IMG/VR virus record: IMGVR_UViG_3300031918_000015
Span: 1-64,000 of that record
Source: an uncultured virus (IMG/VR IMGVR_UViG_3300031918_000015)
Lineage: Duplodnaviria > Heunggongvirae > Uroviricota > Caudoviricetes
Direction: 5' to 3' (one strand)
Length of the DNA stretch: 64,000 bases
Numbering within the stretch: position 1 is the stretch's first letter; each line of letters starts with the position of its first letter. A program made the translations under genes and the position numbers. Shown here piece by piece: positions 1-64,000 of the stretch. The notes beneath the pieces were generated by a model. The model was not told the origin of the DNA, ran no database searches, and worked only from the letters and a program-made list of their open reading frames with translations.

Positions 1-299
1 CCTTCCATATCTATATTATAACACTTTTTCAAGTAATTTATAATCAATCCTAAAATTTTATATCTAATTTTACAGTTTTCCAATTTTATGGTATAATAAA
101 CATACTATATTAAAATAGATAAAGGGAAAAAATGAAATGTTATGAAAATGAAACTAAACCTATTTAAAATAAAACATTATATCTAAATTAATATAGAATA
201 TTGTATCCATTCATAACTCTTTGCCATCTTCTTTAAAGTATTTTACATTAGAAATATTATTGTTTCCAAAATAAAATACTTTATAAAGGAGGTGTTTTT

Positions 300-434
300 A
301 TGAAAGAATGGTACATAAAAAGCTTTAGCACACTATTGTTATTCTCTTTGGCTATTGAGTTAGTTATATACGCTATTAATAATGGCGTAAGTCAAGACAT
401 AATAATAGCCCTAATTTTAAGTATTCTGAAGTAG
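300..434 (+). CDS. 44-aa hydrophobic membrane peptide (type I toxin-like or holin-like)
   Basis: Not in ORF track. AAAGGAGGT RBS, then MKEWYIKSFSTLLLFSLAIELVIYAINNGVSQDIIIALILSILK*, followed by a hairpin and T-tract. Confidence 0.6.
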   Translation: MKEWYIKSFSTLLLFSLAIELVIYAINNGVSQDIIIALILSILK

Positions 435-467
435 AGAGCCGAACACTTGAATTAGAGCTGGGGCTGA

Positions 468-499
468 GGGACGAACTACAATTCGTTCCTTTTTCTTTT
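468..499 (+). terminator. Intrinsic terminator
   Basis: GGACGAA-ctacaa-TTCGTTCC followed by T-rich tract. Confidence 0.6.
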
Positions 500-548
500 A
501 TTATACTCTAATTATATCATATCTATTCATTTAAACAATATTTAATTT

Positions 549-1037
549 TTAAACTCCTATAATAAATCTTTCCTGTCTATCATTTATCCTAACTACAAGT
601 TCTATATCATTTTGTGATTCATCTATGTATGACATTTCTATAAAGTCATTATTGCTCAACAAATTTACACCTGTTATTTCTTTAAACCTAGCATAAAATT
701 CATCACATTCTATAATCAGCATGTCCATTATATCATCTTCATCATCTGAATTATAAAACCTATCAAATTCTTTCCTAGTAGAAATTTTAAATGGAAAGTC
801 ATCATCTGTATTTTCATCAATCCATTTAAGCAAATGCAAATGCTCATCCTGCCTTTTCAATTCCCTTCGCTTGTCCACTTCTATAAGATACTGTTCGTAA
901 TCTGAAATTTCTCCTTCTTCCTCAATACCTAACCTTTCAAGATAATGACCAAAGCCTACAAAAATTTTACGGATATCAATAATTGTTCCTTCATAGTAAT
1001 TTTCTCTTTTCATTCCTGTTTGCATAATACTTTCCAT
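549..1037 (-). CDS. Hypothetical acidic protein
   Basis: 162-aa ORF with AAGGAG RBS, divergent from the repressor gene. Confidence 0.7.
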   Translation of the reverse strand: MESIMQTGMKRENYYEGTIIDIRKIFVGFGHYLERLGIEEEGEISDYEQYLIEVDKRRELKRQDEHLHLLKWIDENTDDDFPFKISTRKEFDRFYNSDDEDDIMDMLIIECDEFYARFKEITGVNLLSNNDFIEMSYIDESQNDIELVVRINDRQERFIIGV

Positions 1038-1283
1038 ATTAACACATCTCCTTGATTTAGGCTAAACAATGTGTTATCATTAATCTTGTTGAGGGATTAG
1101 GTGATAACTATTTTTGTTGTTGCCTTATTTTTATTTGGATAAGTTGGATTAACTTACCTTATGTAACTATAGTAATCCTCTTTTTGTATAATGTCAATAT
1201 GTTTTTTAAGTATTATAGTAAATATTAAATCCCTTTATTGCATATAGTCAAAAAATGTTATATACTATAAAAGAGGTGAGAAT

Positions 1284-2111
1284 ATGGCTAAAATGAAGTT
1301 AGATAAACTATTAAAAGATAGCCGATATAATCAAAAAGATGTATCTGATTATACTGGAATCAATAAAAATACTATTAGCAAATATGTAAATAATACCTTT
1401 GAAAAAATTGATAAAGGACATATTGATTTGCTATGTGACCTCTTTAGGTGTACTCCTAATGATTTATTAGAATTAGAACCAGTTCAACAAAAGATGTTTC
1501 CACCTTCTGAAATTGGAAACTGGATGGATATTAGTAATACTGATGCGGTTGGACACGAATATAATAAAAAACCATTATTAAATCAATATACTTTAAAAAT
1601 GGTTAATATACTTAAAGAAGAACATAAATCAGGCTTTCTTTTAGGTCGTAAAGAAATAAAAGAAAATGAAATATTTGAAGAACAAAATGGTTATAATCCA
1701 ATTCAATCAGATAAAGAAATTCTTGAAATGGAAGAAATGCAATCTAAATTAGATTTGGAATTTAATATTGAATCTAATCTTAATTCAATATTAAATAACA
1801 TAGTTTTAAATTGTGAACCATCAATCTATGAAAAATATAAAAATGAAATTGATAAATATTATATTTATAGTATGGAAGAATTTAATATAACATTTAAATT
1901 AATACCATCGTATCGCTTAATTTATAATATTCTTTCTTCGCAATCTAATTCTTCTGAACTTCTTGGATTTTTAACAAGATTAAGAAATATATATGCGCAT
2001 GGTGGATTATTAGATTTAAGTGATAATGACTTGCAAGTTATATCAAATGCTTCTGTTTATTTTTTCAATGAAATTTCTAAAAATAAATCCACTACTAAGC
2101 AAAAAGACTAG
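1284..2111 (+). CDS. Cro/C1 (XRE) HTH transcriptional regulator with long C-terminal extension
   Basis: N-terminal LDKLLKDSRYNQKDVSDYTGINKNTISKYVNN...LLCDLFRCTPNDLLE is a typical HTH_26 domain. Confidence 0.8.
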   Translation: MAKMKLDKLLKDSRYNQKDVSDYTGINKNTISKYVNNTFEKIDKGHIDLLCDLFRCTPNDLLELEPVQQKMFPPSEIGNWMDISNTDAVGHEYNKKPLLNQYTLKMVNILKEEHKSGFLLGRKEIKENEIFEEQNGYNPIQSDKEILEMEEMQSKLDLEFNIESNLNSILNNIVLNCEPSIYEKYKNEIDKYYIYSMEEFNITFKLIPSYRLIYNILSSQSNSSELLGFLTRLRNIYAHGGLLDLSDNDLQVISNASVYFFNEISKNKSTTKQKD

Positions 2112-2210
2112 AAAATAAATTCTAGTCTTACATACTTTTATCATCTAATTCAGTCCAATCTATATTGTTTCATTTGGATTGTCTTATGTTTTCATTATTC
2201 TATTAATTTG

Positions 2211-2762
2211 TTAATCTATGTATTCAATAGTAAATTCATCATTATTTTTAGTTACAACTATATACGAGCAATCATAATTATATCTATCTACTTCCAATTT
2301 GATATTATCTTTATTAATTTCTTTAGAAATAATATCTTCTATCATAACTCCTTTATTGTTAATATATAATGTTCCTTCATCTATATAAATATTCCAACCA
2401 TTTGATTCCAAATCATCATATAATTCAATATCTCTATCTCTTGGATAAACCGACTTGAACATTCCACGCCCTAAATTATAATATATCAAGGTTTTTACTT
2501 CTTCTAATTTACTTGCTTCTATTATTTTATAATCAAAACATATTTCATTATATTGAAGTCCTCGTTTATCTAATATTTGTTTAACTCCAACAGTATCGCT
2601 AGATACATATGGAAAATATTCTACATTATTATTTTTAACACTTTTATTTAATAATTCGCATAATTTTATACTATATTTCTCATTTATTTTAATTTGTTCT
2701 TTCCAATCTATACTCATATTATTTACACTCCATTTCACTAATATACTCATCAACAAAAGCAA
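2211..2762 (-). CDS. Hypothetical protein (real start probably MSIDWK near 2717)
   Basis: ORF directly downstream of the Bro-N gene. Confidence 0.6.
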   Translation of the reverse strand: MLLLMSILVKWSVNNMSIDWKEQIKINEKYSIKLCELLNKSVKNNNVEYFPYVSSDTVGVKQILDKRGLQYNEICFDYKIIEASKLEEVKTLIYYNLGRGMFKSVYPRDRDIELYDDLESNGWNIYIDEGTLYINNKGVMIEDIISKEINKDNIKLEVDRYNYDCSYIVVTKNNDEFTIEYID

Positions 2763-3477
2763 ATACTCTTGAATATTTTTCTACAGGAACATCTTCCCAT
2801 TTAATAACTTTAAATTCTTTAAATACTGATTTCTTAACCTTTTGAAATATAGGATTATTAGCCATTATATGATATCCTAATTTTTCACTTAGTATTTCCT
2901 TGATAGTCTTTACTATTCTAGTTGTATTTACTGAATGGAATCCAATTAAATCTTTTAAATTTTCTCTGTCTGAATCGTATATTACTGATTGATTATGTAG
3001 CATTTCAATACTTTGATCTATTTTATCTTGTGATTGCAATACTAACTTACCCATCTCGTTAGTTATTAATGGAATTATATTAGTAATTGTAGCTTGTACT
3101 AAATCTACTAGATTGTTATTTACATTTGGTGTAGTAATTGAATATGTACCATTCTTTCTTAATGAAGGTAAAACCTCATCAGTTACCCAATCTTGAAATT
3201 TTTCAGCTTCTTCTTTTTTAGATTTAAATATTAGCTTATACACTCCACTCTCAGTTAAGAATTTCTCTCCAGCATTGTTTAATTTTCGGATTTGCACATC
3301 ATGCATATCTGAATTAGTTAGCTTTATTACTTGCTTTTCATTAAAATTTCTCATACTACTATTAACATCAGTAATGTCTAAACACTTAGCAACATCTTTT
3401 GGATTAAATAAAACTCTCCCTTCGTATTCAAATACTTCAACTTCTTTGTTTTCAAAAATCATAATCCTCTTGTCCAT
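2719..3477 (-). CDS. BRO-N domain antirepressor-like protein
   Basis: FNPKDVAKCL...FLTESGVYKLIFKSKKEEAEKFQDWVTDEVLPSLRKNGTY is a Bro-N signature. Confidence 0.9.
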   Translation of the reverse strand: MDKRIMIFENKEVEVFEYEGRVLFNPKDVAKCLDITDVNSSMRNFNEKQVIKLTNSDMHDVQIRKLNNAGEKFLTESGVYKLIFKSKKEEAEKFQDWVTDEVLPSLRKNGTYSITTPNVNNNLVDLVQATITNIIPLITNEMGKLVLQSQDKIDQSIEMLHNQSVIYDSDRENLKDLIGFHSVNTTRIVKTIKEILSEKLGYHIMANNPIFQKVKKSVFKEFKVIKWEDVPVEKYSRVFAFVDEYISEMECK

Positions 3478-3704
3478 TTCTTTCTCTCCTTTAATATATT
3501 AATTTATTTTGTAAAAGTTATTAATTCCCTTTACAAGATTAATATTACACCTAGGAAAGATTAAAGTCAATACTTATTTCTATTAATTTGTTTAAGTAAT
3601 TTTTATACACTATATATTGTGTTTATAAATAAATATAACCACAATATATAGATAAAAGTCTTGTTAAAATCTGTGTTTTGAATTATGTTCGTTCTATTAA
3701 TTTA

Positions 3705-4157
3705 TTATACCATATCGTATTTTGAACGTAAAAATGACATCATTTCATTTATAAACTTTCCTGTACTTTCCCATTCTTCATTGACCGTTCCTACTGCATC
3801 TTTACCCATTTCAAGTGCGAAATGCTCAGAGACTTCATCAAGTGTCATGTAGTCTCCAACAGATATTCCCATTTCAGATTCATCATACCAAGCTGGATTT
3901 GCATGTACTGTATCATGGTCTATGTATATTTCAATATAAAACTCACTATTTTTATTTTGTACTGGCGATACTTTGCATGAATTTAGTAACATGTCAGTTC
4001 TTTCATAAACTTTTGGTTCATAATTATAGATATTCTCTAAGAAATATAATCTAATATCTTGTTGTACTTTAACTGCTATTTCTTCTAATTCTCGAAGAGT
4101 ATCTCTTTGTAACTGTGCATAAAATTCTTCAATACTTCCATAATCCATTATCTGCAC
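3705..4157 (-). CDS. Putative tail/neck component (HK97 gp10-like)
   Basis: Follows the tail tube gene; YEPKVYERTDML motif typical of such virion proteins. Confidence 0.45.
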   Translation of the reverse strand: MQIMDYGSIEEFYAQLQRDTLRELEEIAVKVQQDIRLYFLENIYNYEPKVYERTDMLLNSCKVSPVQNKNSEFYIEIYIDHDTVHANPAWYDESEMGISVGDYMTLDEVSEHFALEMGKDAVGTVNEEWESTGKFINEMMSFLRSKYDMV

Positions 4158-4244
4158 TCCTTTTATATTAATTTATTTAAATACTCAAGAATAGACACCC
4201 GAAAGTGCCTACTATCAATATTTAATTTTAATTTCTATAACTTA

Positions 4245-5357
4245 TTATGCTATAGTAGTAGTTGACACATTTGAAGTACCTTCATGAGTTCCTCCAGTAA
4301 CAACTAATTTAAAGTTGTAAGAGCTACTTGAAGTCAATCCTTTAACTAATGCACTAGTTGAAGTTGCAGTTATTGCACCTCCATTTAAATACACACCAGT
4401 AGTTCCACTAGTAGCTACTGTAGAATATGTACTATCTGTACTTAACTTGTACATCAAATCAATATTTGTAGCTGATGTTGGTGCGGTAAATGTTAAACTA
4501 GCTTGTCCTGCTATTAAACTACTTCCAGCTAAATCTGTAATTGGTGTTACTACTGCAACAATCGGTGCTTTTTCCTTTAAAGTGAAGAAAAGTGGATCTC
4601 CATTCTCATCTTTTAATATAGAATCAGCCATAACTTTCATTGAAATATCAAATTTAGATGGATTCGAAGCATCAAATGTAATTGTTATAGAATTTTCTGC
4701 CAATACATTAGGAATAACAAGCTGTTTAAAACTCATAGTTCCATCTACTCTATTTTTACATAATACATTAGCGACTAACTTTCTTGCTCCATTTAAACTT
4801 CCTTTTCCACTTACATTAAATGAATATACAGTACCTATTGGCATTGACTCAATATAGTTAGCTTCAACTATACTAGTATTTGCAACTAAATCTGTATCAG
4901 TTATTGTAAATTTCTTTTTATCTGTTCCATCTTGTACTGCTACAAGTTCTTTTTGTAATTCTCCGTCTCTAGTTAATAAATGGAAATTAGTTACTGAATT
5001 TAATAATGGTTCAGAAACTAATGTAATTACCATAGAACCATCTGTTGTTACTGTAAATGTTTCTGATTTATCATAAGTCCCATTTTCAGTATTTAATTTC
5101 ATACCATTGCTACCTAAAGCTTCTGCTAATTGTGCAAATGATATTGTCTCTGTTGACATTTTATAAGTTCCTTGTGGGTCAACTGACCACGCCATTACAT
5201 CTAAACCTTGTTCTTTTGCTGTTTTTTGAGTTGATTTGTATTCCAAACTACAAGTATTAGCTTGTGGTATTTTTAATATTAATTTACCTGAACTTTTATC
5301 AAAAAGTTTTACTTCACTTGCATTTAGTATACCAAATCTTTCCATTATATTTGACAT
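4245..5357 (-). CDS. Major tail tube protein with C-terminal FN3/Ig-like domain
   Basis: Position after head-tail genes; tube-like beta-rich body; C-terminal LTFTAPT...YNFKLVVTGG FN3-like segment. Confidence 0.7.
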   Translation of the reverse strand: MSNIMERFGILNASEVKLFDKSSGKLILKIPQANTCSLEYKSTQKTAKEQGLDVMAWSVDPQGTYKMSTETISFAQLAEALGSNGMKLNTENGTYDKSETFTVTTDGSMVITLVSEPLLNSVTNFHLLTRDGELQKELVAVQDGTDKKKFTITDTDLVANTSIVEANYIESMPIGTVYSFNVSGKGSLNGARKLVANVLCKNRVDGTMSFKQLVIPNVLAENSITITFDASNPSKFDISMKVMADSILKDENGDPLFFTLKEKAPIVAVVTPITDLAGSSLIAGQASLTFTAPTSATNIDLMYKLSTDSTYSTVATSGTTGVYLNGGAITATSTSALVKGLTSSSSYNFKLVVTGGTHEGTSNVSTTTIA

Positions 5358-5423
5358 TTATAAATTCCTCCTTTTAATTTGTGTAATTTTTATATAATAA
5401 AAAAGTCTTTATATTATAAAGAC

Positions 5424-6314
5424 TTAATCATTCATTTTATTGTTTTCCATATCATTAGGTAATTTAACTTTAACTTTTCGCAACCAATCTAAATCAGGTA
5501 CTTTTTCAAAATTATAATTACCAGATGTATATTGAGATTTAACTATTTCAATATTTTCTTTAGCAAACATTGAATTAAATTGATAAAATAATTGCCAAAT
5601 AGTTAAATCTTGTATGTTTTTATAATTATATTTTGTATTTTCATTAATACAAATAGAACCAATAACATCAGATATAGTCAATTGATTTTCTTTTTCTTCT
5701 TTCTTTTCTTCTTCTAAATATAACTTAATTTGTTCCTCATACATTCTTTGAACTTCTGGGTCTGCATAATACAATTTTTTAACATTATTATCTTTATCAA
5801 TCTCAATGATGCTATTACAAGTAATAATTCTAATAAGTTCACTAAATTCACCAAAGTTATTATTATCTAGCTGAAATATAGGAATCTTACATATTTCCCC
5901 ATTAACATCTTTAAAATCATAAACTATAATAGCATCAATGTTATCAGATACTCCAATTCTATTAAAATCTTTAATATCTAAAAAAAAAGCTAATGATTGA
6001 ATTAATAACATAATTATTGACTCTGAAATATTAAAATCTGATTTACTGTTTAATATTTCTTCTTGAATTATCATTGATTCAAATAATGACTTATTATTTA
6101 TTTTATCTTTTATTTCATCATATATTTGTAAATGTTCTTTTTGTATTCTAAATATATAAGTCATACTAAGATATGGTAATAATCCAATATCGTCTATATC
6201 TTCTATTTTAGGTTGTTTAACTTTAATTCGTTGATTATTATTATCTTGAAATATAATTGATAAACCTCTAATTAGTTGATACTTAAGTGAATCACTATTC
6301 ATTAGTATCATCAC
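5424..6314 (-). CDS. Virion morphogenesis protein, function unknown
   Basis: Within the head-tail operon, overlaps the upstream gene. Confidence 0.5.
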   Translation of the reverse strand: MMILMNSDSLKYQLIRGLSIIFQDNNNQRIKVKQPKIEDIDDIGLLPYLSMTYIFRIQKEHLQIYDEIKDKINNKSLFESMIIQEEILNSKSDFNISESIIMLLIQSLAFFLDIKDFNRIGVSDNIDAIIVYDFKDVNGEICKIPIFQLDNNNFGEFSELIRIITCNSIIEIDKDNNVKKLYYADPEVQRMYEEQIKLYLEEEKKEEKENQLTISDVIGSICINENTKYNYKNIQDLTIWQLFYQFNSMFAKENIEIVKSQYTSGNYNFEKVPDLDWLRKVKVKLPNDMENNKMND

Positions 6315-6879
6315 CTCTTATTTGTTTTTGAATATTTTTATTATTTAAATAATCATAACTAAAATCATTAGCTGTATACATTAACATCATACCGTCATTT
6401 TCCTCGTTAAGACTTAAATCACGATATTTTTCTTTATTTGTTTTACCTAGTCCAGTTATATTAGCTTGATTAAATTCATCATCAAAAATTTTGGCTATAC
6501 AATTTATACGATTTAAACCATTCTCTAACTCTTGTATATTAGTACCTTTTGTTATAATTCTTACAATTACAAATATATCTCTAAAAGTTAAAGAATTGCC
6601 TTTTGGCGCTGAATGAAAAGTTATTAAAATGCAAACTTGTTCTCCACTTTGAACGATATCATTCTTACGTCTAAATAATAAACAACCATGTTCTGAATTT
6701 GATGATGGTTTAAATATATCCCAAGGATTATCTGGATATTGGCAAATATCTTCATCTAAAGGGTTACTATTAGAAAACCATATTAAACGAAACAAATCAT
6801 CATTATCTATAATGAAATTTTTTATATACTTTTTAAATAAATCAAAATCATCTAATTCTTTCAAATCATCAATATTCAC
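6295..6879 (-). CDS. Putative tail completion/terminator protein
   Basis: Synteny and size (194 aa). Confidence 0.45.
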   Translation of the reverse strand: MNIDDLKELDDFDLFKKYIKNFIIDNDDLFRLIWFSNSNPLDEDICQYPDNPWDIFKPSSNSEHGCLLFRRKNDIVQSGEQVCILITFHSAPKGNSLTFRDIFVIVRIITKGTNIQELENGLNRINCIAKIFDDEFNQANITGLGKTNKEKYRDLSLNEENDGMMLMYTANDFSYDYLNNKNIQKQIRGDDTNE

Positions 6880-7109
6880 TAACCATCACCTCCCAAATAC
6901 TCTCTCATACTATCGAATACTTCAATTTTCACGCCTATAAAACCCCATAAAATTGTACTTTTATTAACTGTTTTTTCTATTAATTTATTATTGTTATATC
7001 CCCTTATTTTATAAGAAGACGTTAATACACCTAATTTCATATCATCACTTCTTTCTATATTTTATTTTTACATAACAAAAAGACACCTTATATAAAGATG
7101 TCTCACTTA

Positions 7110-8741
7110 TTATATTGCTTGTTTTAAATTTTCTTCATTTTTCCTTCTATCATATTCTTCTTGTGTTAAATAATTAAATTCATAACCTTTATGATGCTTT
7201 TGTTTTTCTTGGCAGACTAAAGTAATATTACTTCTAATTAATTTTACTTTAAAAAGTTCTATGCTTTGTCTTTCTAATTCACTAGCTGAGGGGAATAAAC
7301 CTAGACTAATTCCATCTTTAAATATTTCTACTGGTTTTGAATAATTTTTCTTATTTCTTATTACACTGTTTTTATAATTTTGATTTATTTCTTCATTTTT
7401 ATTATAGTGACACCAGCCCAATTCATTACCAGATTCTAACCATTTTTGAATTGAAAGCCTACAATATCCTCCCATTAATTTACCTATTTCAGTAGTAGTC
7501 ATCTTAGGATTTTGTTTTTTAAGTTCACAAGCTTTTTTTACTAAGTTAGACAAAGCAAATTCATAGCATTTTATCCAATTAATTTTACTTAAATCAAATA
7601 ATTCATTTAATATTTTATCATTCAATATATTTTTTCTTAGCAAATTTAAATCAGCTTTTCTGTAATCAATAATAATATAGTTTTCTTCTTTTGTGTCATT
7701 TTTTAATGCTAGTTCTTTTTTGTTTTTATCATTCTCTACCTGTTCATCCAAATTCATTTCAAAATTAGTATTTTCTTCGTAATGTTGTTGTCCATTTACT
7801 TCTATTATATAATTTTCTTTATTACCTAACTGAAAATAAAAATCATATCTATAATTATTACACCACGATTGTTCTCTTTTTGATAATTGAGTTATAAATT
7901 TTATACCTATTTGTTCTAATAAACTAAAAACATATTTTTCCCCTTTTGAAATATTATCACTACAAGAACACCCTATTGAATGTGATTTGTAAATATAACC
8001 AATATTAGTTTTCTTTTTTTTAACTCTTCCACAATCAGGACAGATAGGATAGATATAACCTTTTGGATTATCAGGGTTTCCACTTCCCCATTTTGTATAC
8101 TTCTTAGCCTCATCATAACCATCTTGAAAATATTTAACTATACAAGGTGATATTGTAGCTACATCATTAATACCTTCTATAAGTGTTTTCCCAGAACAAC
8201 ATGAACATCCTCGTTTTTCTTTTCTTAATAAATCTCCTTCTGTCATCCACCCTTCATTCCAACTACAAACGTTACAAGTGTATTTGTACCATTTATCATT
8301 GCACAAAGAACCATCTTTTTTATATCTAATTCTAATTTCTTTATCAGTTACAGTTATATCTCTTTTGTTATCTTTAAAAGTTTGTCCAATTTCTATTTTG
8401 AATTCTGATGTGATTTTTCCTATAATTCTTCCTATATTACAGTTTGACATTTGATTAGTATTTATCTCTGATTCAAATTTGTTGTATTTTACTTTTAATA
8501 TTCTTTTATCTTTTTTATAACTAATAATTTCAATCCACCCTATAATATTTTCGTATATAAAATACACATTATATCCAATTGAATTTATCCAATCAATAAC
8601 TAATTTATTTTTATTTCCACCGACTCCATACTTCCTAGGTAAACATTCTAAAAAAGTTTTTCTACACTTACCACTTTTAATTAATTCCTTATTCTCTTCT
8701 TTCCACTGTTTAATAAATTCTAAATATTCCTTTTCATTCAT
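7110..8741 (-). CDS. Homing-endonuclease-like protein (Zn ribbons, PD-(D/E)xK/DUF559-like nuclease, NUMOD1-like C-terminus), moron-like insert
   Basis: CNVC/CSCC/CPDC motifs; YRYDFYF...IIEVNGQQHY nuclease motif; KPVEIF...SASELER NUMOD1-like end; start re-set to MNEKE (AAGGAG RBS); own TTGACA promoter. Confidence 0.75.
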   Translation of the reverse strand: MNEKEYLEFIKQWKEENKELIKSGKCRKTFLECLPRKYGVGGNKNKLVIDWINSIGYNVYFIYENIIGWIEIISYKKDKRILKVKYNKFESEINTNQMSNCNIGRIIGKITSEFKIEIGQTFKDNKRDITVTDKEIRIRYKKDGSLCNDKWYKYTCNVCSWNEGWMTEGDLLRKEKRGCSCCSGKTLIEGINDVATISPCIVKYFQDGYDEAKKYTKWGSGNPDNPKGYIYPICPDCGRVKKKKTNIGYIYKSHSIGCSCSDNISKGEKYVFSLLEQIGIKFITQLSKREQSWCNNYRYDFYFQLGNKENYIIEVNGQQHYEENTNFEMNLDEQVENDKNKKELALKNDTKEENYIIIDYRKADLNLLRKNILNDKILNELFDLSKINWIKCYEFALSNLVKKACELKKQNPKMTTTEIGKLMGGYCRLSIQKWLESGNELGWCHYNKNEEINQNYKNSVIRNKKNYSKPVEIFKDGISLGLFPSASELERQSIELFKVKLIRSNITLVCQEKQKHHKGYEFNYLTQEEYDRRKNEENLKQAI

Positions 8742-8983
8742 ATGTATTATCTCCTTCATGTTATAATTTATTTTCATGTGTATTTTATAAAAGAAAGAAA
8801 GGCACATGAAAAACCCTGTCCTTAGTATAAGTTTCGAACCTTATACTAAGTAATCTTCCTAAATTTATATTAACATCTTTAACAAAGATTGTCAATATCT
8901 TTTTTAATTTACATTAATTTATTTATATACTAATGTAAAGACACTAGAAATAATCCTAATGTCTTTATAATTAACATACAATT

Positions 8984-10300
8984 TTACATCCCTTTTAGTG
9001 TTATTGTTTGACTATTTAATATTTTTTCTCCTGTGTTTTTATCAATTATAGTTATAGTAAATGTTTTTAATACATTTATATTGAGATTTCTAATTGTAAA
9101 ACTAGAGTCTGTTTTTTTAACAATTGATATGTTTTGTTTATTTAACAAATCTTGACCAAATGAATCTAATTGATATTCAATTATTAAATTATTTTGAATT
9201 ACGCCATTTTCATATTTTATAGCTGAAATTGTACTACCTTCTTTTGTTCTATATACGTATCCATTACTTGTTTTGATTTCATAATTTACTTGACTAACAA
9301 TACTAGATACTACTTCAAAATTCACAATAAATTCTCTAACTTCATCAGTGAGATTTAATTTAATTTTAAAACTTCCAGTTCCAATATCAACTCCAGTAAT
9401 AGTTATTTTACCATCATTAGATTTAATAATTGAAATCAAGTTACTTGTATTTTCTATATTTATTAAATTATTATCAATAGGATTACCATTATCTAAAAAT
9501 GAATAAACTAAACCACAATCACTACCCTTAGTAACACTTAACGAATTTGTACAGGTAGTATCATAGTTATGTTTGATTTCCCATTTGTTGGCTATTTCAT
9601 TATCCACATCATCAATTTCAGTATTGATACTATCTTGACCAAGTAATATAGACAATAAACCCACATCGCTTACAAAGTCAGTTTGAGTTACTTTCCAAGC
9701 ATTTGCATTAAATATAAATCTTTGTCCAACTTTAATATTTTGAGTTTTAGAATTATATGGTAAAGTAATTACATATCTACTATCCCCTTCGGTAATGCCT
9801 GCTACAATCGTTGAAATTCCTAATGTGTATTTAGTTTGATTACTTATAATAACTTGTGTATCATATAAATTTCCTTTATACACCCACTTCAATAAATGAT
9901 TGCATTCCTTAAATACACCTTCATCATATCCATGTTTCTTTTCTATCTTTGAAGTTATTATATAATCACGTAACTCATCAGTATCATTTACTTTAAATTT
10001 TAAATAGTCTCCACATTTAATCTGATTAGGATATACCTGTACAGTTTCTTCCATTTCAGTATCAGCAGTTTGATGTCTTTTCACATCAATTACGCCTCTT
10101 ATTAAAGTATCTGAATTATTGATATATACATCTTTACCATCAATTGTATTGACCATTATAGAGAATCTAGTAACTACATTAGGTCTAGCAATATTATAAT
10201 CAGTTGTCATTTCAGATTGTAATTGGGATTTTCTATCATCAAAGCCTTTAGAACCATTTATAGTTCTGCAATAATTTATTATGTTACCTATATCACTCAT
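8984..10300 (-). CDS. Head-tail joining/structural protein with Ig-like C-terminus
   Basis: Start re-set to MSDIGN (ATGAGTGA overlap with upstream stop); head-closure-like motifs IKCGDYL and IKVGQRFIF. Confidence 0.55.
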   Translation of the reverse strand: MSDIGNIINYCRTINGSKGFDDRKSQLQSEMTTDYNIARPNVVTRFSIMVNTIDGKDVYINNSDTLIRGVIDVKRHQTADTEMEETVQVYPNQIKCGDYLKFKVNDTDELRDYIITSKIEKKHGYDEGVFKECNHLLKWVYKGNLYDTQVIISNQTKYTLGISTIVAGITEGDSRYVITLPYNSKTQNIKVGQRFIFNANAWKVTQTDFVSDVGLLSILLGQDSINTEIDDVDNEIANKWEIKHNYDTTCTNSLSVTKGSDCGLVYSFLDNGNPIDNNLINIENTSNLISIIKSNDGKITITGVDIGTGSFKIKLNLTDEVREFIVNFEVVSSIVSQVNYEIKTSNGYVYRTKEGSTISAIKYENGVIQNNLIIEYQLDSFGQDLLNKQNISIVKKTDSSFTIRNLNINVLKTFTITIIDKNTGEKILNSQTITLKGM

Positions 10301-10781
10301 ATAACGACCTTGGCTTCCCTGTAGTTCTATTAACTGAATTACATTTATCAATTTTTAATTGCATTTTGTCTTCTGTGTCAGTTAATATTTCTAAATAGGT
10401 TCGTCTTTCATCCGCTGGACTCCATGCTTTAATATCAGTTCCAAGATATTTTTGAAATTCTGCTAATCTTAATATTGGTTCTCTCATATATATAACTTTC
10501 ATCATATCTGAGATAGTATCAGTCTCTATTCTTGTTAATTCATCATCAAAACATTCTAAGGTATCATCTCTGCTAGATAGAACTAATTGGTCTAATTGTG
10601 GTTCAATCTCATCACAAGCAGAATCTAATAATTCTAAAGAACGTTCGTTCACTATAATTTCTACTTCTGATTCGGTTAAACCGTTATATAAAAAGAATTT
10701 TACATCTTGCTTTATCTTTTTTATGAATTTTGCTATTACATATTGATAGGGTGTTTTTACCATACTCTCTTCTCCTTTCAA
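10293..10781 (-). CDS. Putative head-tail adaptor
   Basis: Position after capsid; helical 160-aa protein with WSPA motif. Confidence 0.5.
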   Translation of the reverse strand: MKGEESMVKTPYQYVIAKFIKKIKQDVKFFLYNGLTESEVEIIVNERSLELLDSACDEIEPQLDQLVLSSRDDTLECFDDELTRIETDTISDMMKVIYMREPILRLAEFQKYLGTDIKAWSPADERRTYLEILTDTEDKMQLKIDKCNSVNRTTGKPRSLYE

Positions 10782-10815
10782 ATATAAAAAAAGATAGAGA
10801 TTTTTTACCCTATCT

Positions 10816-11430
10816 TTACTTTGTTAATTTTGGTTTTTGAACTTTCGCTTTTGGTTCTATTATTTCTTCGCTAATAATTTCCTTATTTTCTGGAACTACT
10901 GCTATTTCAATATTTTCTTCTTTTATTGGTATATATATTTTACTTTTTGGGATTGGTAAAGTACTTTTTGTAATCTTATGATTTAATTCATATTCTCTAC
11001 CGTCTATATATTCTCTTACTCTATTACTTATATCATATTCATTATCATTAGTAAGTTTAACTAACATTCTTCTAAAATTATCTATAGTATCTTTACTTGT
11101 TATATGTACTATTTTTATCATTTTTTCATCGTTAGGGTCTAGTATTATATCTTCAATCATTTTTCTAGTGAAATAGTTATCGTTATTTATATCTATTCTT
11201 AATTCTTTAAATAACCCTTCTTTTACATCCTCAGCAAATTCTAAAGTACCATTTCTGAATGCTTCTGATTTTTGATTTATTGATCTTATATCATTAAATG
11301 TTACAAAGTCAAACCCTGCTTCATTCTCTGTTTGACCACTAATCTTATATCCTAATCCATCCATACTAGGTAAATATTTAGGATAATCATAATAATTCAA
11401 TACTTCAAATTCTTCTTTTTTATTAATCAT
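10816..11430 (-). CDS. Conserved phage protein downstream of capsid
   Basis: ORF with AAGGAG RBS in the SPbeta-like position after the capsid gene. Confidence 0.55.
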   Translation of the reverse strand: MINKKEEFEVLNYYDYPKYLPSMDGLGYKISGQTENEAGFDFVTFNDIRSINQKSEAFRNGTLEFAEDVKEGLFKELRIDINNDNYFTRKMIEDIILDPNDEKMIKIVHITSKDTIDNFRRMLVKLTNDNEYDISNRVREYIDGREYELNHKITKSTLPIPKSKIYIPIKEENIEIAVVPENKEIISEEIIEPKAKVQKPKLTK

Positions 11431-11491
11431 TGTATATCTCTCCTTAAATTTAAAGGGAAGAATAATTCCTCCCTTTTTTTATTTTAATTTA

Positions 11492-12487
11492 TTATTTTAC
11501 TTTAATTTTTGAAACTTTTTCTAATTTATCTATTGCATAAATGAATTCATATCCAGTAAATTTCAATCTGATTACTTCTTTAGCATTGTCTGGAGTTTGT
11601 AGGACTCTTAAAGATCCTCTCATATCACATTGACCAATTTTGTCTGAGAAACCATAGATTGTTTTTGCTGGAATTAAAGTGCTTCCATCTGCAAGTAATT
11701 TACCAGCAGAAATAGAAGCTAATGGAACACTGTTATATACACTAAGTACACCAGAACCCATGTTTAAAGCATCCTTCATAGTATAAGATAAGAAGTCTGT
11801 ATATCCTGGCATATTCTTGATATCTCTTAAATCAGTTGACAAACCAGTAATTAATTGTTGACCTGTAAATGAATGGTCTGTTACATAACCTGCAAAATCA
11901 TCCATTAATTGAACTGTTAATCCACCAGTTGCATCAAATACATTTGAACCTGATACTAACAATGTATTAAGGTTAGTAAATATTGATTGGAACTTTTTAT
12001 TTTGTAATGATTCAATTGCATAAAGAGTTAATTGTGCAATTGTCATAGCACCATTTCTTCTTAGTTCATCATATCTTAATTCAGTTTCTATTTGTAAGTT
12101 TGTATGTACCATTGAATATCTACTGAAATCTACATAAGACTTATCAACAGAACCGCCTCTTTCAGAAACTTCATGTGCTAATAGATTATTTTTATAAGTT
12201 CCGATTGAATTATAATCATCAAATTCTCCAATTGAACCTTGATTAAACATTGTATCTAATAATTGTGATGGTTCATCATAAATTTGTTCTTGAACAACTC
12301 TTTGTAGATAATCAGATAATGCTACATTAGTTGTTCCACTATTTGCAATTTCTAATGCCCACTTATTCATTGATTCGGAAATTATAATTTGGTCTGGTGA
12401 AAGTTCCTTTTTCCCTACTACTTTTTCTGCCCATTCATACATAGTACCTCTTTCTTTTACGTGATTACTTAATTCTATATTCATCAT
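11492..12487 (-). CDS. Major capsid protein
   Basis: 331 aa, follows protease/scaffold and decoration genes; strong RBS and downstream terminator. Confidence 0.75.
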   Translation of the reverse strand: MMNIELSNHVKERGTMYEWAEKVVGKKELSPDQIIISESMNKWALEIANSGTTNVALSDYLQRVVQEQIYDEPSQLLDTMFNQGSIGEFDDYNSIGTYKNNLLAHEVSERGGSVDKSYVDFSRYSMVHTNLQIETELRYDELRRNGAMTIAQLTLYAIESLQNKKFQSIFTNLNTLLVSGSNVFDATGGLTVQLMDDFAGYVTDHSFTGQQLITGLSTDLRDIKNMPGYTDFLSYTMKDALNMGSGVLSVYNSVPLASISAGKLLADGSTLIPAKTIYGFSDKIGQCDMRGSLRVLQTPDNAKEVIRLKFTGYEFIYAIDKLEKVSKIKVK

Positions 12488-12542
12488 TATTTCCTCGCTT
12501 TCATAATTTTAATTTATTTTTGTTAATATTGTTTTTAATTTA

Positions 12543-13004
12543 TTAAGCTAATTTTACTGTAGCATCTATTTCAAATCCAGCTAATGTATGTCCGTTATCT
12601 GGAATTAATCCTAGAAATTTAATTATTGTAACTGCATTTAAAGGTGAAGCTACTAATTTACCAGCAGTTATAGTTAAATAACTACCAATTGCCAATACTG
12701 AATTTACTGTTGAATCGTACATTGATGTTGCCCATCTACCTTCTAAATCATTTAAATATCCTCTTTCACCAGCTAAAATTGTATCTTGATCGGCGTCATA
12801 AGGTGATATTGCAAAATTTTGTGCAACTGATACTGTTAATTTAGTTCCTCTATCTACGATTTTAACGCCTGCGATACCTGTTGCAAGTGCTAATGTTTTT
12901 GTTGCTTCATCAGCAGTAACAAAAGACCCCCTTACCATATCAACTGAAGCTTTATTTTGACCATTACTTGCACCATTTCCGTTTGTTTGTAAATTTCTTA
13001 ACAT
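12543..13004 (-). CDS. Capsid decoration/cement protein
   Basis: 153 aa, Gly/Ala/Thr-rich, between scaffold and capsid; same leader as the capsid gene. Confidence 0.6.
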   Translation of the reverse strand: MLRNLQTNGNGASNGQNKASVDMVRGSFVTADEATKTLALATGIAGVKIVDRGTKLTVSVAQNFAISPYDADQDTILAGERGYLNDLEGRWATSMYDSTVNSVLAIGSYLTITAGKLVASPLNAVTIIKFLGLIPDNGHTLAGFEIDATVKLA

Positions 13005-13094
13005 AATTTATTTCCTCGCTTTCATAATTTTAATTTTTTAATATTATTTTTTACAATAAAAAAGAAGCTATATCTCAAACCTCTTAGTTTTAAC

Positions 13095-14726
13095 TTATTT
13101 CCAATTCATTTCTGAAAAGTTAAGTTCATTACTATCATCATTTACTGAACTTAAAACAACCTCAACTTTTTGTTCTTTTACTATTTCTGAAACTTCAACT
13201 TGTGGTTTTCCAGCTTTTGCTTTTGCAATTACCTTTTGAGCTATAAATATTTCTATTTTAGAATTATCCATAGTATCAATAGCTTCTTTTACTTCTGCAA
13301 TTTCCAAATCTTTTTCAGAAATTAATTTAGTTCCTAAATATTCATTTTTAAATGCTTCTTTCTTTTCAGCTATTTCTAAAGCTTCTTTTTCTGCATTTAT
13401 TTTATCTAATTCTTCTTTAAAAGGTTTTAATTCAGAAAGTTCCAATTCTTTAGTTTGAAGTAATTCATCTTTTTCAGCAATTACAGTTTCCTTTTCGGAA
13501 ATATTTTTACCTAGATCTACTATAGAACTAATCTTTGAAGATAATTCAGTTTTTTGTGTTTCTATTGTTTTTTTTAACTCTGACATTTCTTCATCCTTTT
13601 TCTTACATGTTGAGTTAGCTTCATCTAATTCCTTAGTTGCTTTCTCTTTAGCTAGTGTTGATTCACAACATTGCATATTATATGTTGATTGTGGCATAAA
13701 TACCATAGCAACACATGTGCCATCACCTAAAGTAACTGTTCCATCTTCATTAATTGTATATGAAATTTGAATATAATTTTCTTCCAAATCACCATATTGA
13801 TGAATTAATATCTCTTGTTCTACTGGATGAATTATTACTGTATCTGGGTCATATTCACTATCCCATAATGCATTATAAATAGCTTGATAAACATCCCCAA
13901 TAGTTAAAGATGAATTTTCTATTTGTTTACTTTTCTTTTTATTTGCCATTTTTTTATTTCCTCCTTCATTACATTGCGAATTTTCATTGTTTAATTTATT
14001 ATCAACTGAATTTTCGTCAGTTTGATTACTTATAATTGTATTAGTAAATTGTTCTATATTAGGTTCGTTAATTTTATTAGCCACTTCTATTTTGTTATTA
14101 TCTTCAATGATTGCATTAGATAATTGGATTTCTTGGTCTTCTTCTGCTACTTCAAGCAATCCAGCATCGCCATAAGCAGGACAAATATTACTTCCCAATA
14201 AACAATTTGAAAGCCAATTTAAACCCTTTATCCATTTAATACCTTCATCCATATAATATTCTGAGTATGCAATTTCCCAACTTGTATGTAAGGATTCTCC
14301 TAATCTATTAATTACTGAAATAACATTTTCATATCTAGCCCAAATTGTAGCTATAGCAACAATACACCTTTTAGTTATTCCATCAATTTCAATATTTTCT
14401 ACTGAAACTTCTGTATGATAACCAACCGATTGAGTATCAAAAACATATTTTTTAACTAAATTTCCATTTTCGTCTTTTACATATGTTAGTTTTGCCTCAT
14501 GACTGCCAAAATCCAATGTTCCATTTCTATCAATTACTTTGCATTGAACTGGTCTTGTAGCTAGTCCTAATAATTCATCTTGTGATAAGTCAGATTCACG
14601 AAGTCCTACTCCGTTTAAATTTGATTCATCAAGTGGACATATTAAAAATTTACCTATTAAATCCCCGTTGTCATTTGAGGAAAGTGCTAATAATTCTCCA
14701 TTTAAAATCAATTTATTATCTTCCAT
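13095..14726 (-). CDS. Prohead protease fused to coiled-coil scaffold
   Basis: N-terminal protease-like region (FGSHE, TSWEI, NCLLG...PAY) plus long E/K coiled coil. Confidence 0.7.
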   Translation of the reverse strand: MEDNKLILNGELLALSSNDNGDLIGKFLICPLDESNLNGVGLRESDLSQDELLGLATRPVQCKVIDRNGTLDFGSHEAKLTYVKDENGNLVKKYVFDTQSVGYHTEVSVENIEIDGITKRCIVAIATIWARYENVISVINRLGESLHTSWEIAYSEYYMDEGIKWIKGLNWLSNCLLGSNICPAYGDAGLLEVAEEDQEIQLSNAIIEDNNKIEVANKINEPNIEQFTNTIISNQTDENSVDNKLNNENSQCNEGGNKKMANKKKSKQIENSSLTIGDVYQAIYNALWDSEYDPDTVIIHPVEQEILIHQYGDLEENYIQISYTINEDGTVTLGDGTCVAMVFMPQSTYNMQCCESTLAKEKATKELDEANSTCKKKDEEMSELKKTIETQKTELSSKISSIVDLGKNISEKETVIAEKDELLQTKELELSELKPFKEELDKINAEKEALEIAEKKEAFKNEYLGTKLISEKDLEIAEVKEAIDTMDNSKIEIFIAQKVIAKAKAGKPQVEVSEIVKEQKVEVVLSSVNDDSNELNFSEMNWK

Positions 14727-14762
14727 TTATTCTCCTCACCTCCCTTCAAATATATTTATTTA

Positions 14763-16466
14763 TTATAATTGACCATCTTTTAATGCTTTATCATTTGCAT
14801 TTTTATCTAGGTTGGTATTTTTAATTGAACCATTTGTATTAGTTGTTGTGTCTATAGTATTAGTACCAGTTATATCACCCTTTTCACTATCGCTTGAAGT
14901 ATATGAAGTAATATGTGGGCTAAAGACATTTTCTATATCATCAGCGTTTTCAGCTTTTCGTCTTTCGACCTCAGTATTATAATCCATACCTAACATCTCA
15001 AAGATAGTAGAATAAGACATACCCATTTTTGAAAATAAAATTTCAACTAACTTCAGTTTTGCATCATCTGATAATAGTTCAGATTTTTCAATATTAATTA
15101 CTGGGATATAGTTAGAATCGATTCCATTCTCTTGACAAATAACTTTAATATATTTATTTAATGTATTCTCAAACTGATAAACTACTTTATTAACTGTTTT
15201 TAATAATTCATCAACTGAAACTTGCACAGTATTAAAAGATGACTTAGCTTCATTACTTAAAAATGATATTCCTAAACTATTTAATACTTGATTTTTATAT
15301 CTTGCTATAACTTCTTGACTAACTAATTCAGCTTTAGGTTCTATTATTTGTAAATCCTCAATATAAGCAGGAGATGTGTATATTACAATCTTTTGACTCA
15401 TAGCTTTAACTAATTCATCTTGAGCAAATTTCAATTCTGCAAAGTTTTTTGTTTTATCACCATTAGTTCCTAATATTTCTTTTCTAGTCTTTTGATAGAA
15501 TATCTTCTTTGACCTAGCTAGTATATTTTCCCTATCTATATTATCTATAGTTTCAAGCATAAGTAACGCATTTAAAGCCTTAAATATAGGTGACACTCCA
15601 TATATACCATCTAACTCATTTATTCTATGTATGCCAGTTCTTTGAGGATTTAATATTGCCCATTTATAATTATTGATATATGCGTCATATACTTCTGGTG
15701 GATAATTTTTTTGTATTTCATCTTCTATTTTATCTGAAAAATTAATAAAGCTAGATTTTATTGTCTTATATTTCGATTGAGTAGTTGCTAACGAACTTCT
15801 TAATTTTATCATATCCATATATATAACAGGTTCTCCATCAATGGTATAATCAGTAAAATCAACTAATCCTAATGGATATGTAGATATTCCGTATGTACCA
15901 TCATTATTACTTCTCAAATAAGTAAAATATGTTCCTTGCGTAAATGTTGACATTCCTTCTTTTCTTATTTGAAGTTTTAAATCTACATTGTCAATGAAAT
16001 TACTCAATATAGTATCAACTTTATCTTTTAATTTATTTTTCTTTTTTACATTATCAGGTAATTTAGGATACGATATCTTATAATTTGTATTTACATTATT
16101 TTCTATAGTTCCAATAACAATACCAACTAAATCATTTTTATTAGCATAATACTTAATCAAACTATTTATTTTCAATACTTTGTCAATATTATTTTGTGTC
16201 CCTCGTGCTAACATATTTAAATCTTCTATTGATGTACTATAGCAATGATTTTCATTTTGAACTATCTTATTTATTAGATGTTGATTTGTACTAAAATTAT
16301 AAGATGCTTGTTCAAAATCTAATTCATCACCAGTTTTTACATGAGTTGATGCAAACGCAGTATATTCTTTATTTTCATTTGGAACTAGAGTTATTGGTTG
16401 TGAAGCATCTAATATTTCATTCGCTACTTCTACTGAAATTATTGTCTTTTCTTTCTTTGTAGGCAA
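14763..16466 (-). CDS. Portal protein
   Basis: 567 aa between TerL and protease; YGVSPIFKAL portal-type motif. Confidence 0.8.
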   Translation of the reverse strand: MPTKKEKTIISVEVANEILDASQPITLVPNENKEYTAFASTHVKTGDELDFEQASYNFSTNQHLINKIVQNENHCYSTSIEDLNMLARGTQNNIDKVLKINSLIKYYANKNDLVGIVIGTIENNVNTNYKISYPKLPDNVKKKNKLKDKVDTILSNFIDNVDLKLQIRKEGMSTFTQGTYFTYLRSNNDGTYGISTYPLGLVDFTDYTIDGEPVIYMDMIKLRSSLATTQSKYKTIKSSFINFSDKIEDEIQKNYPPEVYDAYINNYKWAILNPQRTGIHRINELDGIYGVSPIFKALNALLMLETIDNIDRENILARSKKIFYQKTRKEILGTNGDKTKNFAELKFAQDELVKAMSQKIVIYTSPAYIEDLQIIEPKAELVSQEVIARYKNQVLNSLGISFLSNEAKSSFNTVQVSVDELLKTVNKVVYQFENTLNKYIKVICQENGIDSNYIPVINIEKSELLSDDAKLKLVEILFSKMGMSYSTIFEMLGMDYNTEVERRKAENADDIENVFSPHITSYTSSDSEKGDITGTNTIDTTTNTNGSIKNTNLDKNANDKALKDGQL

Positions 16467-16536
16467 ATCGCTTTCACCTCCTTTTTATTTTTTATTTTAA
16501 TTTGTTTAGATGTTAGTGTCGTTTTATTAATTAGTT

Positions 16537-18327
16537 TTAGAACGTGTATGAGGTTACAAATGATGGGGCGTCTGACCAAGATTCTTCACTATCTTTTTCT
16601 TGTAAATCCAATTCCCATTGTTTGATTAAATAATTTCCCATTGCTAATGAAATATATCTATCTTTTGTTGCTGAGGCTGTAGGTTCTTCAAGTGCTAAAC
16701 AACCTTTACTTATAGTTTGATTTAAACCTACCATTTCATTTATCAATAAATCTGTTTGTACATAAACAAGTTCATATAATACTTGTTGTTCAAGTCCAAT
16801 ATCTTTTTTATTATAAAATGGTTTAGTATCTAAATAGTCTCTCGCTTGAACAGCATTAATTAATAGTTTTAATTTCTTCCTATCTAATGCATCTTTCATA
16901 GCATAATGCATTTGTTCATTAATTTTTGATTGACCTTTATAACTAAATAATACAGGCAAAGCATCTTTATTTTTAATTCTTTTAGCAACATCTTCATCAT
17001 TAAAGCATTTAAATGGAGGGTATTCTTTATCTCTTTCTTCTGAATAAGTTATTTTACCTAATTCATCTGCTATTGATAATCCTGCATTCTGAGTATCTAA
17101 TACTAATATATCTGCATCAAAATCATAAAATATTTCTTTGATTCTTGTTGCTTGTACTGTTGTATTATCTCCTTTGAAAGCTTCAATATATGGTATTTGT
17201 CTTTCATAGATATCTCCGCTCGGCAAAGCTCTAATACAGGTTATAACTGTATTATCATTTTTATCATTATTAACCATAGCTATATCAACCGAAATTAATC
17301 TTTTTTCACCATTTTGTTTAGGTATGTCATGTGGATTTTTCTTCTTTTCTAATACGTCTTGAGTAGTTCTTGGATAAAAGGCTTTTTTCATACTTTGTGC
17401 ATTATTCATTAAATCAAACGAATAGAAAGCATCTTCTCCTTGACCAACCATTGTGTTTTCATACTCCATTGCATACGCAACCGTTCCTAATTTTTTCTTT
17501 TCTTTAATTAATTGTTTTCTTGTACGTATATTATGTTTTAATGTAATAGAATAATCAAATGCTAAAAAGAGAGCTTCTGATTTTTTATACATATCAGTTA
17601 CTGATAATTTTATCATTTTAGACATCCAATGTTGTGCAAAATATGCTGAACTTATATATATTTCAGTAGGTTCTTCTTTTAAATGTTCATATTCTGGATT
17701 ATTCAAATATGGTACTTGACGTATAATTAAAAATGGTGATAATACAAAATCTATAATATCTTTTTTAATCATCCGAAATTCTTCATATACCAAGCAAGTA
17801 GCCCTGTATCCTCTCGCATTATCTGTTGCAGGAACAACAACTATTGAACTTCCATTAACAAACATTACCTCAGTTTCATTACCACTTGTTTTAATTTGTT
17901 TAATTTCCCTCCTTAAATTAGGAGACTTTGGCATTAATTCTTTAACTATTTTTTCAGTTACAATTAAAGATGCTTGTTTTTTTGTGGCTGATGCTATAAC
18001 AATTAATGAATTTGGATAAAGTATCGCTTTTATACATGCAAAAATAGCTATAATATATGATTTTGCAGAAGCTCTACATGCAACTATTACTACTAATGGG
18101 CATATATTCATTAGGTATAATGCTATAGCTTGATATAAATGTAAATCTAGTTGTAAATAATGTTGAACAGCTCTATGTAAATTACGTCTATAGAATGTAA
18201 TCCAATCTATTAGCCTTTCTGTATAATCAAAAGTTTTTTCTTGTTTCTTTTCTTGTTGTCTAGGTTTTTCATGTATATTGGTTTTTTTTGCATTATTTTG
18301 TCTTGCTGTTTTAAAGTTGTTAGCCAT
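16537..18327 (-). CDS. terL: Terminase large subunit
   Basis: Walker A variant CRASAKS, ARGYRA, Walker B LVYEE, ISSA; nuclease residues ISVDIA...ND and KDRY. Confidence 0.9.
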   Translation of the reverse strand: MANNFKTARQNNAKKTNIHEKPRQQEKKQEKTFDYTERLIDWITFYRRNLHRAVQHYLQLDLHLYQAIALYLMNICPLVVIVACRASAKSYIIAIFACIKAILYPNSLIVIASATKKQASLIVTEKIVKELMPKSPNLRREIKQIKTSGNETEVMFVNGSSIVVVPATDNARGYRATCLVYEEFRMIKKDIIDFVLSPFLIIRQVPYLNNPEYEHLKEEPTEIYISSAYFAQHWMSKMIKLSVTDMYKKSEALFLAFDYSITLKHNIRTRKQLIKEKKKLGTVAYAMEYENTMVGQGEDAFYSFDLMNNAQSMKKAFYPRTTQDVLEKKKNPHDIPKQNGEKRLISVDIAMVNNDKNDNTVITCIRALPSGDIYERQIPYIEAFKGDNTTVQATRIKEIFYDFDADILVLDTQNAGLSIADELGKITYSEERDKEYPPFKCFNDEDVAKRIKNKDALPVLFSYKGQSKINEQMHYAMKDALDRKKLKLLINAVQARDYLDTKPFYNKKDIGLEQQVLYELVYVQTDLLINEMVGLNQTISKGCLALEEPTASATKDRYISLAMGNYLIKQWELDLQEKDSEESWSDAPSFVTSYTF

Positions 18328-18329
18328 TA

Positions 18330-19220
18330 TTAATCTTCACCACCAACTTTGAAGTCATCTTCTATTGAGAACTCTCCATCATATTCTTTAGTTTTCATTA
18401 ATAAATTTTTAATAGGTCTGAATACAAACCTATTTAAGTAATCAATTAAACTATCATAGTCTTTATATAATTTTTTGTCTGCAAAATATTCTGCTGGTCT
18501 ATACTTTTCAATGTCTTTAGTCCAAACTCCAAGTCCTTTTGTATTTTCATCGTCCATTGAAGCATTAGCATCTCTAGGAGTAACATTACCTGCTGACATT
18601 AATTTAAGATAAGTTTCTTCTAATTTATCAGTATTACTATTCTTCTCAACTGCTTTCATTATTTGAAATTCTTTGATAGCAAGAAGTTTAAAAGTTTTTT
18701 GTTCTGATAATGTGTCACTCTTATATTTTCCAACCCATTCATTATATGTGTTTTCTAGCCATATATAATCATCATCATTATATCCATTGCCCCACTTAAT
18801 GAGTATATCTTTACTAAGTCCTCGTTCTTCATTTGAGTCTTCTATCTGTGCCACAACATTTACATCATCACTAGAATCGAAATCGTCCCCAGCACCATTT
18901 TTCCCACCAAGACTATTTAACTTGGTCATATATATTTGCCATACATTTGTTGTTTTCCCGTTCTGAATTTCTTGTAAAACAGCATTATAACTACCTAGAT
19001 TAAAGCATATACTTACTGCTCTACACATGTAATATAAAGCTAATTTATAATCTTGATACTTGCTATAATACTTATCGTATAAATCTCCTAAACATGTTTT
19101 ACAAATAGGTAAATGAGAATTGGCTTTATATATAAATGATTTACTTATATAAAAGTTTCTCTCACTAGATTCTTGTCCACAACAAGTACATGTTAATTTA
19201 TTTTTTACTGCATTTGCCAT
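18330..19220 (-). CDS. Probable terminase small subunit with N-terminal Zn finger
   Basis: CTCC...CKTC motifs; immediately upstream of terL. Confidence 0.6.
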   Translation of the reverse strand: MANAVKNKLTCTCCGQESSERNFYISKSFIYKANSHLPICKTCLGDLYDKYYSKYQDYKLALYYMCRAVSICFNLGSYNAVLQEIQNGKTTNVWQIYMTKLNSLGGKNGAGDDFDSSDDVNVVAQIEDSNEERGLSKDILIKWGNGYNDDDYIWLENTYNEWVGKYKSDTLSEQKTFKLLAIKEFQIMKAVEKNSNTDKLEETYLKLMSAGNVTPRDANASMDDENTKGLGVWTKDIEKYRPAEYFADKKLYKDYDSLIDYLNRFVFRPIKNLLMKTKEYDGEFSIEDDFKVGGED

Positions 19221-19271
19221 TTTCTCATTTCTCCTTTGATTGATTTTTTACATAATAAAAAAGCCACTAAA

Positions 19272-19838
19272 TTAATTAGCGACTTTTAAATCTTTATCTG
19301 TTTTACTTTCAATATATTCTTCTAACTGTTCTTTATTATTGTGCAACGTTCCGTAAGTATTATGAAAACTTCCTTCTTGATTTGGATTATGACATTGCTT
19401 ACATAAAGTCATTCCATTTTCAACATCAAATCTTTTATCTTCATAGTCTGCAAAATTATCTATGTGATGAGCTTCATTATTATGTGTTTTCTCACCACAA
19501 CATTGACAAGTATAATTATCTCTTTCAAAAACTTGTTTTCTCCAATTTTTATATTCCTCAGTATTCATTATTCTGCTTTTTTCTGAAGTAATCCCACCTT
19601 GCCAATTAGGATTAAGATTACCATATCTTTTAGATTCATACATTGGATTATTTCTTCCTTTAAAAATTCCATCTATTTTTCTAATATTAGATATCTTAAT
19701 TCTGCCCTCACAACTCATAATTCTACATCTATTAAAAGTCTCTTTATTTTTCTTTAATCCTAATTTCGAAGATTTATCTGTTAGATGTTTTATTTTTCTA
19801 TTTGGAAAATATTCTTTAATAATATCTTCATTTATCAT
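19272..19838 (-). CDS. HNH endonuclease (C-terminal half of a frameshift-split gene)
   Basis: NPNWQGG; VFERDNYTCQCCG...AHHI...NGMTLCKQCH. Confidence 0.85.
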   Translation of the reverse strand: MINEDIIKEYFPNRKIKHLTDKSSKLGLKKNKETFNRCRIMSCEGRIKISNIRKIDGIFKGRNNPMYESKRYGNLNPNWQGGITSEKSRIMNTEEYKNWRKQVFERDNYTCQCCGEKTHNNEAHHIDNFADYEDKRFDVENGMTLCKQCHNPNQEGSFHNTYGTLHNNKEQLEEYIESKTDKDLKVAN

Positions 19839-20233
19839 ATTGGAATAAACTTTTTTAATAACTCCACATCTTTATCTGTCCAATCAATCGCATTTGAAAT
19901 CTCAAAGTTCTCACCTTTACATTCCTTGCAAATATTTCTAAACCCATCTGTACACGTATTGTCTTTTGGAAAATATTTTAATTCCAAAGGTAAATATCTT
20001 CTACAACACTTACATAATTTATATTTTATTCCACCTTCTATTTTATATAATTCATCGTTTGAAATATTTTCATAGTCGTTTTGTTTTTTAACTCCCATAT
20101 CATTAGCCTTATGTCTTATTCCCTTCCAAGTCCTATTATTAAATTTATTCATTAATTCTTCTTTCGATAAATATATGTAATTTTCTTTTAAAAATTCTTC
20201 ATCTTCTATTGTCCAAAATTGACCTTTCCCCAT
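19835..20233 (-). CDS. N-terminal half of the HNH gene (Myb/SANT-like WT repeats plus Zn finger)
   Basis: WTIEDEEFLKENY...RTWKGIRHKA repeat; CKCC/CKEC; second repeat broken at A_AAA_AAG; start re-set to MGKG (GGAGGT RBS). Confidence 0.7.
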   Translation of the reverse strand: MGKGQFWTIEDEEFLKENYIYLSKEELMNKFNNRTWKGIRHKANDMGVKKQNDYENISNDELYKIEGGIKYKLCKCCRRYLPLELKYFPKDNTCTDGFRNICKECKGENFEISNAIDWTDKDVELLKKFIPI

Positions 20234-20515
20234 AATATTTATTACCTCCGATTGCATTTAATTTATTCCGATTTATTATTTAGAATATAGGAAATGAGTT
20301 TCGGAACACTCACTTATTAATAAGACTCATGACTTTCTTATCTATCCTATATCACAATTATACTCCATAGAGTATTCACTGTCAATATTTTAATTTTAAT
20401 TTATTTATCTTTAGCAACTTACCAAAAAAATAAGTTCCATTAAAATAAATAACATATAAATATCAAAAAACAACTAAGTAAACCTAAATCTACTTAGTCA
20501 AATAATCCAATTTAC

Positions 20516-20812
20516 CTATACTGTGGTAGTTGTATTAGCCACACTAACATTATATTTACCAGCCTTTAACTCTTCAATTAAAGAATTCAAACTATTAACA
20601 ACCTCAGCAATATCAGTAGTTTTAGCATATCCACTTAAATCAACCACAGGTATTAAAGCTTTTACTTCTTCTATTTTACTATCTATATAAGTATTATCTG
20701 TTACTCCTGTACTAGAAACTCCAGATAAAGATTTCACCTTTTCTTTTAATTCTGAAAAGGCTTCATCTAAAATAGAACCATCGGTTAATTGTATTCCATT
20801 TGCTAATTTCAT
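20516..20812 (-). CDS. Hypothetical protein
   Basis: 98-aa ORF with AAGGAGG RBS. Confidence 0.65.
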   Translation of the reverse strand: MKLANGIQLTDGSILDEAFSELKEKVKSLSGVSSTGVTDNTYIDSKIEEVKALIPVVDLSGYAKTTDIAEVVNSLNSLIEELKAGKYNVSVANTTTTV

Positions 20813-20934
20813 ATTATATTTTCCTCCTTGATATTTTTAATTTATTTAAAATTCTATAGATTCACTTTTTGTTTTAAAATACCTCCTTAAGTTGCTTTAA
20901 AACTACTCTTTTATTCGATTATTATTCTATTAAT

Positions 20935-21525
20935 TTATTCTTCTTCACAATAAAATCCGTCTTGAAATCCAATCTCATAAGCTTCTCTTACAATATCTTT
21001 AATTTCACAATGTGGACAAAAATCTTCATCCTCCATATTCTCATTTAAACTTTCAATTAAATCTTGTGTTAATTCCTCATACAAATCATCTAACTCATCT
21101 TCTTCATCGGAATATTCCTTTTCAGTTAAAGTTACTATTGGGCAATCAATGTATTCTTTTAATTCATCAGAATCAATTAAATCTTCTTCAATAAATACTA
21201 CATCTTGACCTTCAATGATTTTTAAATTATCATAACCATAAGCACTTTCTAAACTATAATGTTCTTTATTGTCCCAATATGATTTAGAAATTAGTAATAT
21301 ATCAGTATTGTACAACTCTTCAAATTCCTTAAAACTGAATGTATCATATTCATTAAATTTATAACCTAAAGTTTCCATTCTTTCTATCAATTCTAAAGCT
21401 TTTTCATTTGAAAGTATAAAACTAATATTATCAAAATCCTTTAACACTTTCATTAATGCATCTAAATAATCCTCATATACTTTTTCTACATTTATCTTTT
21501 CATTATTCATTATTCTATTCTCCAA
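20935..21525 (-). CDS. Very acidic hypothetical protein with CPHC motif
   Basis: D/E-rich ORF within the operon. Confidence 0.65.
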   Translation of the reverse strand: MENRIMNNEKINVEKVYEDYLDALMKVLKDFDNISFILSNEKALELIERMETLGYKFNEYDTFSFKEFEELYNTDILLISKSYWDNKEHYSLESAYGYDNLKIIEGQDVVFIEEDLIDSDELKEYIDCPIVTLTEKEYSDEEDELDDLYEELTQDLIESLNENMEDEDFCPHCEIKDIVREAYEIGFQDGFYCEEE

Positions 21526-21527
21526 TC

Positions 21528-21872
21528 TTAAACTTGATTTTGTTCTGCTTGAACTTGTTGTATCTTAGCTAATCTTTCATTAATAGTATTTTGATATACA
21601 TTATTAGAAATACTAACTGCATTATTATAATCAATCCCATATCCTATTAATTTCTGAAATCCAGCACCAATAATATCAATATAAGACATACTGTCTTTAT
21701 AGAAATCACTATTTTTAACATCTTCACTTATTTCTGATTTAGGATTATCTTGTATTTGTATTCTTTTTAATTCCTCATCAACTGCAATTAATCCCATTTG
21801 TTCTTCAGAACCTATATATTCTTCTTCCATTTCTTCTACTTGATTTAATTCTTCATTCATATCTATCACCAT
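21528..21872 (-). CDS. Hypothetical protein
   Basis: Operonic ORF. Confidence 0.6.
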   Translation of the reverse strand: MVIDMNEELNQVEEMEEEYIGSEEQMGLIAVDEELKRIQIQDNPKSEISEDVKNSDFYKDSMSYIDIIGAGFQKLIGYGIDYNNAVSISNNVYQNTINERLAKIQQVQAEQNQV

Positions 21873-21877
21873 ATTCC

Positions 21878-22480
21878 TTAAATTATTTTTGTAGCAATAT
21901 CATATTTAATACAATCTTCTGGACTTAAATACCAATCTTTACCATCTGTCTTTTGTTCAAATAATTCTCTTGGTATACTTGTCTTTTTAACAATTAAATC
22001 ATCAATTAATGTTTGTAACCTAACTTGTTCCTCATGTCTTATTTTTAATTGAGTAAAATTCCCATAATTTCCTCCAGACAACTGATGAAATAATAAAGTT
22101 CCATAACTATTTATTAAACGTTCATCTCCGAATACAAAAATAAAAGCTCCACAACTCATACCTTTACCAGTTAATTCAGTTATTATTTTATACTTATATT
22201 CTTGTTGAAATCTTTCTATTTTACTTAATAAAGCCATACAATCATAAATTACCCCACCATATGAATTAATTATTATTCTTATAGGTTGTCTTTCTCCTAA
22301 TTTAATTCCTTCATTATCATCTTTTTGCTTAATTTTGTCCATATAATACATTAATTTAAACATTGATATTTCATCTACATCATCATTCAAATGTAATTTT
22401 CTACGTTTAAGCGCATCTTGAACAATCATTTCATTGTAAATATTATCTATTGGTTGAAACATCTCTCCCATAATAATCAC
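21878..22480 (-). CDS. ClpP-like serine protease
   Basis: IIINSYGG, GKGMSCGA (catalytic Ser), LLFHQ (His), DWYLSPEDCIKY. Confidence 0.85.
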   Translation of the reverse strand: MIIMGEMFQPIDNIYNEMIVQDALKRRKLHLNDDVDEISMFKLMYYMDKIKQKDDNEGIKLGERQPIRIIINSYGGVIYDCMALLSKIERFQQEYKYKIITELTGKGMSCGAFIFVFGDERLINSYGTLLFHQLSGGNYGNFTQLKIRHEEQVRLQTLIDDLIVKKTSIPRELFEQKTDGKDWYLSPEDCIKYDIATKII

Positions 22481-22498
22481 CTTTTAATCCTTTATATT

Positions 22499-24106
22499 TT
22501 ATTTAAATATTATATCTCTTATAAACTCTCTTTCACCTTCTGAATAAACATATAGTCTTTGTCCAGCTTTTGACGTATGTCTTCCATCTTTAGCATATGT
22601 ATCAGTACCAGCAAAACTTCTACCCATAAACAATTCTCTACAATGAATTTCATCTGATTTATTATGATGTAAATGTGCTGTGTGAACTTCAACTGCATCA
22701 CCAAACATTAGTATTAAATCTTGAACTATTTTTCCAAATTTATCATTATGTCCGTGTGTAGAAAGGATTCTGCATCCATTTATTTCTGTTGAAATAACTC
22801 CTTCATCTAAATAGTTTTTCTCTATTAATATTTTATCTGCATATTCACTACTTGCTAATGATAATTCAATTCCCCATGTGATAAAAGTTTCAAAATTATG
22901 CATATCATTTGGAGTTTTTTCTTTAATTGATATGCGTCCATGATTACCATTAACAGCACTATAATGAACCTTACTGAATAAACCACAATCAGCAAATGAT
23001 ATCAACATATTTAATATTATTTCTGTTGCAACTTTAACTTGTTCTTCTACTGGTATTTCACTTTCTGCTATAAGACTATCGTGGATTATGCCTGTAATAT
23101 TATCACCAAGATTGTTTACATATAATTCAGTAATGCCTAGTTCAGAAGATGTTTTAATAATCTCTTTTGTTAATTCTGTTCCCCTTAAATATGCAGTTTC
23201 TACATCATATTTATTGAATAAATTGTTTGATTTAATTCCCACATGCATATCTTCTAAATCCAATAATCCACATCTTGTTTTAATGCTAGGTCTTAATTCA
23301 ACATTATATTTAACAGGATTAATTTCTATTTCGCTTAATTTATCAAATATCTTATCATAAAGATAGTCTTTATTTCTATAAGACTTTAATTCTTGTTTCA
23401 TTTTATTTATTTCTTCTTCTTGAAGTTTTAAGAAATATTTTTCTTTTCTTCTTTCAATAGTTTCTTCAACTAATGAGTCTATATTATCTTCACATTCTAA
23501 TTCTTCATCTAAATAAGGAACATCATCATGAACTATATTGAAAGCATACTTGATTAACATAAAATCTCTTCTTGGAATATCCAGTTTTCTACACAATTGA
23601 GAAACTCCTATTCCATTTTCATCACAATATATTTTCTTAATTTCTTTTACTTTTTCTTTAGATACTTTTATCTCTCTCTTATTAGATGATATTGTATAGT
23701 ATTCACCATTCTCAATAACTCTTAATCTTTTTTCTTCTTTAGCATCTAATTTATCAAGTTCCTTCTCATATTTTTCTTTTTCTTTCTTTATTTTATCTAA
23801 CTCTTTTTCTTGTTCTTTAATTTGTTTATTGCTTTCAACTTCTAATGACTTCTTTTTTATTTCCAATCCTTTTAAACATTCATTATTATCTTTATTTAAT
23901 ACTCTTTCAAGAATTAATTCATAGGTTTCATTGTAAATTTTAGCAATTCCTCTTAATGTACTTTCGGCATAACTCGTTCCTAGCTCTTCATTTATAGCAT
24001 TCTTACACATAGTATTAGTTAATTCGTATTCACACTTATTTCTGTAAATACGACCTATATACTCATTGTCATACTCTTCAATTTTCTTCTTCAATATTTC
24101 ATTCAT
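22499..24106 (-). CDS. Calcineurin-like metallophosphoesterase with N-terminal coiled coil/HTH
   Basis: DMHVG, LGD, GNHGR, HGH and HLHH motifs. Confidence 0.85.
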   Translation of the reverse strand: MNEILKKKIEEYDNEYIGRIYRNKCEYELTNTMCKNAINEELGTSYAESTLRGIAKIYNETYELILERVLNKDNNECLKGLEIKKKSLEVESNKQIKEQEKELDKIKKEKEKYEKELDKLDAKEEKRLRVIENGEYYTISSNKREIKVSKEKVKEIKKIYCDENGIGVSQLCRKLDIPRRDFMLIKYAFNIVHDDVPYLDEELECEDNIDSLVEETIERRKEKYFLKLQEEEINKMKQELKSYRNKDYLYDKIFDKLSEIEINPVKYNVELRPSIKTRCGLLDLEDMHVGIKSNNLFNKYDVETAYLRGTELTKEIIKTSSELGITELYVNNLGDNITGIIHDSLIAESEIPVEEQVKVATEIILNMLISFADCGLFSKVHYSAVNGNHGRISIKEKTPNDMHNFETFITWGIELSLASSEYADKILIEKNYLDEGVISTEINGCRILSTHGHNDKFGKIVQDLILMFGDAVEVHTAHLHHNKSDEIHCRELFMGRSFAGTDTYAKDGRHTSKAGQRLYVYSEGEREFIRDIIFK

Positions 24107-24133
24107 AATAATTTCTCCCCTTATTATTATTTG

Positions 24134-24346
24134 TTACTTTAGTTTTACTTCATGTTGTAATCCGCATGAGCCACAATAAACATATATTTTAGATTTAGTA
24201 GTATCTACATAATCCATATCATCATTACTGATGCATAAATCAATATCTATAATATCTTTACAACCACTACATTTAATATCTCTGTACTTTTTGTGTTTTT
24301 TCTTCTTATCTTTATTACTACCTTGTTGATATTCTTTTTCTCCCAT
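24134..24346 (-). CDS. Small Zn-ribbon protein
   Basis: CSGC...CGSC motifs. Confidence 0.6.
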   Translation of the reverse strand: MGEKEYQQGSNKDKKKKHKKYRDIKCSGCKDIIDIDLCISNDDMDYVDTTKSKIYVYCGSCGLQHEVKLK

Positions 24347-24438
24347 TTTATATCTTCCTTTTCGTTTTTATTTATCAAAATCGGATTTACTTCAATGTCA
24401 ATCCGATTTATAATTTACATATATGTATTATTAATTTA

Positions 24439-25302
24439 TTAGAATTTCAAGTCTGAATATTTAGCCTTACAAGTATCTTCTATAATTGGTTTTCTAGTTT
24501 TAAAATCTAAATTAGCCATCAATAAACTACTATTAACTAATTGTAGTTCTGATAAAGCTTTATTAACTGAACCTTGTAAGTGATTTCTTGTAGTAATATC
24601 TTTATATCCAATATAGTCTCTTAATTCCATAGCCGATTTTCCAGTTAAAGCTATATTCAATAAGTTAGCTTCTCGTTTTGTTAATGAGTCATCTGAATTA
24701 TCAAATCCATTTAATTCACACCATTTATTAATATACACTTTCATGTCAGTATACCCTTTAGCCTCGGGTTCTCTAATTTCTAGCCATTCAATTTTATCTT
24801 TTATTGCTTGTTCTATTTTAATAAAATATTTTCTACATAACAAACCCATTTCATTGTTTTCAATCATACATAATTGTTTTGACATTTCTAAATTTAAAGA
24901 ATATTCTTCTGTTATTCCATAGTATGAACGTTGTTGAGAATTAAGTTCTAATATTTGTTCCTGTGATAACAGTGCGTTCCCAAATTTTTGAACGTAGGCT
25001 ATTACTGGATTTGATGGTATTTTATAATGTTTAATATAATCTTCATTTTCAACAAAGGTATATTTTTCTATTCTTCCTTTTATCCAATCACTAAATTTAG
25101 TTGATTTTATTTTATTTCCGTTTTTTCCTGTTTTTACATTCTCAACTAGATTACTATGTAATTTTCTACCATCAATACAAAATCCATCATCAGTATTTGT
25201 TAATACTGCTGGAAATTTTCTTTGTGCATCCATAACTAACTTAGAGTTTTTTTCTGTCATACCTAATTGTTCTTTTAATTCTTGCTTTGTAAATTTCTTC
25301 AT
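24439..25302 (-). CDS. AntA/AntB antirepressor family protein
   Basis: IDGRKLH...FSDWIKGRIEKYTFVENEDY...EYSLNLEMSKQLCMIE...RKYFIKIE. Confidence 0.85.
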   Translation of the reverse strand: MKKFTKQELKEQLGMTEKNSKLVMDAQRKFPAVLTNTDDGFCIDGRKLHSNLVENVKTGKNGNKIKSTKFSDWIKGRIEKYTFVENEDYIKHYKIPSNPVIAYVQKFGNALLSQEQILELNSQQRSYYGITEEYSLNLEMSKQLCMIENNEMGLLCRKYFIKIEQAIKDKIEWLEIREPEAKGYTDMKVYINKWCELNGFDNSDDSLTKREANLLNIALTGKSAMELRDYIGYKDITTRNHLQGSVNKALSELQLVNSSLLMANLDFKTRKPIIEDTCKAKYSDLKF

Positions 25303-25627
25303 TTTATTACCTCACTTTTTAATTTATTATTAAATGAGGTATTTTGTTGATAAATGTGAAAATATCCTAAAATCACATCTTAGCTGTATTGCTAATAATA
25401 AATATTCAATTAAATGAGGAAGTCTAATTGTAAAGCACTAACTATCCTAAGAGTGCTACTGGAAATAATTCTAGTTATTTATATTTAGTTTTTACCAAGT
25501 ATCATCACTTGGAACATAGTGTAATAAAACACCAATAAAATCACACATTTTTATAAAAACTGTAGGAGGTTGTTATATTTATATATGTGATTTTATTGCT
25601 ACTTTATTTTATTAATTTATTTTTAAA

Positions 25628-26412
25628 ATCCCTATCCGTATGGTTATGTCCACTAATTCTATAGGGTAATACTCTTGTACTTCGAGTATCATATAATCGG
25701 AAGCTTTTCCAGTTAACGAATAGCTATCGCATTTCCTTAATCCTGTCTTAGAAATTTTCTGATAGTAGGTTTTTAATATAGACTATTACATATATCTACG
25801 GAAGAATTACCTATGTCAACTCCCTAATCACTGGCGTAAAGCCTATCTTCAACATCTAATTAATCTAGAGTGACTAATTAGTCTCGATGGTACAACTAAA
25901 ACGTCTCCATCTATTCAATCCAATCAACCATTTATTAAACGCATATTGACCAGCGTTTTGTATCATATGTTTTCTTTCAGATTATCAATCCTATTCAAGT
26001 TTTGGTAAACATAAAACCATTATAAAGCAAAGTTAAATACCTAATCTTGAAACGACATTTACTTTATTGCTTAATAGATACACTTGTTATCTATTCCGTT
26101 TTTGGCATGCTACGATAACATCTAAATAAAAATAGATTTAACGTCCCTATCGGACTAATGGTAAGCGTTCACTATTATTTTTTATACAGGGGTGTGACCG
26201 AATTAATCATTATAATTTCCTCAGCTAGTGAGCCTGTTTTCTAACCTTGCCTTGAATATTATTTTAACGTCCCCTCAAGGAGTACCGAGTAACTGAAAAT
26301 TACTCTGGGGAATGAGTGTTAGTCCTCATATATTATTTAAACCCATAGATAAATATAAAATATTACAAGGTTATAGATATTTCTCACGACTTCTCTGTAA
26401 CATCTATAAGGT
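25628..26412 (-). ncRNA. Large ornate structured ncRNA, ROOL/GOLLD class candidate
   Basis: ORF-free, GC-elevated tract with many stems: 25630-35/25661-66, 25668-90, 26073-95, 26250-80, 26287-305, 26371-82/26399-409. Sits in the late operon. Boundaries approximate; family assignment from memory of motif character, not a search. Confidence 0.7.
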
Positions 26413-26474
26413 TCTCGTTAATATCAATTAGTTGTTTTAATTTATTTTATAGTCAAATCTTTCTCAAGTATCTG

Positions 26475-26600
26475 CTATTCGACTTCATCAAATTCTTTAC
26501 ATTTATCAATTGTAATTTCTACACCACTTCTTTCAAGTTTTAATATGTACTCTTTATACATTATACAAACTCTTTCATGTTGACAGTTATCACATTTCAT
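26475..26600 (-). CDS. 41-aa Cys-rich peptide
   Basis: Not in track. MKCDNCQHERVCIMYKEYILKLERSGVEITIDKCKEFDEVE*, starting 1 nt after the upstream stop. Confidence 0.55.
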   Translation of the reverse strand: MKCDNCQHERVCIMYKEYILKLERSGVEITIDKCKEFDEVE

Positions 26601-26601
26601 A

Positions 26602-26937
26602 TTATTTGCCTTCTTCCATGCAGAATGTATTCTCACACTCATTGCATGTTATATCAAGTCCTTCAAACTTAGATTTAATTTCTTTTCCACAACCACATAC
26701 ATATTTAAATATAGGTTGTTTTTCTTTTTCTTTAGGCTCTTTAAATTTCTTAATATTAATTGAGATTGTATCTTCTTCCTCTAATGTAGCTAATAATTCT
26801 TTTACCTCAGCAGTTACATTAATTTCTGTTTCTACTAATTCATTTTCCTCATTCTCAACTTTTATAGTTCCCTTTAATTCACCATCTTTATATTCTACTT
26901 TAATGCCTTTATAATCTACTTTTAATGCTTTAGCCAT
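26602..26937 (-). CDS. Small protein with C-terminal Zn ribbon
   Basis: YVCGCG...CNEC; AAGGAG RBS. Confidence 0.65.
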   Translation of the reverse strand: MAKALKVDYKGIKVEYKDGELKGTIKVENEENELVETEINVTAEVKELLATLEEEDTISINIKKFKEPKEKEKQPIFKYVCGCGKEIKSKFEGLDITCNECENTFCMEEGK

Positions 26938-26969
26938 TATTTCTATCTCCTTTTATTTTATTAATTTAT

Positions 26970-28451
26970 TTACAAAGTTATTTGCATATCCTTATATGAT
27001 GAAATAACTTTTGTTGTCCTGTTCATTTTGCTCAATTCTATTTCAGATAATTTCTTTAATTCTTCTTTTGCGTCACTACTTCCATGTTGCAATACTACTT
27101 TTTGACAATCACACTGCTTAATATAGTTTACAATATCTTTTTGTGATGCGTGGCTACTGAATGAATAGTATCTTTTCACAATACATCTCTTTTTTAATGT
27201 TCTACCATCAACAATAACTGTATCTGTACTATTATCTAATAATTGACCACCTATTGTATTAGGAGAACAATATCCACAAAATAATATTCCATTATGAGAA
27301 TCTTGTAACATTTGATTAACAAATAGATTACTAAAACCTCCTGATATCATCCCACTTGAACTTAGTACTAGGTAACTTTTTGGTTTAGAATTAACAAAAG
27401 CTTCACAACTCTTATTATCATTTATAAATTTAAAAGCTTTCCAAGTCATAACTTCATCCCAATAAGCCAAATCTTCATTATCTAAAACCTCATACATTTT
27501 GTCATTTATTTTTTTACCTAGATTAGTTGCTATTATAATTGGTTTAGACATATCCCATCTATCTTTAAACGTATCATATAGCCAACTCATCATATTACTA
27601 AGTCTAGATAAGGCAAAACATGGTATCATACACGAATGATTATAATTTACAAATCCTAGTATATCTTTTTCTAATTGTTTTCTTTCTTCTATACAAGTTC
27701 TCTTGTTGAAATTTCTATCTCCTAATCCATATGTACTTTCTATAAATAGAATATTTGAATTAGATACTGGAATTGTTGGTTCTGTAAAATATGTATATGA
27801 GTAATTATCTGTATTTCCTAAATCACTTGTAATACAAATCTTTTTTACAATATTTGTTCCAAATTTCTTTATAAAAATTTCTAATTGTGTCGAACCAATA
27901 ATATGTGAGTTATTTGTAAATCTAAAAGACAAATAGTCATCTAAATGATATATATTATCCAATTCATAAACGTCCATCATACTCATTACATTATCTAAAT
28001 CTTTTTCTTCAAATAATTCTTTTACTTTCCCTTTGATTTTCTTTTTAAATTTATCTTTATTTTCTCTTAAATACTCGCAATTTTTCACATGAATTTTAAT
28101 GCAATCTTTTAACATTGGTTTAGATAATATTGAATTAGTCTTTGTAGTTATTATCCTACCTTTAAATCCCATTGAAGATAATGCTGGAAACAATCCAATA
28201 TGATCACAATGTAAATGAAGCATAAAACAATAATCTGACTCTTTAATAGGAATATTATTTAACATTTCCTTATTTAGTATATATTCGTCAGCCATATCGT
28301 TATTTTGTATCATTCCTAATTCGACCAAAACACATTTTCTACCTATATCTGATAAATATGAAATGCTTAAATTACTGCCTACTACTTCTTCGGCTTGATT
28401 TCCATTTAGACTTATTACAATTTCATTTTCTTTATTCTTTTTTCCTCCCAT
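26970..28451 (-). CDS. Metallo-beta-lactamase/beta-CASP ribonuclease (CPSF73/RNase J-like)
   Basis: HLHCDH, SHIIGS, TSDLG, IESTYG, SSSGM, CGYC and SSHAS motifs. Confidence 0.85.
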   Translation of the reverse strand: MGGKKNKENEIVISLNGNQAEEVVGSNLSISYLSDIGRKCVLVELGMIQNNDMADEYILNKEMLNNIPIKESDYCFMLHLHCDHIGLFPALSSMGFKGRIITTKTNSILSKPMLKDCIKIHVKNCEYLRENKDKFKKKIKGKVKELFEEKDLDNVMSMMDVYELDNIYHLDDYLSFRFTNNSHIIGSTQLEIFIKKFGTNIVKKICITSDLGNTDNYSYTYFTEPTIPVSNSNILFIESTYGLGDRNFNKRTCIEERKQLEKDILGFVNYNHSCMIPCFALSRLSNMMSWLYDTFKDRWDMSKPIIIATNLGKKINDKMYEVLDNEDLAYWDEVMTWKAFKFINDNKSCEAFVNSKPKSYLVLSSSGMISGGFSNLFVNQMLQDSHNGILFCGYCSPNTIGGQLLDNSTDTVIVDGRTLKKRCIVKRYYSFSSHASQKDIVNYIKQCDCQKVVLQHGSSDAKEELKKLSEIELSKMNRTTKVISSYKDMQITL

Positions 28452-28598
28452 AATTCTCCCTCAAACCCTCCACCGATATATACGGTATATATTTTTGTTT
28501 ATATTAACTAACAACCTATACATTAATATAAGTTCTATGATTAATACAAAATAGAAGGACTGAATTATTTCTAATCTAGTCCTTCTCAAATGTCTTTA

Positions 28599-28910
28599 TT
28601 ATTCTGCTTTACCCAAAGCCTTAGTTGCTTTAATTGTTACTTTATCAAATGCCGGATAATCCTTGGCATCAATATTGATAGCTTCCTTGGTTCTAGGATT
28701 TCTTCCTACTCTAGCATCTGTATGCTTAGCTTCCATATGCTTCTTTTCTACTTCTAAATATGAACCAATTTTAGCTTTATCTCCTACTTCTAATTTTTCT
28801 ACTACTGCTTTAATAATTTTATCAAATTCAGTAAATTTACCTTCTGTTTCCTTTTTGCTTTCTAGTCCTAATGTTTCCTTAATTACTTCAATTACTTGTT
28901 CTTTCTTCAT
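28599..28910 (-). CDS. HU-family DNA-binding protein
   Basis: ARVGRNPRTKEAINI arm motif. Confidence 0.9.
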   Translation of the reverse strand: MKKEQVIEVIKETLGLESKKETEGKFTEFDKIIKAVVEKLEVGDKAKIGSYLEVEKKHMEAKHTDARVGRNPRTKEAINIDAKDYPAFDKVTIKATKALGKAE

Positions 28911-29340
28911 TTTAAAATCTCCTCTTTCTTCTCTCTAATTTTTTTTATTTATAACCCTTAATAGGGATATTTACTAATTGTTAAAACTGTAAGTTTATTA
29001 GTTTTTATACTTCTATTAATTTATTTTCAATTACATTTCTTTTACTCTTTCTCTCTAATGAACGCCAGTTATCTGTTATATAACCGAACGTCCATTTAGG
29101 AGAGAGAAAAGTTAAATAAATAAAGGGGTAAAATGAAATGTTTATGAAAAATTAAAAAATATATAGTGTTTCGCCTATGTTTCAAGGCGTTGGTATAATA
29201 AAGCTAATTAAAGCTATAATATCTTTTTGTTTTTATAAGTGTTGGGAGAATACACTTATACGGTCTTAGATTTTTCAACTATTAAAATGTTTTTCTTTCT
29301 CCCTATAATCCCGAAGTTTCGTATTATATGTATATCTGTT

Positions 29341-29367
29341 AACCCTAGTAATACCAACGTCTGACAT
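29341..29367. repeat. 27-bp site, inverted copy of 48876-48902
   Basis: AACCCTAGTAATACCAACGTCTGACAT versus reverse complement AACCCCAGTAATACCAACGTCTGACAT (26/27 identical). Confidence 0.9.
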
Positions 29368-29421
29368 CATTTATTCTTCTATTAATTTATTTAAAGTGTG
29401 GAAATTTGTGATATTTTTTGA

Positions 29422-32400
29422 TTAAATATCCCTAGTTGTTTTCTTTTTCCCAAAGCACATTCCATATAACTCTATATCTTCTCCATCACATAGTATTTCT
29501 ATTTCTTCTTGTTGAATCCTAAACATTTCAAGGAACATTTCTCTATGACTAGAATATAGCACACTTAATGCAACTCTTCCTATGTTACTATATTTTCCTT
29601 CCTTAATTTGTTTTAAAATTGATATCAAAGTTACAAACTTTATTTTAAAAGTAGATAGTTTATTTATTAATTCGACTCTATACTGGATAGTTTTAAAATA
29701 TTTATCTTCACCTGTTAAATTGGTATTACACCATAATGCTCTAGTTTTTTTATCGCTATCTATTATTAAACCCATGATTCTATCTATCTGCTTTCTGTCT
29801 GCATCACTTATATGCTTTAATATTTCTTTATATTTATTAGTTAATAAATCTAGTATATTAGTAATATTATCTTTATTGTCAACTCGTCTATCAATTTTTC
29901 TATATGTAAATTTATCTATTTCCGTTTCCAAATAATCCATTGTTGTTTCGTAATGATGATATTTTTCCTTCTCCATAGAAGAAATTGCTTTATCTATTAT
30001 CTCTTTAATTACTTTATTGTTTTCTTTCTTCTTGATAATAATATCATCCGTATCACTAATTTTATCTATTTTTTCATATGGAGTGTTTTTTAATATCTTT
30101 TCTTTTATCTTGTTTTTTTTATCTTGATATGTTTTTTTTGCTGTATATTTAAAGAAATTAGGTAATTTAATATTATTATATTTTTCTTTTATTTTATTTA
30201 ATTCAGATTCATTATCTATATCAAATTCTTTTTTTGCTTTATCTATTTCTATACAAGACATTATATTTAACGTTGATATATCAATGAATACATCATCTAT
30301 CTGTTCTTGTAATTTTTGTTTTATACTTTTATCCTTTGTTTTTTTTATTTTAAATCTAATGTCATTTAAATGACTTTCTAATATTTGTGCTTGATTTATT
30401 ATTTGTCCTATAAAATTCTTGCTAGTTTTCACATCTAAATCACATTTATCTTCATTAGTATAATATCTAGGAGTCTTCTTTCCAATCACACAATTTACTG
30501 ATACAGGATAATCTTTGGAATGTCTTTCTGCAATTTCAATAAGTTTTTCATTATCACTAAGAAGCATTTGGTCACTATCATAATCTGCTGATGATAATTT
30601 TTCTAAGTTATTCTCTTCTATTGCATTTATATGTACTATTTGTTTACTACTATTAAAATATTTATCTATTTCATTATATATAGTGTTTTTAGAAACGAAT
30701 ATACAACTAGGAGAAGGGTGAGGACTCCTTGATCCTATAAGTTTCACTTCTTCAAAGTTATTGCAGTATATTGTTCCTTTTTTGATAATTGAACCATCTT
30801 TAATGTTCCATTTTCCACAAGAACCTTTTAACATTTCTATTCCATTTCCACATAATACACTATAATTACCATGAATTAAAATATGTCCTAGTCTAGCATT
30901 ATCTTTATATGCCCTTATAACATCTTTCTGAAAATTAATAAATTCAGTAGTAAATTTAATTTTATCATTTAATGTTAATAGAGTATACATCATATCTTTT
31001 GTATGATTATCTTTATTTATATTTAAATGATCTTCATTATAAAATCCTTCTATTTCTCTATTCATAATCTCTTCATCTGACAATTTGCATTCTTCATTTT
31101 GTTCTATTTGCATTTTTAAATGTTTTCTTAATACAGCCATATCATTTTTTAATAAACTAACATATTCTTTTGTTTCTTTTAATATTTCCGAGATATCTTT
31201 TTTATTGCAATTAAGAGAGTTTAACAACTGATAATGTGTTTGAACTAGTTCTCCATCAAAATAATGTGTTGGTTTATCATACTTAACTATCCCCCATTTT
31301 TCATCCATATTATTTAAATAATTTTCAATTAAACCGAATTTATAATATTTTAGACTAGACGGAGTTGTTATTAATAATATATCTTCAACTTTTTTAGCTT
31401 TTGTATAAAGATAATATTCACTATTTTTTATATCTTCCATTGTTATATTGTAATCTTTATAATTTTTTTGGATTTCTGTGTTAAAGGCACAAGTTTTTAT
31501 CATTTGATTTCTTAACAATAACATTCCCTTATTCTTATATTTATCACCAAACAAACTACTATCTGCCAAGCTTTCTCCATCCCAAATTTTATTAATTACA
31601 TCAGTATATTTTTTTGTTGTGCATAATACTGCTTTTCCATCCTTATCTATTACTTGTTCAGTAACCATACATTCTTCTCTTATTTTTGATTCTTCATCTT
31701 TAAGTATTAATATATTTTCTGGTTTTATATTAATAGTATCTATCATAGAACTTAATGTTAAACTTATATATGCTTCATAACTAGCTAAATCAATTTCATC
31801 TCCATCTTTTATACATAAGTCCATCATAGTCCAATCCATCATAGGTTTATATAAATCTTCTCTAATAAATAAACATTTTCCAACTCTACTAGAACCACTA
31901 GAACGTTTATATCTAACCATATGAGATTTTTTACCTTGACTATCTATAATATCAAATCCATTTTTGTATAATTCTTTTCTGATTTGTTCTGTATTTTGTA
32001 TATCATTTTTTTTCTGCTCTTTTAGTTTTTTTACCTTATCTCTCTTTTCTTCAATAATATTTTGTTGTCTTTTATATAATTCAATATATAATTGTTGCTC
32101 CTGTGTAAGATTAGTTTTATATTCTCCTTTATGTTTACATTGTCTTAATGATACTCCTTGTTTTCTAAGTTCTACTAACTTTAATTCTATTTCTTTATTC
32201 GTTTTACTTAATCCTAGTAATTGTTCATTAAATCCATTTATTTCTTCTGATTCTTTTATTGCACATTTAAATTTTACGCTTATTATAGCGTCTGAATATT
32301 GTTTACCATCAATCATATAAAAAGGCTTGGACATATCTTTGTTAATTTTTATTTCATTCATTTTTACTGAATCAAAACACCAATCCATAGTTGCATTCCA

Positions 32401-32541
32401 TATGTTTTTTCTATGCTCTTTTTCTTTTTTATCTGTAAACATTGTTCTATAACCACTTTTCTTTGATAATACAAAGTCCTTACCTTCTCTTTGAATTATA
32501 TTTATACCTTCTCCAACTTTTAGTTCTTTTATGATTTTCAT
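29422..32541 (-). CDS. Single-subunit double-psi-barrel RNA polymerase (YonO/cellular RdRP-like)
   Basis: YKRSSGSSRVGKCLF, IWDGESL, LLRN...K, GSRSPH, catalytic LSSADYDSDQ, IDKAKK; located upstream of HU as yonO is in SPbeta. Confidence 0.85.
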   Translation of the reverse strand: MKIIKELKVGEGINIIQREGKDFVLSKKSGYRTMFTDKKEKEHRKNIWNATMDWCFDSVKMNEIKINKDMSKPFYMIDGKQYSDAIISVKFKCAIKESEEINGFNEQLLGLSKTNKEIELKLVELRKQGVSLRQCKHKGEYKTNLTQEQQLYIELYKRQQNIIEEKRDKVKKLKEQKKNDIQNTEQIRKELYKNGFDIIDSQGKKSHMVRYKRSSGSSRVGKCLFIREDLYKPMMDWTMMDLCIKDGDEIDLASYEAYISLTLSSMIDTINIKPENILILKDEESKIREECMVTEQVIDKDGKAVLCTTKKYTDVINKIWDGESLADSSLFGDKYKNKGMLLLRNQMIKTCAFNTEIQKNYKDYNITMEDIKNSEYYLYTKAKKVEDILLITTPSSLKYYKFGLIENYLNNMDEKWGIVKYDKPTHYFDGELVQTHYQLLNSLNCNKKDISEILKETKEYVSLLKNDMAVLRKHLKMQIEQNEECKLSDEEIMNREIEGFYNEDHLNINKDNHTKDMMYTLLTLNDKIKFTTEFINFQKDVIRAYKDNARLGHILIHGNYSVLCGNGIEMLKGSCGKWNIKDGSIIKKGTIYCNNFEEVKLIGSRSPHPSPSCIFVSKNTIYNEIDKYFNSSKQIVHINAIEENNLEKLSSADYDSDQMLLSDNEKLIEIAERHSKDYPVSVNCVIGKKTPRYYTNEDKCDLDVKTSKNFIGQIINQAQILESHLNDIRFKIKKTKDKSIKQKLQEQIDDVFIDISTLNIMSCIEIDKAKKEFDIDNESELNKIKEKYNNIKLPNFFKYTAKKTYQDKKNKIKEKILKNTPYEKIDKISDTDDIIIKKKENNKVIKEIIDKAISSMEKEKYHHYETTMDYLETEIDKFTYRKIDRRVDNKDNITNILDLLTNKYKEILKHISDADRKQIDRIMGLIIDSDKKTRALWCNTNLTGEDKYFKTIQYRVELINKLSTFKIKFVTLISILKQIKEGKYSNIGRVALSVLYSSHREMFLEMFRIQQEEIEILCDGEDIELYGMCFGKKKTTRDI

Positions 32542-32580
32542 AAAATTCTCCTTTCGATATTTGTATTAGATTGCATTAAT

Positions 32581-32763
32581 TTATTTTTCTTCTTTTTGTA
32601 TTCTTTCAAAATCATTTCTTATTTCGTTGCTATCTTTAAATAGAAATACACTAAACCAAGGTTTATAACTTAGTGGTTGTATATCTTCTAATATGTATCC
32701 TTGGGAGATGAGTTTTAAAGCTATAGATTTTTTAAATACTTTAAATATCTTCATTATTATCAC
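32581..32763 (-). CDS. Small DUF5659-like protein
   Basis: KSIALKLISQGY...VFLFKDS pattern. Confidence 0.55.
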   Translation of the reverse strand: MIIMKIFKVFKKSIALKLISQGYILEDIQPLSYKPWFSVFLFKDSNEIRNDFERIQKEEK

Positions 32764-34337
32764 CTCCCATATCTTTCATTTCTTATCTTATCTGAAATAA
32801 AATTCATAATTTCTTTTTGAATATATTCATAATCCTTATTATTAACTAATATTTTTTCATCATTATTTATATCTATAATTTGATTAGTTATGTTTATAAT
32901 TATATCAGTATTTAACATTGATATTTTTACATTGTAATTTTCCTCATTAATACACTTATTATTTATCAATCTATAATAATGATCTTCATTATGTTTTTTC
33001 GGATGCCAACTAGATACCTTAGTATAATAAGTATATTTTATAGCATATACTTTCTTTAATATTATACTGATTTTATCACACATATAATCAAGCTTTAATA
33101 CATTATCTGTTTTTAATACGTCCAATGATTTTCTATAATTGTCTATTTTATCCATTATATTGTTTTTTATATAATCATTGTTTTCATTATAATAATAATT
33201 ATCTAAATTGAGTACATGATTACAATTATAATTTATACTTCCTTTTATTATATTATTTGAATTATATAAGTTTATTGAATAAAAATTATTTGTGTTTTTA
33301 AAGTAATTCCTAATCTCTGTTTCTATATAATTTATACAGGCATTGCATTTAATATAAAGGATTTGATTTTTTATATTCCTTTTAATTCTTTTTATATCAT
33401 AATTTTTTTCAGTTAAATTAACATATTCTTCTATTTTATTTCCACATATACTATATTTACCATAAATTCTATCATAAATTAATCTTGGAATTTCTATTAT
33501 TATTTCATTTATCTCTATATTTAATTCATTTTTTATATAGTCAACATTAAACCTAATATACTCATTCATAATTCTTGTACATTTATTTTTTCTTAGTATA
33601 TTAACTACTATTTCTTGAAGTTCTTTATCTTCAATGACTTGAATTAAATCACTAATTTCTGAAATTTCAACTTCTCCTAGTAAATATCTATTAATATCCT
33701 TCCAAAGCCAGTTTAATTTTTCAATTTGTTCTTTAGGATATTTAGTATTGTTTAACTTTACTTTACCTACTAATTCATAGTAGTCTTTATCTTCTTGTCT
33801 AATATTGAAACATTTTCCTTCATAAAATTTTGCTTCGAACTCTTTTATAATTTTACCTTCAATCATTTCTTTTGTTTCAATCTCTACAACTATATTATTT
33901 AACTCTACCCAAATATCTAAATAATCTTCTATTTTCTTTTTATTGGTATGAGCAACTTCAAAATAAATAGTTTTATTATTCTCAGTTATTATTGTTATAT
34001 CAGGCTTATACACTCCAAATTCAGTTTTATATTCTTGTTCTATTAGTATTTCCTTACAAACAAATTCTCTACTTTCATTATCTAATTTTACAGTAAATTT
34101 ATCTCCTTGTTTTAATAATTCATTTTTAACAAAGAAATGTATCTGAGTTTCCCTACTACATTTACTGACATCTTTGTGTGCTAGATGATGGGCGTTTATA
34201 TCACCTAACTTTGGAATAAGTTTACTTTCACATATAGGGCAACTATATTCCTCATATCTATTATCTTCATTAATTTTGTCTATGGTTACTATATTTCCAT
34301 CTTTATTTCTAGCAAACCAAATATTTATATTATCCAT
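32760..34337 (-). CDS. CoiA-like nuclease
   Basis: YSCPIC...HHLAH Zn site, ETQIH, KPDI...YFEV PD-(D/E)xK motif. Confidence 0.75.
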   Translation of the reverse strand: MDNINIWFARNKDGNIVTIDKINEDNRYEEYSCPICESKLIPKLGDINAHHLAHKDVSKCSRETQIHFFVKNELLKQGDKFTVKLDNESREFVCKEILIEQEYKTEFGVYKPDITIITENNKTIYFEVAHTNKKKIEDYLDIWVELNNIVVEIETKEMIEGKIIKEFEAKFYEGKCFNIRQEDKDYYELVGKVKLNNTKYPKEQIEKLNWLWKDINRYLLGEVEISEISDLIQVIEDKELQEIVVNILRKNKCTRIMNEYIRFNVDYIKNELNIEINEIIIEIPRLIYDRIYGKYSICGNKIEEYVNLTEKNYDIKRIKRNIKNQILYIKCNACINYIETEIRNYFKNTNNFYSINLYNSNNIIKGSINYNCNHVLNLDNYYYNENNDYIKNNIMDKIDNYRKSLDVLKTDNVLKLDYMCDKISIILKKVYAIKYTYYTKVSSWHPKKHNEDHYYRLINNKCINEENYNVKISMLNTDIIINITNQIIDINNDEKILVNNKDYEYIQKEIMNFISDKIRNERYGR

Positions 34338-34583
34338 TCTCTCACTCCTTAATTTTAATCTTCATCTCACTCTAAAACCCAATAAAACACGCATTTTAAA
34401 CTTTCGTTCTTCTATTAATTTATTAACATTTCATTTAAATCCATTTATCAGCTTCACTATCTTGTCCAATTTCAAGACAACAACTTGTATTACTATTATT
34501 CTAAAACCTCACTACAAGCCTAATATATACTCTAAAATCAATTCTAACCTATATGTATTACTTGTCCACTGTTTAATATGTAT

Positions 34584-34784
34584 TTAGTCATTATAACTAT
34601 CTCTGCCCCATTCTAGATGGTAAGAATCATTAAATAATTGTGTTTCCGTTTGTATTTCATTTAAAAAATCATTTCCTTTACACCATTCATCACGATAGTC
34701 TGCACTATAATACATTCTATTCATTTTATCTCTTTCTATCGTTTCTCTTTCTCTTTTGTTTAAAAACCCTTCTAAAATTCCCAT
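34584..34784 (-). CDS. Hypothetical protein
   Basis: Small ORF overlapping the nucleotidase stop. Confidence 0.45.
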   Translation of the reverse strand: MGILEGFLNKRERETIERDKMNRMYYSADYRDEWCKGNDFLNEIQTETQLFNDSYHLEWGRDSYND

Positions 34785-35398
34785 CTCTTTATACCATCCT
34801 TTTCTTCATTATTATTTTTTAATTCTATTAATTTATTATTACTGTCTTTTGTATTTTCTATATTTTTAACCATTTTATATAATTCACTCCAATCATTTAC
34901 TCTTAAATCATTGTAGTCTTTATTCCAGTCATATTCTCCATAACAAATTCTATAATCAGCTAAACTATCCATACTTTCAATTGCTTCTAGTTTATCATCT
35001 ATGAATATATTGCATTTACCTACACTTGATTTGTCGAAACTATCTAAAAATATTAACTCTACATTCGGAAAAGTTTCTTCTATCCATTTTTGAGTTATTG
35101 GTCTTCTTAACATGTCATGTTTTGTTGCTATTTTTACAATATTATCTTTAGATAATTCATTTATTACTTCAATAGCTTTATCAAATACAACTAATGTATC
35201 ATCATAAAACTCTTCATGGTCAAATAACTTAAATAATTCACTCAATTCTTCTTTAGTTTTTATCATAGGGTAGAAGTTCCATGAATAGTTTTCTTGATAT
35301 TTAATCTTTTTATCATTCAGTTTATTATGTAAATTTATTATTGATTTACAAGTATCTATTATTGTTGAATCCAAATCTATAATATAAGTATTTTTCAT
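34772..35398 (-). CDS. HAD-family 5'(3')-deoxyribonucleotidase (NT5C-like)
   Basis: IIDLDSTI, IATK, FIDDK and YDWNK motifs. Confidence 0.85.
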   Translation of the reverse strand: MKNTYIIDLDSTIIDTCKSIINLHNKLNDKKIKYQENYSWNFYPMIKTKEELSELFKLFDHEEFYDDTLVVFDKAIEVINELSKDNIVKIATKHDMLRRPITQKWIEETFPNVELIFLDSFDKSSVGKCNIFIDDKLEAIESMDSLADYRICYGEYDWNKDYNDLRVNDWSELYKMVKNIENTKDSNNKLIELKNNNEEKDGIKRWEF

Positions 35399-35422
35399 TT
35401 TTAATCTCCTTTTTTATTTTTA

Positions 35423-35599
35423 TTAATTCGCTACTTTATAAGTATTATTATGTATTTTTAGCCATTCTTCTAATTTATCAAATTCAATTTCTTCTTTCTT
35501 ATCCATTGTATCACTAAAATTCTTTACCTTTAGTTCTTCAAATCGCTTTATTTTCTTTTGTAAAATCCCTTCTTTCTTTGTTTTAAATTCTAATACCAC
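35423..35599 (-). CDS. 58-aa hypothetical protein
   Basis: Not in track. AAGGAGG RBS, GTG start, VVLEFKTKKEG...YKVAN*. Confidence 0.55.
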   Translation of the reverse strand: MVLEFKTKKEGILQKKIKRFEELKVKNFSDTMDKKEEIEFDKLEEWLKIHNNTYKVAN

Positions 35600-35952
35600 T
35601 TTTTTATATCCTCCTTATATCGTTTAGTTCTATTAATTTATTTAAATGTGTTAAATTACTAAATTTTCTATTTCCTCCTTACAAGACTTATCTTACCATA
35701 ATATTAATATGTTGTCAACTATTATTCTATTAATTTGTTTAAATGTATTTTCTAATATACAAAATTTACTTTTCAAACTTTTAAATATTTTGTAGTAAAA
35801 TATTTAGGGTTCAAAATTCTATACCTTAAATGTAGTATTTGGCTACACGTAGAGTATCAATATCCTATACCTTGTGTAGGTGCAATAATATATAATAAGT
35901 TTTAAATAAAAGAAGAATAAGACTCTCTGTTCGTTTTAAAACTTCACAGAAT

Positions 35953-36918
35953 TTATTCTTCTTGTTCTTTTTCTTTTGTTAAGGTTTCAAGTTCTTTTAA
36001 TTGTTCTTCTGTTATAGTTCCATTGTTTAATTTTTTGGTCAATCCTCCTTTTTTACCATTCAATTGTCTATCGTTATTTTTATAACTTGCTTTTATAACT
36101 ATCCATCCATCTTTTTCTAAACTATCTTTGCATTGTTTTAATCCTAATTCTAATTCTTGTTTATTTCCTTCTAGATTTAAATTACTCATAGTATATATAT
36201 TAGGACATTCGCTTAATTTCTTATTTTTATCATTAGAGTGATATTTCTTCCCACAATTAGTATAATCTATTAATCCTAATTCCTTTAATTTATTTATGTA
36301 TTCTTTTATATGTGACTGCCCTATATTTGTGTATCTTTCAATATATTCATAGCTTTGCCATGTTACTTGTGGTGTTGGGTCAGCTTGAATATTAAATATT
36401 TTTCCTGTTTTACTATTTCTACTTCTTTTCTTTGTTCTAGCTTTTAAATAAAAATATAATTTAATCAATGTATTTCTTAATCTTATATCATTAATTGTAT
36501 TTAATATTTTTAATTCTAAGTTATGTATTTGAAAATATTCATTTGAAGACATCAATATTAATTGTTCAGTATCTATAACTACTACTTTATCTTTAAAATT
36601 TCCATCAAAATTAATTATTTTTATTTTTCTTAATTGATTTAATGTTATTTCAAAGCTCTTTCTAGATTTTTGATTTACTTGGTAACGACATTGTTCTATT
36701 AAATAATCTAAATTTACTTGATAAGTTCTTTTGAATGATGTATTTGAATATAACTCATGTAATATAATTATTACTTTATCATCTTTTAATAAGTTTAATA
36801 TACTACCTTTTTCTGTTGTTGACTTACCTTCTTTTAGATAGAATAACTCATTTGTTATTTTACTATAAAAACTTTCATCCAAAACTCTCCCCTCCTTCCT
36901 TAATTTATATCCTACCAT
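35953..36918 (-). CDS. Winged-helix replication-initiator-like protein (paralog of 53105-54028)
   Basis: WQSYEYIERYTNIGQSHIKEYINKLKELGLI wHTH. Confidence 0.55.
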   Translation of the reverse strand: MVGYKLRKEGRVLDESFYSKITNELFYLKEGKSTTEKGSILNLLKDDKVIIILHELYSNTSFKRTYQVNLDYLIEQCRYQVNQKSRKSFEITLNQLRKIKIINFDGNFKDKVVVIDTEQLILMSSNEYFQIHNLELKILNTINDIRLRNTLIKLYFYLKARTKKRSRNSKTGKIFNIQADPTPQVTWQSYEYIERYTNIGQSHIKEYINKLKELGLIDYTNCGKKYHSNDKNKKLSECPNIYTMSNLNLEGNKQELELGLKQCKDSLEKDGWIVIKASYKNNDRQLNGKKGGLTKKLNNGTITEEQLKELETLTKEKEQEE

Positions 36919-37205
36919 AATATTCTAATTGTTGCAATAGTGTTTCTATTAATTTATTAATATATAATGTTTACGAATATATTTTTGTGTAACACCACTT
37001 CTGTCAAAAACATTTTTATTATTAATTACTATAAACTTACTGTATTTTAAATTTATAATATTAGACATGAAAAAAGAAGTCATATTACTATAACTTCTCA
37101 CATATAATTATATATAGGGTACAATGCCATTATAAGCTCCACACAGACGTTCTATTTTTAGGTGACTACTTTGACCTTTAATGTTATATAAGGTCAAATA
37201 GTGGC

Positions 37206-38456
37206 TTATTTTTGCATTTCTTTAAGTAAATTTGATGCAACACTATTATTATCTTCAACATCAACTACTATTTCTTCTTCTGATTCATTATCATCCCAAC
37301 CTAGCAACCTATGTTCTACAGATCGCATATGTTTTTCATCTTTTGCTTCAGGTCTACCTTCAAAATTATTGAATCCTTTTTTATTTAGTTGTTTTGATAT
37401 AGAATTACTGTTTGAAAATTCTCTTGTCATTGCATCCAATAAGAATCCAATTGGAGATATTACATCATTATTCTTTATATAATTATCTAATACTTTTATT
37501 TTTTCAATCAAATAAGCTACCGGATCAGTATCTCTATATTTTTCTTTAGTTATTTCCATAGCTGTATCAAATAAATTTTGAGTATCTTTGGAAGATAATT
37601 TTACATTATATTTTAATAAAGCATCTGAAACTTCTTTAAATGCTGATGGAATTTTATTTTTAAAATCATCGTCTGCTAAAAATTCAATATTTGTTTTTTT
37701 AGTAATATTAAATTGCAATAAAGTAATTATTCTACCACTTCTAATTGGTTTAAATACAACATCAATATCACTAATTTTATTAATTATATTTAAATTGGGT
37801 TTTATAATATTTCTATTTAATTCAGCAAAATTATCATACTTATTCTGTATAGCAAGCATAAATTTAAATTCATCAACAGTCATTTTATATATTCCAAGAT
37901 AAGCTTTGCTTTTTAATATTTCATAAATTCTATATGCATATTTACTTCTAATATCTTGGGATAAATCAAAAAATAAAGCTACATATTTTCCTTTAAATAT
38001 CAACAAATCTAATAAAATATCTATATTGAAAGTTATTGATATTACACCATTTTTCCCATCATAGTCACATGAAGAAACCCATCTTCTTTTACTTAATTTA
38101 GAATGTTCATCATAATAATAAAAACCTGCTTCGTATAAATCATCTACTTCTTTACTTAAATACTCATAAATACCCTTTCCAGCAATATCATATTCATCTT
38201 TGAATTCTGAAACAGATATTTCTATTAATCTAAATTGCATAGCACCCAATACTTTTGTGAGATTATTTGGTGTCATTCTTTTTTCAATATAAATTGGTTG
38301 CATCTTTTTACAAGCTAAAGCAATTATTCTTTGTTGCGTAAAAGATAATTCATAAGAAGTTGCTATAAGGCTTGGAGATTTATATGTGTATTTAGTATTA
38401 TTAAGTGGTTTAAGTCCATCTATATCATCTAAAATAGAAAGTTGTTGATATCCCAT
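37206..38456 (-). CDS. Plasmid replication initiator, Rep_3/RepB family
   Basis: LIATSYELSFTQQRII, RWVSS, SKYAYRIYEIL, YDNFAELNRNIIKP, FNNFEGR. Confidence 0.9.
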   Translation of the reverse strand: MGYQQLSILDDIDGLKPLNNTKYTYKSPSLIATSYELSFTQQRIIALACKKMQPIYIEKRMTPNNLTKVLGAMQFRLIEISVSEFKDEYDIAGKGIYEYLSKEVDDLYEAGFYYYDEHSKLSKRRWVSSCDYDGKNGVISITFNIDILLDLLIFKGKYVALFFDLSQDIRSKYAYRIYEILKSKAYLGIYKMTVDEFKFMLAIQNKYDNFAELNRNIIKPNLNIINKISDIDVVFKPIRSGRIITLLQFNITKKTNIEFLADDDFKNKIPSAFKEVSDALLKYNVKLSSKDTQNLFDTAMEITKEKYRDTDPVAYLIEKIKVLDNYIKNNDVISPIGFLLDAMTREFSNSNSISKQLNKKGFNNFEGRPEAKDEKHMRSVEHRLLGWDDNESEEEIVVDVEDNNSVASNLLKEMQK

Positions 38457-38520
38457 GTATTCTTCACCTCAATAAATTTAATATAACATCTTATTTAAAT
38501 AGAAACAATAACTTATTATT

Positions 38521-39105
38521 AAAATGTAGTCTTGTAGGGTTACTATATACCTTATGATAATTAAAATGTACTTTAGTAGGGTATTATATGGGTTTAAATT
38601 ACAAAATTTCAATATTTATTATTAAATTTTGGTGATAAATAAGCATCTTCACCCTAGAAGATTACATTTTAATAATCATATACCCTACTGTAGTACATTT
38701 TTAACCCTATTATCATACATTTAAATCTAGCTATTAATATAAATATATTTGTTGTTGTGTTCACAACAACTTATTTTTTATTATAATACTGTGATGCCTT
38801 AAATAGCTTATAGTAACGTTGTTGAGTAATTAAATGTATTACAGTAGGGTGTAATATGTTTAATAGTAGGTCATAAAATGTATCTTACTAGGTTATAAAA
38901 TGTAGTGAAGTAGGGTTAAAACTGATTCTATAACAAAAACAGGTGGATATTACTTTTAAATTATAATGTTCATACCCTAGAAAAGTACATTTTTAAGAAT
39001 TAGAAGCAAAAACTAATATCATAATTTTTATTATACCCTACTTTCCTACATTTTAATTTTCGTAGAAGAAAAATGCTACCTATTCACCCTAGAAACCTAC
39101 ATTTT
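38521..39105. repeat. Iteron array / plasmid origin
   Basis: 12 copies of AAAATGTA-N6-TAGGGT in both orientations upstream of rep; four at a 22-bp period (38831, 38853, 38875, 38897). Confidence 0.85.
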
Positions 39106-39261
39106 ATCTATTTGTAAATATAACCCGTCTAAGACGTCCATAGACAATCTAAATTTAAAGACAACAACTATTATTATAAAACTTATATCTCTGTTCTTAT
39201 GACCTGTTAGGCTATCAGAAATTAATTCCTTTATCGACATTATTATCTTTATGTTGAGTTG

Positions 39262-40086
39262 TTAATTCTTTTTGTAAAATATTTTTGATATATTTCCAAA
39301 TAATCCTTGATGTTTATTCTCTAATTGTCTTTTTAATTCTTCAATCTCTTTCTCCTGTGCTTTAACCTTATTATTTTCAGCTTTTTCTCTCAGATTCTTA
39401 ACTAAAGTTATATCTTCATCTATTTTTTGGCTGATATTATTAAAATTAGTTTGTGTATTTTTCTCTTGTTTATATAATTTTTGTGACACTTTTTTATTTT
39501 CTTCCTTGGTAATAGATAATTCTTTTTGAATTAAAATTAATTGTGTAGACTGCTCATTAGTTTTCTCTTTATATTCTTTTAAAAGCTCTTGATGGATTCC
39601 TCTTTGTTCTTGTAATTCTTGCTTAATATCTTTTTGATTATTAGATATTATATTTATAGTCTCGGTTAACTGAACATTAGTATTATACATTTTTTCTATC
39701 TTATTGTTCTGTTCTATCATAGCATTTGCAAATGTTTGAAATATATTTAATACTGATTGGTCTACCTTATTATTTGATTCTTTTCTAAGTAAGACTTCCT
39801 GTTTATTTTGAGTTAGAAATTTTCTTATTTCATTCATACTCATATTATTTACTTGTTCTAAATCTTTTATTTTTTTTAAATTTTCAATATCAGTATTATC
39901 AAATAATTGATACATTCCTACAGACGTTATATTTAAGAAATCATTTAGTTTTTCAAAATAATATGCAATTGTAGATTGTTCAATATTTAAAATATTTGCA
40001 ACTTCATCTATAGTGTAGTATTTTTTATTTATATCTTCAAAATGAACATCAATTGATTTATCGTTCATAAATATAATCCTCCACAT
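39262..40086 (-). CDS. tubY: TubY: MerR-like HTH, coiled coil and amphipathic C-terminus
   Basis: YYTIDEVANILNIEQSTIAYY; long coiled coil; GLFGNISKIF tail; adjacent to tubZ. Confidence 0.75.
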   Translation of the reverse strand: MWRIIFMNDKSIDVHFEDINKKYYTIDEVANILNIEQSTIAYYFEKLNDFLNITSVGMYQLFDNTDIENLKKIKDLEQVNNMSMNEIRKFLTQNKQEVLLRKESNNKVDQSVLNIFQTFANAMIEQNNKIEKMYNTNVQLTETINIISNNQKDIKQELQEQRGIHQELLKEYKEKTNEQSTQLILIQKELSITKEENKKVSQKLYKQEKNTQTNFNNISQKIDEDITLVKNLREKAENNKVKAQEKEIEELKRQLENKHQGLFGNISKIFYKKN

Positions 40087-40122
40087 TATAAATACTAAAG
40101 GGAGTATTTCATCCCTTTAGTA

Positions 40123-41337
40123 TTATCTTTTCTTTCTAAATAAATTCTTTTTCATAGCTTTCTTTACTAAATTAGCATTACCATCTGAAGCATTATTTTC
40201 ATTAGTTTCTGAGGTATAATTATTATTCTCATTAGTTTCTTTATTAATTTTAAATGAACTATTATTATCTGACTTAGTATGAGTATTCCCGTTTTTCTTT
40301 CTATCTTTTATTTCATGTTGTATTAGTTTCATAGAGTTTATTGGTGGTTTACATCCGCTTATTAAGAATAAATTTTTATTTGCATTTACTCCATCGTAAT
40401 CTTCTTCTCTAAATGAAAATTTTTGATAAAAATAATCTTTATTATATGTTTGATTTAAAAAAGACATACCTAAATATCCACATTCTATATAGTTGTTTTC
40501 GCTATTATCTTTTTGGATAAGTTTATTACTTTCAGTAACAATATTATCCTCTTTGTACATTTTAGCAAAAACACTATTTGCTTCAGATTTACTCATAGCA
40601 ATATCTATACTTGTACAATCATTTGGAATATCATAAATATATAGACACCCCTTATCTCTTAATATATTGCCTAAATTACCATTATCAAATCTGATGCTAT
40701 TATTTTCAGGAATATCAAATATTGAATCAAATAATTCAATGAAATTACTATTAATTATTGTATCTCTTTGAGATTCTGGTATATTTTTAGCTTTAATTAT
40801 ATTAGAACCATTATCAATAAACATTATTCCGTTAATACCTTTATTATCAATAATTTCGTCCCATGTTTCAAGTGCATTATTTAAAATAACATCTGGAGAA
40901 TTCAAACTAGGTAATATAGCTATAACGTTTATAATTTTATTAAAACTTCCATCTTCATCTGATTTCAATTCTTCAATAGCTTCTAAAAGAACACTTAATA
41001 TTGAACTGCCACTACCTCCACCTAGACTAGCAACTAAATATATTACTTCTTGTTGATATTTAGTTAGTATATCAATCATATTATATCCACTTTGATCTGC
41101 AAAAGCTTTTCCTAATTTTCTATTCCTACCAACGCCATTTAAAGTAGAAATACAATAATAATTATGGGTTTCTTCAGTAGAATTTGTAAGGCTTTTTATA
41201 TCTCCTATACTTGTATTTATAAAAAATCCTTGATACATTCCGTCATAATCCATTAAATTATCAACTAATCTACCTCCAGCTCCCCCTAGTCCAACAAAAA
41301 GCATATCTCCTCTATTCATTATCATTTTCCTCCCCAT
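40123..41337 (-). CDS. tubZ: Tubulin/FtsZ-like partition GTPase TubZ
   Basis: VGLGGAGG, GVGRNRKLG, SLGGGSGS tubulin signature. Confidence 0.9.
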   Translation of the reverse strand: MGRKMIMNRGDMLFVGLGGAGGRLVDNLMDYDGMYQGFFINTSIGDIKSLTNSTEETHNYYCISTLNGVGRNRKLGKAFADQSGYNMIDILTKYQQEVIYLVASLGGGSGSSILSVLLEAIEELKSDEDGSFNKIINVIAILPSLNSPDVILNNALETWDEIIDNKGINGIMFIDNGSNIIKAKNIPESQRDTIINSNFIELFDSIFDIPENNSIRFDNGNLGNILRDKGCLYIYDIPNDCTSIDIAMSKSEANSVFAKMYKEDNIVTESNKLIQKDNSENNYIECGYLGMSFLNQTYNKDYFYQKFSFREEDYDGVNANKNLFLISGCKPPINSMKLIQHEIKDRKKNGNTHTKSDNNSSFKINKETNENNNYTSETNENNASDGNANLVKKAMKKNLFRKKR

Positions 41338-41668
41338 ATATATTTTCTGTATTTAAAATATTGTCTTTTAAATATTTAATTCCAAAATCCGTTATATAAA
41401 AACATTTTGCATTCCCATCTTTATAGCCTTCTTTTATATAATTCAAAGACATCATTTTCTTTTGTACTCTTGTGACGTATGTGTAGTAAGACAAATCTGA
41501 ATCAGTATTTTGAATTATTTCTTTTATTTTAAATGATTCTAATGGTGTAGTTTTATCATTTACAAATAATACGTATAAAATCTCAATATCAAATTTATCA
41601 ATTTCTATTGGTTTAATTGTTTTATCTTTATATTCTGATTCTGAAAGTATTTCAATATCATTATCCAT
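41312..41668 (-). CDS. tubR: TubR-like wHTH centromere-binding protein
   Basis: Small wHTH (YIKEGYKDGNAKCFYITDFG) overlapping the tubZ start. Confidence 0.75.
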   Translation of the reverse strand: MDNDIEILSESEYKDKTIKPIEIDKFDIEILYVLFVNDKTTPLESFKIKEIIQNTDSDLSYYTYVTRVQKKMMSLNYIKEGYKDGNAKCFYITDFGIKYLKDNILNTENIYGEENDNE

Positions 41669-41719
41669 AGCAAAAAACCTCCTTTTATAGATTCTATAAT
41701 ATTATATTATCATTTGTTA

Positions 41720-41985
41720 TAAACTATTACAAGTTATTTTAGTTTATTGTTTTTAATTAGTATATTTACTAGTTGCTAATAAATAATAATATATAATCAG
41801 AAACTATAATAGTATCTTATAATTACGATATAACTATTAGTATTTATAAGAATTACTAATAGTTACTACTGAATACTAATAAAGTCTACTAGTTTGTAAT
41901 ATTTAACATATACATATAAGGAATTATTAAAATTCCAATAAAATCACCTCTTTAGTTGGTTTTTTACTAGTTTTAACTAAAAAAT
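41720..41985. promoter_or_regulatory. Candidate tubC centromere
   Basis: Degenerate TACTA/TAGT repeats upstream of tubR, e.g. TACTA at 41854, 41864, 41874, 41887. Confidence 0.4.
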
Positions 41986-42015
41986 AGGTAATATTGTATG
42001 ATAAATACCTATTTA

Positions 42016-42588
42016 TTAAATACTTATCATACAATATTTCAATACCTCATCTCTATCATATCCTAGCCAATCTAATAATTCTAATCTATCAATATTCCTA
42101 CAAAAATCAAGTACGTCATCTTTATACCAAATATCTATATCAACTACCTTACATTTCTTTATTAAAGCTATACTATCCTTATTAAAGCTTGAAGTAGTAA
42201 TAAATATAGCTCTATTAACACTATCGACAACGCAAGCACTTATCAATTTATGAATAAAGTTAGTTGAAATCTTATTACCTTCAGCGTAATGTTTACATTC
42301 AACATACATTATTCCATCTTTATCTTTAATTATAATATCTTTTCCTCCATCTCGGGTACGAGGAGTTACTTTTGCATTTAAACCACCTAAATTGAACATA
42401 TGACAACAAAAACTCTCAAATTGAAATCCATCAAGTTTATCTATTGCATCAGATATAAGTTTTAATTGTCTGTTTATACTATATTTAACTACATCATGAC
42501 TATCTTTATAGTTGCCACGTATAATCCACTCTGAAGCAATCCAACATACTAATATAAATACACTTATAATTCCTAAAATTAAATACAT
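42016..42588 (-). CDS. Membrane-anchored Mrr-like restriction endonuclease
   Basis: N-terminal TM helix; FESFC, DGGKDII, VECKHY, FITTSSF. Confidence 0.85.
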   Translation of the reverse strand: MYLILGIISVFILVCWIASEWIIRGNYKDSHDVVKYSINRQLKLISDAIDKLDGFQFESFCCHMFNLGGLNAKVTPRTRDGGKDIIIKDKDGIMYVECKHYAEGNKISTNFIHKLISACVVDSVNRAIFITTSSFNKDSIALIKKCKVVDIDIWYKDDVLDFCRNIDRLELLDWLGYDRDEVLKYCMISI

Positions 42589-42641
42589 AAAAATTACCTC
42601 CTTTTAATCACATTTTAAAAATATCTGAATATAAATATAGT

Positions 42642-42965
42642 ATGAACAAAAACGACAGGAGATATTCAATGATGAATAAAGTTTTGTATGGTTGTATATA
42701 TGGTTTTATAGGTACTGAATCAGTTATAGTTGTTTCTAAGTTTTATACTATATTTAAAAATGATGCAATGGTTTATATTGGTGGAATTCCAATTGTTCCT
42801 TATTGGTTAGTAATTGAAGGTTCTATGATTGTAATTGCACCATTGCTTTTTAAATTAATAACTAACACTTATAAGAATGGTAGAGTAGTTGATAATAGTG
42901 AATTAGCAAATTTAATAAAGAAATTGAATAATAAAAAGAAGGAGATAACTAATGGAATTAAGTAG
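42642..42965 (+). CDS. Small two-TM membrane protein
   Basis: Two hydrophobic segments; overlaps the ftsK start. Confidence 0.65.
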   Translation: MNKNDRRYSMMNKVLYGCIYGFIGTESVIVVSKFYTIFKNDAMVYIGGIPIVPYWLVIEGSMIVIAPLLFKLITNTYKNGRVVDNSELANLIKKLNNKKKEITNGIK

Positions 42966-44616
42966 TATATATACTGAATACCAAATTAAAAAAGGTATAA
43001 AAAATAAATGGAAAATATTAATGGAACGTACAAACAATGTTGATATAACTAAAGATGTTGCAAAAAATAAAGGAGTTAGTGACTTTAATAAAAAGGCTAA
43101 TTATTACGTATTAGAAGATATTTTTATAAAACATTATGGCTTTGATGTAATTATAGTGCTACCTTATGGAAAAAGCTTAAATGATTTTAGAAAACTATTA
43201 CCAGCTATAAGTGTTATTTATAGGGGAGAAGTAATAGCAGAATATAGTTCTACAAAATCTAGTATTTATATGAGATACCATCTTGAAGGATTGGATATTA
43301 GTGAAATGAATGATATAAAATTTAAATGGTATCAAATGTTTAGTGATTCTAAGCAAAGAAATTATAATGGAGAAACCTTTTCGCTAGGAGAATCTGAAAA
43401 AATATATCATCCTACCCAAATAGATAAAAAGAATAACAAAATATTAATAGGTTATAGATTTAAAGTTTCTATTCCTAATGGACTTAGTTACGATTTGTTA
43501 GAAGGGAGCATAGTAGATTTGAATAAGGTATTTGGAATCTGTTCTTTGCATTTTAATGATACTGGAAATCAAACTACTATAGAAATAATGATAACTAAAT
43601 TACCTGATAAAGAAAAATTTGAACCTATTAAAGTAAAACCTTATGAATTATATTGTGGTATGACTCATTATTATAAGCCTATAATTTTAGACTTCTCTAT
43701 ATCTCCTAATGCTATTTGGGGAGGACAAGCAGGAAGTGGAAAGACAGTTTCTATGATAATGTCTGTTTTGAACTTAGTATTGCATAATGATGAAAAATCA
43801 GTTCAGCTATTTGTAACTATGCTGAGTTCAAAACAAGACCTTAAAGTTTTTAAAAAGATAAAACAATGTAAATATTATGCTAATACTTATCAAGATGCAT
43901 TAAAAGAATTGTTATTCTTAAGCAATGAAGTTACAAGGAGAAATAAACTGTTTGATAACGCAGATGAGTACGGTGGAATAGTTAATATATATGAATATAA
44001 TGATAGATTCCCAAGTAAAAAACTTCCACTAATTTATTTTTGTATAGATGAAATAGCGTCCTTTTCAGTAAACGGAACAGAAAATGATAAAAATGAAAAG
44101 AGAATGAAAGAATTATCAAGTAGTATAATGTGGCAAATTAATAGAGAAGGACGTAGTGCTGGTGTATATTGTTTACTTGCAACTCAGCGTGGAAGTGTAG
44201 CAAATCTGTCACCTGAAATTAAGAGTAATCTTGGAAATCAAATATGTTTTCATTTTTCTAATATACCTTCAGCAATGACTATACTAGGTGATGGAGAACT
44301 AGCTACTCTAGCAATAAGACAAAAACCACAAAGGGAATTTATTTGTGTTGCAGATCAAGTATATAATGGTAAGACACTTTATTTAACTACAGAAATGATG
44401 ATAAAATTTTTAAAGCCATTAATAAATATAAACAAAGAATTTATGACATTAGATAATAAAGGAAATATAGTTCAAAAAAATCAAGAAAAACTACAAGAAA
44501 TCAATGAAAATGAACAAAAAACAGAAGAAAAAGATAAAAAAGTTATTGATTTTACTAAAAAACCTGATAAATCTGAAAAAAGATGGTCTAAGTTTAAGAA
44601 ACAAAGGAGTGAATAA
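42952..44616 (+). CDS. FtsK/SpoIIIE-family ATPase
   Basis: GGQAGSGKT Walker A, CIDEIA Walker B, GRSAGV.LLATQR. Confidence 0.9.
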   Translation: MELSSIYTEYQIKKGIKNKWKILMERTNNVDITKDVAKNKGVSDFNKKANYYVLEDIFIKHYGFDVIIVLPYGKSLNDFRKLLPAISVIYRGEVIAEYSSTKSSIYMRYHLEGLDISEMNDIKFKWYQMFSDSKQRNYNGETFSLGESEKIYHPTQIDKKNNKILIGYRFKVSIPNGLSYDLLEGSIVDLNKVFGICSLHFNDTGNQTTIEIMITKLPDKEKFEPIKVKPYELYCGMTHYYKPIILDFSISPNAIWGGQAGSGKTVSMIMSVLNLVLHNDEKSVQLFVTMLSSKQDLKVFKKIKQCKYYANTYQDALKELLFLSNEVTRRNKLFDNADEYGGIVNIYEYNDRFPSKKLPLIYFCIDEIASFSVNGTENDKNEKRMKELSSSIMWQINREGRSAGVYCLLATQRGSVANLSPEIKSNLGNQICFHFSNIPSAMTILGDGELATLAIRQKPQREFICVADQVYNGKTLYLTTEMMIKFLKPLININKEFMTLDNKGNIVQKNQEKLQEINENEQKTEEKDKKVIDFTKKPDKSEKRWSKFKKQRSE

Positions 44617-44618
44617 TA

Positions 44619-45245
44619 ATGATTAGGTATACTCAAAAGATTAGAAATATACTTAATTTTATAGAAACATATGGATTTATTACTACTAGGATTTGTGCCA
44701 ATTTATTTTATAAAGAAGATAAATGTAAATTAGATGTAGCAAGAAGAGTTCTTAATAGATTAGTTGATAATAAAGATATTGTAGCTAATAAAAATAGCTA
44801 TGGTAGAGAGTTGATTTATCAATTCAAAAAGAATACAGTATCAGATCATAAATATTATTTATTAAATCTTTATGCAGAAATAAACAATATAGTAACTCAG
44901 ATAGATTATTTTAAATTAGAAGAGACATGGTCTTTATCTAAAAGAAGAAGTGATGCACATATAATTTTTCACAATAATGTAAATGGAAAACTTGATTTTA
45001 ATTCTTATTTAATAGAGTTTGATAAATATCATAAAACTAATCCAACTGAAAAATATAATTCAATTTATGATACAGAAGAAGTTCAAGAATGGTATAAGGA
45101 AAATCAAGACGAAGAAGATTACTTTCCAGATGTAATTATTATAAATTATAATGGACAATGTATCAAAAGTGATAGAGCTGAATACAAGATAATAGGACTT
45201 GATTATAATTTTACTGATTTACTACAAAAGATAGTATTGCCATGA
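44619..45245 (+). CDS. Replication-relaxation-like protein (wHTH plus PD-(D/E)xK)
   Basis: ARRVLNRLVD HTH; RSDAHI...YLIEFD; coupled to FtsK. Confidence 0.65.
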   Translation: MIRYTQKIRNILNFIETYGFITTRICANLFYKEDKCKLDVARRVLNRLVDNKDIVANKNSYGRELIYQFKKNTVSDHKYYLLNLYAEINNIVTQIDYFKLEETWSLSKRRSDAHIIFHNNVNGKLDFNSYLIEFDKYHKTNPTEKYNSIYDTEEVQEWYKENQDEEDYFPDVIIINYNGQCIKSDRAEYKIIGLDYNFTDLLQKIVLP

Positions 45246-45329
45246 GTTAAATGGGACTATGAATGTTTGTTGTAGTCCCAGTACATATATTTATATATGA
45301 ATAATTAATTGAGAAAGGAGAACAAACTA

Positions 45330-45497
45330 ATGACAACTGTAACTTTTAAACAATTTAAATCTGATTTTGAAAAGTATTATAAAGAAAAACTTATAGTAAT
45401 AAAAACAGAAGATGAGATGGAAATTACTATGAGCGATTTATATGATACCGACAATTACGAATTTGATTGGGAAAATAACATTATAGAAATATATTAA
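45330..45497 (+). CDS. Small hypothetical protein
   Basis: AAAGGAG RBS before MTTVTF. Confidence 0.55.
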   Translation: MTTVTFKQFKSDFEKYYKEKLIVIKTEDEMEITMSDLYDTDNYEFDWENNIIEIY

Positions 45498-45529
45498 AAA
45501 TAATTTAAATTACAAAAGGAGAGAAAGAA

Positions 45530-46117
45530 ATGAAAAAACAAAGTATATTTAAGAAAAGTATTAAACAATCATTAATATTTAGTGGTATATTAGGATTCTT
45601 AGCAATTAATGTTCTTATGTTATATAACTCTATGGACAATATATTTGAAAGAATGGCAGTTGCTATATTAGGAGTGGGTTTATTAATACCAATGATACCT
45701 ATTATAGTTGTATTTTTGTTCAATATTGTTCTTGGTAGTCTTAAACTAATAGGATTGGATTCTAATGGTACTTGTAATGAGTTTAATACAAATATATCTA
45801 AGTCAATCTCAAAGCCTAATACAGTAGCAGACAAGCATGAACTTAAGGTTGTGACTACTGATGGTTATATGGAGTTTAATAATATACTTAAAGCTAGTGT
45901 AAAAAACAAACTAATGAATAGAGATTGTATATTAAGACTTAAATACGAATTAAACTATAGACTTGGTGTTCATATAGAAGTTTATAAGAATTTTGAATTT
46001 AAGAATGATATGCATTACATTTATACTTTGAGTAAAAGCTCTGTATTAACTAAAGACGATTATTTGTATTTAACAAACTTCATAAGTAATAATTTGATTT
46101 TACCAAAAGAAGCTTAG
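45530..46117 (+). CDS. Membrane protein (two N-terminal TMs)
   Basis: Hydrophobic N-terminus; AAAGGAG RBS. Confidence 0.7.
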   Translation: MKKQSIFKKSIKQSLIFSGILGFLAINVLMLYNSMDNIFERMAVAILGVGLLIPMIPIIVVFLFNIVLGSLKLIGLDSNGTCNEFNTNISKSISKPNTVADKHELKVVTTDGYMEFNNILKASVKNKLMNRDCILRLKYELNYRLGVHIEVYKNFEFKNDMHYIYTLSKSSVLTKDDYLYLTNFISNNLILPKEA

Positions 46118-46649
46118 TTTTTCTTTGGTCTAGCAGATATTACTTCAAGTAGGTGAGAAATAGATTATTGTATTTGATTTTTGGATTATCCACTAGCATT
46201 TATATTCTATTCTTCTCCTTACTTTTATCCTACATATAGTTAGTTTGAGGATTATGTTTAATATATCAGTTAAACTAGTCCTTTTATTTTGTACTTATTT
46301 ATAATATGTTTTAGTAGTCTATTTCAATTGTATTTTTATTTGTAGTATTATATATCATTGACTCATTGACTATTGAAGGGTTTAAAACCAGTCATAGCCG
46401 ACTTGAATTTATTCAATAAGATAATAAAAGTAATAGGGGGAGAGAGAATAGAAGTAATAAGACCGAAAAACGGAATCATTCACCTAAGGAATTGAATTGC
46501 GACTTGCGTTCTATATTCTATTTGAGATTGTATACATTAATAGTATTAACCATTAGATAAATTTCTATACATTAAATATTATTAATTTGTAAATTATTTT
46601 TAAGGACTGGCATATAATATATAAAATGATTGATTTGAGGTATAAATTA

Positions 46650-47000
46650 TGAGTGATGAGGAAGATTATAAATTAGTAGTTAACACAAGTTTTATTTTAG
46701 ATAATGATGTAGAGCTGACTATTGTTTTTTGCAAAGTAAAAGTGTAACATTATGCAATACAACTAATTGGAATTATCATCTTTGCATTTGCAGGTTAAGA
46801 AATGGATTGTGGCATATTTATTAAGAGCTCAAGGAGAAAGAATGCTTATACTCCGTGGTTTCACTCTTAACCTAATAATACATATGCCAGACGGTAATTA
46901 AGAACCTTCAAAATATTCTATAACTATTGGAAATATCTTAATAGAAAAATCATTGCGTTTTGTTACACTTTGCTATTGCACTATACACTATTAAGAATAT
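46650..47000 (+). pseudogene. Degraded gene fragment
   Basis: GAGG RBS and ATG, coding-like text broken by several stops and frame changes. Confidence 0.35.
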
Positions 47001-47850
47001 AAACATTGATACATTAAATAAACTAAATAAGGATAGTATAATCAATCTAATAATGTTCAAATGGTATATGTATACTATCTATGATGTAGTGGATTGTTTA
47101 GGAGAAAAATATGTTATTGTAGGCAAGACTAAAAAGAAAATAGAATTGGTTAGATATAATATTAAGAAAGAAACAAGACAAATGCAAAATGTAGAATAGA
47201 TATATGGTTTTTAATACTTTATTACTTGAAGTAGTTAAAGGGTTTTTAATAACTTGTTATATTATTTATTCTACATTTATATAAGGCTAGGGTAGTATGT
47301 AGGTACTTATATTTTAGATTTAAAAAGTACGCCCCCTCCCTATGCTTCTATTATTGCAAATTCTATTTACCATAATTTACATCTATAAATAATTAGTAGT
47401 TTAGTATATAATTCAGTTGTGTAAAGTTTTTTGATTATTTATTAATCTTTATTTTTAATAAATTTAATCTTTTACCCTTATAGTAAGATTGTCTGTAAAA
47501 GGACAGTCTTATTTTTATGTTTATTTTTAACTGTTGATATTTTATAGTTATTATTGATTGTACAAGCTCCATGTGTAGATTTTTAATAGGGTATTTTAGT
47601 TTTTAGGTAAATAGTAGTTGTGTGATAGGAGAGTAGTATTAGAATTGATGTGAAAGTTGTTATATTTAATTTTTAGAATTTAGTATTTTTAGTTTGGAAT
47701 TATAATTCACGATATCAACATTTAAATAAATTAATAGAATCAAGTTGACAATCATTATTAAAAGTTATAATATAGGAGTTGGACAAGTGTTTCTATTTGT
47801 TCAAAAGGGTTTACAGTGAAACAAATTAATAGAAGAAAGAGAGTGGTTTT

Positions 47851-48633
47851 ATGGGAAACAAATTAGAAAAGGACAAGCTAGAAAGAATGGGTATGAGTAA
47901 AATAATGAGATGCTGTGAAAAGGAGGCTACAATAATTGAATATAATTCAGCTATTGATATAGTAGTTATGTTCAAGGAAACAGGAGAATTAAAAAACACG
48001 ACTTATGGATGTTTTAAAAATGGATCAATAAAAAGTCACTTTTCACCAACAGTTTATGAAGTAGGAATAGTTGGACTAGAGAAAACTAAAAATGGGAATG
48101 ATGTTTTTTATAATAGTTATACCATTTGGCATGGTATGATAGAACGTTGTTATAGTAAAAAATATAAAGATAAACATTTGACATATAAAAATGTAACTTG
48201 TTGTGATGAATGGTTATGTTATAAAAACTTTAAAGAGTGGTATAATGATAATCATTACGAAGTAGAAGGACAAAGAATGGCTCTAGATAAAGATATTTTG
48301 GTTAAGGGTAATAAAATATACAGTCCAGAAACTTGTGTTTTTGTACCACAAAGAATAAATGTATTATTTACTAAATGTAATAGGACAAGAGGAATATATC
48401 CAATAGGAGTTAATTATTTTAAAATAGAAAACAAGTATAGAGCACAATGTAATTGTGATAAAAAAGGAAATATAACAATAGGTTTGTTTAATAATACTGA
48501 TGATGCTTTTTATAAAGGTTACAAACCATTTAAAGAAAAATATATAAAAGAAATTGCTGATGAATACAAAGATAAGATACCAAATAAGTTATTTAATGCT
48601 ATGTACAATTGGAAAGTGGAAATTACTGATTAA
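47851..48633 (+). CDS. HNH-AP2 type homing endonuclease-like protein
   Basis: WHGMIERCY, CDEWLCYKNFKEW, LDKDIL...YSPETCVFVP, AP2-like C-terminus. Confidence 0.8.
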   Translation: MGNKLEKDKLERMGMSKIMRCCEKEATIIEYNSAIDIVVMFKETGELKNTTYGCFKNGSIKSHFSPTVYEVGIVGLEKTKNGNDVFYNSYTIWHGMIERCYSKKYKDKHLTYKNVTCCDEWLCYKNFKEWYNDNHYEVEGQRMALDKDILVKGNKIYSPETCVFVPQRINVLFTKCNRTRGIYPIGVNYFKIENKYRAQCNCDKKGNITIGLFNNTDDAFYKGYKPFKEKYIKEIADEYKDKIPNKLFNAMYNWKVEITD

Positions 48634-48658
48634 AATACATATTTAATAAATTAATGCA

Positions 48659-48700
48659 AATAGGCATTGCGAATAAAGCCTTTCGTAATGCCTATTTTTT
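48659..48700 (+). terminator. Intrinsic terminator
   Basis: AATAGGCATTGCGAA...TTCGTAATGCCTATT followed by TTTT. Confidence 0.8.
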
Positions 48701-48875
48701 GAGTGGATTAAAATAGGTGTTAGAGTAGTAATACCAATGGTTTAAAGATGTTTATATAGCGTAGAATAGTAGTGGTTAATCGGTGTTACATAGTACGTAT
48801 CGTTCAATAGGTTAGTGTCACTAGGTTTGAGGGTTATTAGGTTTAATTATTTGGTAATTATAGTTTATTTATTTT

Positions 48876-48902
48876 ATGTCAGACGTTGGTATTACTGGGG
48901 TT
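48876..48902. repeat. 27-bp site, inverted copy of 29341-29367
   Basis: ATGTCAGACGTTGGTATTACTGGGGTT. Confidence 0.9.
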
Positions 48903-49557
48903 GACGATCACTCTTACGATGTTAATGTTCGTGTTTTTAGCCTTCGTTACCAAAATTGTCCATATAGACGAGTACAACACATCAGCGTTCAATCTCTGAA
49001 CATGACTTACCAAAATATGTATTATACGCCCCCATCCAAGCAATACGCTCATTCCAATTCCATCCAATTGAACCAACAAACATAAATATACCATTTTTTA
49101 CACCATCAAACCTATGAAACCAAGTCATACCAACGGTTTCAGCTTAACAGTGTGAAATACATATTTCATATATAAACATATCCTAATAATTGGTAACTAA
49201 TTTACTGCTTTTATGAGTTGCAGATACTTTAATATTATCCAATTAGCATCTTAAAATCAATTTCATATCAACTTATATTGGATTACTGAAAACTGGTGAC
49301 ATTTTCAAAACACGAACACTTTTTGTATATAGTTGTTTATTTTTCGTTTTAAAGTTTAAAAGCTACTGCAATGTGTTCTATCTGTACTATATCAAGTAGT
49401 ACACTATTATCAATACATAAATATAACTATAATAGCACATAGTTTTAATAACTACATGATGTTAATATACATATAATAACATCCTAAATATAAGCAAATA
49501 AAATAGAGTAGTATGTTTCAACTACTCTCATATAATATTATATTAATTTATTATGTA

Positions 49558-50520
49558 TTAACCTTGATATGCTTGTCTAACTTCAATGGCTTTTTCAATT
49601 GTATCATAATGTCCTAAATAAATATGCTTACCATTAATTTGAAATTCAACTTTCCATCTGTCTTTATTATTTCCACTTCCTTTAAATACACCTTTGACAC
49701 CATGCTCATTGCCTTTCTTTCTAGGTGTATATTGTTTAACTTCATATTCTCCATGTTCATCAATTCCATACTGTGTACCATACTGTGTATATAGATGACG
49801 TTGAGGTGCAAACTCTTTCATATAATAAACCTCAGCTTTTAATCTTTCTTTTATTGCATCTTCTTTATTATTATATTCACCTAATGATATTACTTTACTT
49901 TTAACAGTTATATTTGCTTGCCAAGTATCTCTCTGTTTAATATAGCATATTCCTATTATTCCAGTAGTATTTGTTTTAGATAAACTATTATTCATTCCAT
50001 TTTCTTGTGGTGTACAGATTCTAAGATTTCCCTTTCTATTATCTAAAGGATTATGGTTAATATGATCAACAACTAGATTATCATCATTACAATTCATTAG
50101 TAATCTATGTAGCCAAGTATTTCCAGAATGCACATGTAAATTAACTTCACAATTCCATTTATATTCTTTTAATTTATCAACATCTTCAATATCAATAATT
50201 GCTCTAGCTTTTTCATAACACTTAGTATCATACATTACTATCTCTGCATAATCTTCATACAATACTATTTCATTAGAATCATAATGACTTCTATTAGGAT
50301 TAGAATCAGTTATTTTACCATTATATCTAAGCTGATTAATATGCCTCATACAATATCCATTAGCACGAGAAAATTTTTCACATCCTTCAACTTTACATTT
50401 TGGAGTATCTTTTTTAAGTTCACCATTGTAAAGTAACTTTTGATAGCAACCACTACAATATCCACGAGCATGAATAACTTTCTCCTTTCCGCAGTTTTTA
50501 CAAATTTGTTTTTCTTTCAT
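49558..50520 (-). CDS. HNH endonuclease with Zn fingers and two AP2 domains
   Basis: LHRLLM...VVDHINHNPLDNRKGNLRICTPQEN; WQANI...LGEY and WKVEF...YLGHY. Confidence 0.9.
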   Translation of the reverse strand: MKEKQICKNCGKEKVIHARGYCSGCYQKLLYNGELKKDTPKCKVEGCEKFSRANGYCMRHINQLRYNGKITDSNPNRSHYDSNEIVLYEDYAEIVMYDTKCYEKARAIIDIEDVDKLKEYKWNCEVNLHVHSGNTWLHRLLMNCNDDNLVVDHINHNPLDNRKGNLRICTPQENGMNNSLSKTNTTGIIGICYIKQRDTWQANITVKSKVISLGEYNNKEDAIKERLKAEVYYMKEFAPQRHLYTQYGTQYGIDEHGEYEVKQYTPRKKGNEHGVKGVFKGSGNNKDRWKVEFQINGKHIYLGHYDTIEKAIEVRQAYQG

Positions 50521-51063
50521 AATTTATCAATTCCTTTCTTATTTATATTAATTTATTGTCAAATTAATTTTATCATATTTAGAATTAGTTTGCAATGATT
50601 TTGTTAATTTATTAAAGATATGATAAAATACTATTATAACCAACTAAACAACCTCATACAAAACCAAACAATCAACACATCCAATTGCATTACTACTATT
50701 AATAAGACTCAACACAGTGTCAATATGAAGCACAACATATGAATAACTAACAATGCCATAAACATATAACAGATATACTAAATCATCTTATACAATAGAT
50801 ATAACAACTCAATAACTGGAATGAATACGTCAATACATCTTATATAAGCAACTAATAATAACAATGCAATTACACTAGCATATAGATACAACAATATACA
50901 GACTCTAAGAACGTCATTGTATTGGATATAATAGAGTACATATACTTATAATAATTTTATTTACTTATATTAATTTATTGACTTTACATAAGAATAAGAG
51001 TATAATTAAAGATGTGGTAAGGGATTACAACTTTACCAAATAAATATAAGTGGGTGGTAAAAT

Positions 51064-51195
51064 GTGATAAAAAGAATGGAGAGAAGGAAACAACAAAGGA
51101 ACGACAAAAGAGGTTCAATACTTTTCATATTAGCAATTATAAATACGTTGATTGGAGTCATAACATTTATAATTAATAATATATTCAAAAAGTAA
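51064..51195 (+). CDS. 43-aa single-TM peptide (type I toxin-like)
   Basis: Not in track. VIKRMERRKQQRNDKRGSILFILAIINTLIGVITFIINNIFKK* behind a TTGACT/TATAAT promoter. Confidence 0.55.
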   Translation: MIKRMERRKQQRNDKRGSILFILAIINTLIGVITFIINNIFKK

Positions 51196-51328
51196 TAAAC
51201 CTCAAACCTTTTGGGAATCACTTAAAAAGTGGTTTCCACTCTTAAAATTCTTTGATATCATTATAATATATAAATATAAACTAATCAATAGTTAATAATA
51301 TCTATTTAATAAAGGAGGTATAAAGAAT

Positions 51329-51415
51329 ATGAATAAAGATACTAAGCAGAATATAACAATAATCTTAATAGTAATAAGTATAATATTATCAATCATAAAT
51401 TTAATATACAAATAG
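51329..51415 (+). CDS. 28-aa single-TM peptide
   Basis: Not in track. AAAGGAGGT RBS; MNKDTKQNITIILIVISIILSIINLIYK*. Confidence 0.55.
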   Translation: MNKDTKQNITIILIVISIILSIINLIYK

Positions 51416-51575
51416 GGTTGCTTTATGCAATCCAGTACATAATTGATAATAAAATCATCTAATAGAAATATTAACAAATTAACACAAATACTTCTTGACT
51501 TTAATATGCAACAAGTGTAATATAAGAGATAAGAAGTACATGAACAAATTAATAGAACGAAAGGAAGTTATAATT

Positions 51576-52136
51576 ATGAAAACTAAACAATAATATGTAA
51601 GTGAAATAGAAAAAGAATGTATTGAAGCAAGAATTGAATTCTCTGACATTATAAAAAATCAATTTGAAGGTGAATGGTTTGAATATGTAATTAACGGAAT
51701 TAAAGATGGTGGAAAAATATCTCAAGAGATTTTTGAAAGTTTAGACGAATTACAAAAGTACTATCTAAATAAACATTTTATGTTACAAGGAGTTAATATA
51801 ATAGAAGAAAATAAAGTTGAAGAAGAAACTGTAGAAGAAATTAAAATTGAAGTTGTTAAATATAATAAAGGAATGTATGTTTAAACCGTTGAAGGAAAAG
51901 AAGTTGAAATAGAAAATATGATTTTTGGAATATATGAGAATACTGAAGATACATATGAAAAACAAAATAAATGGTTTATAATAGATTTGAAATCAGGAAT
52001 TTCAATTGCTCATGGATCAACTGAAGAAGAAGCGTTAAATGATGCAAAATTAAATATGGTTATGTTTAAAGAGAAACAACTAGAAGATTCCTATAAAGAA
52101 ATGATTGAAAAATTTGAGCTATTAAAAGTAAGTTAA
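51576..52136 (+). pseudogene. Early gene interrupted by two in-frame TAA codons
   Basis: RBS and ATG at 51576; frame continuous into track ORF 51918-52136 except TAA at 51591 and 51882. Confidence 0.7.
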
Positions 52137-52197
52137 ATATAATATTATCAAGTTAAACAAACTAAAAACAAAATAAATTAATAGGAGTGATTTTAAA

Positions 52198-52626
52198 ATG
52201 AATAAGTATTCAGTATTAAAGGAACAACATCAAAAGGAAATAAACGACTTTCCACTAATGTTTGCATTCAGTAACAAACAATTTGCTGAGGGTATGGAAA
52301 AGTTAGGATTAAAAGAAAATGACACCGATAAAATAATTTCTATAGGTGCTGGTGGATATATGAAAAAATCAGACGAAAAAGCTTTTGATGATATATTAGC
52401 AAGACACGAGGTAGAAAGAAAAGAAGAAGTAAACAACGATACAGACGGAACTGGCTATATATTAGATATGTTTAGTTATGAGTTGTCAAACCATGAATAT
52501 TGTTATACTGGAGATATTAGCGACACTTTAGAGTGTTTGGGATATACTAGAGAAGAAATAAACCAAGATGCAAAACTGTTAAAAGGATTGAATTTAGCTA
52601 TTAATAAATGTAAATATGAAGATTAA
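52198..52626 (+). CDS. Conserved phage/ICE hypothetical protein
   Basis: FAFSNKQFAEGM...IGAGGY...FSYELSNHEY; AGGAG RBS. Confidence 0.75.
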   Translation: MNKYSVLKEQHQKEINDFPLMFAFSNKQFAEGMEKLGLKENDTDKIISIGAGGYMKKSDEKAFDDILARHEVERKEEVNNDTDGTGYILDMFSYELSNHEYCYTGDISDTLECLGYTREEINQDAKLLKGLNLAINKCKYED

Positions 52627-52879
52627 AAATAAAAAAATAATATTAATAAAAAATTATTACAATCTGAAATGATTGTTTAATATAGATAGAGTATAATACA
52701 ATCCACAAACAAGTGGTTAATATAGATAAAGACTAGCTTTTTAAAAATAATTAGAAAGTTAGTCTTAAAGTGCATTAATGAATAATATTGAAAGGTGGCT
52801 TGATAAGATGCTGAGATATTGAATAAATTAATAGAGAATAAAACTTAATCAAAAATCAAAAGTAAAGGAATGATTAATT

Positions 52880-53071
52880 ATGACAAATAATTATTATTGT
52901 TATAATCCAGTAAAGAAAGACTTCATTTGCAACATGGGACAAGTATATATTGATACTGGAAAACATTATACAACTAATAAAGAATTTTGGATATTTGAAA
53001 GAGGTGATAAGCTTGATAGTATTTTAAAGAAGTGGAGAATATTCCAAAACATGAGATTTGAACAAAATTAA
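52880..53071 (+). CDS. Small DUF5659-like protein
   Basis: YYCYNP...GKHYTTNKEFWIFER...LKKW. Confidence 0.6.
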   Translation: MTNNYYCYNPVKKDFICNMGQVYIDTGKHYTTNKEFWIFERGDKLDSILKKWRIFQNMRFEQN

Positions 53072-53104
53072 AAAATACAAAATAAGAGAGGAATTAAAAA
53101 CTAT

Positions 53105-54028
53105 ATGAGAATGAAAGAAAATGATACTTACATAAGAATTGACAATAAATATATAAGAGATGTTGAATACATATTATCCAGTGAGCAATTAACTATATTA
53201 GCATTAATGACTATGAATTTAAGTTGTAAAGGAGGTTGTATATTCTCTATTACATGGTTATTAGATACTTTAAATCACGCTAGAAGTAACAATAGAAAAA
53301 TAAAAGATATCAAAGCTATATTGCAACAGTTTATAAATGATAAAACTATTAAAGTATATGATACGGTATTGAATGAGGATAATATAATAACAGATATAAC
53401 AAATGTAGATAGAAATGATTTATTATATTGCTATGTGGAAGAACCTGAAAATTTCACATTAATATATGATAGGGAATTTTTAGAATTAATAAATATAGCT
53501 CATATAAATAGACTAGATACATATTCATTAATAAACTTTATTGTATACATATATTCATTTATAGATAACAATGAACAAGACGAAGATTATAAGTTATGTT
53601 ATCCATCTTACAATAAGATAAATGAGGATATTGGATTGAGTGAATCAACAATTACAAAATATATTGATATCCTTCAAGAAAATAAAATAATAGAATGTGA
53701 TTATGCAGGATATAAAGAAACTACAAAAGGAAGAATAAGAAATAGTAAAATGTTTTATTGTAGATATCAAGATAAAGAATTATTAATCACTAGAATAAAT
53801 AACTATAGAGAGAAAGAAGGATTTATAAAACAAAATAAATTAAGTAAAAATAAATCAAATATGAAAAGAAGCTTAAAACAAATGATAAATAAATTAAATG
53901 ACAAAATAGATAAAAACACTATTACTGATGTAGAACAAATAAGACTTGATTTGCTACAAGAAGAATATAAGAAAATAGAAGAACAACAAAAAGAAGAAAG
54001 AGAGAAAAAAGAAAAACCCGTTAAATAG
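53105..54028 (+). CDS. Winged-helix replication-initiator-like protein
   Basis: CYPSYNKINEDIGLSESTITKYIDILQENKII wHTH. Confidence 0.6.
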   Translation: MRMKENDTYIRIDNKYIRDVEYILSSEQLTILALMTMNLSCKGGCIFSITWLLDTLNHARSNNRKIKDIKAILQQFINDKTIKVYDTVLNEDNIITDITNVDRNDLLYCYVEEPENFTLIYDREFLELINIAHINRLDTYSLINFIVYIYSFIDNNEQDEDYKLCYPSYNKINEDIGLSESTITKYIDILQENKIIECDYAGYKETTKGRIRNSKMFYCRYQDKELLITRINNYREKEGFIKQNKLSKNKSNMKRSLKQMINKLNDKIDKNTITDVEQIRLDLLQEEYKKIEEQQKEEREKKEKPVK

Positions 54029-54342
54029 CTTTTTGCTATTTGTAGATTCTCTCTTGACCTTAGTCTATCTGGCTTGTTAGTCTATCTGTTTAATTAATTT
54101 ATCTTGATAGTTAGTCTATATTGATACACTTCAATCGTGCTTAATATTTGAACATGTACATAGTCAATAGTGGTCAACACCAACGCACATTTACTTTAAA
54201 AGTGGTCAAGCTCATACAACTTTTTTTAAAAAGGTGCGTTGGTGACATACAGTAAAATTTAAAAAAGTGCGTGAGCATATGCAAATGAATTTAGAGTTGA
54301 AATAAATTAAAATAATTTTGAATAAGAGAGGAAGATATAATA

Positions 54343-55956
54343 ATGGAATTAAGAGAATATCAACAAGAAAGTATTAATAAAATAAAAGAATTAAAGATAG
54401 GTGATAAGGGTATAATATCTTTACCAACTGGAACTGGAAAAACTATTGTAATGAGTGGTCTTGTTAAGGAGGAAGCAACAGAAAGAATATTGATAGTTGT
54501 TATGAGTACAGAGTTAAGAGAGCAGACAATTGATAAACTAAAATTTGTATGCGGAGAAAATGTTGATGTTGGAAGTATACAAGGAAAATTAAATGAGTGT
54601 GATAATAATATTATTGTAGCAACAAGACAAAGTTTAACCCATGTAAGAAGTAGTAGATTGAAGGATATAACTGTTAGTGGTGATTTTAAATATATTATAT
54701 TCGATGAATGTCATGTAGCAGTTGAACAAATTAAAAAAATAATTGATGCTATAGGACAAAATTCTATTGTTATTGGAGTAACTGCAACTCCTTATAATCC
54801 AAAAATGGTAGAAATATTTGATAATATAATATATGAAATGACTTTATTAAAAGCTATCAAAAGTGGTTACTTAGTTGAACCAAAAGCAAAGAAAGTATAT
54901 AGTAATACTGATATATCAAATGTTAAAACTATTGGAGGAGAATTCATTCAAAAACATTTAGAAGAAGCTATTAATAATGATGATAGAAATAATATAATAG
55001 TAAAATCTTATTTAGATTATGCACAAGATAGAAAGCACACGATAATATTTGCAAGTGGAATAAATCATGCTAATGCAATAACGCAATGTTTTCAAGATAA
55101 CGGAATAGATGCAAGATCAATTGATAGTACAATAGATTCAACAGAACGCAAAAACACTTTAGAAGATTTTAAAAAAGGAAAATTCAAAATATTAGTAAAT
55201 GTTAGTATATTAACAACGGGTTTTGACTTTCCTGCTTTAGATTGCGTTATAATGGCACGTAGCACTAAGTCTAGAATTTTATATATGCAATGTTTAGGAA
55301 GAGTTTTAAGGTTATCAGAAGGGAAAGAAAATGCACTTATAATTGATATAGGTGATATAACAAAAAAGTTTTCATTGGTTAATATAGATAGTATTTTTAA
55401 TATAACTTTTAAAGATGATGAAACTTTATCAGAAGCTGAGGAAAGAATAAGAAAAGCAGACGAAGACGAAAAGGAATTATTAAGATTAGAACAAGAAGAG
55501 AGAGAAAAACAAAAGATTGAACAATTAAGACTTGAAGCTGAAGAAATAGATTTGTTTAACTCCAATATTAGTAATATATATGAATATTCCAGCCTTGATT
55601 GGTTTGAATGGTATTATAATAAAAACATATATTATATATTGAGTTTAAATGATAAATTAGATATAGTATTAACTAAAGTTGATGATGAATTTATTACATA
55701 TAAATATGAAGATAAGCAATTAATAGAGCATGAAAGAAATGAAAATCTAAAAGAAATAGTAGATAACATTGATAATATGGCTTATACATATGGAAGTAGT
55801 TTTATAGATAAGAATGCTAAATGGAAGAAAGACAAGCCAACAGAGAAGCAAATAGCATGTATTAAAGGGAACTGGAAAGTATATACTAAATTTGATTGTC
55901 ACAAATATTTTAAGAGTAAATCACTATATTTTGCATTTAAAAATCTAGCTAATTAA
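54343..55956 (+). CDS. SF2 DEAD/DEAH-box helicase
   Basis: LREYQ, LPTGTGKT, DECH, TATP, LTTGFD, QCLGRVLR. Confidence 0.92.
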   Translation: MELREYQQESINKIKELKIGDKGIISLPTGTGKTIVMSGLVKEEATERILIVVMSTELREQTIDKLKFVCGENVDVGSIQGKLNECDNNIIVATRQSLTHVRSSRLKDITVSGDFKYIIFDECHVAVEQIKKIIDAIGQNSIVIGVTATPYNPKMVEIFDNIIYEMTLLKAIKSGYLVEPKAKKVYSNTDISNVKTIGGEFIQKHLEEAINNDDRNNIIVKSYLDYAQDRKHTIIFASGINHANAITQCFQDNGIDARSIDSTIDSTERKNTLEDFKKGKFKILVNVSILTTGFDFPALDCVIMARSTKSRILYMQCLGRVLRLSEGKENALIIDIGDITKKFSLVNIDSIFNITFKDDETLSEAEERIRKADEDEKELLRLEQEEREKQKIEQLRLEAEEIDLFNSNISNIYEYSSLDWFEWYYNKNIYYILSLNDKLDIVLTKVDDEFITYKYEDKQLIEHERNENLKEIVDNIDNMAYTYGSSFIDKNAKWKKDKPTEKQIACIKGNWKVYTKFDCHKYFKSKSLYFAFKNLAN

Positions 55957-56181
55957 AAGGAATTGAGGATATAGAAATATATCCTTTTCTTTATAATTGG
56001 AACTAATGTACCTATATTTAAATGTAAAAAATAACCATATAAAAACCACCTTTTAACAGAATATTATTATATTAATTTATTTAAAAGTTCTTGACTTAGG
56101 ATAGAATAAGAGTATAATAATAAGTATAGAAGGTAGTTAATACATAACGAAACAAATTAATATATAAAGGTGGTTGTTAAT

Positions 56182-56739
56182 ATGAAAATAACATGTATGG
56201 AATTGGTAAAAGACTACATAATACAAGAAACTGAAAAAGCTTATGGATTAGATAATGGATATAATAGTAAAATAACAGTATATGGATCAATGCAAGACAA
56301 TATTAAATGGATTCCAAAATCATTAGTTCAAAATATAGATAATAAATTATATGTTTCATATATCACTATTCAAAATAATGGATTATGGGATTGGGTAAAT
56401 AAGAATAGTAAAATAACATTAGATAACGGCAAGAAAAGAGCTTCAGGAAACGAATTAGTATTAAAGAGGTTAAATGCAGAATTAAAAGATAACAATAACT
56501 TAACTTTAATAGTTTGGGATAACAAACAATTCAACAGCTATAGTATAGATAGATTTGAAAGCTATAAACAAGAAGGAAGTAAATTTAATAAAGAATTTAA
56601 CAACTTTGAAGATAACGGAATGGTAGCAGTATTAAAAATTGAAAATAATCAAATAGTTGAAAGTTTAATACAAAATCAAAATATATTAAATGCAAAACAA
56701 ATTGAATTATTAAACTTAGTAATTGAAACATTAGCATAA
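56182..56739 (+). CDS. Hypothetical early protein
   Basis: AAGGTGG RBS before MKIT; ETEKAY...WIPKS motif. Confidence 0.65.
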   Translation: MKITCMELVKDYIIQETEKAYGLDNGYNSKITVYGSMQDNIKWIPKSLVQNIDNKLYVSYITIQNNGLWDWVNKNSKITLDNGKKRASGNELVLKRLNAELKDNNNLTLIVWDNKQFNSYSIDRFESYKQEGSKFNKEFNNFEDNGMVAVLKIENNQIVESLIQNQNILNAKQIELLNLVIETLA

Positions 56740-56787
56740 TTACAAGGTGGATTATTCCACCTTATTATAATATAATCAAGAAATGAG

Positions 56788-57276
56788 GTGGTTAATATTA
56801 ATATTAATGATTTAGAGTTATTCAAGATATATTTAAAGATAGACATACAAAGATTATATACAGATAGTGTTACAAATAAAGATCATGAATTGATTGATAA
56901 CTATATTGATACTTTATCTAAAGAAGAATCAGAAATATTCAGACAATTATATCATGATTGCAAATATAATCGTAAAAAGTGCAATATAACTCATAATTCA
57001 ATAAAACTAACGTTAAAATTATATAATGATACTGGCGAAAAGACTTTTCCTTTTATAAATAAAATAGCTTGTAAAGGATGGAGTATAGGAGAAGGGACAT
57101 TTTCATTCTCATTATATTTACTTAATAATGAATTTAGTAAAGAAATTTTTAGTTGGCATAGAGTTAGTGATTGTTTATTAAAAAGATATAAGATTAATAC
57201 ACAACCTGTATATGGATCAATAGGGCATATAGAAATAATTTTAACAGATGACAAGGAGGTGACAGAGGATGTGTAA
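56788..57276 (+). CDS. Hypothetical protein
   Basis: 162-aa ORF. Confidence 0.6.
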   Translation: MVNININDLELFKIYLKIDIQRLYTDSVTNKDHELIDNYIDTLSKEESEIFRQLYHDCKYNRKKCNITHNSIKLTLKLYNDTGEKTFPFINKIACKGWSIGEGTFSFSLYLLNNEFSKEIFSWHRVSDCLLKRYKINTQPVYGSIGHIEIILTDDKEVTEDV

Positions 57277-57439
57277 AGCAGATGCAGACAATTGTATATT
57301 AGCATTAAGAAACTGTATAGAAGAGTATGAGAGATTAGAACAAACAAGTAAAGAACAATATCAAAAGAATGAATTTAAAACTATGAGAAAATCAATGGAA
57401 CAAACTCTTAAGAATTTAGAAAATGAATTTGGAGAATAA
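57269..57439 (+). CDS. 56-aa coiled-coil protein
   Basis: Not in track. AAGGAGG RBS; MCKADADNC...NEFGE*. Confidence 0.6.
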   Translation: MCKADADNCILALRNCIEEYERLEQTSKEQYQKNEFKTMRKSMEQTLKNLENEFGE

Positions 57440-57645
57440 TATAATTGTAGAACTCTATAAATTAGAGTTCTTTTTTATAATCTAAATATAATTGACAATA
57501 ACAATCAATACCACTTAAAACAACTCTTTTAAGGTGAAAATTAATTAATATTTCTATTAATTTATTAACTTTTTCTTGAAATAGTACAAGCTATGTGATA
57601 ATATAAGGTTGTGAAACAAATTAATAGAAGAAAGAAGGATTTAAA

Positions 57646-58467
57646 ATGAAAAATGAAAAAATATCACAAATAGGGTTTTCAGATGAATTTACATACTGTA
57701 ATATACCTATTAAATATGAGGTCACAGAAGATAAGAAACTGCAATTATATGTTGAAGATTGTGCAAAGTCTTTAGGAATTACACAAACTAAAAATACACA
57801 AAATGGTGATTCTATAACAATAAGATGGGAAAGAGTTTATAGTGATTTAGTAGGTATAGACAGAATCCCCAATAGTGGGGATTTTAAAAAACTTGATAAT
57901 GACACCAAAAAAGAGATAAGAAATAAATTAAAACAAATGACTATTTCTGAATCTGAATTGTACTTGTGGAGTTTTAGAGTTGATGGAGAACAAGGAAAGA
58001 AATTCAGAGAATGGTTGGCTACAGTTGTATTACCTTGTTTAAGAGAATATGGTATATACATAACTAACATGGAGAATATGTCAGCATCAGAAATTGAAAT
58101 TGCAGTAAAGGAAAGAACCGAGGCGTATATATTAAGAAAGCATGGTATAAACATTAGAAAGTCATTAACAGATACTATTAAGAAGTATATTAATCCAGCA
58201 CCATATGAAAGCGATAGATACTATGGAGGGTTTACGAATATAGTCTATAATGTATTGTTTGGATTGGATTGTAAACCATATAAAATTTTAATTGGAGCAG
58301 AAGAAAAGGACAACCTTAGAGATTATTTAAAAGATAAAGATATGTCAACAGAACTTAACCATATATCCAAAGCAGAAGATTTTATGTGTAATTTAATTAT
58401 GTCAGGTGTGAAGGATGAAAAGCAACTAAAAACATTTTTAACTAATTGGTATAGCAATGTAATATAA
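57646..58467 (+). CDS. BRO-N-like antirepressor/DNA-binding protein
   Basis: VEDCAKSLG...ISESELY...KKFREWLATVVLPCLREYGIY. Confidence 0.75.
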   Translation: MKNEKISQIGFSDEFTYCNIPIKYEVTEDKKLQLYVEDCAKSLGITQTKNTQNGDSITIRWERVYSDLVGIDRIPNSGDFKKLDNDTKKEIRNKLKQMTISESELYLWSFRVDGEQGKKFREWLATVVLPCLREYGIYITNMENMSASEIEIAVKERTEAYILRKHGINIRKSLTDTIKKYINPAPYESDRYYGGFTNIVYNVLFGLDCKPYKILIGAEEKDNLRDYLKDKDMSTELNHISKAEDFMCNLIMSGVKDEKQLKTFLTNWYSNVI

Positions 58468-58630
58468 TAAATTAAGGACTCTAGAAATAGGGTTCTTTTT
58501 ATGATTTAAAATATATTTACTATTTCTTTTAATTTATTTAGAAAAACGCTTGACTAAATCTAAGTCATGACTTATACTAAATATAACAAGTAAAACAAAT
58601 TAATAATAAATAAAAGGGCGGTTGATTTAA

Positions 58631-58750
58631 ATGGCAGTAGTGGTATACACGGACAGAACAGTTAAGGAAGTTAAGTCTGAGGAATTACAAAAGATGTTAA
58701 AAGACCAAGTTGCTAAAGCTAAAATATTCTCATGGTTATATGTTAAATAA
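58631..58750 (+). CDS. 39-aa hypothetical protein
   Basis: Not in track. First ORF after the promoter at about 58550. Confidence 0.5.
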   Translation: MAVVVYTDRTVKEVKSEELQKMLKDQVAKAKIFSWLYVK

Positions 58751-58804
58751 ACTTTAGTAACTTACATACATAATAGATTAATAAAATTAAAGGAGTCGAT
58801 TAAA

Positions 58805-59389
58805 ATGAAAAATGTAAAAGAATTAAATTTAATAATAGGTGAAAAATATACAGTATTAAAAACAGATGAATTAGTTCCACTTAGAATATGTGGCATCTTA
58901 AAAGGATATCATTTTGATAAATGGGCACAATATGAAAACTGTTTATATATCTACATACAAAGACCAAGAGTAAAAAGAGTTGACGAAATAATAATATCAA
59001 TAGAAAAGTGTTTTATATTTAAAGGTGATTTTAAAGAAATACACAGGAAAGAAGTTATAAAAGATACTAAAACAATTACTCATTCATTACTTCATAGATG
59101 GACATATAATGATTTAAAGGATGATAAAACATTAGTATATTATCATGATTTTAAAGAAGAATTTAATGTTAATGATAATTTTGATTGTTTCATTGATGTT
59201 ACAGCCGATTATTTAATCAATAACAATATCAAAGGTTATGAAGCTGGAATCAATGAAAACTATATAAGCTATATTAAATCATTGCTAGTAAAATACAATG
59301 TAAATACATTAAAAGAGTATGTAAAAAATGAGGGTTATGTATCATTGATAAATAACATTAATAAAGCGGTTGAATATAAATTGTATTAA
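58805..59389 (+). CDS. Hypothetical protein (WAQY motif)
   Basis: ORF with AAGGAG RBS. Confidence 0.65.
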   Translation: MKNVKELNLIIGEKYTVLKTDELVPLRICGILKGYHFDKWAQYENCLYIYIQRPRVKRVDEIIISIEKCFIFKGDFKEIHRKEVIKDTKTITHSLLHRWTYNDLKDDKTLVYYHDFKEEFNVNDNFDCFIDVTADYLINNNIKGYEAGINENYISYIKSLLVKYNVNTLKEYVKNEGYVSLINNINKAVEYKLY

Positions 59390-59501
59390 TAAATAATAAT
59401 AGGGGCTGAAAAGCTCTTTTTATTTACAATAATACTCAATACCATTATAATTATATTCAGCATATAGAAGCTATATAAGAACGTTTAAGGAGGGTTAAAC
59501 A

Positions 59502-59699
59502 ATGGAAGGTATAAAAACATCTAAGGCACAATTACAAGCTGTTAAGACATGGGAAGACAAGAACAAAGATAAAGTTACTTATACTAAAAGTAAATCATCA
59601 TGTAAAAGTTTTATTAAGAATAAAGCAACGTTTGAAGATATAGAAGATATCGAGAAATTAATAAAAGAAGTCAAAGCAAGTAAATATAATAATCTTTAA
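59502..59699 (+). CDS. Small basic putative DNA-binding regulator
   Basis: TSKAQLQAVKTWEDKNK...CKSFIKNKATFEDIE; AAGGAGG RBS. Confidence 0.6.
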   Translation: MEGIKTSKAQLQAVKTWEDKNKDKVTYTKSKSSCKSFIKNKATFEDIEDIEKLIKEVKASKYNNL

Positions 59700-59830
59700 G
59701 TAATAAAAAATATATTAAATAATCCTATTAATTTATTAAAAAGTTATTGACAGATATATAAGTCATGACTTATAATAGATACATAGAGAACAAGTAAACA
59801 AATTAAATAAATGAAGCGAGGTAATGTAAA

Positions 59831-61675
59831 ATGTGTAAAGTAGTATTAAATAGTGAATTAAACGGTGTAGAAATGTATTTTGAAGGAAAGCCAGTACAAA
59901 CAGTTATAGATAGTTTAAAAGATTTAAAATTCAGATGGAATAAAATTAAGAAATGTTGGTATGCTAAACAATCAATAGAAACAATTGCAGAAGCTCAAAA
60001 ATATTCAGATAGTGAAATACATACAGAAGAAGTTAAAACAGTTAAACAAAATAAAACAAATAAAATTGATTTATGGAGCTTAACAACTTATACAGAAGTT
60101 AAAAGAGAAAAGAGTTATAATGTAAAAGAAATAACTAAATCAATAAGAGCAGAATTAAAAGCTAGATTTTCATTTGTTAAATTTTCTATAACAAATCCTT
60201 ATAGTGATAGAATAAGTATTGATATAAAATCAGCACCATTTGAAAAAGAAAGTATTTATATAAAAGCTATTCAAGAGTATTGTAAAAAAGTTGTTGAAAG
60301 TCATAATTTTTGCACTTCTGATGATCCTTATGGTGATTACGGTTCAAGTTATAATTTATATTTCTTTGGTGCTGATTTATTGGACTATACACAAACAGAA
60401 GCAAATGAAACAATTATTGAAGCTATGAAAGATTTTGACGTGAAAAAAGTTGAACAATTTGAAATTGACAAAGCTAAAGAAAAAGCAGATTTTGAAGTTT
60501 CCCAAGCACAAAGAGATGAAGAACACAAACAATATTTAATCAGACAAGAAGAAGAAAAGAAAGAAATTAAAAATGTTAATAATAATATTGAAGTTGTAGA
60601 AATTGAAGAAGAAAAACAATATTTCGTTATTAACTCAAAATTTGCAAATTTAAATAAAAATTGTACACTATCACAATATGAAGAAGAAGTTTTAAAAGGG
60701 GCTTGTTATAACCAAACTGTTAAAATAACAAGAGAAGTACATTTTAACAATGCTGAATCATTAGAAAACTTTAATAACTTATTATTAGTTGACTTTGAAT
60801 TTATTACTGGAACAAGTGGAAGTTATACAGACGATAACAGAATCAATTCTATGACTGACTATGATAATATGACAGAGTTAGAAAGAAAAACAGTAAAATT
60901 TAATTCACAAGGAATAGCAGTATATTTAAATGATAAAATACAATTTGTAATTGATGCTCAAGGCTATTCATATGCTAGATATGTTGGATTAATAGACGAG
61001 AATACAACTATTACAAAGAAAGTTGAGTATAAGCAACTATTAACACCTGAAGAAGTTCAAGAGCGTACAGAAGTAGCTGAGAAGGTTATTGAATTAAATA
61101 ATGTAGTAATAGAAAATAATAATATTGAAAAAGAAAAAATTTATTTAACTGATAACTGGAATGTATTCAGAAAAGAAATTTCTCAATCAATAAGAGATAA
61201 TAAAATAAAACTTAATAAAGATATTATTCAACAAATTAAGGATAATGAATATATTAAAACTTCAATGTATAGATTAATAAGAGAGTGCGAACCAACTCAA
61301 GAACAATTTATAAATGTAGATATACAAGAAGGCGAAAAGCTAACAATAATTAGACCATCAATGATAGGAGGAGCTTCAGCAACTCATATAACATTTAAGG
61401 AATGGAAACAGGAAGAATATGCACAATATACTGATAATATAAAAGTTATATATGAAAGTAAAAATAAACTATATGGAACTAATTTAGAAAATACCAAACT
61501 ATTAATATATAAAGGTTGGTTTGAGTTACCACAAGCTGTATTATTTGAAGCTACAGACGGTGGAAGTATAACAAAGTTTGGAAGCTATGACGAAAAAGCA
61601 TTAGAAGATATATTGACATACTTTGAAAAAAATAATATTCTACCAGTAATAAATACTTATAGACCAATATTCTAA
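59831..61675 (+). CDS. Polyvalent-type early protein with LPD29-like domain
   Basis: ELNGVEMYF.GKP...FRWNKIKKCWYAK and ITKSIRAELKARFSFVKFSIT. Confidence 0.65.
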   Translation: MCKVVLNSELNGVEMYFEGKPVQTVIDSLKDLKFRWNKIKKCWYAKQSIETIAEAQKYSDSEIHTEEVKTVKQNKTNKIDLWSLTTYTEVKREKSYNVKEITKSIRAELKARFSFVKFSITNPYSDRISIDIKSAPFEKESIYIKAIQEYCKKVVESHNFCTSDDPYGDYGSSYNLYFFGADLLDYTQTEANETIIEAMKDFDVKKVEQFEIDKAKEKADFEVSQAQRDEEHKQYLIRQEEEKKEIKNVNNNIEVVEIEEEKQYFVINSKFANLNKNCTLSQYEEEVLKGACYNQTVKITREVHFNNAESLENFNNLLLVDFEFITGTSGSYTDDNRINSMTDYDNMTELERKTVKFNSQGIAVYLNDKIQFVIDAQGYSYARYVGLIDENTTITKKVEYKQLLTPEEVQERTEVAEKVIELNNVVIENNNIEKEKIYLTDNWNVFRKEISQSIRDNKIKLNKDIIQQIKDNEYIKTSMYRLIRECEPTQEQFINVDIQEGEKLTIIRPSMIGGASATHITFKEWKQEEYAQYTDNIKVIYESKNKLYGTNLENTKLLIYKGWFELPQAVLFEATDGGSITKFGSYDEKALEDILTYFEKNNILPVINTYRPIF

Positions 61676-61967
61676 ATTAAATAACGGTTGTTAGTATTTA
61701 ACTATTATTTACATACTAACAACCTAAAAAATAAATGGTAAAATTGATATTTCTTTATATTAATTTGTTGACATACCATAAAAATCTATGTTATAATAAA
61801 TTATACCAGTTAAGAGTTACAACTTAACAAAGTCTTTTGAATCTAACTGCTAGAATACATGGTAGGATAGTAAGAGTATAAAATTTAAATAGTTTAAAGT
61901 TGTAACTTACATAAAACAAATTAATAGTAAATAGAAAGTCTTTAAGACTTAAAAGGAGTTGTATCTT

Positions 61968-62084
61968 ATGTTTAAATCAATATTCAGCAAAAAGAAAAAA
62001 GCAAGTGAAGTAAGTTTTGAGGATATAACAAATAGATTACTAGATAAAAATAGCAAATTAGCGGAGCAACTTAAAAAGAAATAG
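61968..62084 (+). CDS. 38-aa basic peptide
   Basis: Not in track. AAAGGAG RBS; MFKSIFSKKKK... Confidence 0.45.
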   Translation: MFKSIFSKKKKASEVSFEDITNRLLDKNSKLAEQLKKK

Positions 62085-62131
62085 TGCTAAATAATAATAA
62101 AATAATATAGAATGAAGGAGTTTGATTAATT

Positions 62132-62413
62132 ATGGAAAATATAAATACAAATATAGATTATTCAACATTAACTAATGATGAATAATCTATACAATATCAA
62201 GAAGCTAGAAACAATTTTTTCAGAGCTGAATTAGGAACTGATGAAGAGACAGAAGCAGAAAATACATTTAGAAAAATATCAAGAGAAGTTTCAGAACGTA
62301 AAAATTTTGACTTAGCAATGTATAAAATGCAATCACAATTACAAATAGAATCTTTGACCGTAATACAAGAACAACAAAACCAAAATAAAACAAATTTGAA
62401 AGGAAGTAATAAT
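62132..62413 (+). pseudogene. Gene interrupted by an in-frame TAA
   Basis: AAGGAG RBS, MENINTNIDYSTLTNDE*SIQYQEARNNFF..., in frame with the track ORF at 62318. Confidence 0.55.
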
Positions 62414-62950
62414 ATGAGAACAATAAGAGGATTAATTAAAAGTGCAGTAATAACAGGAGTAATCACAATAATGACAGTTATACCAACTATGGCAGATACA
62501 AACGATTCAAGTATATTAAATCATTATACTAACTCTAAAGGCGATGTAGTAACAGTATATAAAGATAAGACAACGTATATTAATAGTGATGTAAATATTC
62601 AATCCTTAGATTATTTAGATAATTCTGTTACAATTGAAAAAGATAGCCATTTATATAAGTTTTATGTAGACGAGCCAAGAGAATATTACTTGAATGAAGC
62701 TATTAACATTACTTTTAACAATAATAATAATAAAATAGTAGATTGTGTAGTTGATAATCAACCGACTATATATAATACCACTATAGACTCAATACAGGGC
62801 AATATAGCGACTTTAGATGTGAATGGTAATAAATACACGTTTGAAAATGAAGAAGGTTCTGACGGCTGGAATGTAGGTGAAAAATGCAAGGTTATTATTC
62901 AAGATGGTAAACTATTAGAAGTTAGACCGATTCCACTTGCTGAGAGATAA
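62414..62950 (+). CDS. Secreted protein with signal peptide
   Basis: Start MRTIRGLIKSAVITGVITIMTVIPTMA-D is a signal peptide; GAAAGGA RBS. Confidence 0.65.
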   Translation: MRTIRGLIKSAVITGVITIMTVIPTMADTNDSSILNHYTNSKGDVVTVYKDKTTYINSDVNIQSLDYLDNSVTIEKDSHLYKFYVDEPREYYLNEAINITFNNNNNKIVDCVVDNQPTIYNTTIDSIQGNIATLDVNGNKYTFENEEGSDGWNVGEKCKVIIQDGKLLEVRPIPLAER

Positions 62951-63067
62951 ATATATTTTATTATTATATTAATTTATTTAAAATATATATTGCAATATCA
63001 TAAATTACTTGGTATACTATATATAAGAAGTAAAACAAATTAAAAAGAATAAAGGAGATTGATTTAT

Positions 63068-63718
63068 ATGAAAAGAGAATTTGATGGAAAAGTAAAATTA
63101 ACTGGTGTAGGTTATGCAGATGGAATAAAAGCAGAAAAGTTAATTGTTGGTGATATATTAGCTTGTTCTTTTGGATATTCAGAAAAGATAGTTAAAATTG
63201 AAGATATAAGTAAATCATATATATTAGTTACTCTTGAATATGAATCAATTTGTACACATAAAACAGAAGTTGCTGAGAAGAAAATTAAAAAAGATAGAAT
63301 AGTTCCAGTATCTAAATTAGTTGAAGAAGTTAAAAAAGAAACTATAGAATCAATAGAAATTACTGAAACTTTTGAAAGTGTCGAAGCTGAAATAGAAATA
63401 ATTGAAAAAGAATTATTAAAAGAAGTCAGATTAAATAAATTAATTGAAGGAACTGGATTCAATACAATTATATTAGAATGTATTACACCTTTTGATTGTG
63501 GACGATACAAAGTTAAACAAGGACATATAAAACGTATTGATTCTAAGAAATGGGAAGAATATAAAGACGATGATTGTTTTGAAAGTTGTGGAGCGGTTCA
63601 TCCAAAATTATTTTATAAAGTTGTTCAAAATGGTATTATTAAAACTCAATATGGAGATGAGTTATATAATAAACTAATGGATTTGTATAAAAAATCTAAT
63701 ATGTTACTAGGAATTTAG
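63068..63718 (+). CDS. Hypothetical protein
   Basis: AAAGGAG RBS before MKREF, behind a promoter cassette. Confidence 0.65.
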   Translation: MKREFDGKVKLTGVGYADGIKAEKLIVGDILACSFGYSEKIVKIEDISKSYILVTLEYESICTHKTEVAEKKIKKDRIVPVSKLVEEVKKETIESIEITETFESVEAEIEIIEKELLKEVRLNKLIEGTGFNTIILECITPFDCGRYKVKQGHIKRIDSKKWEEYKDDDCFESCGAVHPKLFYKVVQNGIIKTQYGDELYNKLMDLYKKSNMLLGI

Positions 63719-63742
63719 AATAATATAAAAAGAAGGTGAAAA

Positions 63743-63925
63743 ATGATTACTCATAATTGCAATAATTTAAGATGTGGAGGTAATTTTAGTGGACAATGCA
63801 GACAAGTATATTTTACTTGTAGTTTACATATGATGATTGGAACAGATCAACAAAGAGCCTTAGAAGATATATTAAAAGAAAAAGGTAAAGACTTTTATAA
63901 AGAGTATAGAAAATATATCAAATAA
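63743..63925 (+). CDS. Small Cys-rich protein
   Basis: CNNLRC...C...C; GAAGGTG RBS. Confidence 0.55.
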   Translation: MITHNCNNLRCGGNFSGQCRQVYFTCSLHMMIGTDQQRALEDILKEKGKDFYKEYRKYIK

Positions 63926-64000
63926 TGAATTGTTAAAATTAGTATTTTTATTTTGAAATTTAATAAATTAATCAAAGGAAAGTATGGATAAAAATTATAA

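Follow-up and report, generated by a model that had tools for sequence, protein, structure and literature searches.

A drum RNA within a probable hypervariable island of short RNA modules in a large peat phage

In a stretch of 64,000 nucleotides from an uncultured virus (hereafter the window) we found a tract that is probably a hypervariable island of at least six short structured RNA modules that adjoin one another on the minus strand, among them a drum RNA. This good confidence refers to the identity and the architecture of the tract and excludes the functional guess. The drum RNA (RF02958) was recognized at 25962-26072 on the minus strand with 55.9 bits against a gathering score of 43, covered model positions 1-112 of 112, and was the only Rfam match above gathering score in the whole window. 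All helices P1-P4 of the window drum are paired and the invariant stretches GAAUAG and GAAAGAAAA are present, while for the family as a whole an alignment of 27 drums showed compensatory changes on both sides in 20 of the 22 predicted pairs. A preliminary description of this DNA had proposed a structured non-coding RNA on the minus strand of a phage, which is borne out by this match, and had assigned it to the ROOL or GOLLD class, which is not: neither family was among the cmscan rows obtained for 24800-27200 on both strands with 4227 Rfam families at E<=10, and no ROOL reached the gathering score anywhere in the window. Besides the drum, this permissive search returned only sub-threshold chance rows, namely ceN102 (a snoRNA look-alike) and mir-3149, the latter corresponding to an AT-rich inverted repeat at 25525-25606 (24.9 bits vs 100). 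No tRNA was found in the window by ARAGORN, nor any row of the Rfam tRNA clan at E<=10 in 24800-27200, nor a skipping-rope RNA in the window at Rfam gathering scores, and a blastn search of the gap against 50,697 phage records gave no match.

The window belongs to an IMG/VR virus record of 75.9 kb, which is rated 31% complete. An identical locus is carried by a metagenome contig of 248.6 kb, the DNA of the locus was found in peat metagenomes, and the tract is assigned to a phage of roughly 250 kb from peat. Three other contigs contain the locus with 100% identity. Genes on the minus strand follow the order HU-like, beta-CASP/RMMBL ribonuclease, two small ORFs, the ORF-free gap, AntA-like, exonuclease-like and ClpP-like, with an HNH gene and the large terminase further downstream. 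The earlier placement of the tract inside the late operon is therefore loose, as the gap separates genes of nucleic acid metabolism (HU-like, beta-CASP RNase) from the AntA-like gene, and the terminase follows the exonuclease-like and ClpP-like genes only at greater distance. Sequence matches of the beta-CASP RNase in the PDB were to INTS11, CPSF73 and Cas14; matches to Cas14/aCPSF1 in NCBIfam were far under the cut-off. Elsewhere in the window (37206-38456) there is a Rep3-type plasmid replication initiator with WH1 and WH2 domains in a phage that also has terminase and head genes, which would fit a phage-plasmid lifestyle.

Most of what had been described for the tract from its letters alone was confirmed. 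Among ORFs of at least 30 aa it holds only one of 30 aa (25874-25966, minus strand) and one of 39 aa (26312-26431, plus strand), and the true ORF-free gap (25303-26474) is wider than the 785 nt originally flagged (25628-26412). GC content of these 785 nt is 0.325, while the window averages 0.256 (sd 0.023); of 633 segments of 785 nt, taken in steps of 100 nt, not one reached 0.325, and the tract is the most GC-rich. All four inverted repeats that had been named are present as written, and the 64 kb contain exactly two copies of the 10-mer GGGACGTTAA, each on the minus strand (26138-26147 and 26264-26273). At up to one mismatch, two or more matches of this 10-mer were also obtained in 24 of 100 shuffles, and the repeated GGGACGUUAA was on these grounds rejected as a significant motif. 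Folding of the whole 785 nt was no better than that of shuffled sequences (z -0.75 for the minus strand and -0.61 for the plus strand, with 20 shuffles per strand), and the stems as a set are not beyond chance. Two of the four stems do belong to RNA units, although to separate short ones: the stem at 26073-26095 is the 5' hairpin of the drum (P0), and another is the terminal hairpin of the last module. As a side observation, three of the seven minus-strand CGTTAA sites of the window lie within about 550 nt (25718-26269, modules A, D and E). Module C holds GACGUUUUAG, which is related to CGTTAA, and the kink-turn strand of the drum consensus reads GGCGUUGAAG.

Table 1. Positions in the window of the RNA modules and of the adjoining genes, in the order of the minus strand.
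Feature	Position	Strand	Description
CPSF73/INTS11-type beta-CASP ribonuclease gene	26970..28451	-	Pfam Beta-Casp and RMMBL
Module A0, 5' part of the island	26342..26474	-	Hairpin UUAUAGAU/AUCUAUAA, 26402-26409 with 26371-26378; fold z -1.50
Module A, three hairpins	26234..26341	-	AUGAG/CUCAU; GAGUAA/UUACUC; CCUUGA/UCAAGG with GGGGACGUUAAAA in the loop
Spacer and module D	26096..26233	-	Hairpin CGAUA...UAUCG (26113-26152) with the second GGGACGUUAA and an inner hairpin AUCUA/UAGAU
Drum with 5' hairpin P0	25962..26095	-	Drum 25962-26072 (RF02958); P0 26073-26095, AAUAGAUA/UAUCUAUU, outside the Rfam model
Module C	25854..25961	-	AAACGC/GCGUUU right after the drum, no U-run; GAUGG/CCAUC with loop AGACGUUUUAGUUGUA; 10-bp CUAAUUAGUC/GAUUAAUUAG
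Module X	25753..25853	-	Occupies the position of 298 nt in L029 that include tRNA-Tyr; fold z +0.31
Module E, four hairpins	25628..25752	-	Last hairpin CCCUAU...AUAGGG (25630-25666), then AUUUU; fold z -2.24
AT-rich leader of the AntA-like gene	25303..25627	-	GC 0.225; outside the RNA island proper; 71% identity over 360 nt with L012
AntA-type antirepressor-like gene, downstream of the island	24439..25302	-	Pfam AntA 4.1e-13; PHROG anti-repressor

The modules (Table 1) differ in how far they can be followed into other genomes. Module A0 contains promoter-like sites at 26467-26439 and 26359-26332, such sites not being in excess over shuffles (16 vs 14.5), and had no homologue among roughly 120 loci compared. 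Module A shared 92.7% identity over 110 nt with locus L009 (7048-7157) and was absent from L008, L029 and L012; a UCCCC...GGGGA pseudoknot could form with its last hairpin, and the available comparison held no compensatory or informative change. For module D only the final ~35 nt (26096-26129) were common to L029. Two explanations for module D were tried and dropped. A second, decayed drum was undetectable, as an nhmmer profile of 27 drums found a single copy in 24800-27200 at E<=1000, and a paralogous relation between modules A and D was unsupported, 99 of 1000 shuffles reaching the local alignment score. The DNA of drum and P0 was 94.7% identical to L029 (169 nt) and 85% identical to L008. 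Part of module C (25854-25915) was common to L008 (85%) and L009 (92%) and not to L029; its fold z was -1.85, and in our own reading of the alignment the changes appear to preserve pairing through G-U or G-C. An exact pattern search for module C yielded four stretches, all of them in already known contigs. Module X shared only 25826-25856 with L029, and there was no sign of a tRNA remnant here, in that it did not align to the tRNA-Tyr of relatives and ARAGORN called no tRNA. Module E was 87% identical over 161 nt to L029 (1872-2031), with one compensatory and two one-sided changes in its 33 predicted pairs, and small comparisons of this kind seem to support local hairpins. Its last hairpin together with AUUUU is likely the 3' end of the island transcript, although the terminator scan does not call it because its loop measures 25 nt. 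The leader of the AntA-like gene contains a long imperfect AT-rich inverted repeat (25523-25608) that is partly conserved in L009 and L012, was the source of the mir-3149 row, and may be an operator or a terminator. Fold z-scores of the modules ranged from -2.24 to +0.74, and since +0.74 is the value of the genuine drum, the z-score is uninformative in such AT-rich RNA. Modules A, C, E and the others have no counterpart in Rfam and have been seen in this phage group only; among the roughly 120 loci, no piece of the gap other than the drum had a homologue beyond it.

The hypervariable nature of the island was apparent when the DNA of nine viral and four metagenome loci encoding the RNase at 82-100% identity was compared with the window. 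The four loci from the metagenome scan with the RNase were all variants otherwise known. Loci of the L008 type share with the window the drum with its hairpin (25967-26095) and module C (25854-25915) and lack module A, those of the L009 type share modules A and C and lack the drum, and L029, which belongs to a further phage, shares the drum and module E and lacks modules A and C. L012 has in common only the AT-rich leader (25304-25627). Nothing of the gap is shared by L006, L007, L010 and L011, which encode a 479-aa ORF there instead. This ORF, which fills the slot in the 96%-identical relatives (L006:7018-8457), showed weak I-HmuI/NUMOD-like and PvuRts1I-like matches and may be a mobile gene of the homing endonuclease type. 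Other RNAs also occupy the slot: L008 carries a skipping-rope RNA, a drum and a tRNA-Tyr, L029 a drum and a tRNA-Tyr, and L009 a tRNA with anticodon CTA (L009:7615-7689) that reads UAG and was labelled tRNA-Pyl by ARAGORN, a hint of possible suppression or recoding of amber codons in some phages of the group. The tRNA-Tyr(GTA) of L008 (8244-8329) and of L029 (1778-1864), both with encoded CCA and similar flanks, lie ~230-340 nt downstream of the drum; the window has none. In L029 the tRNA-Tyr lies between drum and module E, where the window has 73 unrelated nt. Drums were present in three of the five related virus records searched. L029 and L125 have a gene order like that of the window, yet for the RNase and ClpP-like proteins identity to the window is only 27%, while DNA identity is 94.7% for drum with P0 and 87% for module E. 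This discrepancy points to a swapping of RNA modules as cassettes between distant phages.

Pieces of the tract occur in RNA libraries. Contigs from two metatranscriptome runs (X20 and X22) together cover 25964-26463; these contigs give no strand, ends or level, and DNA is possible in such libraries. Run X20 contributed two contigs, one of 514 nt that matches 25964-26095 and differs in its flanks, and one of 183 nt with full identity to 26281-26463, and for run X22 at least eight contigs were listed over 25966-26131 and 26166-26328. The flanking genes (24400-25632 and 26592-28500) had no cover in X20 and X22, an absence that is not countable as evidence, and runs X21 and X23, which are probably DNA, were left uncounted.

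These data also bear on a rival reading in which the tract would be one functional RNA of 0.5-0.8 kb, of a new ornate class, with the drum as merely one of its domains. The GC content raised over the entire 785 nt would agree with a single long RNA, as would the lack of a promoter-like excess and of internal terminators, and the library contigs tile 25964-26463 with single contigs spanning module borders (25997-26131 and 26166-26292). However, modules occur independently of each other in relatives, the drum of bacteria is self-contained with its own promoter and terminator (see below), the whole-tract fold has a z of only -0.75, ROOL and GOLLD remained unmatched at E<=10, and no long-range pair was supported in any comparison made. 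A mosaic whose pieces occur separately is incompatible with one conserved long-range fold. The claim of a single 0.7-0.8 kb ornate RNA in the preliminary description is contradicted by this mosaic distribution and fold score, and we consider a long functional RNA very unlikely.

It is scarcely credible, on the other hand, that the tract is non-functional debris, i.e. a recombination hot spot filled with decaying fragments of mobile genes in which the drum is a relic. Such an origin would be in line with the hypervariable slot, the L006-type ORF with its weak I-HmuI/NUMOD-like matches, and modules D and X that have neither homologues nor excess stability. The drum match nevertheless exceeds the threshold and spans the full model (1-112 of 112), conservation among relatives amounts to 85-93% for modules A, C and E, the locus is unchanged in the three other contigs, GC is the highest in the window, and RNA-library contigs cover the tract.

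In order to see the drum in its usual surroundings, we searched with a pattern derived from its conserved 3' part, which gave 20 stretches from viruses and 81 from genomes, 80 of them being taken further. A profile search at E<1e-6 then resulted in 29 non-redundant drum loci. The tallies below refer to 30 loci, the window among them. Of 17 viral loci submitted to Rfam, 5 contained a confirmed drum. The pattern also produced chance matches in the viral contigs L017, L030, L031 and L035 (about 1438-1600), where type II hammerhead ribozymes were recognized with 60-65 bits. The bacterial drum unit consists, in this order, of a promoter (of the TTGACA/TATAAT type as it seems from our own reading of the flanks), the 5' hairpin P0, the drum and a terminator. 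P0, a hairpin of 6-9 bp directly 5' of the Rfam drum model, was found in 28 of the 30 loci, also in the window, and its stem takes at least seven different sequences. Because P0 lies just 5' of the model and the bacterial promoter just before P0, the natural drum RNA appears to be ~25 nt longer than the model. A terminator hairpin with U-run was detected by script at 25 of the 30 drums and is missing in the window, L008, L029, L036 and L080; these hairpins are self-contained and start 0-4 nt after the drum.

Directly behind the terminator and on the same strand, most bacterial loci carry a frame for a protein with the PBECR4 domain (PF18813). Pfam detected this domain at 12 of the 22 loci scanned, in 11 cases above the curated cut-off and in one as a fragment below it, the scan having taken 56 of the 116 neighbouring ORFs, those nearest the drum on each side. 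With an HMM of our own run on six-frame translations, the frame was found at 18 of the 30 loci (17 of the 25 genome loci and L034). Ten of these 18 positives had served to build the HMM, and the other eight include three that are fragments or gapped and one that is cut by the contig end. No PBECR4 frame followed the remaining 12 drums. Other neighbours of drums were an integrase, AntA, AbiH, a type I restriction subunit and HicB. An AntA-type gene adjoins the drum both in the window (24439-25302) and in a Christensenella genome (L117:2689-3030), two cases that may be a coincidence. No tRNA lay within 2.5 kb of the drum at any of the 25 bacterial genome loci, and tRNAs were therefore rejected as general drum neighbours. 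A PBECR4 gene without a detectable drum exists as well, as it is present in the Lactococcus lactis control and none of 14 controls had a drum.

PBECR domains are described as predicted BECR-fold RNases of phages and mobile elements (PMC5512222). A structural model of one PBECR4 protein reached a pLDDT of 86.3; Foldseek gave nothing in the PDB at E<=0.001, and a wide VIA search reached a best Z of 4.4, its weak rows comprising the toxins BrnT, RelE, colicin D and CdiA-CT besides many unrelated proteins. Neither PADLOC nor NCBIfam provided a name for the PBECR4 proteins. Weinberg et al. noted a terminator at the 3' end of the drum and its "compelling association" with a protein close by, unnamed in the main text (PMC5737381). 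We found no paper in the literature linking the drum to PBECR4 or to toxin-antitoxin systems, and the supplement of PMC5737381 may already name the protein.

Drums in phage islands deviate from this pattern. The four of them (window, L008, L029 and L036) have neither a PBECR4 frame nor a canonical terminator, and no terminator-like site was present in 25000-27000 of the window, whose drum also seems, from the flanks as we read them, to have no promoter of its own directly upstream. PF18813 was absent from the virus record of the window and from four related records, all five being rated incomplete; the 248-kb contig was outside this search. According to PMC8191799, part of the drum consensus is a kink-turn, which folds in magnesium, is situated between P1 and P2 and is composed of a 3-nt bulge followed by G.A and A.G pairs. 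Among 27 drums we found the GA/GA form in 18, a GA/UA variant (G.A and A.U) in five, and no kink-turn in four (window, L029, L008 and L076), so that it is missing in three of the four phage-island drums. In the window AA stands opposite UU, with three A-U pairs after the 3-nt bulge without the kink-turn signature, and the window drum may therefore not bind the same partner.

How might such an island work? We lean towards co-transcription: the modules, without promoters or terminators of their own, would be transcribed together from the promoter-like sites at 26467-26332 to the hairpin at 25630-25666 and then be processed into stable small RNAs. A candidate for this step is the CPSF73-like beta-CASP RNase encoded next to the island, which may do the cutting, a suggestion whose basis is one syntenic lineage. 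In all relatives examined (L006, L008, L009, L012 and L029/L125, in the last at 27% identity) the RNase gene is located upstream of the island, and as all of them have the same synteny with the RNase beside the island, this linkage counts as a single observation.

Concerning the drum itself, the bacterial arrangement of an RNA with its own promoter and terminator just before an RNase gene resembles the way type III toxin-antitoxin pairs are laid out. The phage drum, which is not accompanied by a PBECR4 gene, might then work in trans, as a decoy antitoxin directed at the PBECR4 system of the host, a tentative proposal by analogy that we hold to be rather unlikely. The analogy is with phage phiTE, which is reported to escape ToxIN by means of an RNA mimic of the antitoxin, pseudo-ToxI (PMC3475682); an orphan drum in a phage could act in a like manner against PBECR4 of the host. 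The occurrence of tRNA-Tyr beside orphan drums in two phage lineages enters a wider form of the decoy proposal (see below). Colicin E5, which has the BECR fold, cleaves tRNA-Tyr. Against a decoy, the order of promoter, terminator and gene also fits a cis-acting leader, the phage copy has no kink-turn, and PBECR4 genes exist without a detectable drum. According to Weinberg et al., such motifs are seldom found in 5' UTRs, and their partner protein may lie on either side and either strand (PMC5737381).

The drum could accordingly be a cis-acting leader, that is an attenuator or autoregulatory site of the PBECR4 gene, with phage copies being inert passengers or regulating something else in cis. 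Promoter, folded RNA, terminator, ribosome-binding site and gene, as seen at 18 of the 30 loci, form the classic layout of an attenuator. We nonetheless judge a leader decidedly improbable. At 12 of the 30 drums the PBECR4 frame is missing behind the RNA, the terminator hairpins are self-contained and follow 0-4 nt after the drum, and phage copies are 85-95% identical between phages whose proteins are 27% identical. Weinberg et al. also argue against riboswitch function (PMC5737381). As for the decoy proposal, its full combination, in which the orphan drums without kink-turn of large phages are decoys against the PBECR4 system, are exchanged as cassettes, and are matured with the rest of the island by the CPSF73-like RNase and not by terminators, is unlikely to hold in all its parts.

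With respect to significance, the tract adds one more example of an RNA family already on record, in a type of phage RNA island that is likewise known, and the excitement raised by a possible ROOL or GOLLD RNA was unfounded. Unusual are the drum lacking a kink-turn and the three conserved modules (A, C and E) outside Rfam families. The usual bacterial context of promoter, P0, drum, terminator and PBECR4 provides a testable handle on the drum, which was described in 2017. If the toxin-antitoxin reading were true, it would mean a new RNA-protein toxin system and a second instance in nature of a phage RNA that mimics an antitoxin.

Compared with known systems, the tract resembles ROOL and GOLLD in being non-coding, phage-borne, GC-elevated and, in some relatives, close to tRNAs; unlike them it has no covariance-model match and no single conserved fold of 500-800 nt, and its modules are independently distributed. 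With the drum RNA of Weinberg et al. 2017 (RF02958; PMC5737381) the window copy shares the full-length match above gathering score, helices P1-P4 and P0, but it differs from bacterial drums in lacking the kink-turn signature, a terminator, its own promoter and PBECR4, and in lying inside an array of RNA modules. Short structured RNAs in a row, exchange of cassettes and a variable slot are features of known phage RNA islands too; the relative L008 has skipping-rope, drum and tRNA-Tyr in this slot, whereas the window itself has neither tRNA nor skipping-rope. A 2026 preprint on tRNA mimics treats skipping-rope and mentions neither the drum nor phages. The type III layout, i.e. an RNA gene, a terminator and an endoribonuclease-type gene within one transcription unit, is present on one strand at bacterial drum loci and not in the window, and the likeness to ToxIN concerns the layout alone. 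ToxI repeats are arranged in tandem and measure 36 nt. The drum, in contrast, is a single complex fold of 135 nt with no tandem repeats, and PBECR4 is BECR-fold and not ToxN-like. A parallel to the window on the phage side might be pseudo-ToxI as reported for phiTE (PMC3475682), where a phage likewise carries an orphan copy of the RNA.
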